DNA of 59,935 nt from a virus (IMGVR_UViG_3300005764_000020:1-59935); one strand, 5' to 3'. Positions 1-59,935 are shown, counted from the first letter of the stretch. Notes: a model not told the origin generated them from the sequence alone. A program made the numbers and translations.

Positions 1-18
1 GTGAAGGTGAGGGAGTAG

Positions 19-76
19 CGAATGAGCCCCTCACGGGGCTCGTTCGGTGCAATCCCGCACCGCGAAAGGAGGGTAC
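19..76 (+). promoter_or_regulatory. Two-hairpin leader plus extended Shine-Dalgarno (copy 1)
   Basis: CGAATGAGCCCC-TCAC-GGGGCTCGTTCG, then GGTGC-AATCCC-GCACC, then GAAAGGAGGGTAC before ATG 77. Confidence 0.7.
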
Positions 77-110
77 ATGGCAATCATCAAGTCAGAAGTG
101 ACCGGCGACG

Positions 111-434
111 ATGGCTAAACAACTCAGCAGAACAGTTCGTTGGGGCAACGCTGTCCAGGAAGCTCGTGACCAATTCCAGCAGGTGCAGGATGCGAGCAGT
201 GGTCTAGCGGATGCTCTTGAAGCTCTATTTGATGTCCAGAGCGAGTACCGCGACTGGCTGGACAACTTGCCCGAGAACCTGGAGAACTCGGCTCTGGGCG
301 AGAAACTCCAAGCCGTCGTGGACATCGACATCGAGAGCATCAAGGACGATCCATTGTCCGACTGGCCTTCGTTGGAAGGCATCCTCGACGAAGCCGAAGG
401 AGCCGATCTGCCAATGGGGTTCGGACGTGACTAG
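111..434 (+). CDS. Hypothetical acidic helical protein (107 aa)
   Basis: Phage-like codon usage, overlaps the next gene's GTG start. Confidence 0.75.
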   Translation: MAKQLSRTVRWGNAVQEARDQFQQVQDASSGLADALEALFDVQSEYRDWLDNLPENLENSALGEKLQAVVDIDIESIKDDPLSDWPSLEGILDEAEGADLPMGFGRD

Positions 435-717
435 ATCAAGACGCAAGCCACCGCACACAACGCTGTCGAACGGCGACCTACTGACGAACAAGTCAGCGAA
501 CGCCATCCGCGCAGCGTACAACGCCGGCAAAGGTAAGGTGACGATCCAGGGTCGCGAGTTCACCATTCATCGCAAGAGTGAGAACCTGCTCGTCAAGCCG
601 GTACTCGGACGCCTGCCGATGGCGCAGATCCAACTTGTCAGCGGGCCGACCAAGAAGCTACAGAAGTGGTCGCAAGAGCCTGCGAAGAAGCAATCGCCGA
701 GCAAGATGCGGAAGTGA
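427..717 (+). CDS. Hypothetical basic protein
   Basis: GTG 427 in frame with ORF 211..717, overlapping upstream stop. Confidence 0.65.
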   Translation: MTRSRRKPPHTTLSNGDLLTNKSANAIRAAYNAGKGKVTIQGREFTIHRKSENLLVKPVLGRLPMAQIQLVSGPTKKLQKWSQEPAKKQSPSKMRK

Positions 718-722
718 TGTTG

Positions 723-783
723 CCGCCCTACTCACTAGCGGGGTAGGGCGGGAGCATACGCTCCAGCCAAGAAAGGAGGGTAC
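723..783 (+). promoter_or_regulatory. Two-hairpin leader plus extended Shine-Dalgarno (copy 2)
   Basis: CCGCCCTAC...GTAGGGCGG, then GGAGC-ATAC-GCTCC, then AGAAAGGAGGGTAC before ATG 787. Confidence 0.7.
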
Positions 784-786
784 AGC

Positions 787-1329
787 ATGACGCATGTCGT
801 GCATACAGACGCACCTGCCACCATGCCGCAGATCGTCTGGATCACCGATCTAATGAAGCAACGCGTCATCTCAGATGAACAACGAGCCTGGCTCGATGAG
901 CGCCTCGGCTTGACCGAAGAAGATACAAAGCTCACCCGCAGCCAGGCCTCTCGTATCATCGACGCGATGAAGCTGCTGCCGAAGGTCAAGGTGATCGCAG
1001 CCGATCAATGGCCAACTGTGCCGCGCGGGCGCTACGCTGTCGAGAACGAAGAAGGTAGACTCATGTTCTACCATGTGGATCGCCCTAGTGTCGGCAAGTG
1101 GTCTGGCTTTACATTCCTGAGCGTGCGCGCCAGCGACGAGCTTCATCCGATCCGCAACAAAGAGGCGAAGAAGCTCATCATGGATCGCATCGCAGAGGAT
1201 CCCAAGGCAGCCGGATTGCGGTTTGGCCGTGAGATCGGTCGTTGTTGTATCTGCGGGAGAACGCTGACAGATGAGACCAGCCGCGCTCGTGGCATCGGCC
1301 CCATCTGCGCAGCGGGAACAGGATGGTAA
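787..1329 (+). CDS. DUF6011-like zinc-binding protein
   Basis: C-terminal GRCCICGRTLTDETSRARGIGPICA motif; strong RBS. Confidence 0.75.
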   Translation: MTHVVHTDAPATMPQIVWITDLMKQRVISDEQRAWLDERLGLTEEDTKLTRSQASRIIDAMKLLPKVKVIAADQWPTVPRGRYAVENEEGRLMFYHVDRPSVGKWSGFTFLSVRASDELHPIRNKEAKKLIMDRIAEDPKAAGLRFGREIGRCCICGRTLTDETSRARGIGPICAAGTGW

Positions 1330-1532
1330 TGGCCAAGCTCGACCTACAAGTGACACGGTCTGGTAACGTCATCACCGTTACGACGGCGACAAACCGGGAG
1401 ATTTTCTCCGCCGAGTTCAAGACACGCGGCGAGATCATCGATCAGTGTTTGTGGCTCGCCCGTACGGGCCGAGTCAACGCAGACCGCCAAACCATCATCG
1501 CTCTACTGAAGGCCAACAAGGTGATCACATGA
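1329..1532 (+). CDS. Hypothetical protein
   Basis: TAATG stop/start overlap with upstream gene. Confidence 0.65.
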   Translation: MAKLDLQVTRSGNVITVTTATNREIFSAEFKTRGEIIDQCLWLARTGRVNADRQTIIALLKANKVIT

Positions 1533-1768
1533 AGGAGTTCGAGAAAGCCGAGCGTGAGATGCGCGAGAAAGGCATCAAGCTCGACAAGCTCGACGCCTTC
1601 ATCGATCAGAAGAACGGGCCAATCATGTGGTTGGACGCGCTCTGTCTGTTCTGGTGGCGTAACCACCGGCTGCCGAGCCCCCACGTGTTGGCAGCTGAGA
1701 TGTTCGACGAGTGGGATGATCCAGTTAGCATCGATGAAGCTCAGCGCGTTCTGGAGGCAATTGCGTGA
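1529..1768 (+). CDS. Hypothetical protein
   Basis: ATGA overlap with upstream gene. Confidence 0.65.
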   Translation: MKEFEKAEREMREKGIKLDKLDAFIDQKNGPIMWLDALCLFWWRNHRLPSPHVLAAEMFDEWDDPVSIDEAQRVLEAIA

Positions 1769-1772
1769 GTAG

Positions 1773-1838
1773 CAGCCCCGACCACTGGTGGATCGGGGTT
1801 GGTGCTCATCCGAGCGCCAGACGAAGAAAGGAGGGTAC
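1773..1838 (+). promoter_or_regulatory. Two-hairpin leader plus extended Shine-Dalgarno (copy 3)
   Basis: CAGCCCCGA...TCGGGGTTG, then GGTGCTC-ATCC-GAGCGCC, then AGAAAGGAGGGTAC. Confidence 0.7.
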
Positions 1839-1842
1839 AACT

Positions 1843-2112
1843 TTGGCACATGTCGATCCAGAGAAGTTCGCCCATGTCGGTGAGCTTCTCGACACTTGGG
1901 GCCATTCCTGTATGGCCGAGCTACCGAGTGGCGACGATTGTGACGAGCACATCCGAACTGTGGGAATTGCCATCTTAGTAGAGGATGAGCCGGAACCACT
2001 GGTGTTCGCATTTTGCCTCCAGCATATGTGCGACTGGTTGGAGCGCGTCGTCTATGGTCGCAGGATCGCAGAAGAGATAGTGCCAGAGGAAGACAATGGT
2101 GACGAAGAATGA
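1843..2112 (+). CDS. Hypothetical Cys/His-containing protein
   Basis: TTG start just after the extended SD, in frame with ORF 1765..2112. Confidence 0.65.
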   Translation: MAHVDPEKFAHVGELLDTWGHSCMAELPSGDDCDEHIRTVGIAILVEDEPEPLVFAFCLQHMCDWLERVVYGRRIAEEIVPEEDNGDEE

Positions 2113-2371
2113 CAGCATCCCCGTGCGCCTGCCTGGGCAACCCCCGCAGGATGTTTTCGTCAACTTCCGAGTCGTGGAAAGCTCTAATGTCCTGAGAGTC
2201 GGCTGGGATGTTTTCGGGAACATGTACGTCACGTACTTGACCGGGAACACGTATGTCTACTTCGGTGTCTCGCGCCAGCGAGCCGTCGCTGCAGCATACG
2301 CTCCAAGCGTCGGAGCGTTCATCAACCGGCGCATAAAGGGCCGATTTCCAGCACAAAAGCTAGTGGCGTAG
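2096..2371 (+). CDS. KTSC domain protein
   Basis: VESSNVLRVGWD...MYVTY..G..YVYFGV...APSVGAFINRRIKGRF matches the KTSC pattern. Confidence 0.8.
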   Translation: MVTKNDSIPVRLPGQPPQDVFVNFRVVESSNVLRVGWDVFGNMYVTYLTGNTYVYFGVSRQRAVAAAYAPSVGAFINRRIKGRFPAQKLVA

Positions 2372-2376
2372 CTCCG

Positions 2377-2487
2377 CAGATCCCACCTTGAAAATCGGGT
2401 GGGGTCTGGAGGGCTAACCCTAGCCATCCGTGGCTAGATGAGGTATAGTTCCTCCTGGCTGTCGTTACCAACCAGAAAGGAGGGTAT
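2377..2487 (+). promoter_or_regulatory. Hairpin leader plus extended Shine-Dalgarno (copy 4, longer variant)
   Basis: CAGATCCCACC...GGTGGGGTCTG, CTAGCC-ATCCGT-GGCTAG, then AGAAAGGAGGGTAT before ATG 2489. Confidence 0.6.
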
Positions 2488-2488
2488 C

Positions 2489-2959
2489 ATGGCGAAGCTC
2501 GAACAGGCCCAAATTGACAAGGCCGCCAAGATCGTTGCCAAGTTCGACGGTGACGACAAGGATGCCGATGTCTACAAGGCCATCGCTTCCCAGCTCAAGG
2601 TCGGCACGTCCACGGCCGTTCAGCTCATGTACTACGCGGAGCCGATTGCGGATCCGAAGCTGAAGATCAAGGCCACTGGTGCCGCTGTCAAGGCGGCTCG
2701 GGACAGGCAGGGACTACGCTGGGAGCGCATCGCTGCTCGGGCGGACATCTCCGTCAACCGCGCCCGCGAGTTGTATGAAGAGGCGGGTGGTGACATCGAC
2801 TCAAGCTACACGGGTCGTGGCAAGCGGCCGGGAGGTGCTCCAGCAGAGGCGAAGAGCAAGGCCACGGGTGCCAAGCGTGGTGCGGCCAAGAAGTCTACGG
2901 CCAAGAAGGGACCGCAGAAGGCCCGCACTCGCGCGCAGTTGGCGGCCCGCCGCCCTTAG
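2489..2959 (+). CDS. HTH-like DNA-binding protein with Lys/Ala-rich tail
   Basis: LRWERIAARADISVNRARELY helix-turn-helix-like segment; basic tail; strong RBS. Confidence 0.7.
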   Translation: MAKLEQAQIDKAAKIVAKFDGDDKDADVYKAIASQLKVGTSTAVQLMYYAEPIADPKLKIKATGAAVKAARDRQGLRWERIAARADISVNRARELYEEAGGDIDSSYTGRGKRPGGAPAEAKSKATGAKRGAAKKSTAKKGPQKARTRAQLAARRP

Positions 2960-3330
2960 CTCATGTCGATACCGATGACGAGATTCGTCGCCTGATCGAG
3001 GGCAGGACACTGGTGTGCCAGACTTCTGTGCTTAACAACGACGGCCAGACTTCCATCGACTCGGTGGAAACGTACAAATGCGAGAAGTTTCACCAGTTCC
3101 TGCCCGCAGGCGTTACGAAGAGTGGTCTTGAGCGTGTTGACCCTCTGATTCAGTTCTGGTGCGAGAGCTTTCGTGATCCTCGCTCCAATTACATCAGATA
3201 TGGGTTCCTGCGCACGGTATCGACCATGAGTGTGATCGCCATAAAGGGCAAACCTCCTCCAGAGCCAGAACGGAAGCCTGTCATCAAGGCTCGGACGAGA
3301 GCCCAAAGACTTGCCCTTCGGGGTAAGTGA
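2956..3330 (+). CDS. Hypothetical domain; probable -1 frameshift extension of 2489..2959 (alternative: own GTG start at 3013)
   Basis: Frame is open and protein-like (LAHVDTDDEIRRLIEGRTL) upstream of its first start codon. Confidence 0.6.
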   Translation, partial: LAHVDTDDEIRRLIEGRTLVCQTSVLNNDGQTSIDSVETYKCEKFHQFLPAGVTKSGLERVDPLIQFWCESFRDPRSNYIRYGFLRTVSTMSVIAIKGKPPPEPERKPVIKARTRAQRLALRGK

Positions 3331-3459
3331 GCGGTGGGCGTTGTGGGACGGCGCTCCTACAACGCCCCGCTGCTCCGGGGGTCGTTGCGTCTATTGTACC
3401 CTCCGCGCGACGGCCTCCGGAGGAGCGGTTTGCCGCTCCGTAACTAGAAAGGAGGGTAC
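3331..3459 (+). promoter_or_regulatory. Hairpin leader plus extended Shine-Dalgarno (copy 5, longer variant)
   Basis: GGGCGTTGTGGGA...TCCTACAACGCCC, GGAGCGG-TTTG-CCGCTCC, then AGAAAGGAGGGTAC ATG. Confidence 0.6.
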
Positions 3460-5373
3460 ATGCCTCAGATTATGGCCGAGAAGGTCGGTGACGCCATCCG
3501 CGTCACTTTCTCGTTCGACGCCGGTATTGTGAGGGACGTCAAAACAGTCCCTGGTCGGCGGTTCCTGCCAGCAGAGAGAGGTGGCCCAGCTTGGCTGGTG
3601 CCGCTTGATCTGCCGACAGCCCGCCGTCTCAGGGAATTGTTCGGAGACCAACTCCTGCTGGGTCGCGACCTAGTCACTTGGGGTCGCGATGCCGTTAGCC
3701 AGGAACAAAGCCTAGCCTCGCTTGTCCTTTCGGACGACGCGGAGCTAGTCCACATGCCTGCTATGCTACCGGGGCTGGATGGGTTTATCCGTGGCGAAGT
3801 CACGGGCTGGCCCGACCGGCCCTACCAGCGAGCAGACATCAAGTTCATGGCGGCGACTTCCGCGATCAACGGCAATCAGCCACGTCTGGGGAAAACGCTA
3901 GAGGTCATCGGTGCTGTCTACGAGGCGATGATCCATGATGGGCCACACCTCGTAGTCGCTCCACAGACCAGCCTGGAAACAGTCTGGCGCTTCGAGTTGG
4001 AGCGATGGCAGCGATTGCCCGTATTCACGTACTCGGGCGAGACGCCTCAAGCTACACGAGACGATATGCCTGACAACATTGCGGAAGCGATGGAAGTCAT
4101 GAAAGGCTACTGGCTCGTGACGACGCCGCATATGGTGCGACAGAACACTGAGATGTTCACGTTGGAGCGTTGGCGTACGGTAACGGTAGATGAGTACCAC
4201 CGACACGGACTCTCCAATACTAAGTCGCAGTTCTTTGCGGCGGTCAAGAGGCTGGAGACGGATCGCTTGTGGTTCTTGAGCGGGACGCCGCTGGGCGGCA
4301 AGGCGATTAAGATGTTCGCTCCGCTACAGCTGATGTATCCAAAGGTGTTTACCTCAAAGTGGCGCTGGGCCGACCAGTGGCTCGATGTCGAGACCAAGCA
4401 GATCCGGGTCAAAGGCGGACGCCTACAGACGGTCAGGGAGATCAAGGGGCTGAAGAAGTCCAAAGAGGCAGAGTTCTATCGTGCTCATGCTCCGTACATG
4501 GTGCGGCGTCTGCGCGAGGAAGTCTTGCCGCAGCTACCCAAGAAGCTCCCGATTGATGTCTGGTGTCCGATGACGCCTACCCAAGCGAAGCAATATGCGA
4601 AGTTCGAGGAAGCAGCGGAGCTAGTAATCAGTCATGTAGAGGCTGCTAAGGGCCAGCGTCACTTGCTATCCAACTGTATCCTGACGGAGTACCTACGGAT
4701 GAAGCAATTCGCCAATGCGTACTCGCTCGTCATGGAACGCGAGGATAAGTGCAAGTGGTGTAAAGGCAATGGCGCTACGTCCGCGACCGAATGCTGGTAC
4801 TGTTCTGGTACCGGCAAGCAGGTCATGCTCCAACTACACCCGACTGAAGACAGTGGCAAATTGCCGTTCCTGCTCGACCGCCTGAAGGAAGCCGGAATTG
4901 ATCCCGACGATCCTGATGGCGACGATAAGGCCGTGATCGCGAGCCAGTTCAAGGGCATGGTAGACATGGTCGCGGACTGGCTGCCGAAGCAAGGCATCGA
5001 CTGTCTAAAGCTCACCGGCGATACGACCAAGCGTGGCGAGCGGGCTGAGATCCAACGTTTGTTTCAATCGGATGAAGGCCCGCGTGTGATCGTCATGACT
5101 ACGACTGCCGGCGGTGTTGCTATTGACCTGGGCCGTGCGGATACCTGCCATGTTCTCGATGAGACGTGGAATCCGGACGACCAAGAACAGTTGACAGACC
5201 GGATCCTCGGAGCCTACAAGCTCCATCAGGTCAGTTGTTTCTACTACAGGTCAAAGAACACAGTCGAAGAGTACATCGCGGGCGTCACTGCGCTCAAGAG
5301 CAAACTGAACGACATCGTTCTGGATGTTCACCGCCAAATCGCCCGCAAAAACCAGCCTCGCGTACGCGCGTAG
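3460..5373 (+). CDS. SNF2-family (SF2) helicase with inserted CxxCxGxG zinc finger
   Basis: RPYQ, PRLGKT, VDEYH, LSGTP, SGKL, GGVAIDL, WNP..QEQ...RI motifs. Confidence 0.9.
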   Translation: MPQIMAEKVGDAIRVTFSFDAGIVRDVKTVPGRRFLPAERGGPAWLVPLDLPTARRLRELFGDQLLLGRDLVTWGRDAVSQEQSLASLVLSDDAELVHMPAMLPGLDGFIRGEVTGWPDRPYQRADIKFMAATSAINGNQPRLGKTLEVIGAVYEAMIHDGPHLVVAPQTSLETVWRFELERWQRLPVFTYSGETPQATRDDMPDNIAEAMEVMKGYWLVTTPHMVRQNTEMFTLERWRTVTVDEYHRHGLSNTKSQFFAAVKRLETDRLWFLSGTPLGGKAIKMFAPLQLMYPKVFTSKWRWADQWLDVETKQIRVKGGRLQTVREIKGLKKSKEAEFYRAHAPYMVRRLREEVLPQLPKKLPIDVWCPMTPTQAKQYAKFEEAAELVISHVEAAKGQRHLLSNCILTEYLRMKQFANAYSLVMEREDKCKWCKGNGATSATECWYCSGTGKQVMLQLHPTEDSGKLPFLLDRLKEAGIDPDDPDGDDKAVIASQFKGMVDMVADWLPKQGIDCLKLTGDTTKRGERAEIQRLFQSDEGPRVIVMTTTAGGVAIDLGRADTCHVLDETWNPDDQEQLTDRILGAYKLHQVSCFYYRSKNTVEEYIAGVTALKSKLNDIVLDVHRQIARKNQPRVRA

Positions 5374-5421
5374 CTCGCGCGCATACGGGCTGCAGGAATC
5401 GTACTTAGCATGAACATGTGT

Positions 5422-5479
5422 TCGCGAGCCCCCGCGTACGTAAGAAAATTTGATTGTCCGCGTACGCGGGGGCGCGCGA
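5422..5479. repeat. Inverted repeat with perfect 13-bp core and AT-rich 20-bp spacer
   Basis: GCCCCCGCGTACG 5428-5440 and CGTACGCGGGGGC 5461-5473; extends to 19 bp with one mismatch. Confidence 0.85.
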
Positions 5480-5659
5480 GGATGTGTGGAGGCCGCTTAG
5501 TCGGCGGGCAGGGGCGTACGCGCCCGCGTCGGCTCGCGCGTAAGGGTTGGATGGGGTGTGGGCAACCATGCCGTAACGGGCTCTGCTCTTCGGCATTGCC
5601 GCCGAGTGAACCCGTGCACCCCATCCAGCAATCGACCTCCGGAAATGGGTACACAAATG

Positions 5660-5702
5660 GGCCCAAGTTGGCGATATTTGTCGTCGGCTCGGGTCTTTTT
5701 TT
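5660..5702 (+). terminator. Putative intrinsic terminator
   Basis: GU-rich stem GGCCC..TTGGCGAT/GTCGTCGG..GGGTC followed by a T run. Confidence 0.5.
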
Positions 5703-5834
5703 GTGCCATTGTATCAGACAATTATGAAACCCCCGGAAAAGCCGCCGATTCGCGTTTCAGCTTGATATCAGCTAGGATTCTCGTAGCCGATCCCCGCCGG
5801 ATCGGTCGCCGGGTCAATCATAGGAGGGTTCATA

Positions 5835-6092
5835 TTGCCAGAGGCATCTCTCAGAACGTCTCCATCAATGAGATATGACGCGATTCACAAGTGGGTGCGG
5901 CGTCATAAGGAAAAGGTAGGCATCTGTTCGCAATGTGGCGTCGGATACGCTGGTTCACCATTCCATACGGAGTGGGCCAACATCTCAGGGATCTATCGAC
6001 GCGAGCTTGATGATTACATCGAGCTATGTAAAAGTTGCCACTTCAAGCTCGATTATCCAGATGGGCATCCGAACCAGTTCAAGCCGAAATGA
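5835..6092 (+). CDS. Small HNH-like endonuclease
   Basis: IHKWVRR..CSQCG..EWANISG.YRREL.DYIELCKSCH. Confidence 0.7.
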   Translation: MPEASLRTSPSMRYDAIHKWVRRHKEKVGICSQCGVGYAGSPFHTEWANISGIYRRELDDYIELCKSCHFKLDYPDGHPNQFKPK

Positions 6093-7066
6093 TCTCAAAG
6101 CCAAAACTTCTCCGTTCTAGCGAGCGAGCGACCTTCAAACGCTGCCGCTGGAAGTATTACATGGAGTTTGTTGAGATGCGGAAACCGATCACCGAAGTAC
6201 CGCCGTTGCGCTTCGGTACTCTCATCCATGCCGCGCTCGCCGCGTACTACAAACCTGGCATGAAGCGAGGCCCACATCCTGCTGAAACGTACGCCGACTT
6301 GTACCGCGCGGACGTAGAAGAAGCAGCCAAGTTCGGCTTTCGCGTCGAAGAGGATGAGAAGTGGGTTGAGGCGGGCGAGCTAGGCGTGGCGATGCTCACC
6401 AACTACATCGGCACATACGGATCGGACGATGAGTGGGAAGTGATCGTCACCGAGATGCCGTTCCAAGTTCCGGTCAAGCATGATCCTCCGTTCATGTATG
6501 TGGGCGTACTCGATGGCGTCTGGCGCAAGACGGATACGGGTCGGCTCTGGGTACCAGACCACAAGACGACGGCCGCGATCCAGACCAAGTATCTCGCGCT
6601 CGATGAGCAGGCTAGCAGTTACTGGACATTTGGCCTAGAGTCGCTGTACCGTAAGAAGATGCTCGCGCGTAAGGAAGAAATCGAGGGCATCCTGTTCAAC
6701 TTCTTGCGCAAAGCGCCGCCGGATACAAGACCGCGTAACACGCTCGGCCAGTCTCTCAACAAGGATGGCTCAATCAGCGCGAAGCAGCCCGCGCCTTACT
6801 TCGAGCGCAAGTTGGTGCGACGCGGAGAGAACGAGCGCCGCTCAACCTACAACCGCGTCCAACTAGAAGTCGATGATATCATCCAGCTGCAAACAGACGG
6901 GCTCGACTCAGCCTACAAGAACGCCGGACAGTTCACCTGTCCTGGGTGCTGGGCATTTGATATCTGCGAGTTACACGAGATTGGCGCAGACTGGCGCGAG
7001 TTTCTGGACGCTACAACAAAGGAATGGGATCCATACGATGCCCACGAAGTCGCTGAAGGCCGCTGA
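6089..7066 (+). CDS. PD-(D/E)XK exonuclease, Cas4/RecB-like
   Basis: S.SER..FKRC, FGTLIH, E..F, G.LDG, DHKT, C-terminal CPGC...IC; ATGA overlap. Confidence 0.85.
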   Translation: MISKPKLLRSSERATFKRCRWKYYMEFVEMRKPITEVPPLRFGTLIHAALAAYYKPGMKRGPHPAETYADLYRADVEEAAKFGFRVEEDEKWVEAGELGVAMLTNYIGTYGSDDEWEVIVTEMPFQVPVKHDPPFMYVGVLDGVWRKTDTGRLWVPDHKTTAAIQTKYLALDEQASSYWTFGLESLYRKKMLARKEEIEGILFNFLRKAPPDTRPRNTLGQSLNKDGSISAKQPAPYFERKLVRRGENERRSTYNRVQLEVDDIIQLQTDGLDSAYKNAGQFTCPGCWAFDICELHEIGADWREFLDATTKEWDPYDAHEVAEGR

Positions 7067-7376
7067 GCGAGCGCGCGATGCCGCTATCGAGCAGGTCGCA
7101 GAGAGCAACGCATGGTGGATCCGCCAGGTCATGCCTATCGTCAAGGACATCTGTCTGCGACGTGTCCTGTTCACGACCGACGCGGTACGCCATCACGCCG
7201 ACCGTCTTGTCGGGCAGGCGCCAGAGCCGCGAGCGATGGGCGCTGTGATGACTGCAGCCCGTCGCGCTGGCTGGTGCGAACCGACGAACACAACGCATCA
7301 ATCTATCCGGGTCAAATGCCACGCTCGTCCGCTACGAGTCTGGCGCTCACTCCTACTGGAGAACGGACATGAGTAG
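7038..7376 (+). CDS. Hypothetical protein, possibly DNA-binding
   Basis: FTTD.V...PEPRAMGAV...A...GW...VWRS segment; overlaps nuclease 3' end. Confidence 0.65.
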   Translation: MPTKSLKAAERARDAAIEQVAESNAWWIRQVMPIVKDICLRRVLFTTDAVRHHADRLVGQAPEPRAMGAVMTAARRAGWCEPTNTTHQSIRVKCHARPLRVWRSLLLENGHE

Positions 7377-7449
7377 ACAATTGGTTCCTATAGCATGTTT
7401 CATTGTTATTACCTCGGCGATATTTGTATTCAGGGTTTGGTCGATATGA
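7369..7449 (+). CDS. 26-aa single-pass membrane peptide
   Basis: MSRQLVPIACFIVITSAIFVFRVWSI; GGAG RBS; ATGA overlap with next gene; below ORF-track length cutoff. Confidence 0.5.
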   Translation: MSRQLVPIACFIVITSAIFVFRVWSI

Positions 7450-7751
7450 GATTCTGGCTACCACTCCTGGTTGCTGCTGCGATAGCCGGATCGTTCTGGC
7501 TCGCAGTTGCGGACAGCGCGGCGCCACCTAGCAAGATCCCGGCGCGCGTCAAGAAGCTGGAACGCCAGGTCGCGTACTTGACTGAGCGAGCCGCTTGGTT
7601 CGATGACCGCGCCTCGGCGCTGGAGATTCGGATGCGCGGCCTGGAAGGGCGTGTAACGGATCTTGAGCGCAACCAAGGCACGGCAGCTCAGGCTGAGGAT
7701 GGCTTGCGCGTTCGGATCGAGAAGCTAGAGCAGGCTGTGTTTGGGAAGTGA
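7446..7751 (+). CDS. Membrane-anchored or secreted coiled-coil protein
   Basis: Hydrophobic N-terminus then heptad repeats (VKKLERQV, MRGLEGRVTDLE, IEKLEQ). Confidence 0.7.
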   Translation: MRFWLPLLVAAAIAGSFWLAVADSAAPPSKIPARVKKLERQVAYLTERAAWFDDRASALEIRMRGLEGRVTDLERNQGTAAQAEDGLRVRIEKLEQAVFGK

Positions 7752-7798
7752 TGCCATGACATGAACTGTTCCGCAAGCAACGAACAGAAAGGAACCAG

Positions 7799-8245
7799 AT
7801 GACGTTCTCATCCAGCTGGCAGGAAGTATCAGGCGACCGCGAGGGCGCAGACATCGACGCGACCGCCGGCACCCACTCACCTACTTGGGACAGCATGGAC
7901 GACGCAACACGCGACACTATCTCGCTCGCAACTCGTTCCGCTGAGGGAATCATCCAGGAGTTGTGCCACAACCTGAGCGACGAAGAGCATCGCTTCCGCA
8001 TCACCATCTCCGGGCACGTCTCGGACGAGAACACCGATGGCATGCCGAGTTACATCACGCTGTCCGTCGCGCAGATGGATGGGCCGGTCGCTGCTGAGGC
8101 ACCGGCTGAGGAGCCGCCCGCCGAAGAGCAACCACCGGCTGAGGAAGCACCACCGGCTGAGGAAGCACCACCGGCTGAGGAACAACCACCAGCAGAAGAG
8201 ACACCACCAGACACAAGCGAGGCCCAACCGGAGCCCGCTAGCTAG
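7799..8245 (+). CDS. Acidic protein with PPAEE repeat tail
   Basis: RBS AGAAAGGAA; low-complexity C-terminus. Confidence 0.75.
   Translation: MTFSSSWQEVSGDREGADIDATAGTHSPTWDSMDDATRDTISLATRSAEGIIQELCHNLSDEEHRFRITISGHVSDENTDGMPSYITLSVAQMDGPVAAEAPAEEPPAEEQPPAEEAPPAEEAPPAEEQPPAEETPPDTSEAQPEPAS
8101..8210 (+). repeat. In-frame 18-nt tandem repeat (ACCACCGGCTGAGGAAGC)
   Basis: Units at 8131, 8149, 8167, 8185 plus degenerate flanks. Confidence 0.9.
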
Positions 8246-8253
8246 GAGATACA

Positions 8254-9039
8254 TTGGCGAAGCTCCCGCAAATCCGTCCTATCACCGAGTCAAAGCACAC
8301 ATTCATCTGTGTGTACGGCGACCCAGGCTGTGGCAAGACAACGCTCGCCGGATCCGGTGGTAAGGGCACACTGATTGTGCGCCCTCCCATCGACCACACC
8401 GATGCTATCGTCGGCTCGGGCGCGGATGAGATTGTCGTGCACTCCTGGGACGACATGCTTGAAGTCCAGGAGTTCGCCCGGCATGAAGGCGGGAAGGAGT
8501 ACGATTGGATCTGGCTAGACAGCGTCTCACTCTGGCAGGATGTCGGTATGGATGACATCTGGCAAGGCGTGATTGCCCAGAATCCACATCGGCTCAAAGC
8601 CTTCTACGACCGAGGCGAGTACCGGATCAACATGGGTCGCATCTCAGAGTGGATCCGGTACATGATCGGCAACGACACCTTCAACTTCGGGTTCACCGCT
8701 CATCCATTCTGGGCGACGTTCCGCGAGAACGAAGGTGAGGGCGACGATGTGACGAAGCTCATGCCATGGATCCAGGGGAAGTCAATGCCCCAGAAGCTCT
8801 GTGGTATGATGAACCTCGTCGCCTACATGACAGTTCATAAGCGAAAGGAAGGGGGACAACTATACCGTAAATTGACGTTTCATGGCACTGAGAACTTCTA
8901 CGCGAAGGATGGGCTGGGTGCGTTCCCGAAGGGCTACGTCATCAACCCAACCATGCCGGCAATCTCAGCGGCAGCAGATGCGGCGCGCAAGAAGAGTGTG
9001 CGTCCTACGGTCAGACGGAAACGGAGGATTACTGCATGA
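8254..9039 (+). CDS. AAA_24/Sak4-like P-loop ATPase
   Basis: Walker A VYGDPGCGKTT, Walker B-like IWLDSVS, FTAH; lies between nuclease and SSB-like genes. Confidence 0.8.
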   Translation: MAKLPQIRPITESKHTFICVYGDPGCGKTTLAGSGGKGTLIVRPPIDHTDAIVGSGADEIVVHSWDDMLEVQEFARHEGGKEYDWIWLDSVSLWQDVGMDDIWQGVIAQNPHRLKAFYDRGEYRINMGRISEWIRYMIGNDTFNFGFTAHPFWATFRENEGEGDDVTKLMPWIQGKSMPQKLCGMMNLVAYMTVHKRKEGGQLYRKLTFHGTENFYAKDGLGAFPKGYVINPTMPAISAAADAARKKSVRPTVRRKRRITA

Positions 9040-9800
9040 CCCGTATCGCATATGACGTCTCAGATGTCGAGGGTGCCGGCGGTGAAGATCCGGAGCCTGG
9101 CATCTACGAGGCGACAATCGTCGCGGCTGAGCAGCGCAGCGAGAAGGCAGACGGCTCGCCCGCGAACGACATCCATGTCACCTTTGACTTGGGCGGTGAC
9201 TACGTTCGCAAGCACGCGTACATCGGCCTAGGCGACGCGGCTGCTTGGAAGCTCAAGGAGTTCACGAACGCCTTGGGCCTCAAGGACAAAGGCACCATCG
9301 ACACGGCGAAGCTTGAGGGCAAGAAGGTGCGCGTCAAGCTCAACGCCGACACGTACGATGGCGAGCCCCGCTCGAAGATCGGCACCATCCTCAAGCTCAA
9401 GGCGGCCAAGGCTGAGGCCGTCGAGGAAGAGGTTGAGGAAGAAGAGGAGGTGGAGGAAGAGGAGCCAGAGGCTGAGGCTGACCTCGACTCGATGGACAGG
9501 GATGAACTGAAGGCGTTCATCAAGGAGAACAATCTGCGAGACGCAGGCGTCAAGGTGCTGCGGACGGACAGCGATGACGACCTGCGCGACAAGATCCGCG
9601 AGGCTATGCCTGAGGAGGCCGAAGCGGAAGAAGAGGAGGAGGATGGAGATGCCTCCGGAGGGGAGGATGACTACGACCAGTGGAAGCTGGCCGAGTTGAA
9701 GGAAGAGCTTGGTAACCGGGATCTCACCGTCGAGTCTCCGGTCACCAAGGCAAAAGCAATCGCGGCTCTCCGCGAGAACGACAGTGAGGAACCCTTCTAG
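9036..9800 (+). CDS. DUF669-like ssDNA-binding protein with acidic linkers and small helical domains
   Basis: PEPGIYEATIV...WKLKEF..ALG...GKKVRV; ends EEPF; position after Sak4-like ATPase. Confidence 0.7.
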   Translation: MTRIAYDVSDVEGAGGEDPEPGIYEATIVAAEQRSEKADGSPANDIHVTFDLGGDYVRKHAYIGLGDAAAWKLKEFTNALGLKDKGTIDTAKLEGKKVRVKLNADTYDGEPRSKIGTILKLKAAKAEAVEEEVEEEEEVEEEEPEAEADLDSMDRDELKAFIKENNLRDAGVKVLRTDSDDDLRDKIREAMPEEAEAEEEEEDGDASGGEDDYDQWKLAELKEELGNRDLTVESPVTKAKAIAALRENDSEEPF

Positions 9801-9827
9801 TAACCAAGTACATCTGGAGGAAAACTG

Positions 9828-10076
9828 ATGGCCGTATCGGCAAAGAAGCTGGAGAACAGGGACATCTACGAGATCAGCTATGGCAACTCGACAGGAGCGG
9901 GCTCGGTCACGGCCACGTTCACGAACCAGGCCAACGGTGACAAGTCGAGCAAAAAGGCCACCGATGATGGCACACTCGATGTGACCGTCGCAGCCGGGTT
10001 CAGCGGTACGGACGACGTGACCATCGTGCACGAGGATGGCACTGAACTCGACTCCGGCACCATCACGTTCGGCTAG
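9828..10076 (+). CDS. Hypothetical beta-rich protein
   Basis: GGAGG RBS; Thr/Gly/Asp-rich. Confidence 0.7.
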   Translation: MAVSAKKLENRDIYEISYGNSTGAGSVTATFTNQANGDKSSKKATDDGTLDVTVAAGFSGTDDVTIVHEDGTELDSGTITFG

Positions 10077-10092
10077 GAGCAACGAGGCTTAG

Positions 10093-10383
10093 ATGCCAAT
10101 CAAGCTAGATGACTATTCCCTACGCACGGATGACCTCTGCTTCGCGACCCTGCTCTCTATGCGCGGGTATACCACCGACATGGAGCTACGGGATCGAGGC
10201 CCGAACCGCCGCGTCGTTTGGTGGACGCTTGGGCTGGACGAAGAGGATGACCCCGTCCGTGATCTTGTGCAGGAGTACGCAGCGAACAAGTGTCGGGTCG
10301 AACCCCGCGAGTTTCTGCGTCACATGAGAGGAGTGCGGCGAGCAATGTACGATCTGCTCGGCGTGGGGAAGTCATCTGGCTAA
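10093..10383 (+). CDS. Hypothetical protein
   Basis: TDDLCFATLL...VEPREF; TAATG overlap with primase. Confidence 0.7.
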   Translation: MPIKLDDYSLRTDDLCFATLLSMRGYTTDMELRDRGPNRRVVWWTLGLDEEDDPVRDLVQEYAANKCRVEPREFLRHMRGVRRAMYDLLGVGKSSG

Positions 10384-13148
10384 TGCCAGTCAACAGAGGA
10401 CAGTTGAGGATGCTACAGCCCTACCTTCTGGGGCCCAATCCGAAGCCGGATGGGGAGTGGGACATGTATTGTCCGCTTCACGACGACTCGAATCGTAGCG
10501 CGAGCCTCAACGTCTATGGCGGCGTCTGGTTCTGTCAAGCGGGCTGCGGCGGCGGGACGGTGGTTGATCTGATCAAAGCAAGAGAGAGGTGGATCAGCCC
10601 GAACCCCGGCGCAGTCCGCAATGGCTACCACCCCAGGGGGCGTAACGGAGCGATGGAAACGGTCACGGAAGCGATGGTGGCCGCCTGGGCGCAGAATTTG
10701 CTCGACAATAAGGCAGCGCTCGACGACATCACCGCTCGACGCGGATTGACGGCCGAGACGCTCCAGCAGTTTGAGATTGGTTGGCGTCGCGACCGGAAGG
10801 TATACACAATACCAGTACGCGGAGAGGATGGCGAGCTAGCCAACGTCCGCTTCTATACGCCGACGCCCAAGCAGGGTAGGCGCAAGATGTGGGGGCTGCG
10901 TGGCCGGAATGAGCCACGTCTCTACCCAATCAACCAGCTAGAGCACGATACCATCGTCATCTGCGAGGGAGAACTGGATGCACTTGCCACCATACAGTCG
11001 GGATGGGCAGCCATCACGCGAACAGCCGCCGCAAAAGTCTGGCGCCCTGAGTGGAATCTACTATTTGCTGGTAAGCGTGTGTACCTTTGTCATGATCGGG
11101 ATGATGCTGGCATGGCTGCTAACCGACTGGTCGAGCGCCATCTTGCTCGACATTGTACTGTGTATCTGGTTGATCTCCCTTATCCTTGCAGTGAGAAGCA
11201 CGGGAGAGATCTGACTGATTTCTGGTTGGAGTACGACGCAGATGAGTTTGAGTCTCTGTTGCGCGGGGCCAAGCCCTCCCGCAAGCAGAGCGATGAATCA
11301 GAGCCAGAGCTAGTCACGGTGCTAGACAGCTTCGATTCCCGGCGGATTGCGAAGCCTGTCAACCTAGTGGTTACTGTCAAGGGCAAGAAGGAACCTGGGT
11401 ACACGATCCCGAAGACAGCACAACTGAGCTGTACTCGTGACGCCGGGCCCAAGTGCGCTTTCTGCCCTCTGAAGGCCCATGGCGCGGCTACGGTCGTGAT
11501 AGCACCTGACTCACCGGCGGTTCTGGCTCTGATTGATTCTCCGACCGCGAACGTACTTGACCTGATCCGCCAAGAGTACGGCGCCATGAAGTGTAATAAG
11601 CTCAACATCGAAGTCGAGGATCACCAGAGCGTGGAGGTGCTATATGCCCGTCCAAGTATTGATCATGCTGACGGGACGGAAGCGGGGGCGTACAAGACTG
11701 TTCGGATCACGTCGGTGGGGCGACACGACACCATGCCGAACAATACTCTGGTTGCCACTGGGGCGCTCCACCCAAACCCCCGTTCGCAAAGCAATGAATT
11801 CCTTGCTTGGCGACTTAATGCCGTCGATTCCTCTCTCGACACCTTCCAACTCGATAGAGAGGCTGCGCAGGAACTAAGGATCTTCCAGGCCCACGGCCGA
11901 CCGGCGCGAAAGCTCAAGGAGATAGCCGAGGCGATGGGCCAGCATGTCACCCGGATCATCGGCAGATGGGAGATGCATGCGATCTTTGACCTCACTCTTC
12001 ACTCGATCCTCTCCTTCCGTTTCAACAACAAACTCATTCGTCGCGGATGGCTGCAGAGTATCGTTTACGGTGACACTCGAACAGGCAAGTCGGAAGCCGC
12101 TTCACAGATCCTTCGCCACGTTGGTGCGGGGGAAATGGTCGGTGGTGAGTCGGCAAGTTATGCTGGACTTGTTGGAGGTCTCCAACAACTTCATGGTCGA
12201 GAATGGATCGTCACCTGGGGAGTCATCCCGCTCAACGACCGTCGCGCGGTGGTCGTGGACGAGGTCACCGGACTGAGCCATGAAGAAATTTCTCACATGT
12301 CCGATCTGCGGGCTTCAGGCATTGTACGTATCTCGAAGATTCAGCAAGAAGTCACGCACGCACGTACACGTATGCTTTGGCTCGCTAACCCTCGTAACGG
12401 TGGACATATGGGGCAATACACGTACGGAGTTGATGCTCTCAGGCCCCTTATCGGAAACGTTGAGGACATTGCGAGATTTGACCTTGCAATGGCCGTCACT
12501 ATGCATGACGTTCCCGTTGAGGAGTATAACGTCACCTACCACGACGGCACATTCCCGTACACGAGCGAGCTAAGCCACCAGTTGTTGCTCTGGGCCTGGA
12601 CACGCCGACCGGATCAAGTCATCTGGCAGAGGGGTGCCGAGGATCACGTGTTGCGTCTAGCGACCAAGCTCGGACGCAACTACATCGAAGATCCGCCGCT
12701 GATCCAGGCAGCCGATGTGCGCGAGAAGATTGCGCGCCTATCAGTAGCGCTCGCCGCTCGCCTGTTCTCGACAGACGAGGCAGCCGAGAGGGTCATCGTC
12801 ACGCGGGCCCACGTCGAGGATGCGGTGCGATTCATCAACCATATCTACTCGATGGATCAGTTTGGCTACCGTGAGCGATCCGAGGAGGCATACCGCGACC
12901 GCCAGTGGGCGCAGGAGAACAAAGATCCAATCCACAACTACCTACTAGGCTACCGTGGTCTGGCGAAGTTCATGCGGACGAATGGATCGTTCCGGCGACA
13001 AGACCTAGAGGAGGTCATGGACATCCCGAGAGAAGAAGCCAATGCGGTAATCTCGAAGCTCTGGGAGGCTCGCATGGTACGCAAGGTGAAGGGAGACATC
13101 CTAGTCGAGCCAACTCTACACAAGCTACTACGGGAGGTCAAGTGGTGA
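10383..13148 (+). CDS. Primase-helicase fusion (zinc finger + TOPRIM + MCM-like AAA+)
   Basis: CPLHDD..SAS..WFCQAGCG; ICEGELDA and CHDRDDAG; GDTRTGKS, VVVDEV, WLANP, ARFDL. Confidence 0.88.
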   Translation: MPVNRGQLRMLQPYLLGPNPKPDGEWDMYCPLHDDSNRSASLNVYGGVWFCQAGCGGGTVVDLIKARERWISPNPGAVRNGYHPRGRNGAMETVTEAMVAAWAQNLLDNKAALDDITARRGLTAETLQQFEIGWRRDRKVYTIPVRGEDGELANVRFYTPTPKQGRRKMWGLRGRNEPRLYPINQLEHDTIVICEGELDALATIQSGWAAITRTAAAKVWRPEWNLLFAGKRVYLCHDRDDAGMAANRLVERHLARHCTVYLVDLPYPCSEKHGRDLTDFWLEYDADEFESLLRGAKPSRKQSDESEPELVTVLDSFDSRRIAKPVNLVVTVKGKKEPGYTIPKTAQLSCTRDAGPKCAFCPLKAHGAATVVIAPDSPAVLALIDSPTANVLDLIRQEYGAMKCNKLNIEVEDHQSVEVLYARPSIDHADGTEAGAYKTVRITSVGRHDTMPNNTLVATGALHPNPRSQSNEFLAWRLNAVDSSLDTFQLDREAAQELRIFQAHGRPARKLKEIAEAMGQHVTRIIGRWEMHAIFDLTLHSILSFRFNNKLIRRGWLQSIVYGDTRTGKSEAASQILRHVGAGEMVGGESASYAGLVGGLQQLHGREWIVTWGVIPLNDRRAVVVDEVTGLSHEEISHMSDLRASGIVRISKIQQEVTHARTRMLWLANPRNGGHMGQYTYGVDALRPLIGNVEDIARFDLAMAVTMHDVPVEEYNVTYHDGTFPYTSELSHQLLLWAWTRRPDQVIWQRGAEDHVLRLATKLGRNYIEDPPLIQAADVREKIARLSVALAARLFSTDEAAERVIVTRAHVEDAVRFINHIYSMDQFGYRERSEEAYRDRQWAQENKDPIHNYLLGYRGLAKFMRTNGSFRRQDLEEVMDIPREEANAVISKLWEARMVRKVKGDILVEPTLHKLLREVKW

Positions 13149-13468
13149 GCAATCTACCTGACAGGCCTGGCATGTTGCCCGAGAAGCCGGGTGGCCGAGT
13201 GTACCACGAAGAGCAGCTGGAGATGGCGATGACCGATTTGTTCGCGGATCGTATCGAGGAGCAGATCATCGCCAACCACAAGTTCCTGCGGCGCACAGTC
13301 GCGTCCGTTCGCATGGTCGATCATGCCGGCTGGGACAAACGGTCTATCGTTGTCACCTTCACGGACGGGACAGCGCTCGGCATCAGCGGGCGCGATCTGA
13401 CCCTGCGTGAGTTCGACGTCAACCCATCGGACGAGCAGTTGTTCGAAGCAGCGAGTCGCGACGAATGA
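13145..13468 (+). CDS. Hypothetical protein
   Basis: GTGA overlap at 13145 with GGAGG RBS. Confidence 0.65.
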   Translation: MSNLPDRPGMLPEKPGGRVYHEEQLEMAMTDLFADRIEEQIIANHKFLRRTVASVRMVDHAGWDKRSIVVTFTDGTALGISGRDLTLREFDVNPSDEQLFEAASRDE

Positions 13469-14208
13469 AGAAAGTTTGCATCATCGGCTGTGGGCCATCT
13501 GGACTGCTCGCAGCTCATGCCGCCGAACAGGGCGGACACAAGTTCACGATTGTGAGCAAGGAGTTGCGCAAGAGCGTCATGGGTGGCGCGATGTACCTCC
13601 ACGAAGCGATCCCAGGCTTGACGGAGCAGGTGCCGGATGGTCAGCTGTACATCGAGAAACGCGGCATGGCGACCGGTTACGCCAAGAAGGTATACGGCGA
13701 CGAGAACCATTCGGTGAGCTGGAATCTGTTTGCGACAGGCATGCATAGGATCTGGTACATGGACAGAGCTTACAATAAGCTCTGGCGCCGTTACAAGGAT
13801 CATGTAAAGATACATAATGTATCGGAACATACGATGGACGAGATCATCCGGCACTTCGACCTAGTGATTGCCACCATGCCAAAACCAGCCGTTTGTTACG
13901 GTGGTCATGTGTTTGAGTCGGTGCCTGTCTGGATCCGGCAGCGACGGCTTACAGGCATACATTCAAACACCATGACGTACAGCGGTCTGGAGGAGGATCC
14001 CTGGTACCGCAAGAGCACAATCAACAACGTAGTCAACATCGAGTACGCGCAGCGACCGCCGAGTGATGATTACTACGGCGGCATCAAGCCGACGAGGAAC
14101 AACTGTACCTGCTGGCGCAGGGTGATGTGGGCCGGTCGCTGGGGTCGCTGGGAGAAAGGTGTACTTGTGCATCACGTCTACCAACAGGTGAAGCATGCGT
14201 TGCAGTGA
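13465..14208 (+). CDS. FAD/NAD-binding oxidoreductase
   Basis: N-terminal Rossmann KKVCIIGCGPSGLLAA; C-terminal AGRWGRW. Confidence 0.85.
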   Translation: MKKVCIIGCGPSGLLAAHAAEQGGHKFTIVSKELRKSVMGGAMYLHEAIPGLTEQVPDGQLYIEKRGMATGYAKKVYGDENHSVSWNLFATGMHRIWYMDRAYNKLWRRYKDHVKIHNVSEHTMDEIIRHFDLVIATMPKPAVCYGGHVFESVPVWIRQRRLTGIHSNTMTYSGLEEDPWYRKSTINNVVNIEYAQRPPSDDYYGGIKPTRNNCTCWRRVMWAGRWGRWEKGVLVHHVYQQVKHALQ

Positions 14209-14875
14209 GTGTAGCGCTCCAATTACGCCAGTCGTCGCGCTCGACATCGACGGCACCCTGGGCGACTTCCATGCCCACTTCATCTCGTTCCTGGAGTCGT
14301 ACCTCAACTGGCCGTTCCACCACTGTTGTGGCTTCGAGATGTACGACGGAGCTATCGCGTTCAACCAGTGGGCGCGCGAGACGTACGGCATCGACTACCG
14401 CACCTGGCAGGACATCAAGCTCGCCTACCGACAGGGCGCGCAGAAGCGCTCGATGCCAGTCATCCCTGGCGCTGAGAACGTTGTCTTGACTGCCGCCCGC
14501 GAAGGTTGTGAGATTTGGTTCACTACAACGAGGCCGTACCTACGGCTAGACAACATTGATCCTGATACCCGCTTCTGGCTAGACAATGTGCTGGGCGTCG
14601 AGGATCTCTACAGCGGCATGATCTATGATGAGTTGAAGTATGAGCGCTTTCGTGAGCTAGTCGATCCCGAGCGCGTCATCCTCATCTTGGAGGATCTGCC
14701 GGAAATGTACGACGCAGCTGCGGTCATCTTCGGAGAGGAAGTGCCTGTACTCGTGGATTCGATCTACAACTCAGAGGCGCAAGACAGCATGATGACTACT
14801 GTCTCAGATATGTATGCCCTGCCCGGACTAATCATGCAGCGAGCGAACAGATGGAGGCTAGAGCATGGGGATTGA
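14195..14875 (+). CDS. HAD-superfamily phosphatase, deoxyribonucleotidase-like
   Basis: LDIDGTLGD motif I, TTTRP motif II, LEDLPE motif IV; N-terminal CxxC. Confidence 0.8.
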   Translation: MRCSECSAPITPVVALDIDGTLGDFHAHFISFLESYLNWPFHHCCGFEMYDGAIAFNQWARETYGIDYRTWQDIKLAYRQGAQKRSMPVIPGAENVVLTAAREGCEIWFTTTRPYLRLDNIDPDTRFWLDNVLGVEDLYSGMIYDELKYERFRELVDPERVILILEDLPEMYDAAAVIFGEEVPVLVDSIYNSEAQDSMMTTVSDMYALPGLIMQRANRWRLEHGD

Positions 14876-15173
14876 ACTCAACGCGACCGACGACACCGAG
14901 CTAACAGAGCCGCAGCAACAGATCCTTCAGACAATGTTGCGCGCCTTCAACGTCATGCTGGAGCGCGAGAAGGTCTATGGCTCAGCCTGGACGCGCTACG
15001 GTCTACCGGACAAGGTGCTGCACTGTCGCGACATCATCAATCGCATCGAGCACATCACTGCGCATGCTTCACTGGAAGGCGAGCCGATCAAAAAGCTTGA
15101 GGACTTATTCCTCGACCTAGTCAACTATTCGGCTATGGGCGCGATTCAAACCGCACAGGGAAGGTTCTCATAA
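14865..15173 (+). CDS. Nucleotide-modification-associated domain 1 (Nmad1/DUF1599)-like protein
   Basis: E.VYGSAW...DK...RI...EDLFLDLVNYSAM pattern. Confidence 0.65.
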   Translation: MGIELNATDDTELTEPQQQILQTMLRAFNVMLEREKVYGSAWTRYGLPDKVLHCRDIINRIEHITAHASLEGEPIKKLEDLFLDLVNYSAMGAIQTAQGRFS

Positions 15174-15174
15174 G

Positions 15175-18100
15175 ATGGGGCGGGACAAAACACGATACAG
15201 GTATACCAAACCCAAGGTCGTGGAAAGGGAACGGGCCATGGAGGCACCGTCGGACAAAGCCCTGTCCCGCCCCTGGAATATCTACGATGCGCCCGTCAGG
15301 AACTTGGATGCTGCCAAGATTAGCGCATTCAGCGGGCGCGACCGTCTACGGCAGGAGTGTGGTCATGAACAGCCAGCCTACGTTCGAAAAGACAGACGGA
15401 CTGCTCGTGTACCTCGGCAGGTGCAAGCAATGCGGTTCAGAAGTCTGCATCATCACTCGACATACTCTTTCCTGGACGGATATGCACTGCCTGAAGCCCA
15501 CGTGCGCCGAGCGGCAGAACTTGGTATGGATAGTCTTGCACTCACAGAACACGGAAATCTTGCGAGTCATGTCAAGTTTGAGCAGTCTAGCCGATCAGCT
15601 GGAGTAAAGCCAATATTTGGCTGTGAGTTCTACTGCGGCCCCATAGATGAGGAGCGACGTGCACAAACGAAGAACCATCTTACAGTCATTGCAGAGTCGG
15701 AGGGTGGGTATCGGAATTTGCTCTCCCTCGTCACAAGCGCTAATGGTCGAGGATTCTTCTATCACCCAACGGTATCCGGTCGCGATCTGGCTACCCAAGC
15801 CGCTGGACTCTTCATCCTTAGCGGTTGCCAGGGCTCTCTCCTCTTCACTAGCCTCATGGGCGGAAAAGGCATCGAACGAGAACATGCTTCTTTCCGGCGA
15901 GCTAAGTCTGTCGCTCAACGGTTCAAGCGAACCTTCGGAGACAGATACTACATTGAAGTTCAAGCGTTTCCCGAACTACGCGATACGTGCGTGGCGAATG
16001 AGGCGCTTGCGGAGATTGCTCGACAAACTGGGATACCTCTCGTAGCAACGCTCGACTGCCACTATACCATCCCGACTGAGAAGGAGCTACAGCAGATCTT
16101 GCACAACGTCCGGCCAGGCAAGCAGCTAACGCTGGACGAACAGATCCGCAACTGGGGATACGACGCCAACCTCTGCCCAGAAGTCAGCGACAAGGCTCTC
16201 CTGCGGAAGCTCATCGCTACCGGGATCCCGCGTCAGCAGGCAATACAGGCGATCCTGGCGACAGAGGAGATTGCGCAAGAGTGTAACGTCGAACTCCCCA
16301 AGCTCCCGATGGTGAGGTATGTAGGTGACGACGGCCGGACACCACACGAGTTAGCCTGGGATTGGTTGCGCGAGGGCTGGCGCCTACGCAGGCTCCATCG
16401 GCTGTCCTATTCCGAGCGACAGGCGTACGCGGAGCGAGTCAAGTACGAGATGTCAATCATTGAGGAGAAAGACTTTGTTGATTACTTTCTCATCGTCGCT
16501 GACGCTATGCGTTTTGCAAAACGAAGAGGAATTGCAGCTGACCCTAGAGGAAGTGCTGTGGCTAGTGTGGTCTGTTGGTTACTCCAGATTACGGAACTTG
16601 ACCCCTTCAAATACGACCATCTCATCTTTGAACGATTCATCGACCTTAACCGGGTGGACTTGCCCGACATCGATGTTGACTTTGAGTCGGATCGAAGGGT
16701 GGAGGTAGAACAATATCTCGCTCAGCGCTACGGATCCGAGTGCGTGTCGAAGATCGCGACATTCACGATGTACAAAGCCCGCAACGCTCTGGACGACGTA
16801 GCCCACGCATTCCAGATCCCCAAGTACGAGCTAGACCCGCTCAAGGAAGTCCTGATTGAGCGTAGCTCGGGCGACCTGCGCGCCTCAGCCACCATCGAGG
16901 ATACCATCGAGCAATTCGACCAGGCACGCAACGTAGTCGAGAAGCACCCGAACGTCATCAAGGCGACGCTGTTAGAAGGAAACGCGCGCCAGATGGGCGT
17001 CCACGCAGCCGGCATCGTCGTGTCGAACGGCCCGCTTAGCGAAGTTGTGCCGGTCGTGACGCGGAAGGTCAAGGGCAATGACACCCAAGTCGTTCAGGTA
17101 GACAAGTATGACTGCGCCTACCTCGGCCTCCTCAAGCTGGACTTCCTGGGATTGACGAAGCTCGATCAGCTAGCCGACTGTTGCCGAGCGATAGGCGAGC
17201 CGACCAGCTTCTTGTACTCGATCCCCCTCGATGACCCGGAGGTGATCCGTGGCTTCCACGCCAACGACGTTACTGGAATATTTCAATTTGACGGTCGCGC
17301 TGTACGTTCACTCAACGGATCACTCAAACCGGACACTCTTCAAGAAGTCTGTGACATTACCGCCCTGGCTCGCCCTGGGCCGCTCCACAATGGCGCAGCG
17401 CAGATGTATATTGATATCAAACGTGGATCCGTACGGCCTCGAATGGTACACCCCGCGCTGGAGCGGATCCTGGCCAAGACGTACTACCAAATTGTATACC
17501 AAGAGCAGATCCTTAGAATTGTTCGTGATATTGGAGACTTCGACTGGACAGATTCAGCCCAGATCCGCAAGATCATCTCACAGAAGCACGGTGACGCCGC
17601 CTTCAACCGATACAAGGAGCAGTTCGTCAATGGATCACGCACAATACCAGAACGCCTTGGTGATGATGAAATGGATCGGAGCGAAGCCGAACAAATCTGG
17701 GGTGAGTGCATTACGGCCGGATCGTATGCGTTCAACGCCGCGCACTCCGCGAGCTACGGAACGCGAGCCTGGTGGGACATGTGGTTCAAACGCCATCACC
17801 CAGAGGCTTGGTTCCCTGCCGCTCTGCGTCGAGTCTCTTCTGGTGCTACAGGTGGTAGCGGAGCGAACCCAAAGGCTAGCGCAGTCAGTAAGGCCAAGCT
17901 TGACCCCGTGGTGGTCATGCTCCGTGACGCTCGCAAGCATGGGCGGAACTTTCAAATCGTACCGCCTAACGTTCGCCAGTCGAGCACTACGTGGGCCGGT
18001 CGAAGTAATCGCATCGTGGCCGGTTTCACGCAGCTACCCAACATCGGAGAGTCGAAGGCGCGAGCGATCATAGAGGCACGTAAGGACGGACAAGTGAAGA

Positions 18101-18621
18101 CCTGGGCCGATTTGATTCACGTACACGGCTTCGGGCAAAAGACAGTGGACAAGATTAGAGATTGGGCGGAGAAGGAGGATCCATTCCAGACCTACGTGCT
18201 CGACCGACAGATCGCTCGTGTCAAGGATTGGATCCTGACACAGGAGCAGCTACCTTCACCTTCGCATAATGCGGCAGAAGTACCGTACGAGCGCGGTAAG
18301 GATGTACAGATCACTTGGCTCGGTACCATCCTGCACCGTAACCTGCGCGACATTTGGGAGACCAACCGGGCGAGAGGAGAGGAACTCGATCCAGAGACAG
18401 TACGCAATCCAGAGCTAAACGAATTTGTCCTCATGGCCGGTTACGACGGTGAGGAGATTGTATCCGTGCGCATCAACCGTTTTCTCTATCCTAGATTCAA
18501 GCGGATGATCTGGAATATCCGTTTGAACGAACACCTTGTCCTGGTGCGCGGTGTCAAACCTGGCTACCGTAGCGCCCGAGAGATAAACGCCTCACGTATA
18601 TGGGTCATTGATCCAGAATGA
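15175..18621 (+). CDS. dnaE: DNA polymerase III alpha subunit with PHP domain (start may be downstream, near 15430)
   Basis: SLHHHSTYSFLDG, ALTEHGN, KPIFGCE, RGSAV.S, FERF, PDIDVDF, GVHAAG, KLDFLGL, YAFN.AH. Confidence 0.95.
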   Translation: MGRDKTRYRYTKPKVVERERAMEAPSDKALSRPWNIYDAPVRNLDAAKISAFSGRDRLRQECGHEQPAYVRKDRRTARVPRQVQAMRFRSLHHHSTYSFLDGYALPEAHVRRAAELGMDSLALTEHGNLASHVKFEQSSRSAGVKPIFGCEFYCGPIDEERRAQTKNHLTVIAESEGGYRNLLSLVTSANGRGFFYHPTVSGRDLATQAAGLFILSGCQGSLLFTSLMGGKGIEREHASFRRAKSVAQRFKRTFGDRYYIEVQAFPELRDTCVANEALAEIARQTGIPLVATLDCHYTIPTEKELQQILHNVRPGKQLTLDEQIRNWGYDANLCPEVSDKALLRKLIATGIPRQQAIQAILATEEIAQECNVELPKLPMVRYVGDDGRTPHELAWDWLREGWRLRRLHRLSYSERQAYAERVKYEMSIIEEKDFVDYFLIVADAMRFAKRRGIAADPRGSAVASVVCWLLQITELDPFKYDHLIFERFIDLNRVDLPDIDVDFESDRRVEVEQYLAQRYGSECVSKIATFTMYKARNALDDVAHAFQIPKYELDPLKEVLIERSSGDLRASATIEDTIEQFDQARNVVEKHPNVIKATLLEGNARQMGVHAAGIVVSNGPLSEVVPVVTRKVKGNDTQVVQVDKYDCAYLGLLKLDFLGLTKLDQLADCCRAIGEPTSFLYSIPLDDPEVIRGFHANDVTGIFQFDGRAVRSLNGSLKPDTLQEVCDITALARPGPLHNGAAQMYIDIKRGSVRPRMVHPALERILAKTYYQIVYQEQILRIVRDIGDFDWTDSAQIRKIISQKHGDAAFNRYKEQFVNGSRTIPERLGDDEMDRSEAEQIWGECITAGSYAFNAAHSASYGTRAWWDMWFKRHHPEAWFPAALRRVSSGATGGSGANPKASAVSKAKLDPVVVMLRDARKHGRNFQIVPPNVRQSSTTWAGRSNRIVAGFTQLPNIGESKARAIIEARKDGQVKTWADLIHVHGFGQKTVDKIRDWAEKEDPFQTYVLDRQIARVKDWILTQEQLPSPSHNAAEVPYERGKDVQITWLGTILHRNLRDIWETNRARGEELDPETVRNPELNEFVLMAGYDGEEIVSVRINRFLYPRFKRMIWNIRLNEHLVLVRGVKPGYRSAREINASRIWVIDPE

Positions 18622-19016
18622 ATCTTCACGAAACAAAAAAGTCTCGTCGAGCATTTTTCAAGTACCATGGAACTGGCCCATGGACTTGCTTCTTCTGTGG
18701 AGAGGAGGTTGACAGCACGGAGGATGATCGTCGTGATGGACTGCATGTTCATCATGAGGATGGTGACACAGAACGGAATACCCCCGACAATCTAAAACCA
18801 GCTCATGGTCGGTGTCACAATCGACATCACCTCACTGGAAACAAACGTGGTGTTGGGAACCGTTGTGCACCAGGCTGTACATGTCATAGACACAATCCGA
18901 GCGAGGAAACTAGGGCCAGAATAAGCGCAGCGGTGAAGGATCATATCAAACGACACGGCCTATCACCGCGAAGCCGTTGTGAGCCCGGATGTACTTGCGG
19001 AAGGCATCGCAGATGA
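18618..19016 (+). CDS. HNH endonuclease with Cys-rich C-terminus
   Basis: CFFCG...LHVHHEDGD..RN..DNL..AHGRCHNRHH; SEETRARIS. Confidence 0.8.
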   Translation: MNLHETKKSRRAFFKYHGTGPWTCFFCGEEVDSTEDDRRDGLHVHHEDGDTERNTPDNLKPAHGRCHNRHHLTGNKRGVGNRCAPGCTCHRHNPSEETRARISAAVKDHIKRHGLSPRSRCEPGCTCGRHRR

Positions 19017-19043
19017 TCTGGGGACTACTAACATTGGAGGTAA

Positions 19044-19478
19044 ATGAAAGCACTCGCCGCCATGATAGTGACGCTGGCAGGTATAAGCGTCCCTATAGCA
19101 ACGTCGAGTACGTTCAATTCACTCCATGCACAAGCCAGGTATCACGCAATGCATGGTGGGATCCAAGGCTCGTGCTACGGATGCGCGACCTATCGTATGA
19201 AGTCCATGTCCCGCCGATTGGTGATCGAGCGGTTCAGTTCCGCCGGATCTGGGGCGGTGAGCTGGGCTTTATGCGTCGTCGGCCGAGAATCGGGATTCAA
19301 TCCGGGCGCCATCAACTCAAGTTCGGGCGCGGCAGGACTGTTCCAATTCCTCGGCCATCCGCAGTACAGCTACTGGAGGCTCACGCACGATCCTGTATAC
19401 CAAGTACAGGCGGCATGGCAGTTATCTCACCATGCCAGAGACCACTCCCCTTGGTATGGGGGAGGCTACAGCTGCTAG
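19044..19478 (+). CDS. Secreted lytic transglycosylase-like protein
   Basis: Signal peptide; RESGFNPGAINSSSGAAGLFQFL. Confidence 0.8.
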   Translation: MKALAAMIVTLAGISVPIATSSTFNSLHAQARYHAMHGGIQGSCYGCATYRMKSMSRRLVIERFSSAGSGAVSWALCVVGRESGFNPGAINSSSGAAGLFQFLGHPQYSYWRLTHDPVYQVQAAWQLSHHARDHSPWYGGGYSC

Positions 19479-19491
19479 AAAGGAGCAGAGT

Positions 19492-19836
19492 GTGAATACA
19501 CTCGGAGCACTTGCCGAAGTCGTAGCGGAGGATTGCGGTATCTCCAAGCGACTGGCGCTCGACGTGCTCAGGTCGGTGATTGCTAACGTACAGTTGGAGC
19601 TACAAGATGGGAACGAAGTCAAGATCCCCGGCTTTGTTAGCTTCCAGTACCGGGTGAGACCCGGCAAGAAGAAGGGCACAGTCGTTCGCAATCCATTCGA
19701 CGGGACAGAGCGCAAGCTCGACGCAGCGCAACCGGCGAAGATCCTCGTCAGGCCTCGTGTCTCAACGGCGATCAGGAACGCTGCGCCCTCGCCCCGGACA
19801 GCCGCCGGCAAAGCGATCATGGCGGAGAAGGGATAA
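19492..19836 (+). CDS. HU/IHF-family DNA-binding protein
   Basis: VAEDCGISK..A...G.EVKIPGFVSF...RNPFDG...PAK; RBS AGAAAGGAG. Confidence 0.85.
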   Translation: MNTLGALAEVVAEDCGISKRLALDVLRSVIANVQLELQDGNEVKIPGFVSFQYRVRPGKKKGTVVRNPFDGTERKLDAAQPAKILVRPRVSTAIRNAAPSPRTAAGKAIMAEKG

Positions 19837-19839
19837 CCC

Positions 19840-20730
19840 GTGCGCGCCCCAATCGACATCGACGGTTCGGCTTACTCAACCAGCCGCGCACCATCTGACT
19901 TCTCAGAACATACGCTGACTCGGGATGTAGCATTCAATCGGCACTCGAAGAATCAGCAGGGCACTCACATCAGCCCGTTCGACCAGGGCCACATCGATGT
20001 TGGCACGGATGACATCAAGGTGCGGCTCGTCCAGGGTATCAATGAACGTGACTTCGCCCGTGTTCTCAAGAAAGCGCAGATGGCTACCATCGGTCTGGAC
20101 ATCGAGGCAGCCGACGATGACGATGAGGGCTGGGAGGAAATGCTCAAGGGCGGTCTACAAACCGCCCTTGAGTCCCAGACCATCGTGTTTGAGGTATCGG
20201 GCGTCTCACGGACGGCGACGCATCAGATTGTCCGCAGTCGCCGCGCCGCGTTCCATCAACAAAGCCAGCGGGCCTCCTGGATGGGTCAGCACCCGAACGT
20301 CCGGATACCGGAGTCAGTCTGGCGTGATAGTCATGTACGTGACAAGTGGTACAAAGCGATCCAAGCCTGCCATGAGGCGTACTCAGCAGCCTGTACCCAG
20401 GACATCTCCTATCAGGATGCGCGCTTCATCCTGCCGGAAGGCACTACGACGTACATCATGTGCGAGTACACCGTGCGCGAGTTCTTGGCCGTGTACGCCT
20501 ACCGGGCCTGCTACCTCTTCCAATGGGAAATCTGCCACGTGTTCCATGAGATGGGCAGACTCCTCACCGCAGCCCATCCTTGGCTAGAACCATATGTGAA
20601 GATAACTTGCGAAAGGAGTCACATCTGCGAATTTCAGGGCTGGGAAACTGTCGAAGGTCAATGTCCTCTTCCCTATGCAATTGAAGAGAATCGGAGATAC
20701 AAGCCCAAGAAAGAACTCCAGATCACATGA
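19840..20730 (+). CDS. thyX: ThyX-like flavin-dependent thymidylate synthase, variant motif
   Basis: LE...FEVSGVSR.ATHQIVRSRRAAFHQQSQR, QDARFILP, R.C...QWEI. Confidence 0.85.
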   Translation: MRAPIDIDGSAYSTSRAPSDFSEHTLTRDVAFNRHSKNQQGTHISPFDQGHIDVGTDDIKVRLVQGINERDFARVLKKAQMATIGLDIEAADDDDEGWEEMLKGGLQTALESQTIVFEVSGVSRTATHQIVRSRRAAFHQQSQRASWMGQHPNVRIPESVWRDSHVRDKWYKAIQACHEAYSAACTQDISYQDARFILPEGTTTYIMCEYTVREFLAVYAYRACYLFQWEICHVFHEMGRLLTAAHPWLEPYVKITCERSHICEFQGWETVEGQCPLPYAIEENRRYKPKKELQIT

Positions 20731-21131
20731 GGAACTGGACACCTATCCTGTTTCACCATTGTGCGAAGTTCGACCGCATCATGCCAGCAGAAAGCATACC
20801 TGCGACCGACGACTGTGTACCATGGCCGGGCAAATTCAAAGGTGGATACCCTGACTGTGGTGGAGTGTATGCTCATCGAGTAGCCTACACACTCTACTAT
20901 GGACAGATCCCTGAGAACTACACAATCGACCATACTTGCTTCAACAAGGCTTGTGTCAATCCTCGTCACCTGGAAGCAGTGACGGCTGGCGAGAACATCG
21001 CTCGCGCTAGGCGGGTGGGCCTATACGATGCTCAGCGTAAAGCATCTAGCGAGTCGATGAAGAGACGTATGGCCGATCCGGCATATGCCGAGAAAGTAAG
21101 GAGAGCCAGGTGGCAGAACAAGAGAATATAG
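20727..21131 (+). CDS. HNH endonuclease
   Basis: CVPW.G...AHRVAY...IDHTCFNKACVNPRHLEAVT..EN. Confidence 0.9.
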   Translation: MRNWTPILFHHCAKFDRIMPAESIPATDDCVPWPGKFKGGYPDCGGVYAHRVAYTLYYGQIPENYTIDHTCFNKACVNPRHLEAVTAGENIARARRVGLYDAQRKASSESMKRRMADPAYAEKVRRARWQNKRI

Positions 21132-21133
21132 TG

Positions 21134-21310
21134 ATGACCAACGTGGTCGCAATCTACACAGACGAGCTAGTAGTGTACCCGGTCGGTCACCAGGTGGAGT
21201 GGTTCAAGGACGAGCTAGGTACAGTCTGGTGCAAGTTCAATAGCCCGGAAGAAGAAGCGAACACGACCTGTATCCCGCAACTCTACGTGACGAGGGTAGA
21301 CTTGGAGTGA
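21134..21310 (+). CDS. Hypothetical protein
   Basis: Fills the gap between flanking genes; GTGA overlap with next gene. Confidence 0.5.
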   Translation: MTNVVAIYTDELVVYPVGHQVEWFKDELGTVWCKFNSPEEEANTTCIPQLYVTRVDLE

Positions 21311-21750
21311 GAGCGAAGTCCGGGTCAGGCGAGCCTGAGGTTGTGCGAGCGGAGGATCTGGGCAGGATTCTCCGCTCAGCACGCTACCGTTACGATGCCC
21401 TACACCCAGAGCAGGAACCAAACTGGCGCACAACGAGAGGCAACCGCAAACCGCAGCTTACCTTCCAGGGCTACCTCGCTCATCGCTGCCGGATCGTAGA
21501 CCCGCTCGAAATTGGCATCAATGAACGGCGCATCTACGGCCTCATCAAAGGGACTGAGCAAAAGTATGTCGGTCTCTGGACAGCTGATCTTGTCTTGACC
21601 GCGCTCGGGCTCAGCGACAAGCTCGATACCGAGGAGCTACCAGTCTTGAAGAATCCTCGCTGGAGCCAGGAGCGCTGGGATGCCTACATGGCGGCTGCCG
21701 GTGTCTCGATGCGCATGTCTGCTCCCTCTCCGACCGGAAAGGTCACATGA
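21307..21750 (+). CDS. Hypothetical protein, possibly DNA-binding
   Basis: GINERRIYGLI...V.LWTAD.VL.ALG. Confidence 0.65.
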   Translation: MRAKSGSGEPEVVRAEDLGRILRSARYRYDALHPEQEPNWRTTRGNRKPQLTFQGYLAHRCRIVDPLEIGINERRIYGLIKGTEQKYVGLWTADLVLTALGLSDKLDTEELPVLKNPRWSQERWDAYMAAAGVSMRMSAPSPTGKVT

Positions 21751-22025
21751 CACTATCACGAAAAGATCGAGGCTTTGTACTCGGCCTCGGGATGAACAAC
21801 TTCGGACAAGATAAGGCATCCATCCATGATTGGGTAAAACGACGCAAGCCGCGCAAAGGTTACTGTTCTCGATGCTACAAGATCTGCCGCACCCACTTCG
21901 CGAATACGAACGGGCATGTGTATCGTCGGCGCATCAAAGACTACATTGAGCTATGCCCGGCGTGTCACGGTCTGTTCGACCGTAACGGACAAGTTTGGCC
22001 CGAAGATTCGGATGGAGACAGCTAG
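21747..22025 (+). CDS. Small HNH-like endonuclease, paralog of 5835..6092
   Basis: IHDWVKRR..CSRC...FAN...YRRRI.DYIELCPACH. Confidence 0.7.
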   Translation: MTLSRKDRGFVLGLGMNNFGQDKASIHDWVKRRKPRKGYCSRCYKICRTHFANTNGHVYRRRIKDYIELCPACHGLFDRNGQVWPEDSDGDS

Positions 22026-22179
22026 TACGGTCGCGGCTAGCTACCGGACAGCGCCGAACGGCTTTGTATTTCGTGCCTTACAATCCGTTCTAGCGTTCGG
22101 ACGGGCCCGCGACCATGGTAGAAACAGCGAATTGTACGCAATTTTATACAAACTTCTAGCTATACTTTCGATAGTTATG

Positions 22180-23379
22180 TTATGCGAGCCGTAGCGGGAA
22201 CGCCTTGACCCATGCTTTGATGACGTTGGTAGGGTTCGCCGCGTCCATCGTGCCGAAGGCGTAGGCTGCTGCCGACTGGCCGGATGTCGCCGCTGCGTAG
22301 TCGTTGGCGACTTCGACCGTCTGCGCCGTGTGGCCGCCGGTTGGATCGAGCCAGCCTTCGCCCTGGATCCCTTGCATGCCGCCGATCCCTGTACCAAGGT
22401 TGAGGTGCGATCCGAGAGTGGAAGGGTTGCCACGGTCGAACACGCCACCCGCCTCTAGCCGGTACTCGCCCGCACGCGGTAGCTGGACTTGCGCGACGAG
22501 CCCTGCCGAGGCAGGCAGAGGGATGGCGCCGCTCAGCGAGGCATACATCGGCTCCTGCCTCCCGATACACTTCCACTTGTACTGCGTGGCTTCGGCCGAC
22601 TCGTAGCGGACGTGCCAGACTGTTCGGCTATTGATGGCGATGTACACCTCCAGACCGTCTACCGGCCCAGATGGAGGGAACGAGGCAATCGGGAGATACT
22701 GCGCAGCCCGCAGCGAACCAATGACGATCCGGATCCACTGAGTGCCGTCCGACTGATAGATGTCGCCCGTGTCCGTCTGGATGAAGAAGCAGTATGGAGA
22801 GTTAGCAGGATTCGCAACTCCCATCTGCGCCGCTGTTCCGCGCAGGTGCACGAGCGAGTAGTCAATTGGATCCCCACCCGTGGGAGCATGCTGGGTATGG
22901 TGGGTTCCAGGTGCTGCCTTCCCGGCCTCGACTCCCAGAGCGCGTACGGCCATGTCAGCTGCGCCCGCGAGTTCAGTCGGCACAAGGTGGGGATCCAACT
23001 TGGGGATCGTGACAGAGCCATCCAATGGCACTCGCTGATCACTGAGGCGTGGGTCGTTGCCAGCACAGGCTTGATGGCCGCCGGTGCCGAGAGTACGCAG
23101 CGACGGCACGCCAGCCTCTCCATCGACCGGCGCACTGCTCGTGATCGGATCCCAGCCAGCCCCGTTGTCCCGGTAGAGGATGCCCTGGTCGGTCGCGAAC
23201 CAGTAGCGGCCTTTCTTGCCTGGTGTCTGCGCTGTCGATACCGGCATTGTCGCGACCGTACCCTGGTCGTCCATTGCGACGTTGTCCAGATCGGATGCGA
23301 GATTCCTGAATGCCTGCGGGCCGTCGGCAACATCGGTTAGCTCTGGATACCGTAAACTCCATCTGGCTGTCTGGCCCAT
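22180..23379 (-). CDS. Tail fibre / receptor-binding protein
   Basis: Last gene of baseplate cluster; LRYPE..D.AD.P...LA.DLD N-terminus; HHTQHAPTGGDP. Confidence 0.7.
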   Translation of the reverse strand: MGQTARWSLRYPELTDVADGPQAFRNLASDLDNVAMDDQGTVATMPVSTAQTPGKKGRYWFATDQGILYRDNGAGWDPITSSAPVDGEAGVPSLRTLGTGGHQACAGNDPRLSDQRVPLDGSVTIPKLDPHLVPTELAGAADMAVRALGVEAGKAAPGTHHTQHAPTGGDPIDYSLVHLRGTAAQMGVANPANSPYCFFIQTDTGDIYQSDGTQWIRIVIGSLRAAQYLPIASFPPSGPVDGLEVYIAINSRTVWHVRYESAEATQYKWKCIGRQEPMYASLSGAIPLPASAGLVAQVQLPRAGEYRLEAGGVFDRGNPSTLGSHLNLGTGIGGMQGIQGEGWLDPTGGHTAQTVEVANDYAAATSGQSAAAYAFGTMDAANPTNVIKAWVKAFPLRLA

Positions 23380-23389
23380 CTATCCTCCC

Positions 23390-24919
23390 TCAGTAGTAGG
23401 TGACATCTCTTAAGTGCTCCCAGTCTGGGTAGTCCGACTTAGCTAGGGCCCAAGTGCGCTGTGTAGTCGGCGGGTAGTGATCGCGTAGCCACAACCAGAT
23501 CTGACCCGCGCGAGATAGCAAGCTCAACTGGAGACCACCCGGCTTGGCGGCCAGCAGAGCGGATAGTGTCAAGTTCTGGTTCGGTGTCTCGGACTGGTAG
23601 GTAATGAACGTGATGTGGTATGGTTGATCGACCGTACCGAATGCAGGGTTGTAGCGCTCGTAACAGATCACCGTCTTGTTCCCGGCGAGCGTAGACTGTG
23701 CTGCCTTGATCATGGCATCCTTCGTCCCTCGATGCCAGCCCGGCGCATCTTTAATCGTGTCACGCTTCTGTTGACTCTCCATTAGGTCGAAGCCGAGTAT
23801 CGGGATCCCCACAAACTGAGCCAGCCAATTCAGCCACCAGCTAGGCACCTCGTCAACGTTCAGCGCTAGCTGCCAGCCAGGGTCTACGCCGAATGCGTAG
23901 GGCTCGTGGTAGTTGTAGGCGATAGCCTTGAAGTACCAGAGCATTGGCCAGCCCAGCGATTCGTCCGCCCAGGTGAGCGGTTGCATCGCCTCGTACATCA
24001 AATATGTCCAGGGGCCATCGAGCGCAGGAGTGTCGCGCGGATCCGGCGGTGGCGGAGGAGGTGGAGGTGGCGGAGCTTCGATTGGCGGGAACGCCGGTAC
24101 ATCCGTATGCCCAGTCGGTGATAGGCGCGTCACCGTGACGACGCCGTACGGGACTCCCGTTCGCATTGTGTTGCCGGGAGTCGGCCGTGTCAGGTCTAGC
24201 CTGGCTGGGCCGATCCCCGGTGCCATCGTTGTCCCTGGCCCGATAGCAGTGAAGGTCGAAATGCTGGGTGGTACGGGCTGCCCCATCGCCTTGCTCGGCG
24301 TCGGCGGGACTGCCGTCAAGTTCTCAATTGCCGGAACACTCTGGGCAGTGACCCCGAGAGCGCCGCCACCGAAGTCATCGACCTGTCCGCCTTGAACGAG
24401 GCGGATACCGATGTAGCTGCTCGCCGGGAACGATTTGCCAGTATCGGTGACCTGTGCGTACTGTACCCAGGGACCGGTGTCATCGAACCAGAGTGTAAAC
24501 TGGGGATTGCCTCCATTGTTCTTCATCTGCACCCACATGCGGGTGTTAGCTGACTTATGATCAGCAACCTGATAGAGCACAGATGTTTCGCCGCCAGCCT
24601 CCCAGCGCGTGATCTCGATGATGTTGGCGTTCATGTCGTTGCGGATCTTCCAGAAGTACCCGACAGCGATCATCCCAATCATGAGCTGGCAGTTCTGCCC
24701 AGACCCCGCCATAGTGAAGAACACTTCAGTCGGGCCAGTCAAGACCGTATTCCAGTAAGAGGATGACGGATTACCGCCAATCGCTGTGCGGCACTGGTTA
24801 TTGCCAATCCGCAGAACATCCTCCATCCCAGCGGCTGCTGGTGATGACCAGTTCGAGCCGAGCGACGAGCTATCCGCTCGGTTGAAGTTGTCGAGGGTGG
24901 GAGTCTGCGGAGCGGCCAT
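23390..24919 (-). CDS. Baseplate wedge protein (P2 gpI-like) with extra N-terminal domain
   Basis: WLNWLAQFVG...R..IK....WHRGTK.AM; follows baseplate J; poly-Pro linker. Confidence 0.75.
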   Translation of the reverse strand: MAAPQTPTLDNFNRADSSSLGSNWSSPAAAGMEDVLRIGNNQCRTAIGGNPSSSYWNTVLTGPTEVFFTMAGSGQNCQLMIGMIAVGYFWKIRNDMNANIIEITRWEAGGETSVLYQVADHKSANTRMWVQMKNNGGNPQFTLWFDDTGPWVQYAQVTDTGKSFPASSYIGIRLVQGGQVDDFGGGALGVTAQSVPAIENLTAVPPTPSKAMGQPVPPSISTFTAIGPGTTMAPGIGPARLDLTRPTPGNTMRTGVPYGVVTVTRLSPTGHTDVPAFPPIEAPPPPPPPPPPDPRDTPALDGPWTYLMYEAMQPLTWADESLGWPMLWYFKAIAYNYHEPYAFGVDPGWQLALNVDEVPSWWLNWLAQFVGIPILGFDLMESQQKRDTIKDAPGWHRGTKDAMIKAAQSTLAGNKTVICYERYNPAFGTVDQPYHITFITYQSETPNQNLTLSALLAAKPGGLQLSLLSRAGQIWLWLRDHYPPTTQRTWALAKSDYPDWEHLRDVTYY

Positions 24920-26418
24920 TATGCAGTCGCCACCACAATGCTACCGGGTAGAGGCAGGGTCACGTCACCAGCCATCTGGATGTCTACGACGTTCGGTGAA
25001 GCGTTATGAAGGGCTGTCTGGAGCGAGACAATGTACGCTACACCAGGTACGTTGTTGACAACTTGAGCAACTTCAAGATAACGCACCTTCGTGTCTGGAA
25101 CCCAATCTGTGGGATCCGATCCGCCCTCACGTTGGGGACTCGGAACACCCCACTCAGATGGGCTGAGGTATTTCGTGATCGCTGCGACCACGTTTGTCTG
25201 AAGCGCGTTCGGATCAGTACCAGCTTCGGGCTTAATGGTCGTTTGTACGTCGATGGTTGTGTAGGTCGGATCGATGATCGGAACAACGAAGTTGACCTCT
25301 CGATGAGAGTCAAGGTAAGCGCCGACTGCCGCCTTGATCGCCGTCGAACAAGGCTGGCCTAGCTCATCCACGACACAGACAGTAACGTAGCGCTCGACGT
25401 TGAGCACTTCGGCTGCGCCGGTCGCGGTGCGCGTAACCGCTGCTGTATGCCCACCAGCACCAGACAACCCGGCCGGGTTAGTCGTCATCAACGCCTGAGG
25501 TGCAGATCCCAGGGTGTTGACGAACGTAATGATATATGGATCTACGGGGTTAGGCGATCCCGGCCCACCTACCACCAGGGCATTGCCTGCTCCGATTGAG
25601 CTGAGAGCCTGGAGCGCAGTCTGGAAGGCGGCAGCAGTGATGTTGTATGCGAGCGCTGGTGTCGTCTGCCCGCCAAACGTCACCGTGAACGTACCGCCAC
25701 CGGCGTTGACTTGAATCTGCTGCTGCTCGTTGATTCCGGGCTTCAGTCCGTCAATGGCGGTCGCGCGATAGACGCCAGCTATGTTCTTGGCCATCGCTGC
25801 GAAGTCCGGCGCGAGGATCGGGCGCGGCGCCATTAGCTGTAGCTGCTCGACCAGGTGGTTGAGATAGTCGGCATCTGTCTGAGCATCGACGCCACCAGTC
25901 GTTATACCGACAATCTGTACATCGGTGACGAAGCCGAGTACATCGATCAACGTTACTGGATTAGTCAGACCAGACGAGTCAGCCCCGGCGTTGACAGCAG
26001 TGATCAGCACCTCGCCAGGATCCGTCGTTGTTGAGCCTGCAGAGATCACTACATCGCCGTTCGTAACAAATGGATGATCAGTACCACTCGCATCACGCAT
26101 CGTCACTTGCGTACCATCAGGGATCGTGTAGCCGAGATCATCGAACGCCGTCCAGGTCGTGTAGCCGGTCGCCTGACTAGCATCGACCGGCGGGATGTTC
26201 ATGAGTGTGTAACCGAAGTAACGGAAGATCGAGGTGGGTACCATCGAGGTGACATCGCGTAGCTGCGCCGTCATCCGCGAGAGCGCTTCGATCAGCCAGA
26301 CCTCAAAGTTGCCTTCCTGGGGCAGCCAGCCCTGAATATTGTCTTGTAGGAACTCGAACGCATCTGTCGCCAGAACGTCCGGGTCGGTGTCAATTGGCAC
26401 TGAGATATACTCAGGCAA
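24919..26418 (-). CDS. Baseplate J-like protein
   Basis: TIPDGT, A...G, GGVDAQTDADY, DF..MA..I.GV.RA, NVPGV; TTG start inferred. Confidence 0.85.
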   Translation of the reverse strand: MPEYISVPIDTDPDVLATDAFEFLQDNIQGWLPQEGNFEVWLIEALSRMTAQLRDVTSMVPTSIFRYFGYTLMNIPPVDASQATGYTTWTAFDDLGYTIPDGTQVTMRDASGTDHPFVTNGDVVISAGSTTTDPGEVLITAVNAGADSSGLTNPVTLIDVLGFVTDVQIVGITTGGVDAQTDADYLNHLVEQLQLMAPRPILAPDFAAMAKNIAGVYRATAIDGLKPGINEQQQIQVNAGGGTFTVTFGGQTTPALAYNITAAAFQTALQALSSIGAGNALVVGGPGSPNPVDPYIITFVNTLGSAPQALMTTNPAGLSGAGGHTAAVTRTATGAAEVLNVERYVTVCVVDELGQPCSTAIKAAVGAYLDSHREVNFVVPIIDPTYTTIDVQTTIKPEAGTDPNALQTNVVAAITKYLSPSEWGVPSPQREGGSDPTDWVPDTKVRYLEVAQVVNNVPGVAYIVSLQTALHNASPNVVDIQMAGDVTLPLPGSIVVATA

Positions 26419-26764
26419 CCTGCGGCCCTCCGATCTTTGCGACACGGATCTTCACAATGTCCATCATTTCATCGAACCGATCCGGTGCCTGCTCGTAGAG
26501 ATTGTCCGCCCGCACCTCCCAGGCCTCGATCTGTTCAGCCAGGAGATCCAGATCAATACGATCACCTTCGCTGAACGTCTGATCATCGACACCGAATTGA
26601 ATCATCTCTGGCCGATAGCCCTGCGGGCAGCGAACGATGCACTGTACGCAGTCGTAGATGTCGTCGAGCGTATCTTGCTCGTTGCAATTGACTCCCCCTG
26701 GCCCCTGCCCTACAAAGCGGAACGGAAGAGCGATGTGCGGTATGATGGTGTCTTTAGTTCGCAA
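26411..26764 (-). CDS. gp25/GPW-like baseplate protein
   Basis: ALPFRF...QGYRPE..QFGV...IEAWEVRA; start uncertain. Confidence 0.75.
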   Translation of the reverse strand: MRTKDTIIPHIALPFRFVGQGPGGVNCNEQDTLDDIYDCVQCIVRCPQGYRPEMIQFGVDDQTFSEGDRIDLDLLAEQIEAWEVRADNLYEQAPDRFDEMMDIVKIRVAKIGGPQVA

Positions 26765-27041
26765 AGGGCCACCAGGCAACCACCCAGGGGTTGCGTCGAT
26801 TATCGAACAGTACGATGCAGGGGTCGCCCTGGCTAGGCAATGATTCCAAATCGCGAGCCTGCCAGGGGAGTGGGCCCCACATATGCTCGTCAGAAAAGTC
26901 CATGATGTACACGAACGCTCCGTTGCGTAGATCAGAGATATCACGAGCAAACTCAGCGTAGAACGCTCCAGCATAGTCGAGGTGCGGGTTGTTCTTGGGG
27001 TTAACCAGATCTTTGAGTCGTCCTGTGAGTGCTGGGCTCAT
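26754..27041 (-). CDS. Short baseplate spike OB-fold-like protein
   Basis: LPSQGDPCIVLFD...PWVV; lies between hub and gp25. Confidence 0.6.
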   Translation of the reverse strand: MSPALTGRLKDLVNPKNNPHLDYAGAFYAEFARDISDLRNGAFVYIMDFSDEHMWGPLPWQARDLESLPSQGDPCIVLFDNRRNPWVVAWWPFAN

Positions 27042-29164
27042 TTCTTTCCATTCAGTTGCTGACAGATCGTTCCGCAGCCACAGCCACCCTGGCCATAGTT
27101 CGTGCATCCACAGATCTGGAAGCCTGCGGCTGCGCGGGTGTCCATCCCGACATGGACATGCGAGTTTCCGCCCTGGTTGTAAACGTAGCCGATGACGTCG
27201 TACTTCTTGACATGATCGCCAGGCGATGGTCGTCCGCCATCCATGAGGTGGCCAAACCAGTAGTGAATCCCGCTGCCCCCGAAGGCTGCGAGCGAAGCGC
27301 CACCCTGTGCCGAGCCCCAGTAGTCAATCACTAGGTCTTCAGGCGCATGAATCGGCGTACCAGCATTCGCCATGATGTCCACGGCCACGTGAGTTTCGAG
27401 GTTGTCGGTGATATGCGAGATGTACTGATCACAGAGCGGTGCTTTCCCGTTGATGACGATACCAAGATCGTACGGGCCACCACGCGGATCTTCCTTGGCG
27501 CCCTTCGACCCTGGTAGCTCGCCACCAGTCAGTCCCTGCTGTGACTTCTTACCCTTAGCTTCTGCCTGCGCCTCGGACAGCGGCTTGATCGGCTTCTTCA
27601 ACGTCACCTGGCAGTCGGTGGATCCGATCAGATCCATCTGTACCTCAGTCACCCACCAGAGCCCGTCCCACGGGCCCATCTTGACGAGGTTGAGCGTCTG
27701 CCCAGGGAGCCAGACCCACTGGTCACTAAACGTATTGATAGTGACTGTACCTGTCTTCTTGTTGCGGTCGTAATCGCCGTCGATGTAACCAATGTCGTCG
27801 GTCTCAAATTCCTGGATGTCATCAGACCCAACAGTGAAGAAGTCGTCGGATGGACGGAAGTGAAGCTCGTCCCAGACCATGAACTTGTACCAGTTCACTT
27901 CGTTGGCCATCCGCTCGATACAGTCCCAGCTGTTCTCCTTCGTCCAGGCTGAGCGTCCGGTCGTGTTCTTCGGCGAGCCTCGATGCCACTGCTGCGAGGA
28001 TGTATCGCCCGAGGCCAGCGACCAGTTGGGAGGGATGGCGAATGGATCCTGCGAGTCGCCTGCGCCTACGGTTGCTCCCGAATCTGGATTGGCTGGATCA
28101 ACGTGCTTCCTGATATCTTCGCCGCTGTAGCCCCAGGCATCAACAATCTTCTCAGCCTCATTCCGGTATTGACCGACGTATTTGGTATACTTCCCTAGTG
28201 AACTATCCATCTGGAAGTTCCAGCCAGAGTTTTGTGTCTTGGTGCCTAGTTCCTCGTAGCTGATGTTCGGATATTGCTTATCGACTGCTATGGCTGCGCG
28301 GAAGTACGCACCGGCATCCTTCGCTACATCTCGACTCGCGGGCCAGCCGAAGGAGTGGAACTGCTGGAATACTCCGATAGGCCCATCCGGACACATCCCA
28401 TACTTCTGGACACACTCGTAGTTGGTGATCGACGACTCGCCTATCGCCGTCATGATCGAAGCGACCATGATCTTGCGTCGCACCTTCATCCCTGCGCCTG
28501 TGTCAAGGATCGCGTTGATGTTCTTCAGTTGGTCAGCCCTCGGCTTCAGAGTCTTGATCCGAACATTGAACTTCGCGCTCGGCTTGAACGGCACTGCTGG
28601 GGTGTAGGGATTCGGGTGTTGCGAGATGCCTTGGAGGTTGTCGCTCACTCGCGTCTTAGCCCCAGGCCGCCCAACGCAGGGGCCGTTGTAGTCGAGACGC
28701 GGATCCTTCGCCTGCGCTTCCATGACCAACCGCCAGACAAACTCGCAGCGATTCAGCTTGCCCTTGTCCACGAGCAATTTCTTGTTGAACGACTTGAGAA
28801 TCTGTACATGGCGATCCTCGAACACGAGCGTCAGTAGCTCACCCTGCTTCGATACCGACGCAAGCCGCCACCAGGCTTCATGTTGGGTGTAGAAGATCCG
28901 GATGTCGGTATGAGTGCCGAGGTAGCCGCTGCGGAGGAGCTTGCGACTCGGATCAACAACCTGAATCGTCACTTTGTGCGAACCTTCTGTCGTGAGATCC
29001 ATCTTGGCAGAGACTACATTGTCCCGAATATCATATTCAGGATTGCCGGTGTAGTAGAGGATGACCGACGACAGATCCTGCCCAGTCGGCAGCATAGGCG
29101 CGTACTTGATATCCGACTTAATTGTCGGATGAGCTACTCCTCCGTCTGTCTTCGGGGCTGCCAT
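27038..29164 (-). CDS. Baseplate hub fused to lysozyme-like and M23 peptidase domains
   Basis: ENSWDCIERMA...LHF hub motif; TAIGES...GVFQQ; HVAVDI...GHL...HVHVG. Confidence 0.75.
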   Translation of the reverse strand: MAAPKTDGGVAHPTIKSDIKYAPMLPTGQDLSSVILYYTGNPEYDIRDNVVSAKMDLTTEGSHKVTIQVVDPSRKLLRSGYLGTHTDIRIFYTQHEAWWRLASVSKQGELLTLVFEDRHVQILKSFNKKLLVDKGKLNRCEFVWRLVMEAQAKDPRLDYNGPCVGRPGAKTRVSDNLQGISQHPNPYTPAVPFKPSAKFNVRIKTLKPRADQLKNINAILDTGAGMKVRRKIMVASIMTAIGESSITNYECVQKYGMCPDGPIGVFQQFHSFGWPASRDVAKDAGAYFRAAIAVDKQYPNISYEELGTKTQNSGWNFQMDSSLGKYTKYVGQYRNEAEKIVDAWGYSGEDIRKHVDPANPDSGATVGAGDSQDPFAIPPNWSLASGDTSSQQWHRGSPKNTTGRSAWTKENSWDCIERMANEVNWYKFMVWDELHFRPSDDFFTVGSDDIQEFETDDIGYIDGDYDRNKKTGTVTINTFSDQWVWLPGQTLNLVKMGPWDGLWWVTEVQMDLIGSTDCQVTLKKPIKPLSEAQAEAKGKKSQQGLTGGELPGSKGAKEDPRGGPYDLGIVINGKAPLCDQYISHITDNLETHVAVDIMANAGTPIHAPEDLVIDYWGSAQGGASLAAFGGSGIHYWFGHLMDGGRPSPGDHVKKYDVIGYVYNQGGNSHVHVGMDTRAAAGFQICGCTNYGQGGCGCGTICQQLNGKK

Positions 29165-29895
29165 TATGCCGCCGGTAGCTTCAATTTGACGCCGCCAGGA
29201 TACTTGTAGAAGGGATCACGCAGGCCATTGATGTCAGCGATGTCATGCCAAAGGTCGTAGTCACCTAGCTGCCGCGCGGCGATGGTCGTCAAGGTGTCGC
29301 CCTCTCGCGTCGTGTATGTGGTGCTGTAACCCGAGACAGTCGAAGGATCAATAGCGTAGCCGTAGCCAGTTCGCACATACTCATGCGTGTTCTTACTCTT
29401 GTGCTTCGACTTACGCTGTACCTTCTTGGTCGCTGAGACCTTTGCGATGTCAGCAGTGACGTATTGCATCAGATGAACGATCAAGTGCTGCCGGACGAGA
29501 GTACCGCCGATCTTGCGCATCGTTTCGCCCCAGCTGATGTCGTCAATCACCCAGACCTTATCCGTGTGCGGAACATGCCCAGTGATCTTCACCGTTGGTG
29601 GCGGATCGTTGAACTTCGCTCCGACCGCCATCTGCTGGATCGTCTTAACTGCTGCCTCGACGCTCGTGTCATCGCTGAACCCGTCAAACAGGATCGGTAG
29701 ATCCATCTTGAATGGCTTTGGCCCAGTGAAGATCGTCAGCGAACGTCTCCGCGCCCGATCCTGCTCTGTCCAGCCACCATACCCTTGGGTGACTGTTGCG
29801 GTGTCGTTATCGAGTAACGCTACGACGCGCAGGTTCGGCTTGAAGCTCACGAAGGTGATCAGCTGTGCCGGGGAGATACCTTGTGCAGTGCTCAT
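29164..29895 (-). CDS. LysM-domain tail tube initiator-like protein
   Basis: REGDTLTTIAARQLGD...W.DIADINGL; DPPPTV; follows tape measure. Confidence 0.8.
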   Translation of the reverse strand: MSTAQGISPAQLITFVSFKPNLRVVALLDNDTATVTQGYGGWTEQDRARRRSLTIFTGPKPFKMDLPILFDGFSDDTSVEAAVKTIQQMAVGAKFNDPPPTVKITGHVPHTDKVWVIDDISWGETMRKIGGTLVRQHLIVHLMQYVTADIAKVSATKKVQRKSKHKSKNTHEYVRTGYGYAIDPSTVSGYSTTYTTREGDTLTTIAARQLGDYDLWHDIADINGLRDPFYKYPGGVKLKLPAA

Positions 29896-32030
29896 GCTGC
29901 TCCCATCCCTGCCTGCGTCGTCAAGATGATGTCAGCGGTGTACTGCGCGATCACGTTGCCGTCGATGCTGAGCGGAATCAGTGCCTGGAGCTTGGGTGCG
30001 CCGACGCGCTTCTTGTCGATGTTACGATCAAGGCGCGACAGCGGCTGCACTTGAGCCCCTGTCGGCAGGAACACCGTCTCTGGGCCATGCTCGCCAACGA
30101 ACGCGAGGCCACCTTGCATGATCGTGCCTCCCTGGGCGACGCCTGGGATGTGCGGGATCTTCGGCACATCTCCGGTCGCCCAGCCAAACACTTGATTGTA
30201 TGCGCTGGTCGCCCAATTGATCTTGTCGATCACCCAGTTAAGGCCGTTGATGATCCAGTTGACTGCGCCTCGGACGATCCCTATCAAGGTGCTGAACGCT
30301 GTCGAAAATGCCGACGCCACAAGATTGGCGATGCTCACCGCTGTACCGGAGATAGCGTCCCAGGCGTTCTCCATCCAGTGGAAGAAGTCCCAGAACCATT
30401 TCTTGACTGTGCCCCAGTGACTGATGATCAAGAGGGCTGCGGCGATAAACGGGAACGCAAAGGAGTACGCGATGGCGAGCCCGTCGAGGATCGCCTGCTT
30501 GAGGTTGTGGTAGTGCTTATTGAGTTCGTAGATCGTCAAGATCAGAAGCGTGAACCCGATGATCAGCGCTCCGATTGGGTTCGCGTCCATCGCAATATTC
30601 AGGAGCCATTGAGCGGCCGTCAAAGCTCGGGTCGCGAGCATCGTCGCCCAGACCTGTACTTTGAACAGGAACATAGCCGCTGCAGTGCTATCAGTTGCTC
30701 CAGTGAGGAAGTATTGAGCGATGCCTAGTGCAATCACTGCACCATCATACACCGCCATGGCGAATTGCAGGAGACGCATCACGATCAGGCCGCCCCACAT
30801 TGCCATATTCCAGCTTTCCTGGGCGATAGTCGCGACCACCGTCCAGAACGCCTGCAACATCAACTTAATGATCCAGGCATCGATCAGGTACTTGATGAAG
30901 TCTACGTTCTTCGCAAACGGCCCCAGCACCGTATTGATAGCCCAGAGCAAGATGCCGGAAAGAAGCAAGAACATACCAATGGCGACTTTGAGAGTCGGGA
31001 GAACATTTTTTGATATAATCGCCCAGATGTTCTCGAACTCAGTCTTGATCCCCTTGAGGTAGAAGGTAAGTGTCCCGCCAGCGCCGATCAGGCTGTCGAT
31101 GTAGTCAATCGTCTTCCAGGTGACTGCGCCGGTCTTGCTCATCGTGCCGTGAATGCCCTCTAGCGACTTGTTGAGCCGATCGAACATATGCGTCACGCCG
31201 GTGAATGCGCCCTGCATAACACCGCCCATGAACTGCGCTAGGTAGTCCTTGAGCGTTGACCACTCGCCCATGAACGTCTTAGCCTGCTTCGCGGCCATGC
31301 CATGGAAGTTACGGTTCAGTTCATTCATGATTGCCGCGATACCGACATCCGACGGGATCGCTAGCTGGCCCTTCATGAACTGCGTGATCTGTGCCTGCGT
31401 CAGATGTAGCTGATGACGCAGGGCTCCAAACACCGGGACACCTGCTTGCTGCAGCTGACGCATGTCCTGACCGAGGAGACGGCCGGATTGATGAATCTGA
31501 CCGAAGACAATTGCTAGGTGGGCGATCTGATCGCCGGTCAGGCCGAAGGCCGAGATGGTATCGGCAAGGATCGGCAGCATCTTATTGGTCTCTTTGAGCG
31601 AGAAGCCGAACGCGAGCAGCTGCCGCGTGGTCGTCAAGATGTTGGCGAAGGTGAACGGCGTATGCGCCGCGAGGGTGAATAGGCTCTCGACTTCCCGGTG
31701 AGCGAGCTTAGCATTGCCGAGCAGCGCAGTGAACGCTAGCTGGCTCTGCTGCATCGTGTTGTCGTACTGGAAGCCGAGCGCGACGAGCCCAGCACCAGCA
31801 GCGACCATTGCCAGGGTAAAGCCGTAAGCGAAACGCCGGGCAGTGAAGAGCATTTGGCTAAGGAACCAGCCCTGCTTACGGCTGGCCCGCTCCGTTGATA
31901 CGCCCAGGCCAGCTGTCGTGGCATCGAGTTTGCCTAGCGCTGCATCGACAACCCCAATTTCGGCGGCAGACTTACCAGTGCCGACCGTCTGGACGCCAAT
32001 CAGGATTTCGTCTCGCTCCATGAATGCCAT
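29892..32030 (-). CDS. Tape measure protein
   Basis: AAHTPF..., LLAFG, TFMGEWSTLKD, ANPIG, VGEHGPE. Confidence 0.9.
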   Translation of the reverse strand: MAFMERDEILIGVQTVGTGKSAAEIGVVDAALGKLDATTAGLGVSTERASRKQGWFLSQMLFTARRFAYGFTLAMVAAGAGLVALGFQYDNTMQQSQLAFTALLGNAKLAHREVESLFTLAAHTPFTFANILTTTRQLLAFGFSLKETNKMLPILADTISAFGLTGDQIAHLAIVFGQIHQSGRLLGQDMRQLQQAGVPVFGALRHQLHLTQAQITQFMKGQLAIPSDVGIAAIMNELNRNFHGMAAKQAKTFMGEWSTLKDYLAQFMGGVMQGAFTGVTHMFDRLNKSLEGIHGTMSKTGAVTWKTIDYIDSLIGAGGTLTFYLKGIKTEFENIWAIISKNVLPTLKVAIGMFLLLSGILLWAINTVLGPFAKNVDFIKYLIDAWIIKLMLQAFWTVVATIAQESWNMAMWGGLIVMRLLQFAMAVYDGAVIALGIAQYFLTGATDSTAAAMFLFKVQVWATMLATRALTAAQWLLNIAMDANPIGALIIGFTLLILTIYELNKHYHNLKQAILDGLAIAYSFAFPFIAAALLIISHWGTVKKWFWDFFHWMENAWDAISGTAVSIANLVASAFSTAFSTLIGIVRGAVNWIINGLNWVIDKINWATSAYNQVFGWATGDVPKIPHIPGVAQGGTIMQGGLAFVGEHGPETVFLPTGAQVQPLSRLDRNIDKKRVGAPKLQALIPLSIDGNVIAQYTADIILTTQAGMGAA

Positions 32031-32256
32031 TACTTAGCCCCGAACAGTTTCCCGATCTTGTTGGTGATGCGGTTCGCCAGATCCTCGTTGATCTTCGACA
32101 TCCGAAGCTCCAGAGCACGAACCGCAACAATCTGCATAATGCCTACTTCCTCCCGGTCGCTACTGTTGAGTAGTCTGAACGGATCGAGACCAGCGAGCAA
32201 GACTTGCGCCGCTTGCGTTATCTCGTCACTGGTCTCTATCTCCCCAAGAAAGTTTC
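32030..32256 (-). CDS. Tail assembly chaperone -1 frameshift extension
   Basis: Frame open from just before the chaperone stop to a TAA overlapping the tape measure ATG; no start codon at its 5' end. Confidence 0.6.
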
Positions 32257-32790
32257 ATCAACTCCTTTCGACGTGTCTGCCATCCAACGGCTGAGCGTGA
32301 TCCCGTGAGCCATGATGGCCGCATCGTTCTCTCGGAACACTTTGTAGACGAGATCACGAGCCGTCTCAGTTGAGAGGTTGAGCATCTCGGCTGTACGCGG
32401 ATCGCTGAACGTAACAGCGATCACCGCCGGATCACCAATCTCGTGATCTGGGTCTAGCGGCACCAGCTGCTTGTCCGAATCCTCGATGTCAAAGTTACGG
32501 TAGTACAACCCGATGTTCGCAGCGACAAGCAGATCGACCGTCGCCCAGATGTTCTGTTCGTGAATCTCATTGAACTGTCGTTGTGCCCGCTTGCCTAGCT
32601 CGGCTACGAGTCGGCCGGGAATGATCTTGTAGCGAGCGACAAATTGATCGCGGTAGCCCGGAATGTTGATGTCAGCCGTGTCGGGTGCTTCGGCCTCCCG
32701 CTCAGAGCGCAGTTTATCCATCATCGACTGCATGAGCGGATTCCGGGCTACCGGGTCAAGGGCTTCCTCGTGGAAGTCGTTGTCAGACAT
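32236..32790 (-). CDS. Tail assembly chaperone
   Basis: Between tube and tape measure; GGAGGGAG RBS. Confidence 0.7.
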   Translation of the reverse strand: MSDNDFHEEALDPVARNPLMQSMMDKLRSEREAEAPDTADINIPGYRDQFVARYKIIPGRLVAELGKRAQRQFNEIHEQNIWATVDLLVAANIGLYYRNFDIEDSDKQLVPLDPDHEIGDPAVIAVTFSDPRTAEMLNLSTETARDLVYKVFRENDAAIMAHGITLSRWMADTSKGVDETFLGR

Positions 32791-32816
32791 TGCTCCCTCC
32801 CGTACTTGTTCCATGA

Positions 32817-33278
32817 TTAGCCGACGTGCGGATCGCCGTCGGGAGTGATCTCGATTTCGATGATGCCGGGATCACTTGACGTCGAGTCGTGCTCAGGCGG
32901 CGACACACGCTTGAGCTTACCCGAGTAGTTGAGGGGCTTTCCGTACGTGTTCCCGTCGATGTCCATCGGCAGCTTGTGAACCTCGATGGTCGCCTTGCCG
33001 ACCTGCGCAAGCAGCAGGTTGAGGCGGTCGTGATCGCGCTGCAGACGGTACAGCCGCTTACAGACGATGTTGCCGGGGTTGCGGTGGCCGCCCAGCGACA
33101 CCTGTGGGGCCATACCGCCTGGCCAGTACTTGGCCTCGTCCGAGTCTAGTTCCCCGCCTGTCAAGCCGTCCCAGACGCCGAGGTCAGTCGTGGCGTCACC
33201 CTTGCCCGCCACCGCATGCTTCATGACCACGGTAACGGTATAGGTGTCCTTGCGGGTTGGGCCTCCCTTTGATGCCAT
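32817..33278 (-). CDS. Tail tube protein
   Basis: 153 aa directly after sheath; WDGLTGGE....KYWPGGM. Confidence 0.75.
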   Translation of the reverse strand: MASKGGPTRKDTYTVTVVMKHAVAGKGDATTDLGVWDGLTGGELDSDEAKYWPGGMAPQVSLGGHRNPGNIVCKRLYRLQRDHDRLNLLLAQVGKATIEVHKLPMDIDGNTYGKPLNYSGKLKRVSPPEHDSTSSDPGIIEIEITPDGDPHVG

Positions 33279-33289
33279 TGTTCACCTCC

Positions 33290-34738
33290 TCACAGGATGT
33301 CGGTGATCAGCCGCTTGACGATTTCGATCACGACGAGTTCTGCGAACGGGCTCATCTTGACTCGCAGCACTGCGTGAAGCTCGCCAGCAGAGATGGTCTC
33401 TGGGGTGTTGACTGACGGGCCCACATCGACCGCAAACGCGGCGTCAGGGGAGTCACCGTACAACGACCCCTCGTTGTAGAACACGTTCAGCATGGAGGCC
33501 AGGGCTCCACCGAACGCACCGATGGTCACTCCCTTGCCGTCGATCTGGCTGAACACGTAGTTCTCGCCAACGGCATCCGCCTGCGCGACGATTGCCATGT
33601 AGAGACGAGCGTTGCTGAACTGGAGCCAGTTCGGATCCAGGTTGGGATCGGTCAGCGTCCGGTAACCGTACGCCATGATCCCGCCGAACTGCTGGACGGC
33701 CATGTTGACGCCAGTGCTGTTCAACTCCTCCCGATCTGCGTCGCTAAACTTCGGCTGCGACAGCGCGATGGGGTAGAGAGCTTGACCATACTGGATGCCG
33801 GCAGCCGCGATGTTCGGGCTGTTAGCGGCGTCGTTACGAGCGATGATCCCGGCCTCAATTGCCGACCAGGGCACTGTCCGTGTCGTACCGGCGATGATGC
33901 CTGGCACGACTGCCCAAGGCGCAAAGAACGCTGCGTGCCTCGCGTTCGGCACTCCGCGTAGGCCCATGGCGACGGACTTGAGTGTTGCCTTCGATCCCGA
34001 GTCCGTGCCGTCGATCAGAGCCACGCGATTGAACGTCGCGGCGTGAGCCATCAGGTTCGCCTGCGCTGCCGGTGTCGTGCGGCCGGGCATCGCGACCTGG
34101 CCTGGGCCGAGATCATTCGTGAACTTGCCGAGTGCGGTCGTCCAGTTCGCCTCGGTGATGTTGGTGTTGTCGTCTGTCCCGCCCGTCAGCGGCGTAGCAG
34201 CGACGACTGCCGGATCGCTCGGGGTGACGGCAACGTCTACCAGGTCGATGTAGTCGCTCGCATACGACCAGTTGATCGCGTCGGCCTCGTCTGTCAGATC
34301 CCTCGACAGTTCCAAGATGTTGCCAGAAGCGTCGCTAACCTGGAGCACGAACGTACCGCCGACCGAGCCCTGGATGACAGCGATGCGCAGGTTGTTGCCC
34401 CATGAACCAGGACTGTTGGCGATCACCTGGAGCGTGTTTTGGTTGCCTCCGTCCTTGAGCATGACAGTTGCGTTCACCGGCGCAGGCCCGACGACGCGGG
34501 CGACGTACGCATTGCTGCCGCCTTCCTTGTAGAAACAGTCCATCGCATCCCACAGATAGCTGTAGGTCACGCGAGCGCCGAACAGCCGCTCAAACTCAGC
34601 CATGCTACGAACGCGCACAGCCTGGGTGGCATCGCCCTGAGCCGCAGGCCCGACAGCAAAGAACACCCCGGTGTCAGTCGGTGGTGTTCTTGCTGGCGCA
34701 ACCTCGACCAGAGAGATCTCAACTCCCGGCCTCGGCAT
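33290..34738 (-). CDS. Contractile tail sheath protein
   Basis: MPRPGVEI, FFAVG.A.QG, SPGSWGN, GGTD, LNSTGVN, YGYRTL, SPFAELVVIEI. Confidence 0.92.
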   Translation of the reverse strand: MPRPGVEISLVEVAPARTPPTDTGVFFAVGPAAQGDATQAVRVRSMAEFERLFGARVTYSYLWDAMDCFYKEGGSNAYVARVVGPAPVNATVMLKDGGNQNTLQVIANSPGSWGNNLRIAVIQGSVGGTFVLQVSDASGNILELSRDLTDEADAINWSYASDYIDLVDVAVTPSDPAVVAATPLTGGTDDNTNITEANWTTALGKFTNDLGPGQVAMPGRTTPAAQANLMAHAATFNRVALIDGTDSGSKATLKSVAMGLRGVPNARHAAFFAPWAVVPGIIAGTTRTVPWSAIEAGIIARNDAANSPNIAAAGIQYGQALYPIALSQPKFSDADREELNSTGVNMAVQQFGGIMAYGYRTLTDPNLDPNWLQFSNARLYMAIVAQADAVGENYVFSQIDGKGVTIGAFGGALASMLNVFYNEGSLYGDSPDAAFAVDVGPSVNTPETISAGELHAVLRVKMSPFAELVVIEIVKRLITDIL

Positions 34739-34922
34739 TGGTCACCTCCTCCTTCGTCGCTTTGGCCGCCGCTGAAGTCGAGACGAGGTGGCCCGACTCG
34801 ATCAGGGCAGCATTGTGCGAATCTGCTTGCGCTTCCTTGTCCAGATCCACCTCGGCTCCAGGCTCTGCGATGGAGCCGTCAGCTAAGTCGGTGAGCGCAC
34901 CGACGTTAAGGTATTTGGTCAT
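34719..34922 (-). CDS. Small protein upstream of sheath
   Basis: LADG...EPG.EV...LIESGHL. Confidence 0.6.
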   Translation of the reverse strand: MTKYLNVGALTDLADGSIAEPGAEVDLDKEAQADSHNAALIESGHLVSTSAAAKATKEEVTNAEAGS

Positions 34923-35559
34923 CTATCGGCTCCTTCTCGACATCGATGTCAACCTCTTCAACCAACGGCCACTGGCTGCCTGGTTGCGTCGCCGGATCCG
35001 GCGGGTCTGGACTTGGATACGTTCGCGGCCCTCCCATCTTGTTGACGACATCTTCCATCGTTACATCGGCATGTACTGAGACGAGTGTTAGGTTGCGCTC
35101 GCCATCCGGACTCGGCAGATCGCTGTAACTCTCACCCGTCCACTGACTATTGATTGCGAAGCCTCCCAACGTCGGCTTCTGTACGATGATGCCACGTAGC
35201 GCTGCACCATAGAGCTTGGCGACTGCGCGCGTTGATTCCTGGTCGAGCGCTGAGATCAACCCAGTGACAATCATCCGCCAGGTCGCGGTGTACATCCCGT
35301 AACCGTCGTGGTACGGTAGGCCGGTGACCCCCGGCGATTGGACGAGGATGCCTGGCAGCTGGTTCTCGCGCAGCTGCTCCAGTACGCCAGCAACCATGAA
35401 GGAGCGCGGCACTGGCACCTTCCCGCGCTCGCGGCCCAGCTGCAGCTCCATCTCCTGAATGTAGACCGGCATCCAGAGCCTGATATGATCACGCAGAGCT
35501 TCCTCGACTTGATTGGCCGAGACAATGCGATCAAATATGTCAGGCACTGAAATGGCCAC
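34906..35559 (-). CDS. Tail terminator/completion-like protein
   Basis: Synteny before sheath. Confidence 0.5.
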   Translation of the reverse strand: MAISVPDIFDRIVSANQVEEALRDHIRLWMPVYIQEMELQLGRERGKVPVPRSFMVAGVLEQLRENQLPGILVQSPGVTGLPYHDGYGMYTATWRMIVTGLISALDQESTRAVAKLYGAALRGIIVQKPTLGGFAINSQWTGESYSDLPSPDGERNLTLVSVHADVTMEDVVNKMGGPRTYPSPDPPDPATQPGSQWPLVEEVDIDVEKEPIDDQIP

Positions 35560-36106
35560 GCGGCGGTCTCACCCCTTCGCTGCCGAACACCTTGAGAGTG
35601 TAGGCATCCCAGAAATATTGAACGATGATCCGCTCGAACCTGACAACATCACCCGGCACCGATTTGTAGAGCTTCCGAGCCGGAAGGTTGCGGCTGGGTA
35701 CACCTCGATGCTGCGCCTTCGCGTAGGGCACAGTCGTGCCGAGAGCGACAGCCCAGGTATTGGCAGAGCCCTTGATGATCAGTTTGTTCTCAGGGCTGCC
35801 GATCTGAGCCAGGGAGACGTAGAGCCGATGTGTTTCGCCAAACTCGATTCGAGGATCAATCTTCTCACGCGCCTTCTCACGCATGCGCTTTTCGCTCAGC
35901 TTTGTCCAGGAACCACCACCGCGCCTACCCTGGCTCTCAAAAGTCTCCCTCGCGTTGTCAGCCATTTCCTCGCCGATGATCTCCATCGCAGGCCGGAGAT
36001 TTGTCATGGCAGATTCGAGATGAAGGAACTTGGAACGTATCTCTTTGATGCGGCCAGGAGGCAGCTGCTCTACGTGAACGCCGAGAGGTAGCGGGCCTTC
36101 AGCCAT
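35540..36106 (-). CDS. Virion morphogenesis/neck protein (Mu gpG-like)
   Basis: FESQG....W..LS, GTTVPYA..QH.G....LPARK. Confidence 0.75.
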   Translation of the reverse strand: MAEGPLPLGVHVEQLPPGRIKEIRSKFLHLESAMTNLRPAMEIIGEEMADNARETFESQGRRGGGSWTKLSEKRMREKAREKIDPRIEFGETHRLYVSLAQIGSPENKLIIKGSANTWAVALGTTVPYAKAQHRGVPSRNLPARKLYKSVPGDVVRFERIIVQYFWDAYTLKVFGSEGVRPPRGHFSA

Positions 36107-36838
36107 TTACATGCGCGTTCGCCAGCCCACTAGGACTTCAGGGCCTGGGAAAGTCCAGAATGGTTGACCGGGGGTAACTTCAACGCCTGACTCTTCCTCT
36201 AGCTCGCGCCCGACGGCAGTGTTGAGCCATCCGATTGCTTCATCAAACAGCGCGTTGTACTCCGGATAGGGCGAGCGGCCGGTGGCAATCTGCTCGGGGA
36301 AGTAGCTGATCTCAATCAGCTTTGCGGATCGGTAGATGATCGCCTGCTGCGCCCAGCGGTAGGCAGCAACCGGGATGTCAGTGTCGATAGGCGCAGTGAC
36401 ATCGTTCGCTGCCTGTAGAATGATCCGGTTGACTTCCTCGCCGGTAGGCCGCGTCTCATCGTTGAACGTCCCGATCTCATCACCATTGACAGTCTTGGTA
36501 CGAGCCCGCATGATCGCGCCGATGTCTGCCAAAGTGGGCAGATACGGCATCGTCTCATCAGGAACGTTCTGGATCGGAGATGTCGGGATCGCCGTCGAAG
36601 CAGCAGCATCGTGGAAGATAACCTGGTACCAGCCGTTCGGCAGCGTGGCCTGGTCGGTCGTGAAGGCACGCGCCATCGGCTCCGTAGGATCTTCATCGAG
36701 CGGCGAGAGCGGCTGGGTGTCGATCTGAGTCCAGGGCCCAGCCGGGTTGTCGGCTTCCTCAATAACTAGTTGAGTCCAGGGCAGATCATCAAACTTGGGC
36801 GGCGGTGTAAAGTCTTCAAATGTGACGACGTACATCAC
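36107..36838 (-). CDS. Head-tail adaptor-like protein
   Basis: TRPT..EV..II..A...V; A..IE.SYFPEQ; synteny. Confidence 0.6.
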   Translation of the reverse strand: MMYVVTFEDFTPPPKFDDLPWTQLVIEEADNPAGPWTQIDTQPLSPLDEDPTEPMARAFTTDQATLPNGWYQVIFHDAAASTAIPTSPIQNVPDETMPYLPTLADIGAIMRARTKTVNGDEIGTFNDETRPTGEEVNRIILQAANDVTAPIDTDIPVAAYRWAQQAIIYRSAKLIEISYFPEQIATGRSPYPEYNALFDEAIGWLNTAVGRELEEESGVEVTPGQPFWTFPGPEVLVGWRTRM

Positions 36839-39174
36839 TGCCTTTCGTAGGATTGAACGATCCGACCAGTGCGCGGTTGGAGCACTCCTCCGATCCTTGG
36901 ACTTTGGACGCTAGGGCCGTTGCCCGTCTTGGGGTATACAATGTCTCCGTATGGGGCCTGCCAGATGTTCCCAACTTCGTACATGTATACTTTTCCTCCG
37001 CCCAGGAACAACTTTGGCGCTGACGAGGAGAACGTCGCCAGCCCCGAACCGACAGCCCGGACTATAGACCATACGACCGTCGGCGTCGAGGCGCTGAACG
37101 TGCAGCGGATAGCCGGGGCATCCAGCCGCCAAGTCAGCACAGGGAGAGCAGTAGAAGCCGACCAGATGGCAGCTGGTGCCCCGACACTTACGCTCCACAT
37201 AACGCCTGGAGCAATACTGGTAAAAGTTGCAGTGCCTGGAGGGGTCACGACCAACTTAAGAACTGTCGCAGCAGGAGCGACCGACGATGCTGTCCAAACT
37301 GCCGGTGGGCTCGTGATGACACTCGACGCCAATACATTCGGCGAGACTGAAGCGAATGTCGTCAAGAAAGCGGATGGCTGGATGATGGTTGCGAAGGAGA
37401 TGGTCGGTGGTACCCGACTCGCTGTCCAGGTTGCGACCGGCGCCACGACGGTACTCGACTCCAGGAGGATGGGAGCGACCGAAGCATACGTTGCCGTTGC
37501 TGGTGTCAGGATCAGCGTTCGGCCGAGCCCGGCAGCGACACTGCTCGCTGTCCAAAGGGCTGGTGGGGGCGGTACAGCTAGCGCCAGGGTTGACGCTACC
37601 GCCCCCAACGTCGTCACAGCGACAGGAGGTGACATAGTACGACCCAGCCCCGGTGCAACAGAAGCAGCCGTCCAGGTTGCTGCGGGAGAGGTGACAGCAA
37701 CCCCTACACCTACGAGCGGCGCGACAGAGAAGAAGTTGGTAACTGCTGCGGAGGGCGTCAGAGTGACGCTGACTGCTGCCTGGATGACGGGCGCTGTCGC
37801 CGCAAACGTCGTGACCGCAACGCTCGGAGCAACTGTCTCCGCAAGTACCGGCGGGACGCGACTCGCTGTCCAAGTCGCTGGTGGCGACGTGATCGAGACT
37901 GCGACACTAACAGTCGGAGCAACTGACGAATACGTCGCGACAGATGCGGCTGGCAGTATCGTGTCCAGCCAGACCGGCAAGACAGTCGCAGCCGTCCAGT
38001 TAGCTGGAGGCGCCACGACAGTGAGCAGCGTGCCAACAGCCGGAGCAACCGTCGCGAACGTCGCGACAGCTGGAGGAGCGACAATTGTCTCAGAAGCAGA
38101 AACAAGCGGGGCAACTGAGCTACCCGTCCACAACGCGGCAGGAGGTAGCAAGGTTAGCTGCAGCTGCCCCGCAACCGGCGCAAACGTAGTAGTCGCTGGC
38201 GGCGAGATGATGATCTCCGATACCTGCGCTTGAGGAGCGACGGTTGCGTATGTCGCTGTCGCTGCTGGAGCAACGACGAGTTCATCGACTCTCGGCTGCG
38301 GAGCTACGCTGCTCGCCGACCAAACGGCTGGTACAGCGACAACTGTACAGTCAGCCTGTACCGGAGCATATGTCGGATACCCACCAAAGTACATGCCACC
38401 GAAAGTCGGCACGAAGTTCGGCACAGGCCCTGTCGGCGGTAGAACAAGCGCTGGGGCTACAGCACTAGCATTGAAAGTCGGCGCAGACGGAGCAATTGTT
38501 TCTCCCGGCACGGGTGCAACAGATTGCGCAGTAAAGATAGCGGGTGGCGCAGTAATCGTTACACTCACAACTGCTGCAAAAACAGCAACCCCAACCATTG
38601 CTGTCAAAGAGGAGTTCACAGTACCGCTGCCGGTGTAGGTGCCGGACGTGCTCGCAATCGAAAGCTGGTCTGCTAATGCGAGGCCATTCGAGTCGATGCG
38701 CTCTGTGACCCCGGTGGCGCTACTGTTCAACTGCTCGGCTGACCAGGTTGCCGAAGTCGAACGAGCGCCGAGCACCCAGATCGCACCAGCTGACTGCCCC
38801 GCTGCGGGAGTGACTGCTGGCGTTGATTGCGCCGTACCGGCTGCGTTCGTCGCGCACTGGCCCGCTAGCTGCGCGCCCGAGGCGACGCCGGTGTACTCAG
38901 CAATACAAGTTACTGGTGTCGTCGGTGAGCCGGTGAAGGTGACGCCGGTTTCGCCGCCAGCGGCAATCTTGTAGCAGAACTGGATGCCGCGAGCGGTTCC
39001 GCCCGAGGCCGAAGCTGAGCCGAGCGTCGTCCAACCGGACGGCAAACCTGGCACAGTGTTACTCTGGCAGACGCATGCGGCGACGAGCAGGTTGCCCGCC
39101 TGAGCCGAGACAGGCAGCGTCGCCGTCAGCCCTGTGGCGTTCGCCGTTTGCCCAGATCGAAGCGCAATCGCCAC
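36835..39174 (-). CDS. Long Ala/Val/Thr/Pro/Ser-repeat virion protein (fibre-like) B
   Basis: N-terminal globular domain then roughly 20-25-aa repeats (PPAxWTASxVAP). Confidence 0.7.
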   Translation of the reverse strand: MAIALRSGQTANATGLTATLPVSAQAGNLLVAACVCQSNTVPGLPSGWTTLGSASASGGTARGIQFCYKIAAGGETGVTFTGSPTTPVTCIAEYTGVASGAQLAGQCATNAAGTAQSTPAVTPAAGQSAGAIWVLGARSTSATWSAEQLNSSATGVTERIDSNGLALADQLSIASTSGTYTGSGTVNSSLTAMVGVAVFAAVVSVTITAPPAIFTAQSVAPVPGETIAPSAPTFNASAVAPALVLPPTGPVPNFVPTFGGMYFGGYPTYAPVQADCTVVAVPAVWSASSVAPQPRVDELVVAPAATATYATVAPQAQVSEIIISPPATTTFAPVAGQLQLTLLPPAALWTGSSVAPLVSASETIVAPPAVATFATVAPAVGTLLTVVAPPANWTAATVLPVWLDTILPAASVATYSSVAPTVSVAVSITSPPATWTASRVPPVLAETVAPSVAVTTFAATAPVIQAAVSVTLTPSAAVTNFFSVAPLVGVGVAVTSPAATWTAASVAPGLGRTMSPPVAVTTLGAVASTLALAVPPPPALWTASSVAAGLGRTLILTPATATYASVAPILLESSTVVAPVATWTASRVPPTISFATIIQPSAFLTTFASVSPNVLASSVITSPPAVWTASSVAPAATVLKLVVTPPGTATFTSIAPGVMWSVSVGAPAAIWSASTALPVLTWRLDAPAIRCTFSASTPTVVWSIVRAVGSGLATFSSSAPKLFLGGGKVYMYEVGNIWQAPYGDIVYPKTGNGPSVQSPRIGGVLQPRTGRIVQSYERQ

Positions 39175-39347
39175 TAGTCCTCAGCAATCTCCGCCGGTCG
39201 CGCCGACTGGACAACAGCCTGAACGAGAGCATCTCTTCCGAACGGCATCGGCGCGTTCGTTACGAAATTGATGAGATCCTGGAGAGCCTTACCGTCCACG
39301 ATCACCATCTGTGTCTGAACAGCCTCAGGTTTTGAGTTTACGCTCAT
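39174..39347 (-). CDS. Hypothetical 57-aa protein
   Basis: MSVNSKPEAV...EIAED; overlaps both neighbours; below ORF-track cutoff. Confidence 0.55.
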   Translation of the reverse strand: MSVNSKPEAVQTQMVIVDGKALQDLINFVTNAPMPFGRDALVQAVVQSARPAEIAED

Positions 39348-39565
39348 CCGAAATCACTCGTGGCCTTATCTACTGCAGATTGGCGTGCTTGTTCCGATTC
39401 TGATATCGTGACAGCGTTCTTCAAGAAATCACGGATCTTCATTTGTACGAACTGATTGCCTGTCTGAGGATTCGGCGCACCGTCAGGCAGTGTAGCCTGG
39501 TAGCCAAGCCCTGCGATGATCCTCGGCACCATCGCGTCCGGCACAGTCACTGAAATGTTTGCCAT
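39344..39565 (-). CDS. Hypothetical protein
   Basis: GGAGG RBS. Confidence 0.65.
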   Translation of the reverse strand: MANISVTVPDAMVPRIIAGLGYQATLPDGAPNPQTGNQFVQMKIRDFLKNAVTISESEQARQSAVDKATSDFG

Positions 39566-39577
39566 GAAACCTCCATC

Positions 39578-41104
39578 CTAATATGCTCTCATGTACATGA
39601 GTGGCATACCTCGAACGTTGAGAATGCCGGGGGTGAATGTTGATGGAAGCGCACCTGTGACCCCTTCCGGCGTGTGGTAGACGCCAGCAGCATAAGCGAA
39701 TGTCGCCGTGCCAGGATCGTTCCAAGTAATTACACCTGTCTGCCTAGTCTGGATGTAGGCATCGTAGGCGCAATAGTATTGAAGTGCAGCGCCCTGAGTC
39801 GCGATGGCAATCCAGTACAGGCCAGGATCGAGCCATTGATCTATTACAGCTTCTTTTGATCCAGTCGTACTCGCATCGACTTGACCACCATCCACGATTA
39901 ACGCACCGGGCATACCATTCCCGTTATCTGCATAAATACCAGGCCGCACAAACGCCCCCGCTGCAGCTGTATAGACCATTGCCCCGACTCGGTTCCAACG
40001 GCTACGCTTCCGAACCCAGAACGGGATACAGGCGAGTCTCCCTGCTGGAAAGGAACCAGTATCGGTAGGACTAGAGACACGCGCCTCAATCGCCGGGTAA
40101 TAGAATCCAGATGTGTAGCCCCAGTTCCCCGGCACTCCACCACCGATGAATTTCCCAGTCTGATCGATGCGAGCCAGGATCGTGTCTGTGGAATCCTTGA
40201 TCTGTAGATAATCATTGTTGAACCCGGTCTGCATCGTCTTCAGCAGCAACGTCGGATGGTTCCAACCAGCACTACTCTGGTACTGCTGATGCCGCTGCCA
40301 GCCCAGCGGATGTACTCGCCATGTCTCTTGTCCTGTTCCGCTGATGAGATTCGATAGACCGAATCCTTGCGATAGTTCATGGTCGATGAACTCGCCATTG
40401 AAATTGACAACCCAGCCTTGAGGCGCTAGCGCGTTTGCCTGCCCATTATTCCAGGACATGCTCGCTACGTTCCATGAAACGCCAATGCCAGCGCCATAGA
40501 ATACAAAACCCTGAGAAGTGGAAAAACGTAATGTTCCATCTGCATTCGGTGACCAGACCTTCGCCCCGCCAAGAAAATCAACCTCGCCACTAACCTTGGT
40601 AATTGTACCGTAGCCATTTAATTCAAACCGTACATCAGTTCCATTCGGCGCAACTACTTGGAATGCAGGATTGAAGCTATAGTCAGTGGCTTGCAGTATC
40701 AAAGCGGGCACATTCGGCTGTGGGTCACTCGACCCACTTGTGAGGATTGTATTTCTAGCATTAGTCTTCGGCGCAAGTGATACATAATCGTTCTCGATAT
40801 CAGTAAACGTTTTAACCGAGTAAACGGCAGCGATCTGGTCGCCTGCTCCAATAGACCGAGCCGTTGATCCCTCCTGAGAACGAGTGATCGTCAAGGTGTC
40901 GGTCGAGATAGCAGTCACGCGAGCTATCTCAGCATTGCTCGGCAGCGGGATCGCATTATTGGGCCAGATTGTGACATTGAATGGCGGCGTCGGGAACCGC
41001 GCTCCTTCTCCAGCACCGACAACCAGAGATGTTCCCGAGGATGCCGGACTGGGCGCAGTAGCTACCGTACTGTACGCAAAGTTCTTGTGAGCATCAACTG
41101 GCAT
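39578..41104 (-). CDS. Virion structural / receptor-binding-like protein
   Basis: MPVDAHKNFAYSTVATAPSPA...EI.RVTA...DTLTITR.QEG; beta-rich C-terminus. Confidence 0.65.
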   Translation of the reverse strand: MPVDAHKNFAYSTVATAPSPASSGTSLVVGAGEGARFPTPPFNVTIWPNNAIPLPSNAEIARVTAISTDTLTITRSQEGSTARSIGAGDQIAAVYSVKTFTDIENDYVSLAPKTNARNTILTSGSSDPQPNVPALILQATDYSFNPAFQVVAPNGTDVRFELNGYGTITKVSGEVDFLGGAKVWSPNADGTLRFSTSQGFVFYGAGIGVSWNVASMSWNNGQANALAPQGWVVNFNGEFIDHELSQGFGLSNLISGTGQETWRVHPLGWQRHQQYQSSAGWNHPTLLLKTMQTGFNNDYLQIKDSTDTILARIDQTGKFIGGGVPGNWGYTSGFYYPAIEARVSSPTDTGSFPAGRLACIPFWVRKRSRWNRVGAMVYTAAAGAFVRPGIYADNGNGMPGALIVDGGQVDASTTGSKEAVIDQWLDPGLYWIAIATQGAALQYYCAYDAYIQTRQTGVITWNDPGTATFAYAAGVYHTPEGVTGALPSTFTPGILNVRGMPLMYMRAY

Positions 41105-44100
41105 TATGCCCCCACATGGTCGGGCCAGGCGCTGGAGTCGATGATATCGCCGGGCATGTACTTGTAGACGGAAGGAGCGCTCGTGCGCTGGAATGTAGGT
41201 AGAGCCGCAGAATAGTTCGACAGGATCGGCACTGCAGTCTGGCCCCGGTTGATCTGGGCAGTGGTCTGGTTCGCTGTGAACACCCCGGCGGGGCTCGACC
41301 AGCGTAGGTCGAAGTTGGGCTCTGTGACTGTGCCGACCCAAGCTGCTGGTACAGCTGATACGAGCTTGAGTATGGACAGGGCGGCTGCCGCCGAAAAAGT
41401 GGTGCGACCGGCCAGCACCGGGATCGAGAAGGCCAGGCTCGGATCGACCACATCTCCCGACCAGGTTGCCGGAGGGAACGGGATGGCCAGCTTAATTTGC
41501 CCGCCGACGACCGAGAACGTCGCCACTGGAGCGGTCGGAGTCATCGTATGGTCGAGTATTGGCGCTGTCGCCTTGGCGCTGAAGCTCCCGTACACGACCG
41601 TCTGTGTTAGGATTGGGTTAGGTGACGAGGCTCCGGCCGTGAAGGTCGATGGAGTCGGGTACAAGACCGTCGAGAGCACAGCACTCACGGCGCTCATCGT
41701 CACGCGCATAGCCGTCTCGACCACCGTCACACTGACGGTCAGGAACGGCGCCAACATCGATGCGGAGAGGTTCCCGGCTGACGGAAGGAATGTCCGGTTG
41801 AAGATCGGGCCGACACCAGACGTAGTGAGCATTGCTGGCACCGCCGTCACGCTGGACGAGAACGCAATCGTAGCTATCGCGCTCGCAGTGAACTTTGCTG
41901 CCGGAGTAGCGAGGGTGATGCCTGAGCCCGTGACAAATGAGGGCGCAGCGCTGCTGAACGTTGCAGTGCCAAACGGAACGGCAATCAATCGTGACAGAGA
42001 CGCCCCGGCGCTCGTCGCCGTGAAGTTGGCTGGCGGTGCCGTAATCGAGAGCCCTGCCCCGGCGAGGATCCCTGGCCCGACGCTCGCCGCAGTGAACAAC
42101 CCGACCGGCACGACAACATACACATTCGTCGCCGGTACCAGGACGGTCGCGGAGAACTGCATCACAGGCACATTCAGGGTCAGTCCCGAACCAGCTGCGA
42201 ACGAGGGGGAGACGCTCGAAGCCGTGAACCGTGCGGCAACAGATCCAATCGACAACGAGTTCCCAGTCACGAGCATCGTCGCATTGAAGACAGCTGGTAC
42301 AGCAGCCACCGTATTGCCGATGCTTACAATTGATTGTAAGGTGATAGGCATTGCGGCCGGAGTCATGACGAGAGCCTGGGTCGGCAGAACAGTCGAGAAC
42401 ACCGCCCCAGCCGCAGGCGGGATCACACGATCCTCGATGATCGGCACAACTGTACTCGCTGTCAGCACCATCGGGTTGAGAGTCAGGATCCGCGAGATGC
42501 TCGGAGCTATAGAGCTAGCCGAGAACACCATCGGCGTCAATAACACGACAGTAGACAGCAACGGATTGACGGATGTGAATGTCGCCTGGATCGCTGTCGG
42601 ATTGATGAACACGCCCTTGAACAGAGTCGGAGCAACGACGCTCGACGTAAAGAGCGCGACCGGCGACACCAACAGCAACGCCGGCACCGGCCCGACAGAG
42701 CTAGCGGTCAAGAACGCCGCATACGGCGCAACTACTACGCTCACCGTAACAAGCGGGCCGACCGCGCTGACCGTAAAGTTGCTCGCCGGGCTGACGACCA
42801 CATTGCCGGTAATCGGCGCTACGATACTCGCATTGAAGACGGCGGCAGCCGGTGCGAGCGCGAGGGCCAACGACACCGTAGGAGCGCTAGCGCTGAACCC
42901 GGCTGGCGTCGCAATAGCGGTCGCGTCACTGCGCGCCAGAGGAGCAACCGAGCTAGCCGAGAATGAGGCTGGCGGCGCTACGACTGCGACGCTTACGGTG
43001 ACAGCGGGCGCAACTGTCCAGGAGTTGAACGTACCAGGTAGCACAGCCACCTGCTCATCGACTCGCGGAACCGGCGCAACCGCCGACATGTTCGTATTCA
43101 CTGGAGGAGCATTGATCGTGAGGCTGACCGCTGTCGCACCTTTGAACGTAGCGATGATCGCATGGTACTGCTGTGGGGCAGCCGAAGCAGTAGCCGTACC
43201 AGTCTGTGTGCCTGTCGTGGTCACAGTCTTGTATTCCATGAAAAATTGCAAACCGTTGCCTGTTGACCAGCCAAATGTACCGATAGCGGTATAGCCCGAT
43301 CCAGGCGTATACGTCGGGCCACCAGCCGATTGATACGTTTGAAATGTTGAAAGGACTAACTCAGCAGCCTGAGTCGTCGTCGGCGTCGTCGGCTCTGACA
43401 GAGTTGTGGTCGGAGAAGAAACGAATGAATTTGCGCTCACGTCATACGGCGACGGAGCAACATTCGTGAAGTGCATACACACTCCGGCTTTGTTTGCTGA
43501 CGATCCTGGGAATGTAACTGTAATCAGGTCGGTGTTCACCATTGCGACCGTTACAGCGCAGTACCACATCTCCATCGTTGTAAAGAGCGAGCCAGTAGTA
43601 TTGACATCTCGCCTGATGAAATTCCAAGTGTTGCCCTTATTGTCTGTGACTGTTGAGACGTTTAAGGCCGTGTTTGGAACGAACGTAGTTATAACGAGCA
43701 AATCTCCAACAGCAACAGAATCACCAACCGCACAAGGAGCTAATGTCAACGTCGTGCCTGTTGCTGGCCCGCCAGTCATATAGCTCTTGAAGACGGGTAC
43801 AGACCCACCACCACCACCGCCTCCTCCACCAATGAGCGTTGGTGCTACCGACTGGGCATTGAAGTTCGCCGCCGGAGGGGTGATGGTGACGGACGCAGCG
43901 ACAGCGCCACCACCGAAATTGTCTATCTGGAGACTAGCGGTAGTCGTCGGCGCACGAATGCCGATATAGCTTCCTGACGGTATCTGGGTGTAGACAACGC
44001 CGGGATCGTCGCCATATCCTATATACGTCCAGCCAAGGCCATCATTCCGATCAATAGTCAGGTGAATTCTGACCCCAGATCCCAGAGGGGCCAGATTCTC

Positions 44101-44517
44101 AGCATAGGCCCAAATTTTCCCGTTCGCTACAACATGATCTGTCCAGGCCTTCAATCCGTTATCAACGCTCCCGTCAAATGACCTGATCCGGAGCAAGTTA
44201 TTGACCATGTCATTCTGCACATAGTAATACTTGCCAGCCATAGCATTGAAGCAAAGTACCAGGTGAGTGTGCTGACCTGACCCGGTAAGATCCATCCATG
44301 CTTCCTGCGTACCGGACAGGGCTGTGCCAACAGAGTTCGATGAGACTACAGGGCCGGTAGCAATACGACACTGGTTCGTGCCGATCCGAAGAGACACATC
44401 ACCAGATCGGATTGCGGCATTCCAGACTGCGCCGGAAGATGATGTGCCTAGAGATGAAGAATCTGCCCGATTGAAATCATCGATCAAAGACGTAGTGGGG
44501 GCAGATCCTGGAGGCAC
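41104..44517 (-). CDS. Long Ala/Val/Thr/Pro/Ser-repeat virion protein (fibre-like) A
   Basis: DDFNRAD N-terminal domain, poly-Gly linker, second globular domain, then repeats. Confidence 0.7.
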   Translation of the reverse strand: MPPGSAPTTSLIDDFNRADSSSLGTSSSGAVWNAAIRSGDVSLRIGTNQCRIATGPVVSSNSVGTALSGTQEAWMDLTGSGQHTHLVLCFNAMAGKYYYVQNDMVNNLLRIRSFDGSVDNGLKAWTDHVVANGKIWAYAENLAPLGSGVRIHLTIDRNDGLGWTYIGYGDDPGVVYTQIPSGSYIGIRAPTTTASLQIDNFGGGAVAASVTITPPAANFNAQSVAPTLIGGGGGGGGGSVPVFKSYMTGGPATGTTLTLAPCAVGDSVAVGDLLVITTFVPNTALNVSTVTDNKGNTWNFIRRDVNTTGSLFTTMEMWYCAVTVAMVNTDLITVTFPGSSANKAGVCMHFTNVAPSPYDVSANSFVSSPTTTLSEPTTPTTTQAAELVLSTFQTYQSAGGPTYTPGSGYTAIGTFGWSTGNGLQFFMEYKTVTTTGTQTGTATASAAPQQYHAIIATFKGATAVSLTINAPPVNTNMSAVAPVPRVDEQVAVLPGTFNSWTVAPAVTVSVAVVAPPASFSASSVAPLARSDATAIATPAGFSASAPTVSLALALAPAAAVFNASIVAPITGNVVVSPASNFTVSAVGPLVTVSVVVAPYAAFLTASSVGPVPALLLVSPVALFTSSVVAPTLFKGVFINPTAIQATFTSVNPLLSTVVLLTPMVFSASSIAPSISRILTLNPMVLTASTVVPIIEDRVIPPAAGAVFSTVLPTQALVMTPAAMPITLQSIVSIGNTVAAVPAVFNATMLVTGNSLSIGSVAARFTASSVSPSFAAGSGLTLNVPVMQFSATVLVPATNVYVVVPVGLFTAASVGPGILAGAGLSITAPPANFTATSAGASLSRLIAVPFGTATFSSAAPSFVTGSGITLATPAAKFTASAIATIAFSSSVTAVPAMLTTSGVGPIFNRTFLPSAGNLSASMLAPFLTVSVTVVETAMRVTMSAVSAVLSTVLYPTPSTFTAGASSPNPILTQTVVYGSFSAKATAPILDHTMTPTAPVATFSVVGGQIKLAIPFPPATWSGDVVDPSLAFSIPVLAGRTTFSAAAALSILKLVSAVPAAWVGTVTEPNFDLRWSSPAGVFTANQTTAQINRGQTAVPILSNYSAALPTFQRTSAPSVYKYMPGDIIDSSAWPDHVGA

Positions 44518-44563
44518 GGGTTAGTGGGATGGTCTCCATTTCATGGAAACCACCCCACACCCT

Positions 44564-44857
44564 CTACCGATCTGCCGCCGACACTTCTTCGATGCTCTCG
44601 ATAACCCATTGCTTCTCCAGCGTCGCATCCATCGCGCCGTCGGGGTTATCGGTGAAGTCACCGGACTGAGCAACTTCCTGAGTTGCGATGTCGAAGGCCT
44701 GCTGCTCAGCAAGGCGCTTCGCAGCCTCCTCGCTGCCCACGTCCATGGTGATGTGCCGGAGGTAGGGCCGCTGGATGGTCTCTCCGTTGGCGTCCACGTC
44801 GTCGAACGTCTCCGGATGTCCCTCGGGCGGCTTCATGATCACGTTGTACAGCGTCAC
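44564..44857 (-). CDS. Hypothetical acidic protein
   Basis: GGAGG RBS, GTG start. Confidence 0.6.
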   Translation of the reverse strand: MTLYNVIMKPPEGHPETFDDVDANGETIQRPYLRHITMDVGSEEAAKRLAEQQAFDIATQEVAQSGDFTDNPDGAMDATLEKQWVIESIEEVSAADR

Positions 44858-44859
44858 AG

Positions 44860-45243
44860 CTAGCCTCCGATATTGGTGTCTGGTGATTGCTCCAGGTAAC
44901 GGCCGTACACCGCTCCTGCCTCATCATCCTGCCAAGCCGCAATTTGAATCTGCGCCCCTGACAGCCTGTTATAGAGTTCACGATCAACCGCCACACAATC
45001 GTCGCCTGTGTGGAGCAAGATCGTGTACATGCAGCAGACGCAGAACCGCGTGATGGTGCTAGCGGCCATCTTCTGCTTTTCCAACTCCTCGCGCAGGACA
45101 CGTAGCTCTACTTCCTGCATCTGGATGACATCAGCAGGAGTGATGTCCATCGCGTTCTTGACGGACGGTAGCTGTCTAATTGCGGCCGGAGCGTACACCG
45201 TGAGGTCAGGCCCGTGCCGTTCGATGTCACCCGGCCGCGCCAT
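44860..45243 (-). CDS. Hypothetical protein
   Basis: TGATG overlap with upstream gene. Confidence 0.55.
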   Translation of the reverse strand: MARPGDIERHGPDLTVYAPAAIRQLPSVKNAMDITPADVIQMQEVELRVLREELEKQKMAASTITRFCVCCMYTILLHTGDDCVAVDRELYNRLSGAQIQIAAWQDDEAGAVYGRYLEQSPDTNIGG

Positions 45244-45683
45244 CAGGCAGCCGTGCCCTTGAGGACGCCGGTGGCGTCCCACTGAATTGTGAACGTACCG
45301 GAGGAGACTGACTGGTCAGCCCCCATGTCCACGTAGCCCATGACCGGCGACGTAGCTGCCGTACCCGTAGACTTGTAGACAACCGCGATGCGACAGGTGA
45401 AGGTCGCTGACGCCCAAGATGCGTTGCCGGCGATCAGACGAGCCTCGTTGGTCGGGGAGTCGTACGTGAGCGACTTGGATCCGAGCGTGACACCGCCAGC
45501 CGTATAGCCGCCCGTCGCGGTCAGCTCATTGGTGGCGGCGCTGAAGAACTCGTCGGTGTCCTGGTTGGGCACATACGCGACTAGATGAAGCGAAGTCTTG
45601 ATCGTGTCCGAGACCCAGTTGACCGGCGTAGCTCCCCACTGATCCTTGACGTTCAAACCGTACCACTTTGCAGTTACTGCCAT
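45243..45683 (-). CDS. Conserved structural protein, paralog 2
   Basis: KWYGL...DTIK.SLH...YVPNQDT...GYTAGG.TL...TSP..GY.DMGADQS. Confidence 0.75.
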   Translation of the reverse strand: MAVTAKWYGLNVKDQWGATPVNWVSDTIKTSLHLVAYVPNQDTDEFFSAATNELTATGGYTAGGVTLGSKSLTYDSPTNEARLIAGNASWASATFTCRIAVVYKSTGTAATSPVMGYVDMGADQSVSSGTFTIQWDATGVLKGTAA

Positions 45684-45692
45684 TGATCCTCC

Positions 45693-46142
45693 TTACGCTG
45701 CAACTGCCTTGAGCACGCCTGTCGGATCCCAGACGAGCGTATACGTGCCGCCGCTGATCGACTGGTCAGCACCCATATCGGTGTACCCCAGCAGCGGGGA
45801 TGTTGATGGTGTACCTGTGTTCTTGCGAACTACTGAGATGCGGAAGGTGAACGTTGCTGCTGTCCACTGAGCATCGTCTGCGTCGAGCCGCGTCTCATTC
45901 GACGCAGCATCGTATGTCAATGTTTTATTCACTAGGGTATAACCCCCAGCGGTATAACCGTTCCCTGACGCCAACTCACTGGTCAGGTCTGTGTAGTACA
46001 CATGCGTGTCCTGGTTCGGAACGTAGGCGGACGTATGGAGGGACACTTGGATCGTGTCGTTCACCCAGTCAACCCGAGAGGCAGCGGTCGATGACCATTG
46101 CCCCTTTCCGGCCAGGCCATACCATTTCGATGTGGCTGCCAT
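45693..46142 (-). CDS. Conserved structural protein, paralog 1
   Basis: Same motifs as 45243..45683. Confidence 0.75.
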   Translation of the reverse strand: MAATSKWYGLAGKGQWSSTAASRVDWVNDTIQVSLHTSAYVPNQDTHVYYTDLTSELASGNGYTAGGYTLVNKTLTYDAASNETRLDADDAQWTAATFTFRISVVRKNTGTPSTSPLLGYTDMGADQSISGGTYTLVWDPTGVLKAVAA

Positions 46143-46162
46143 ACTGCCTCCTGGGTGAGGTT

Positions 46163-46182
46163 GGGCGGGCCGAAGCCCGCCC
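46163..46182 (-). terminator. UUCG-capped hairpin after capsid genes (terminator or stabiliser)
   Basis: GGGCGGGC-TTCG-GCCCGCCC on - strand; no clear U tract. Confidence 0.45.
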
Positions 46183-46189
46183 TCTCACG

Positions 46190-46720
46190 CTACTGGGTTG
46201 ACCTCTCGATGATCGCCGTCAGTCCCTTCTCGACACCGGCACGCGGGACGCCACCAGTTGCCTGTGTCTCCGCATCGAGCACCTTCTGGGCCTCGGCCGG
46301 ATCGTTGCCTGCCAACGCGATGGTCTCGTCCACGTTGGGCTTGTTGTCCTCGATGTAGGCCGCGAGTTCATCAACGCTCGATTCGCCCGCTTCCAATTGT
46401 GCTGGTGCGCCGCCCTCAGCTGCTGCGGCCTCCTGCTCTTGGGCCTTGAGTTCCTCGTCGGTGTAGAACGAGCCCAGGCGCTCGCCCTTCTCCAAAGCGA
46501 GAGGGCCAAGCTCTTCGACACTGACTTCCTCGCCTTGCTTCGCCGTGCGCTCTGTGAGGATGGTCTCGCCGGGGAACATTGGCGATTCCGTCTCCACGAG
46601 CCAGGGGAAGAGCAGGTGCTTGATTGTGCGAGTGTCGCCGCTGTACTCCTCCGGCGATTCGTAGTCGGCCAAGTTCTCGGATGCGAGCGACTTGCCGAAC
46701 ACTGATGGGTTGTCGGCCAT
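46190..46720 (-). CDS. Hypothetical acidic head-region protein
   Basis: Immediately after major capsid gene. Confidence 0.7.
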   Translation of the reverse strand: MADNPSVFGKSLASENLADYESPEEYSGDTRTIKHLLFPWLVETESPMFPGETILTERTAKQGEEVSVEELGPLALEKGERLGSFYTDEELKAQEQEAAAAEGGAPAQLEAGESSVDELAAYIEDNKPNVDETIALAGNDPAEAQKVLDAETQATGGVPRAGVEKGLTAIIERSTQ

Positions 46721-46721
46721 G

Positions 46722-47729
46722 TTAGCCCGCCAGTCCCGTGATCTGCATGACAGCATGAGGCTGATCGACGAAAAACAGCGGCCGGACGCTGGACTGTGTC
46801 CAATACCGCTGCGTCTCCTCCTCATACCAGGACTCGGTCATCAGCGGCTGCTCGACCCGCATCTGCCCGACCTGACCGGAGGCAACGACAATCGCCGTGC
46901 CAGCCGCGACGCGGTTGGTGACGAAGATGTCGTAGCCCGTGCTGGCGAGCAGATCGTTGAGCATGTTGCCGTAGATCGTCGCCAGGTTGAAGTATTCCTG
47001 TGGATTCATGATCCACAGATCGTACACGTAGCCAAGCTCCTCCGTCTCGGCCAGCTGCGTGATTCGAGCGAAGTCACGTCCCGGCCAGAGGGTGGCGTTG
47101 GATGCAGACGAACCCGTGGTGACCACGGTCGTCCAGTTGTTGCCTGTCGTTGTCCGCGAGTTCGCGGTGATCGCTGCGTTGAGAACGTCGATTGCCCGCT
47201 GGTTGATCTTGCGGACAATCGTGTTTGCCAGCTGACGGATCTGGCGAGTGTAGACGGAGACATCGTTGCGATCTCGCGCCTCCACCGTCATGAAGAACTT
47301 GCCGCCCCACTTCTCGACAGTCGCGACCTTGGGTGCACGCCGCTGGGAGGTGAGGACAGGGAACTCTGTACCTGGAGCGATCATCTCCAGATCACGAGTC
47401 AGGTACAACTCGTTGACCTGGATCTCATCGTAGATCACGGCTCCACCGGTGACGCCACCGGCGCTGGTGAAAACACGATCTGCGAAGAAGCGTTGGAGCG
47501 TGAGATCCATCAGCGTGCGGGTGACTCGCGTTGGCTGCTGGAGTGCCCAGTCCACGGTGTAGGTCGTACCGCTGACCGTTGGAGGGCCGAGCGGATGCGG
47601 CACCGGGTTGGGGAAGTAGGATGCCTCGATCTTCTTCTCACAGGTGATGACGATGTCCTGCGCCTTGACGCCAGCATCGAGCATCGCCTCCAGATTGGGC
47701 TCCAGTTCCGGAAGTAGTGTTCTCCTCAT
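46722..47729 (-). CDS. Major capsid protein
   Basis: IAPGTEFP, KWGGKF..T.EA.DRN, WIMNP; follows protease and decoration genes. Confidence 0.85.
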   Translation of the reverse strand: MRRTLLPELEPNLEAMLDAGVKAQDIVITCEKKIEASYFPNPVPHPLGPPTVSGTTYTVDWALQQPTRVTRTLMDLTLQRFFADRVFTSAGGVTGGAVIYDEIQVNELYLTRDLEMIAPGTEFPVLTSQRRAPKVATVEKWGGKFFMTVEARDRNDVSVYTRQIRQLANTIVRKINQRAIDVLNAAITANSRTTTGNNWTTVVTTGSSASNATLWPGRDFARITQLAETEELGYVYDLWIMNPQEYFNLATIYGNMLNDLLASTGYDIFVTNRVAAGTAIVVASGQVGQMRVEQPLMTESWYEEETQRYWTQSSVRPLFFVDQPHAVMQITGLAG

Positions 47730-47741
47730 GTTCACCTCCTT

Positions 47742-48197
47742 CTATGCGCCGCCGAGGAGCAGCAGCACTTCCACGTCTGCTCCTACCGTTGCCTGGGTGT
47801 CCATCGCCGTGCCGACGACGATGCCTGTCGAGTGCGGAACAACACGCCCAGACGTATCCACGTCCAGATCCTGTCCCGCCGTGACTGCTGCTCCAATGGT
47901 AATCGGCACGGAGCCGTCACGGATGATCGTGACCATCGCGTTCTGCGGAGCGTCGAACGCGAACACGCCCAGCACGCGAGCGCCTGCCGTGACACACTGG
48001 CCGACCGAGTACACGTTCGACTTGTCGGCTGAAGCATCGGACACGAGGCCAGCAGCCTGCTGACCCGATGCGACAAGTGTCGATGTCTTGGCTGCGGTGA
48101 TGACTGCGCACCGCTTGCCCGTAGCTCCCGCTGCCGGCGTGACCTTGCCGGTGATGCGCCGAGCCTCTTCCTTGAATGGGATGCAGTCATTGGCCAC
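47742..48197 (-). CDS. Capsid decoration/cement protein (DUF2190-like)
   Basis: LGV...DA.....V..I..G.V....GAAVTAG....VD.SGR. Confidence 0.75.
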   Translation of the reverse strand: MANDCIPFKEEARRITGKVTPAAGATGKRCAVITAAKTSTLVASGQQAAGLVSDASADKSNVYSVGQCVTAGARVLGVFAFDAPQNAMVTIIRDGSVPITIGAAVTAGQDLDVDTSGRVVPHSTGIVVGTAMDTQATVGADVEVLLLLGGA

Positions 48198-49714
48198 TAG
48201 ACCGCACCTCCCACGCCGTAGTGTTGATCCTGCGTGACGCGACCAGAGGCGGCTGCCTCCTCACGAGCACGCAGCTTCTTGACCTCGGGGAACCAGTCGT
48301 CTGGCAGTCCCACGCCGTTGCCGGCGGCGACTTCATCCGCTGCCCCGGTGCTGCCCCGCTCGCGGACGGGAATGACCCCGGCCTGGAGCGAGTTGATGAA
48401 CTCGATGGTGGCCTGCCGGGAACCAGAGTTGTTCAGCTGCGAGAGGTAGCTGGCCCTGGCCGATGGCGGGAACCGACCATCGCGGATGGCTGCGTCCACG
48501 ATCTGCTCGTTGGCAGCCGCCACCCGCTCCTCCTCGTGCCGTCGAGCCAGAGCAGCATCTCGCTGCAATGACTCGAAAGCGGCAGCGTCCACGGTGACTG
48601 CCCTGGGCCTGCTCCCGGCCTGGACATCGTCGTCCGTTGATTCGTCTCCCTCGTCGCCCTCCGTTGCCTCTTCCGTGGACTCCTCCTCGGTGCCCTCGGT
48701 GGACTCGGTGGACTCTTCAGTTGACTCCTCATCCGCTGTCGAGGAGGCAATGACGCGGCTCGTGGCGGCCTGGATCTGCTCGTCTGTCGCTTCGACGGGC
48801 AGGCCAAGGCTCGCACAAAGCTCGGCGCGAGTCATATCGCCTCCTGTGTTGGTGGTATCGGGGCGCGATTCGGCCCTCGTTGCGTAGATGATGGCATCCT
48901 CACCCTCACCAACGAGGGCCGAAGCGGCTATGCCAGCTGCCATCGATGCTGGCACATCTTTGTAATCCAAGACGACCTGGGCTGGATTCTCGAAGGTCAC
49001 ATCATCTCCGTCGATGTCGAACCCGACACGGAACAGGTGACCATCGTCATCATCTACGATCAGTTCGTCCGGATCGAGGCGCATGCCACGAATCCACCAG
49101 AACTTGGTCGCATCACCAGCGTCGTCCAGGAACTCGTAGTACCTGGTGCGAACATCCTCGATGTTCATCGCAGCATTGACACCTCCTACTTGCACTCCTG
49201 GCGGCCCATCTGCATCGAGAAGCAGAGGCAGATCCTCCAGGGTCGAGCATCCCGGCCAGGTAATGCCTAGCAGGGACACCGCAGTCAAGACCATCCGGTA
49301 TTTGCGCCCCGTGACGGTCTTGTGATTCTCGATGATGTTGACATCGACACCAAGCCCTGCCTCGATACTCCGCCCTGGGTAGGCAATCGGTATCAGGTTC
49401 GCCAGCCAGTCAAAGGTGACATAGTCACCGTAGACGGACTGACCGTTGTTGCCGATGGCCAGGTTCTCGACGCGGCCGAGTGCTGGCTCACCATCGAACT
49501 CGGCATCGTTGAACCTCGGGTCTTTGTGTCCGATCTTCAGGCGAGGCCCGACGATTGCCGGATCCTGGATCGCCGCAACAGCATCCTGTAGCTCCTCCTC
49601 CGTGAAGGTTTTGGGGCCAGTAGCTAGTGCGTACTCGATGCCCGTCGAGATGATGGGGATGCCTCGGATGGCCGAGTACGACGTTCCAGGAATCTTCTCA
49701 ACTACCAGGCTCAC
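48197..49714 (-). CDS. Capsid maturation protease fused to scaffold (Mu I-like)
   Basis: LKIGH...EPALG..., YPGRSIE, LTAVSLLG..PG; acidic linker; VDAAIRDGRFPPS. Confidence 0.8.
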   Translation of the reverse strand: MSLVVEKIPGTSYSAIRGIPIISTGIEYALATGPKTFTEEELQDAVAAIQDPAIVGPRLKIGHKDPRFNDAEFDGEPALGRVENLAIGNNGQSVYGDYVTFDWLANLIPIAYPGRSIEAGLGVDVNIIENHKTVTGRKYRMVLTAVSLLGITWPGCSTLEDLPLLLDADGPPGVQVGGVNAAMNIEDVRTRYYEFLDDAGDATKFWWIRGMRLDPDELIVDDDDGHLFRVGFDIDGDDVTFENPAQVVLDYKDVPASMAAGIAASALVGEGEDAIIYATRAESRPDTTNTGGDMTRAELCASLGLPVEATDEQIQAATSRVIASSTADEESTEESTESTEGTEEESTEEATEGDEGDESTDDDVQAGSRPRAVTVDAAAFESLQRDAALARRHEEERVAAANEQIVDAAIRDGRFPPSARASYLSQLNNSGSRQATIEFINSLQAGVIPVRERGSTGAADEVAAGNGVGLPDDWFPEVKKLRAREEAAASGRVTQDQHYGVGGAV

Positions 49715-49893
49715 GGTGTCTTGAGCCCCGTTCCCCGCGAGCGCTGGAGCGCTGCGTGTAGTTGGGCACCTGCCGTCGTCGCGCCTGCTGACTCGGGCTT
49801 GGCCTGGTTCTGAACCTCCCACTTGGCTGTGGGGATGTTCTTGTCACCGCCGCTGCGCTCGCCGCGCACACGGGCATGAATCTTACCGGCCAT
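49711..49893 (-). CDS. Small basic hypothetical protein
   Basis: GAAAGGAGG RBS; GTGA overlap with protease. Confidence 0.6.
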   Translation of the reverse strand: MAGKIHARVRGERSGGDKNIPTAKWEVQNQAKPESAGATTAGAQLHAALQRSRGTGLKTP

Positions 49894-49956
49894 ACGGCCT
49901 CCTTTCGTACATAGCAGCAGAGTCTACTACAGATGGCGGACGATGGCCGCCGACCG

Positions 49957-50418
49957 TCACCGTGTCCTCCGATTCGCCGCCTGAGCAACCGGAGTCGCCC
50001 AGCGACAGTTGTCGGGCTCATAATGACCGTTGTTGTCGATCCGGTCGAGCGTCATCCGAACTGGGCATTCGCCCATGTCCGCCAGAAAGTGCTCAAATTT
50101 GAGCCACCGGCGACAAACTCGGATCCCTCGTCCACCGTATCGAGCGTAGTTGTGCGCCTGCGGATTCCGACAGCGCCGTAGCATATCCTCCCATGACTTG
50201 TATGTCGCCGTCTGGTACATCCCATGCTTTCGACGGTTATGTCCTGGTAGGAATCGCATCGGCTGCCCCTTGACGTGACCGTCGCGCTTGTTTGTCCAGC
50301 GAGCGATCCGTGTCGTCCCTCCACAACCGCACTCGCAGAAATGTGCGGACAGTTCCCGCCGGGAGGGAGCAACTCCCGACACCGTGCGCTTACGGGAAGT
50401 TGTCCGCACGCTTGTCAA
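49957..50418 (-). CDS. HNH homing endonuclease
   Basis: [42 protein letters not shown]. Confidence 0.9.
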
Positions 50419-51824
50419 CCCTGACTCCCTGTGCCCTGCTTGGTCGTCCCAGCGGGCTTTGGCGGGTGTTGCGGATTCTTCTCACTGCCCGGAGGCTGAC
50501 CCTGCCCGGCTGTCCCTGGGCCAGACGGTTGGCGCGGCGCGAGCGGGACAGGGTCAGGCGCTCCGTCCATCTTCGGAGGCAGGCCTGTCTCTTTGCGTAG
50601 GGCAACCTCCAAATCCCGGTCGAGCACGATAGCGCCGCTCGTGATCAAAGCATTGATCTCGGTGAGAGCTAGGTCGATGTCCTGGTCATAGCCGAGCAAG
50701 GGCACGAACTCCTCGCTATCGCCCCAGTTCCAGTTGACGTAATCCTCGATCACGTGCATATTGAACACGTCAGTGAACCAGTCGGCTACCGCTGCCTGGC
50801 CCTGGGCAAAGAACTCATGGAACGTCCTGCCGAGCGCTCGACTGCCAGTAGTCGTCATTCCCAGCTGGAGCATCATCAGCAGCCACTGCCTTGCCATCGA
50901 CTCGTCGTGGTAGCGCATCGACTCGACTACGTTGGTGTTGCCGGCGCGGGCGATCTGCATCTCAGCACCGTACGGGATCGCACCACCCGCCTGTTCACCA
51001 ATCTTGAAATCGCGAGCCATCTTGTGTAGCGCGTCTAGCTCCGCAGGTGTAGCTCCAGGTTGCCCCACGACGTACGGCACGCCACCGGCACGTCCGTGGT
51101 TGATGACATCGATCCGGACGAGCTTGTCCTTGCAGAGCCAATTCTTGTAGCAGTCTCTCATAGCGCTGCGTCCGATCCACGATCCATCCTCCTGCTCCCA
51201 GATGTACGCAACGAGGTTATCCACCGGGATCGTCGGCATCTGCAACATGTAAGCATTGCCTTGGTTGACGCTCTGCTGGATGTAGACGAGTCCGCCGTCG
51301 TCAGCGACCCCAATGTTGGCAATGTATTTCTGCGGCCGTTCAGCAAGCTTTTTCAAATGCCAATTGCCGTCTGGGCCGATGAAGCCGACCTGCTCGAAGT
51401 AGGCGTGTCCGTAGATGAGGCCGCGCATCGCCAGGCGCAGATGCTCCTTGAAATTGAAGCGCCCCTGGGAGCGGCGACGTGGCTTGACTTTCTTCTCACC
51501 TTGGATAGGGAGGTTCAAGTCCTGAGAGCAGGCTTGAACAATATTGTCCGGCGCTCCGTTAGGAATGATGTACCAGTCGAAGCGCCGGATCGGGAGGGTT
51601 GTGCCCTTAAAGAGAGCCGACATCTGTGAGTCAGTCCGCATCTCGTTGTAGACCCTGACCGACTGGGGCCACTTCAGTTCCGGCACGTACTCGACATCGT
51701 CCATCATGATGCCCCAAGACATCATCCCGGCTGGGCCGAGCGTGCCCTGGAGAACGACGCCGATCTCATCGACCGGCGGTTTGCCTGTCTGTTGCGGAAC
51801 TGGAGTGTAGAGCGCGTTGCTCAT
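50415..51824 (-). CDS. Portal protein (DUF935/Mu gp29-like)
   Basis: [34 protein letters not shown]. Confidence 0.88.
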
Positions 51825-51977
51825 CTAGCCCCTCGGCCCTCGACTGTTGAGCGGATACGGCTTCACGAGCCGCTTCATCTTGTTCGTGCCAGCAACGCCC
51901 GACTTGCTAACCTTGGCACCGACCTTCGGAACACCGGTGCCCTTGCCTGACTTACTGGCTCCCCGTAGTCCCATCAT
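51825..51977 (-). CDS. Small Lys/Gly-rich basic protein
   Basis: GGGAGGGA RBS; MMGLRGASKSGKG... Confidence 0.55.
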   Translation of the reverse strand: MMGLRGASKSGKGTGVPKVGAKVSKSGVAGTNKMKRLVKPYPLNSRGPRG

Positions 51978-52170
51978 TTCCTCCCTTCCCATTTGTGTGC
52001 CTGTAGATCGCATAAGCACCTGACAGAAGAGCAACCAATCCGAGCAAGATGTCGCGCATCGTGCCGGTGCCATCCGCTCCGATCGCGGCCAATACCGTAA
52101 AGCACAACAAGGCCACGATTACGACTACCCCCACGATCAGGAAAGCCCGATCCGCTGATTCGCTTGGCAT
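51952..52170 (-). CDS. Holin-like protein with two transmembrane segments
   Basis: Two hydrophobic segments; adjacent to M23 peptidase. Confidence 0.6.
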   Translation of the reverse strand: MPSESADRAFLIVGVVVIVALLCFTVLAAIGADGTGTMRDILLGLVALLSGAYAIYRHTNGKGGNDGTTGSQ

Positions 52171-52643
52171 TAGACACCAGCTGCAATTTGATTGCCGACG
52201 ATTCGTGGCGCCTCAGCCACGTTCTTGATTGCCCGCTGACTCGCGCGCATACCCATCGGATGCGTGACACCGAGGTGTGTGTGGCTTCGGCCCGGATCTC
52301 CCGGCCACTGCCCGACTCGACCGATGATGTCTCCGCGCTTGACCCTCTGGCCGAGCTTAACGAAGCGCAGATCCTGATGGGTGTAGAAGTACATGAGCCC
52401 ATCGCGAGTCATCAGGTAGGTGTTCCAGCCGTAGATGTCGCCGTTGACTCCTCCAGCAGGGTCGTGTCCCGACAACCGCCAGATTGTGCCTGCCTCGACG
52501 GCGAGCACTGGCGTGCCGCCTGGAGCCATGAAGTCGAGCGCCCAGTTGTGCGCGAGTCCACCCGTCTCATGGATCCACTTCTCATTGACGGTACTCTTGG
52601 AGCCCTTCGGATGCGGGTAGCAGAGTCTGCGAGACGTTGCCAT
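52170..52643 (-). CDS. M23 peptidase, probable endolysin
   Basis: HNWALDF...GTPVLAV..G, YTH, V..GQRV.RG..IG, HTHLG. Confidence 0.85.
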   Translation of the reverse strand: MATSRRLCYPHPKGSKSTVNEKWIHETGGLAHNWALDFMAPGGTPVLAVEAGTIWRLSGHDPAGGVNGDIYGWNTYLMTRDGLMYFYTHQDLRFVKLGQRVKRGDIIGRVGQWPGDPGRSHTHLGVTHPMGMRASQRAIKNVAEAPRIVGNQIAAGV

Positions 52644-52738
52644 TACGGCCTCTTCCACCAACCGCCTGCGGTGAGAAGCGTCACCACAGCGATGACGCAG
52701 ACTGCGACTGTCGTGATCCATCCTGCGGTTTGGGTCAT
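52643..52738 (-). CDS. 31-aa single-TM peptide
   Basis: MTQTAGWITTVAVCVIAVVTLLTAGGWWKRP; overlaps terminase stop and peptidase start. Confidence 0.55.
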   Translation of the reverse strand: MTQTAGWITTVAVCVIAVVTLLTAGGWWKRP

Positions 52739-54189
52739 CACATGCTCCTTGTCATGATATCGCCGGATACATCTTCATCGCCGCTACGCAGGATCGGCTG
52801 CGCGACGATGGTTGAGTAGATCGCGGCGTCCGCATGGTTCGGGCTCTTCAAGCCGCGCTTCTTCATATCGTCCTTTGACTCAACGACTATTCGGCCGCTG
52901 AGGTCGGTAGACCATTTCGGCTGCTGTAGCTCGGCGGCAAGCTGCTGATCCTCGGGATCCAGGTCTATGAGCCCCTGCTCCATGAGGGTGCGCATCGTCC
53001 ACCAAGCCTCGGAGCGTTTGTTGTTGAACTTCGTCGGCAGTAGCGCTCGCTCCGATCCCTGGAAGGCCCCAACCTCGCATCCCCGCTGGCGGAGACGGTC
53101 GTACACACCGGCGCCCAATCCGATGGAATCGACCATTGCGGGGATGCGGATTGGATAGAAGCGGGTCAGGTACTCGTAGATTTTGTCCGCCGATCTCATC
53201 GTGTCCATCTTTGCCCAGGAGTCGAGTCGGCGGATCTGACCTCCTCTATTGTGGTAGATCACGGTCTTGTCCTCGCCCATTCGGGAGATGTCGATCCCGT
53301 ACCTACCGTGAGCTAGGCCGGACAGGTCGGTGCCGTGTGCCATGGCGATCATAGCCGGGCTGATCACGGACTCGTCCGACGTGTCCGGCCATTTTGCGTG
53401 TACTTTGGAGAGGAACAGGTTACTTTCCTCACCCCATTCCTCCCGGCGCTCCTCGACCCAGCCTTGGCTGGTCAGAGATGCTGCCACTTCATCTGGGACG
53501 TACTCACCGGTGAAATTGGGCGTATCCCAGGCCGAGATATTGATGACATTGTAGAGAGAACCGGGTTGACACTTGAAGCGGAACTCGGACGCAGGATCAT
53601 CAGGGTTGCCGATTGCCAGGACTCTGGAATCGTCGTTGGTGACGATGGACATGACCGCGTTCCAGAGCGGTATTGGGATACCGCAGGCTTCGTCAAGTAG
53701 CGCCAAGACGTAACGTGCGTGAATCCCCTGGAATGAGTCCTCATCGTAGTCCTGTGGCTTCCGACCAATTGCAATGAGTTCCTCACTCGACTTCCCTTCT
53801 CCCATGTACCACATACATTCGAGCGTGATCCTGCCAGGGAGCTTGGCCTTGCGATGAGCGCGGCGAATCTCGCGCCAGAGGATCGCCTGAACCTGGTGCC
53901 AGGACGGGGCTGTCGTGAGTACAAACGCTGATCCCAGCGGATGTACCTCCGGATCGAGCCACCAGGCGGCGATCCTTGACGCGATAAATGACTTGCCGGG
54001 GCCGTGACAAGCCTCGACAGCCGTGTACTTGTTATCGCGCACGGACTCGCAAATCTCGACTTGTTTGCTCCAAATGAACTCATTCAGCCGCGTATTGATG
54101 TAGACAACCGGATCCTGCAGGTACGGGCTCGGCTGAGGGTCGAAATAGCGCAAAGCCGCCGCAGCAGTGCCGGGCGGCAGCTTCCCCAT
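52738..54189 (-). CDS. terL: Terminase large subunit
   Basis: ACHGPGKS, TTAP, LDEACG, IGNP, GIDISRMG.D, D.IG.GAGV.D, SPNHADA. Confidence 0.95.
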   Translation of the reverse strand: MGKLPPGTAAAALRYFDPQPSPYLQDPVVYINTRLNEFIWSKQVEICESVRDNKYTAVEACHGPGKSFIASRIAAWWLDPEVHPLGSAFVLTTAPSWHQVQAILWREIRRAHRKAKLPGRITLECMWYMGEGKSSEELIAIGRKPQDYDEDSFQGIHARYVLALLDEACGIPIPLWNAVMSIVTNDDSRVLAIGNPDDPASEFRFKCQPGSLYNVINISAWDTPNFTGEYVPDEVAASLTSQGWVEERREEWGEESNLFLSKVHAKWPDTSDESVISPAMIAMAHGTDLSGLAHGRYGIDISRMGEDKTVIYHNRGGQIRRLDSWAKMDTMRSADKIYEYLTRFYPIRIPAMVDSIGLGAGVYDRLRQRGCEVGAFQGSERALLPTKFNNKRSEAWWTMRTLMEQGLIDLDPEDQQLAAELQQPKWSTDLSGRIVVESKDDMKKRGLKSPNHADAAIYSTIVAQPILRSGDEDVSGDIMTRSM

Positions 54190-54209
54190 CTGCTCGTGTT
54201 CGATGAACT

Positions 54210-54920
54210 CTAAGACTTCGATAGCTGAGCCACCGCCTCGATGTCTGCCGGCTGGACAGCCTTACCGCCCTCCAGCAGGATCAGGTGCTTGCGGACGGAA
54301 TGCTTGGCTAGCTGCATCTGGTGCGGAGTCAACTCGATATCACCCAGCACACCATGCATGAAGCGGGCGATGGTCTCGCCGTACTGCTCGGCCAGCTTGA
54401 TGGCGCGCTCCGCCAGTCCGAGCTTGACGGCCTCGGAACTGAACTTGAACAGGCGGTGCTGCGCTGCGGTGCGCTCGCGCACAAGCACGTTCATCTGCCG
54501 GCCGACGATGGTGTCCTCGTACCAATCCTCTTCAAGATCAATCTCGGCGATCTGGTCGGATAGCCACTTGATCTCTCCGGCAGTCATTCGGATAACCCAG
54601 ATCATCGCTTCGACCGGGTTCATGTCGATGGGGCACCCCATGAGTCGCGCCTCGGCCGCGAGGATGTTCTTGCGGACGTTCGGGGCGTTACCGCCGTGCC
54701 AGCGGCAGTGTCCCTGACCTAGATGAGTGGTGCCGGCGCCAGCCCTGTTCTTGCAGGGCACACCGGCCGATGTCATGACGCCGCACTTATTGCCGATGGT
54801 GATCTGGGCGAGCTTCTTGTCTCGCTGGCGCTGTTCCTTGCGCTTGACCTTGGCTTCCTCACGTGGTTTGTCTTGCGATGGGGTGTAGAGCTTGGTTCTG
54901 CCGGATCTGTTCTGCGCCAT
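54210..54920 (-). CDS. Probable terminase small subunit with HGG zinc-finger motif
   Basis: CG....G.PC...AG.GT.H.G.G.C.WHGG; directly upstream of terL. Confidence 0.7.
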   Translation of the reverse strand: MAQNRSGRTKLYTPSQDKPREEAKVKRKEQRQRDKKLAQITIGNKCGVMTSAGVPCKNRAGAGTTHLGQGHCRWHGGNAPNVRKNILAAEARLMGCPIDMNPVEAMIWVIRMTAGEIKWLSDQIAEIDLEEDWYEDTIVGRQMNVLVRERTAAQHRLFKFSSEAVKLGLAERAIKLAEQYGETIARFMHGVLGDIELTPHQMQLAKHSVRKHLILLEGGKAVQPADIEAVAQLSKS

Positions 54921-55126
54921 CAGAGCGGCCTGTCCGGGGGTCGAATTGTAAAGCTCGGGCCTTCAATCGGCTTGTCGTAGCGACGACCGACGTACTCGCC
55001 ACCGGTGAAGACTTTGAACGGCACCGGTATTTGACCGGGGCCAACCTCTATCGGCACCTCCACCTGAGCCGGACTCGGGCACCAATCGGGGAGGCGCGGA
55101 GTGACGACGTATGGGCCGGTGAACAT
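54920..55126 (-). CDS. Hypothetical Pro-rich protein
   Basis: TGATG overlap with next gene. Confidence 0.4.
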   Translation of the reverse strand: MFTGPYVVTPRLPDWCPSPAQVEVPIEVGPGQIPVPFKVFTGGEYVGRRYDKPIEGPSFTIRPPDRPL

Positions 55127-55167
55127 GTGGCGGATCGTAGCGCCCTAGCCGGACAGCAGCCGAAACA

Positions 55168-55764
55168 CTAGGCAGGAAGCCGATTTCGGCGGAAGCGAAC
55201 GGGCGTTCGCGTCTGGCGAACTGGGCGCGAAGCGTTGTGGCGGAAATACTCGGCCAATCGGAAGGCAACGTGTCGCCAAGCGTCGCACTCATGGGCCTTC
55301 CCAGCCTTGTAAACACCCCAGAGCTTCAATCGGTCGTTCTTTGCGAACCCCTTCACATTGCCTGCTAGCTGCCAGTGGATCTGGACGGGGCCGGTCGGGC
55401 CGTTGTTGTTGCGCTCCCACTCATGCAAGCCGCCAATCCGCATCCCGTACAGGCCCCAGCCGATCTTGACCGGGCTCAGGGGGTCGCCGCTCTTCACGAA
55501 CGGCACATCGAGGTAGTCCTCAACGCACATGTAGACGAGGTGAGGCGAGATACCGATGCCTACGCATTCCTTGTAGAAGCGGCGCCACCTTTGATTGAGT
55601 TCTATTATCTGATCGCGGTATCTGCCCTCGACTGTCCAGGACTGCTTGTACATCGCAGACTTGAACGCCGCCTCAATTGTTGGCTCGTCCGTGTGAAAGA
55701 CAGCCTGTGCCCCGCCGGTCTTACCGCCAGGGTCGATCCCCATTATTGCTAGGGCGTTCTCCAT
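55168..55764 (-). CDS. RuvC-like Holliday junction resolvase
   Basis: IMGIDPGGKTG, CVEDY, HECDA. Confidence 0.8.
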   Translation of the reverse strand: MENALAIMGIDPGGKTGGAQAVFHTDEPTIEAAFKSAMYKQSWTVEGRYRDQIIELNQRWRRFYKECVGIGISPHLVYMCVEDYLDVPFVKSGDPLSPVKIGWGLYGMRIGGLHEWERNNNGPTGPVQIHWQLAGNVKGFAKNDRLKLWGVYKAGKAHECDAWRHVAFRLAEYFRHNASRPVRQTRTPVRFRRNRLPA

Positions 55765-56125
55765 GAATGACCTCCATCAGGTGCTCCAGAGCCGGAATCG
55801 GCTCTCCTGGTGTGCCTGTGTACCAGTCGGCTACGCGCTCGCAGACCTGCTCTAGCGCCAATAGCCGACCCACCCAACCGAACTGCACGCCCGCCTTGTG
55901 GGCGTTGCGGTTATCGAAGTGGTTGGTGTGCGTATGCTCACGGCAGAGCGGGCACCACAAAGGTGTGCGCAGATCCTCGGTGTCTTCACCGGCAACTGAC
56001 ATGCGTTTGTGATGGGTTTTCATCCGTTGCCGGTGGGTGGGGGCCGTGCTCCCCCTCGAACATCGACCCCCACCCGGAGGGTACCACTGCCCTTGTGTAA
56101 GAGCGGAGGGAGTATACCCGATCAT
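55721..56125 (-). CDS. Hypothetical Cys/His-containing protein
   Basis: WCPLCREH; ATGA overlap upstream. Confidence 0.5.
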   Translation of the reverse strand: MIGYTPSALTQGQWYPPGGGRCSRGSTAPTHRQRMKTHHKRMSVAGEDTEDLRTPLWCPLCREHTHTNHFDNRNAHKAGVQFGWVGRLLALEQVCERVADWYTGTPGEPIPALEHLMEVIHGERPSNNGDRPWR

Positions 56126-56352
56126 CCGGCCGGTGTCTCCCCCTCATCCGTATAGGGCTTCAGGCGCTCTTCAGAGCCAATCGGATCCAATTCGCCAGCT
56201 TGTGCTAGCAGGTTGGTATGCACCCGGTTCAAGTCGAGCCCCTGGAGGTTCTGGCGGCTGAACATCTTGTTCATGTAGTACCACTTGATGAAGTACATGA
56301 CTGGTAGTAGCCAGACACAGCCTAGTATGATGGCGACCGTTTGCCAGCTCAT
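56122..56352 (-). CDS. Small membrane protein
   Basis: MSWQTVAIILGCVWLLPVMYFIKWYY; ATGA overlap. Confidence 0.6.
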   Translation of the reverse strand: MSWQTVAIILGCVWLLPVMYFIKWYYMNKMFSRQNLQGLDLNRVHTNLLAQAGELDPIGSEERLKPYTDEGETPAG

Positions 56353-57164
56353 ACGAACAGGATGTTCTTGTATTTGCGCAGAATGGTGAAGTCTGCCGCT
56401 GGCGCCCGCTCCAGGGAGTAGTAGCTGATGCCTGCTGTGAGGCCATACTGTTGTGCCTCTTTGATGTCTTTGAGTTCCTGCTCCAGGTCGCTGCCCTCCA
56501 GGCCAGTAGCTTCCGTGGTCGGGTGGATGAAGGAGAGAGGTAGCCCTCGGTTGTAGGGTGCTGTCGGATCCTTGATGTTGAAGTCGGTGTGGGCGTTCTG
56601 TTTGAGCCACTTCATGCGCGCCTGCGGCGTCGTGGCGCCGTCGCGGTTGTAGTAGGAGGAGTACCACTGTGGCCCGTGCCGCCATTTCAGGTCGTACATA
56701 GAGCGGGGTGGGGCCAAGGTTCTGCCGTTGTAGATGTAGGCGTTGTTCGGGCCTAGTGATGAGAGCAGGAGATCTGTGGCCGGGAGGCGGTCACGAAGCC
56801 GTTGCATGAGTTCTGGGAGTAGCTGGACGCCTGGACTTGGGTAGGCGTAGGCTAGCTCCGCGTCGAGGATAACAAGCGGGAGGTGGTAGTTGAGGGTTAA
56901 GGCTGCGATGTCGCGGGCGTAGTTATATGGTGTCTGCTTGTTGGTTGCGTTGAACCAGCCGCCGACTTCCAGGCCTACCTGGTTGGCGCGGTTCTGCAGC
57001 TTGGTCAGATTTGCAACGTTCCAGGGGCCAGCCCTATCATCCTCATAGATCACGGGGGCGATCCACTTACCGCCTGCCCAGCTGAAATTGTGTAGGTGGT
57101 CATCAGTCAGGTTCTCGCCCGTATACACGAACGCACCTAATGCCCTGAACCTGTTATATGCCAT
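56349..57164 (-). CDS. Glycoside hydrolase-like (TIM barrel) protein, possible second lysin
   Basis: GLEVGGW, VILDAE, PQWY, GISYY pattern. Confidence 0.5.
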   Translation of the reverse strand: MAYNRFRALGAFVYTGENLTDDHLHNFSWAGGKWIAPVIYEDDRAGPWNVANLTKLQNRANQVGLEVGGWFNATNKQTPYNYARDIAALTLNYHLPLVILDAELAYAYPSPGVQLLPELMQRLRDRLPATDLLLSSLGPNNAYIYNGRTLAPPRSMYDLKWRHGPQWYSSYYNRDGATTPQARMKWLKQNAHTDFNIKDPTAPYNRGLPLSFIHPTTEATGLEGSDLEQELKDIKEAQQYGLTAGISYYSLERAPAADFTILRKYKNILFV

Positions 57165-57166
57165 TG

Positions 57167-57361
57167 CTACCTCCTCTTGCGTCGGCGCAGCTTCGTACCC
57201 TTGCCGTATGTCGCGCGGACTTTCGTGGCACGGGATGTTCCCTTCTTGCCATACTTGTTGGCCTTGGCATAGAACACCTGTGCGCCCTTTTTGGCGCCAT
57301 AGCGCTTCTTCATAGCCCTGAGGGCTTTGTTACCGCCTTTGCCATATGCTCTGCGTGGCAT
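57167..57361 (-). CDS. Small highly basic protein
   Basis: GAAAGGAGG RBS; MKKRYGAKKGAQVFYAKANK, ends RRRKRR. Confidence 0.7.
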   Translation of the reverse strand: MPRRAYGKGGNKALRAMKKRYGAKKGAQVFYAKANKYGKKGTSRATKVRATYGKGTKLRRRKRR

Positions 57362-57404
57362 CACACCTCCTTTCGGTGCAGATAGTAGCTCAGGCGGCAG
57401 ATGG

Positions 57405-57737
57405 TTACAACTCTTCCTCTTCTTCCTCATCGATGTCAGTGACCAGCTTTGTTTTTGCTTCATGGGCTTTCATGTCTTCAATCTTCTTGTTCAGGTAGCT
57501 GAGCACCTCAAACTGCCACTGCTTCCCGCAATCGCCGAGTTCATGTTGAAGCAGTTCCATGGCTTCAACAGTCTGCCAGCGCGGGTCATTGATCCAGGTT
57601 CGTGCCTGACGAACGTACTTGCCAAAGTTTGGTATGTTGTTATCTAAACTTTTGATGAGCGGCTGTAACTTACGGTGGGCAACTTCCTGCTCTTTTGCTT
57701 TCATCGCCTTGTAGAATGGTGCGTCTTCAATTGGCAA
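57405..57737 (-). CDS. Hypothetical protein, first gene of - strand arm
   Basis: AAAGGAGG RBS, TTG start. Confidence 0.65.
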   Translation of the reverse strand: MPIEDAPFYKAMKAKEQEVAHRKLQPLIKSLDNNIPNFGKYVRQARTWINDPRWQTVEAMELLQHELGDCGKQWQFEVLSYLNKKIEDMKAHEAKTKLVTDIDEEEEEEL

Positions 57738-57919
57738 GGTGCTCCTCCTTTGCCTCTCGCTCCCCCGCGCGAGCGCACGGGCGCTGGGATGGGTGGTCTG
57801 CGTATGTTGTTGCTCGCCCCCGCGCGAGGGGCGCGGAGTAAGTATACTATATTCAATTCTCTCGCGTAGGGGCGGGGGCGAGAGTCATGTGAATGTGTAG
57901 ATGTGTGGTGTTCGGGCGT

Positions 57920-58135
57920 AGCGTACGCGGGGGCGGGCGCGCGTAGAGGTGTGGAATTGGGTGTTCCGCGTACGCGGGGGCGTGAAATTGGGTGTATTTT
58001 GTGTGAAATTGGGTGTTTTTGGTGGCGAGCGGTGTGAAAATGGTGTATTTTGTGTGAAAATTGGGTTTAGGTGTAAAATTGTGTGGAAATTTGAAAACCA
58101 TGTGATAGCAGGCTGTTTTCTGTGGAATTGGGTGC
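57920..58135. repeat. G/T-skewed region of degenerate GTG(A/G)AATTGGGTG repeats plus two CGTACGCGGGGGC copies
   Basis: AATTGGGT(G) near 57955, 57986, 58007, 58059, 58126; 13-mer at 57922 and 57969. Confidence 0.8.
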
Positions 58136-58416
58136 TTAAAGCATGAAAATTGACATAACATGAACGACAGCAATAGCTCATCCGGAGTCCCTTTAGGTTT
58201 TCTCTGGCGAGTTGGGGCGCGGGCAAGTGCGGCCCGGATTCCGCTTAGCTACTGGGTTTCCGCGTGGGTGCGCGCAGTAGCGTTCTCCAATAGGGCTACT
58301 AGACCAGGGCTAGTAGGGGATCTCGGATTCGATTACTTACGAGTCCTTTAGAATTGGCCGCTACCCTTAGGGAGATGGGTTCGGAGAGGCCGAGCCCCGA
58401 ACGATAGGAGTACGAT

Positions 58417-58668
58417 ATGTCCGTCTTTATCCCGACCCGCGAAAATTGTCTCGCGGAACTCGCGGATCCCGACAACCCGAACGCCCTCCGCGTACCGGAA
58501 GGCGAAAAGCCGACCGCGACCCGCGTCCGGAAGGCCCGCGCGAAGGGGTTCCGGTACGAGCGGATCGCCGCCGCGTACGGCATCTCGCCGAAGGCCGTCC
58601 GGGAACTCGAAAAGGCCAAGGGCGAGGCCATCTGGACGGGGAAGGGGACGAAGGCGCATCTCGCCTAG
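58417..58668 (+). CDS. Small HTH-like protein, paralog of the 2489..2959 domain
   Basis: FRYERIAAAYGISPKAVREL...WTGKG; AGGAG RBS. Confidence 0.7.
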   Translation: MSVFIPTRENCLAELADPDNPNALRVPEGEKPTATRVRKARAKGFRYERIAAAYGISPKAVRELEKAKGEAIWTGKGTKAHLA

Positions 58669-59400
58669 TCCGTAGGGAGTTGGGCGCCGAAAGGCGCCCT
58701 TCTCCGTACGGATCAGGCAAGACTAAGCCAACTCGATCAGGTAAAATCGAGGTAAGCTCCGTACGCCCGAGCGGGAGGCTAAGCAAGCCCAACCCGCCGG
58801 GGAAGCCCAACGGTAGGCTCAACGTTGGCGATCCGAAGCCCAACGTAGAATAACCAACCGGCCGAAAGCTCGACGCAAAGCCCATCGGCGCTTCTCCCGT
58901 CCGCATGAAGACGCGAGTTACGAACCAATCGCAACGGATCTTGCGGGGAGCGGGGGCCAACGACGCGGATGACGCCTCTTGCGGATAGCCTCAAAGGCTA
59001 CGGTAGAGAGCAATGAGCCAATCGCCCAACGCCCGAAGCGGCAAGGACGTGTTGGATGCGCCCGATGATCGGGGACGAGCCAAGTCTCGGCAGTTGTAGT
59101 GGGGCCACAAGACCGCCTATGCGGTGCTTGAGGGTTAGCTGAACTCAACTGTTGGAGAAAACTGGCGCCCGGCGCAATGGGAGCAAGCTCATTAGGAGCT
59201 AGCGTCAACCTCCCGCGTTAGATGATTCGGCAGCAACGAGGATCCAAGACCAACGAGTCGATCAAGGACAAGAAACGTTGGGTGGGACGGAGCGAGGCAA
59301 GCATGCGACAAGCCCATAGGAGGCACTTGCGCTCGCAATGGAGAATTGGTTATGTACCCTCTCCTTTCGGGGGTCGGGCCCAAGCAATTGGGCTCGGCCG
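58669..59400 (+). ncRNA. Candidate large structured non-coding RNA
   Basis: No credible CDS; many local hairpins, GNRA loops, nested long-range helices 58756-62/59287-93 and 58839-46/59275-82. Confidence 0.55.
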
Positions 59401-59458
59401 GGTGCGCCCAATCAAGGGCGTCGCCGGTCGAACAACGACCAAACGAAAGGAGAGCAAC

Positions 59459-59566
59459 ATGCTCTACATCTTGGCAGCAATGCCAATCGCAGCAACGCTC
59501 CTCGTCGCCCTACCAATCATGGGCGGCTTGTGGAGCCGCAGCAAGGGCGGGAGGATGGGCTGGTGA
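59459..59566 (+). CDS. 35-aa single-TM peptide
   Basis: GAAAGGAG RBS; MLYILAAMPIAATLLVALPIMGGLW. Confidence 0.6.
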   Translation: MLYILAAMPIAATLLVALPIMGGLWSRSKGGRMGW

Positions 59567-59778
59567 CCAAGAAAAAGCCAGGCAAGGTGAGCTTCAAGAA
59601 GGCTCGCAACTACCAACGGCCGTTCTTGGACACGGCTTCAACAGGCATCCCGTACATCGACCGCGAGCTAGCACAAGCAGTCAACTGCGACGCTTGTCCG
59701 AACATCGGGATCTTGACCTTCATGCGCGAGGGCAAGCGGCTACATCGCTGCCCCAAGCATGTTAACTGGGTAGCTTGA
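59563..59778 (+). CDS. Small zinc-finger-like protein
   Basis: GTGA overlap; CDAC...HRCPKH. Confidence 0.6.
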   Translation: MTKKKPGKVSFKKARNYQRPFLDTASTGIPYIDRELAQAVNCDACPNIGILTFMREGKRLHRCPKHVNWVA

Positions 59779-59781
59779 TAG

Positions 59782-59856
59782 CGCGTCGAGTTGAAAACCG
59801 AGTCAACTCGGCGCGGTAGCAACCGCTACCGCAGACAACAACCGCAAGGAGGGTGC
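59782..59856 (+). promoter_or_regulatory. Two-hairpin leader plus SD (copy 6)
   Basis: CGCGTCGAGTTGA...TCAACTCGGCGCG, then GGTAGC-AACC-GCTACC, then AAGGAGGGTGC before ATG 59860. Confidence 0.7.
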
Positions 59857-59859
59857 ACA

Positions 59860-59935
59860 ATGGCTCTCAAGCCATACAAACGCGAAAGACCGGGCGTTAA
59901 TGAGATCGCTCGTGTCAATACCAATTACGATGGTC
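59860..59935 (+). CDS. Hypothetical protein, truncated at window end
   Basis: Strong RBS; MALKPYKRERPG... Confidence 0.55.
   Translation, partial: MALKPYKRERPGVNEIARVNTNYDG

Follow-up and report, generated by a model that had tools for sequence, protein, structure and literature searches.

A clade-specific structured RNA region at the head of a soil phage early operon, with a predicted gate over the next Shine-Dalgarno sequence

To our knowledge, long structured non-coding RNAs of phages are few, and almost none of them has a known function. In T4, the proteins RegA and RegB control early mRNAs through their ribosome-binding sites; in lambda, nutR with its boxB lies after cro, and the leaders of P4 and P1 encode the RNAs CI and c4. 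Translational riboswitches, RNA thermometers and protein-bound operators form another kind of leader, in which the Shine-Dalgarno sequence (SD) is sequestered. The large RNAs GOLLD and ROOL are often found near tRNA genes in phages or prophages. As far as the accounts drawn on here describe them, both are ornate RNAs of phages and prophages, in a size class of ~600-800 nt, with many covarying helices and unknown function (PMC5737381, bioRxiv 10.1101/2024.12.08.627333). Cluster K mycobacteriophages carry start-associated sequences (SAS), asymmetric repeats that include the SD core and stand a few bases ahead of the starts of non-structural genes in one orientation; according to the parts of that study used here, the bases on either side of the core form no pairs with 16S rRNA, and whether an RNA or a protein binds the repeats is left open (PMC3203893).

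The locus described here belongs to a complete 59,935-bp phage record in IMG/VR (IMGVR_UViG_3300005764_000020), derived from soil metagenomes; we refer to this whole stretch of DNA as the window. The phage encodes a DnaE-type polymerase, a primase-helicase, a helicase, ThyX, a PD-(D/E)XK nuclease, a terminase, a portal protein and a protease, and ARAGORN found no tRNA or tmRNA gene in the 59.9-kb genome. The + strand carries the genes at 1-21,750 and those from ~58,400 onward; the late genes (22,000-57,737) are encoded by the - strand. Because a 44.8-kb relative contig (L134/L055) is collinear across the window's end-to-start junction, the + strand early operon can be taken to start near 58,150 and to run on at position 1. 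A structured element, at 58663-59458, sits at the head of this operon between a small HTH-like gene and the next ribosome-binding site, and all genes around it are on the + strand. An array of iterons (57937-58140) lies nearby within a divergent control region.

The HTH-like gene (58417-58668, + strand) is the first of the early operon and encodes 83 aa; we treat it as context, outside the RNA. Its product had no family at cut-off in Pfam, PHROGs or NCBIfam, with weak HTH matches below the Pfam cut-offs, and its nearest clusters in the ESM Atlas are HTH (score 0.90), which we regard as a lead only. A comparison with PDB sequences brought up a weak LysM-like stretch (E 0.05), which we regard as insignificant. 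On the other side of the element, a 35-aa hydrophobic ORF (59459-59566, + strand) overlaps the GTG (59563) of a Zn-finger-like gene. Contigs from four DNA runs, of low depth, were identical to the window, with zero variants in the element region; a look-up of runs containing the sequence listed none of RNA. A metagenome scan with an alignment of the HTH protein returned six loci, among them L165, and the comparisons below cover five distinct loci: the window, L165, L134 (= L168), L166 and L167.

The initial annotation had described about 790 bp without a credible CDS, and the comparison with L165 bears this out. Over 58669-59459 (767 aligned bases, 80.6 % identity), substitutions are spread flatly over the three codon phases (51/52/46), as against 8/8/31 in the HTH-like gene and 6/8/25 in the downstream Zn-finger-like gene. 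No + strand ORF of at least 30 aa lies wholly inside 58853-59222, the short ORFs of the stretch are not kept in L165, and its indels are not multiples of three. Neither the three-base periodicity nor the conserved reading frame of a protein-coding gene was found. Codon-level conservation of an overlapping ORF, which the initial annotation had named as an observation that would speak against its proposal, was looked for against L165 and not seen. We conclude that 58663-59458 of the window is non-coding.

The stretch is nevertheless far from free to drift. L165 aligns with the window over 58057-59462 at 78 % identity, and the 80.6 % identity of the element is like that of coding genes, whereas an unconstrained leader (58240-58359) is only 57-59 % identical. 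Within the element, a core at 58780-58899 reaches 91-95 %. To judge from these sequence comparisons, the stretch is under selective constraint.

Folding also sets the element apart from the rest of the genome. A comparison with shuffles had been proposed as a check, and the 792-nt fold is far better than either set of them, with z-scores of -7.30 against 20 shuffles and -8.78 against 15; fifteen other 792-nt windows of the genome gave a mean z of -1.33 (sd 1.34, minimum -3.42). Local windows of 200 nt across 58801-59300 do not exceed shuffles in stability (z -0.8 to +0.8); the excess comes from the hairpins on the 5' side, from the longer-range arms and from the 3' junction.

For an independent test, the structure was folded from the window alone (267 pairs) and the substitutions in L165 were then scored on those pairs. 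Pairing was kept in 24 pairs changed on both sides and broken in 7, and for one-sided changes the counts were 10 kept and 34 broken. When substitutions were permuted among columns sharing the same window base, the number of kept double changes was 4.1 +/- 1.9 with a maximum of 11, and none of the 5000 permutations reached 24. RNAalifold on the window and L165 gave 219 pairs, 28 of them doubly compensated, in 14 helices over 58663-59399; sliding the partners by 1-3 columns left 0-1 double changes. The window-alone test performed as it should on controls: a coding one, ORF84 of the sister lineage, showed 1 compensated pair against 2.1 expected and 0 against 1.9, and the non-coding spacer of that lineage was positive in the same test (7 against 1.4 expected and 11 against 0.8). 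Because the window and L165 are the only two sequences that carry the interior of the element, each interior helix rests on one pairwise comparison. Taken together, the substitution patterns show that the helices are maintained by compensatory changes.

The initial annotation had drawn the region as dense in helices, and all seven of the local helices it named are present, most with compensatory changes relative to L165. Double changes number two in 58682-99, one in CTCGAT/ATCGAG, and two each in 59085-92/59150-58, in 59292-301/59326-36 (which holds GCAAG/CTTGC) and in 59372-99; in TAGCCT/AGGCTA at 58986-59000 (58986-91/58995-59000), three of the six pairs are doubly compensated. The two nested long-range helices that had been thought to close a ~430-nt domain fared differently, finding no support in L165, in the minimum free energy (MFE) fold or in the consensus. 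In L165, a 1-nt deletion within GCTCCGT (58756-62) goes uncompensated, and the MFE fold of the window pairs this strand with 59338-43 instead. The other helix, CCCAACGT (58839-46) with ACGTTGGG (59275-82), is uninformative because both of its strands are invariant, and the consensus fold pairs 59276-83 with 59024-31.

The claim that G-U pairs and GNRA loops favour the + strand holds at the 3' junction and at the GAAA loop near the 5' end and is not borne out in the interior. The interior folds alike on both strands (MFE -344.5 vs -346.4; compensated pairs 24 vs 25), and its G.U pairs show no strand difference. Consensus energy mildly favours the + strand (-272.6 vs -257.1), and the 3' junction does so clearly (alifold -52.7 vs -41.7 kcal/mol), with G.U pairs that are invariant in all five loci. 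We therefore assign the element to the + strand on the strength of the 3' junction, the invariant GAAA loop and the orientation of the genes.

Comparison of the five loci shows an element that is modular in its sequence, made of a GAAA hairpin, a lineage-specific interior and a conserved junction. All five share the same order: the HTH-like gene, the GAAA hairpin, a TA[AG]AAT hexamer and the junction, which comes ~790 nt after the stop codon, so that the slot has about this length in both lineages. The interior of type A (window and L165) is ~600 nt of ORF-free sequence with compensated structure. In type B (L134, L166 and L167) there is instead a Cys-rich ORF of 84-85 aa, conserved and served by a strong RBS, and after it ~400 nt of different non-coding sequence; part of the latter is 97 % identical, the ORF only ~75 %. 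An nhmmer comparison of the type A and type B interiors found no homology except for a motif of hairpin 2, GGTAAAATCG. ORF84 was also compared with the Zn-finger-like protein, and the two are unrelated.

Because the sister lineage has a different RNA and a small Cys-rich protein in the same slot, we consider the interior exchangeable. The initial proposal of one ~700-nt RNA unit has to be given up on this point, as the interior is found in only two of the five loci that share the flanking elements. The "700-nt RNA" is instead a composite, since two shared ends of cis-acting type flank an exchangeable middle.

The 5' end is a long hairpin (hairpin 1, 58663-58718, + strand), whose outer stem (58663-72/58709-18) includes the TAG stop codon at 58666-68. 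Its inner GC stem (58682-88/58693-99) is capped by the GAAA loop at 58689-92, and the hairpin as a whole has five double compensatory changes relative to L165. Across the five loci the GC stem, of 7-8 bp, differs in sequence in every one and keeps its complementarity, and GAAA is invariant. Hairpin 1 was considered as an intrinsic (Rho-independent) terminator and rejected: the GC-rich stem-loop is present, the U tract is missing (the tails read TTCTCC, TTCCGC, CTCCCT and TTCCCG) and the terminator scan was negative.

In position, this arrangement is like lambda nutR and the leader-encoded RNAs of P4 and P1: the small HTH gene that opens the early operon is immediately followed by a conserved GNRA-type hairpin. 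The likeness extends to the presence of repeats and their complement in one leader (CCCAACG three times, CGTTGGG). A GC stem of 7-8 bp with a tetraloop is, however, unlike the short boxB, and boxA, an N-like protein and lysogeny genes are not among the features identified here.

Hairpin 2 follows (58733-58750, + strand), with a conserved GGTAAAAT in its loop and one compensatory pair relative to L165. The hairpin is not kept in the other lineage; TAAAAT or TAGAAT occupies the same aligned columns in five of five loci, ~45 nt beyond hairpin 1. This TA[AG]AAT (58743-48) is possibly the -10 hexamer of an internal promoter, for which no -35 was seen and the sigma-70 scan was negative. More generally, promoter and terminator scans gave nothing on the + strand in the element region, with genome-wide counts at chance level, and the terminator scan of 58669-59460 found no + strand terminator-like site between the HTH-like gene and the next genes.

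The type A interior begins with a multibranch Domain I (58764-58952, + strand), which has six double compensatory changes and a z of only -2.25; its compensated helices are 58771-75/58793-97, 58811-17/58854-60 and 58901-08/58939-46. The ultra-conserved core at 58780-58899 contains AAGCCCAAC three times, together with AAGCCCATC; the three copies are exact and lie within 60 bp, and the whole window has four exact copies. Two small hairpins on the + strand (58964-83 and 58986-59000) come next. Domain II (59049-59250, + strand) is built on a long irregular arm (59058-59175) with seven double compensatory changes (1 + 2 + 4), and its nested helices are 59085-92/59150-58, where G.U pairs of both sequences adjoin compensated pairs, and 59098-116/59121-40. 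Domain III is a hairpin (59292-59336, + strand) in which 59292-301/59326-36 stands with 59312-15/59320-24; it has three double compensatory changes.

The conserved junction (59354-59458, + strand) closes the element in all five distinct loci. It is ~105 nt long, and its first 26 nt (59354-79) do not vary among the five and occur nowhere else in the genome. Three helices make up the junction, P1 (59359-70/59443-54), P2 (59372-82/59388-99) and P3 (59400-09/59416-25), with a fourth hairpin in the window only. P1 pairs CUCUCCUU(UC) with the SD of the next gene, GGAGAG at 59449-54. The anti-SD strand is 16S-like and invariant, with CUCUCCUUUC inside GUACCCUCUCCUUUCGGGGGUCGGGC.

In the junction consensus, 8 of 32 pairs have double changes, compared with 0-3 in slid controls, and 95.6 % of the junction cells are paired. 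The double changes fall in P2 (three) and P3 (five of its nine pairs). P1 has none: eight of its twelve pairs never vary, and two vary on one side (U.G / U-A). Since there is no double covariation in P1, what speaks for this helix is its energy, together with an anti-SD strand that does not vary. An SD is also conserved for reasons of its own, which weakens the inference of P1.

The predicted fold of the junction is very well defined. Its z is -6.89 against 200 shuffles, the MFE structure takes 30 % of the ensemble, and the SD is paired in a conserved helix, P1 being part of the consensus of all five loci. The predicted probability that the SD is unpaired is 0.002-0.009 in the five loci, compared with 0.24-0.60 at six control SDs of the window. 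The folding models thus show the junction occluding the SD of the first downstream gene. Which gene this is varies. In the window it is the hydrophobic ORF of 35 aa; in L165, which does not have that ORF, the junction directly precedes the Zn-finger-like gene; and in type B the gene encodes an 88-aa secreted-type protein. Because the downstream gene differs between loci, the junction belongs to the upstream module and not to any one gene. A more distant relative (G003) is without the junction, and there the SD of the first early gene is buried in a short TACCCT/AGGGTA hairpin.

By these models, both ends of the element are of cis-acting type, a stop-codon hairpin and an SD-sequestering junction. 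The latter resembles the SD-sequestering leaders described above in that a conserved helix buries the SD before the start codon, and in that the junction core is conserved while peripheral helices (the P2 tip and P3) covary. It differs from them in matching no Rfam family, and its anti-SD strand also matches a phage-specific start box. The 600-700 nt of further conserved structure before the gate is far more than any aptamer known to us. As judged from the alignments, the invariance of the 26 nt and the 91-95 % identity of the core exceed what a passive spacer or a simple SD hairpin would call for. This excess conservation of the 26-mer and the Domain I core points to a further partner.

The start box just mentioned is AAGGAGGGTAC, which is found directly before early-gene starts, 0-6 nt upstream where the start is assigned. 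There are six boxes in the window, the first at 59846-59856 and the others at 66-76, 773-83, 1828-38, 2477-87 and 3449-59. Four are exact and two have one mismatch. Every one of them has + orientation and falls in the interval from the junction to the helicase gene, and the rest of the 59.9-kb genome has no copy at up to one mismatch. The count is 12 in L134 and 6 in L165, again all on the + strand and all in the early block.

The invariant strand of the junction, GUACCCUC(UC)CUU, is the complement of this box, its GGGUAC part included. That part presumably has no match to the usual 16S tail. Type B puts the complementarity to the box to use in cis. GUAC is missing from the adjacent SD of type A (GGAGAGCAAC), and the GUACCC of the invariant strand is kept there without a cis partner in that SD. 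Predicted duplexes of the invariant strand with the box sites have energies of -21 to -22.5 kcal/mol, and that with its own SD has -20.8 kcal/mol.

Early genes that share a ribosome-binding-site signature and may be controlled jointly recall the T4 system of RegA and RegB, with the difference that the candidate effector here is an RNA strand. AAGGAGGGTAC is also like the SAS of Cluster K, as far as the published description used here goes, in being asymmetric, in one orientation, near starts and confined here to the early block. The Cluster K consensus is 5'-GGGATAGGAGCCC, so we view AAGGAGGGTAC as an analogue and not a member, and the present phages are unrelated soil phages. A complementary invariant RNA strand heads the box-bearing block here, a feature not described for Cluster K in the portions of that report consulted (PMC3203893).

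None of the 4227 Rfam families matched the window at gathering score. At E up to 10, the region 57700-59935 gave noise only, with no row for GOLLD or ROOL, and a gathering scan of the L134, L165, L166 and L167 loci gave 0 matches. The Infernal scan suggested with the initial annotation thus leaves the element uncatalogued. Searches by sequence were equally restrictive. Neither blastn nor megablast found a match among INPHARED phages; the HTH-like and Zn-finger-like proteins found no relative in IMG/VR, where a 7-sequence HTH alignment found only the known contig; and a 21-mer scan of IMG/VR found only the known relative. In the records of 15 relatives with polymerase identity of 62 % or less, a DNA search with 58160-59460 gave chance 14-22-mers only. 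Among species genomes, a single 21-mer match in a Rokubacteria MAG was no homologue: its reverse complement is an ordinary RBS of bacteria. The HTH family itself counts 7 proteins among 5.8 billion; a third lineage of it, represented by the 89-aa P0006 and P0007 and nearer to the type of the window, is known from proteins alone.

Covariance models gave the same picture. A model of the junction, run on 41 sources (755 kb), recovered only the training loci and their duplicates, and a model of Domain I (R2), run on 53 sources (981 kb), recovered only the window, L165 and duplicates; in both searches all others had E of at least 0.02 and at most 15 bits. These searches covered the early regions of ~30 more distant relatives, in which the models matched nothing, and "class" is therefore a generous word. 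The sequence searches point to a module confined to a small clade. Of the proposal of a new large phage non-coding RNA class, what stands is a non-coding region with maintained structure and no Rfam match; the single unit and the breadth do not. The suggestion that the RNA works with the adjacent HTH-like protein has co-occurrence as its only basis, kin sharing both. With GOLLD and ROOL the element has in common its size class, its location in a phage and its many covarying helices. It differs from them, with no covariance-model match, no tRNA genes in the genome, an interior in two genomes only, and ends that are, by our models, cis-regulatory elements and not those of a free-standing gene.

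In the reading we prefer, to which we assign a probability of about one half, 58663-59458 (+ strand) is a densely paired stretch of the early transcript, left untranslated, that works in cis as a structured leader or intercistronic spacer and has a translational gate at its end. Transcription would run from the early promoter through hairpin 1, or would start afresh at the TA[AG]AAT hexamer, and a compact fold would protect the long untranslated RNA. The junction would silence the first downstream gene until P1 is opened, for instance by a factor, by processing or by refolding of the upstream domain. Opening of P1 would in turn time entry into the early genes that carry the AAGGAGGGTAC box, with the interior acting as an exchangeable input or stabilising domain of the gate. 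Counting against this reading are the lack of double changes in P1, a conservation of the 26-mer and the core beyond the needs of a simple SD hairpin, the GUACCC part with no partner in the adjacent SD of type A, the equal folding of the interior on both strands, and a middle (58801-59300) whose local windows do not exceed shuffles in stability.

Some of the same observations would suit a discrete, stable, trans-acting large non-coding RNA, which we think unlikely. It would arise from a TA[AG]AAT promoter or by cleavage of the early transcript. Such an RNA might use its exposed anti-SD/anti-box strand to pair with the AAGGAGGGTAC boxes of 6-12 early genes, timing or shutting their translation, or it might be an ornate RNA of GOLLD or ROOL size with another role. 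TA[AG]AAT is, after all, conserved in five of five loci right behind hairpin 1, and the 26-mer complements the SD core plus the box-specific GGGUAC, a complementarity kept in type A though the adjacent SD lacks it. Predicted duplexes with the boxes match the own-SD duplex, the early block that follows the element is the only place with boxes, and the ultra-conserved core suggests a bound partner. Yet the folding models lock the anti-box strand in cis, each transcript offers one anti-box for 6-12 boxes, and no terminator-like 3' end was seen; the interior, moreover, is found in two genomes only and replaced in the sister lineage, with no Rfam match and no tRNA neighbourhood. A further reading, built on the sequence complementarity, in which this element serves a start-associated-sequence regulon as its RNA partner, is improbable in our estimation. 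The strand, once released or accumulated, would here pair with AAGGAGGGTAC and switch 6-12 early genes off or on, and the ~600-nt lineage-specific ornate domain would make the RNA stable or responsive.

A passive structured spacer, which would stabilise the early mRNA, supply U-less terminator or processing hairpins, or exclude Rho, and would take no regulatory input, has the odds well against it. Strong GC hairpins do stand behind other early genes too (59779-59860, z about -5.5, and after ORF84 in the sister lineage), unrelated sequence can replace the interior, and canonical terminators are no commoner than chance in this genome. Such a spacer leaves unexplained ~700 nt of untranslated sequence with an equal length of ~790 nt in both lineages, cores of 91-97 % identity that exceed the conservation of the neighbouring genes, and an invariant junction that buries the SD. 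Least probable of all, and very much so, is a DNA-level element, be it a replication origin, a site for priming or R-loop formation, or an array of protein-binding sites, with AAGCCCAAC as binding sites and the hairpins formed in single-stranded DNA. The three copies of AAGCCCAAC within 60 bp of the ultra-conserved patch, the symmetry of the interior structure signal between strands and the position of the region beside the replication module and the divergent control region with its iterons would fit it. Fourteen helices, each with its own sequence and with Watson-Crick compensation, are however unlike protein-binding repeats, and the AAGCCCAAC copies stand in differing structural contexts at irregular spacings (18, 33 and 42 nt). 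The iteron array at 57937-58140 is a better candidate for an origin or operator, and the junction and the GAAA loop are strand-specific.

Returning to the gated leader, we conclude from the comparative evidence that the region is a real, uncatalogued, clade-specific structured RNA, akin to structured leaders, SD gates and large phage RNAs. The comparative support is unusually clean for so small a family, and the invariant anti-SD strand offers a testable handle. If the region is only a stabilising spacer, it would be an ordinary, well-documented, clade-specific leader. If the gate or the trans action on the boxes is real, it would show how a phage can use an RNA to time the translation of an entire class of early genes, and the element would give an experimental entry to what recognises start-associated sequences. 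Were the regulon reading true, the element would be an RNA counterpart of T4 RegA and RegB and the first candidate binder of SAS-type motifs of phages.

The early genes of this phage carry a stereotyped start-associated box, AAGGAGGGTAC, which occurs only before their start codons. Copies lie at 59846-56, 66-76, 773-83, 1828-38, 2477-87 and 3449-59 in the window, and the relatives' loci L134 and L165 hold 12 (2125-9990) and 6 (2346-5138), respectively. In copies with an assigned start, the box lies 0-6 nt upstream of the start codon. The series stops at the helicase gene, and no copy was found in the rest of the genome outside the early block. The box is analogous to the start-associated sequences (SAS) of Cluster K mycobacteriophages (PMC3203893).

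The divergent region separating the late from the early operons contains a direct-repeat array (57937-58140) of about six imperfect copies, GTGTGAAATTGGGTGT and variants, a candidate for an operator or for the iterons of an origin. A second box, CCGGAGTCCC, opens the early leader: it lies at 58182-58191 in the window, at about 730-740 in L134 and in the rotated record of G003, a more distant relative. Its conservation extends to a relative whose polymerase is only 61 % identical, and it may mark the region where early transcription starts.

Gene content around the conserved structured junction varies between loci. The 35-aa hydrophobic ORF that the junction is predicted to gate (59459-59566) is absent in L165, the closest homologous locus, where the alignment has 91 gap columns; this ORF may be a recent insertion or no real gene. 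In the sister lineage, the slot that holds RNA alone in the window is occupied by a conserved, basic, Cys-rich protein of 84-85 aa (1381-1635 in L134; also in L166 and L167), for which we found no family in Pfam, PHROG or NCBIfam. After the Zn-finger-like gene, a second strongly structured intergenic spacer (59779-59860; folding z about -5.5 in 200-nt windows) contains a 13-bp hairpin and a GGTAGC/GCTACC hairpin, lacks a U tract and is 89 % identical to its counterpart in L165.

In species genomes, the junction 21-mer occurs once, at 7348-7368 of L171, a Rokubacteria MAG scaffold. There it is an ordinary bacterial RBS (GAAAGGAGAGGGAGAGGGCGATG) in reverse complement, not a homologue, and it illustrates that the junction's invariant strand is an SD mirror.

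The early leader of G003 is a 1.4-kb, non-coding, AT-richer stretch full of AATT-type repeats and is unrelated to the window's region. The ends of this 64,370-bp record overlap by about 100 nt, and the records G006 and G007 have terminal repeats of 127 nt; these features fit assemblies that are circular or circularly permuted in this phage group.
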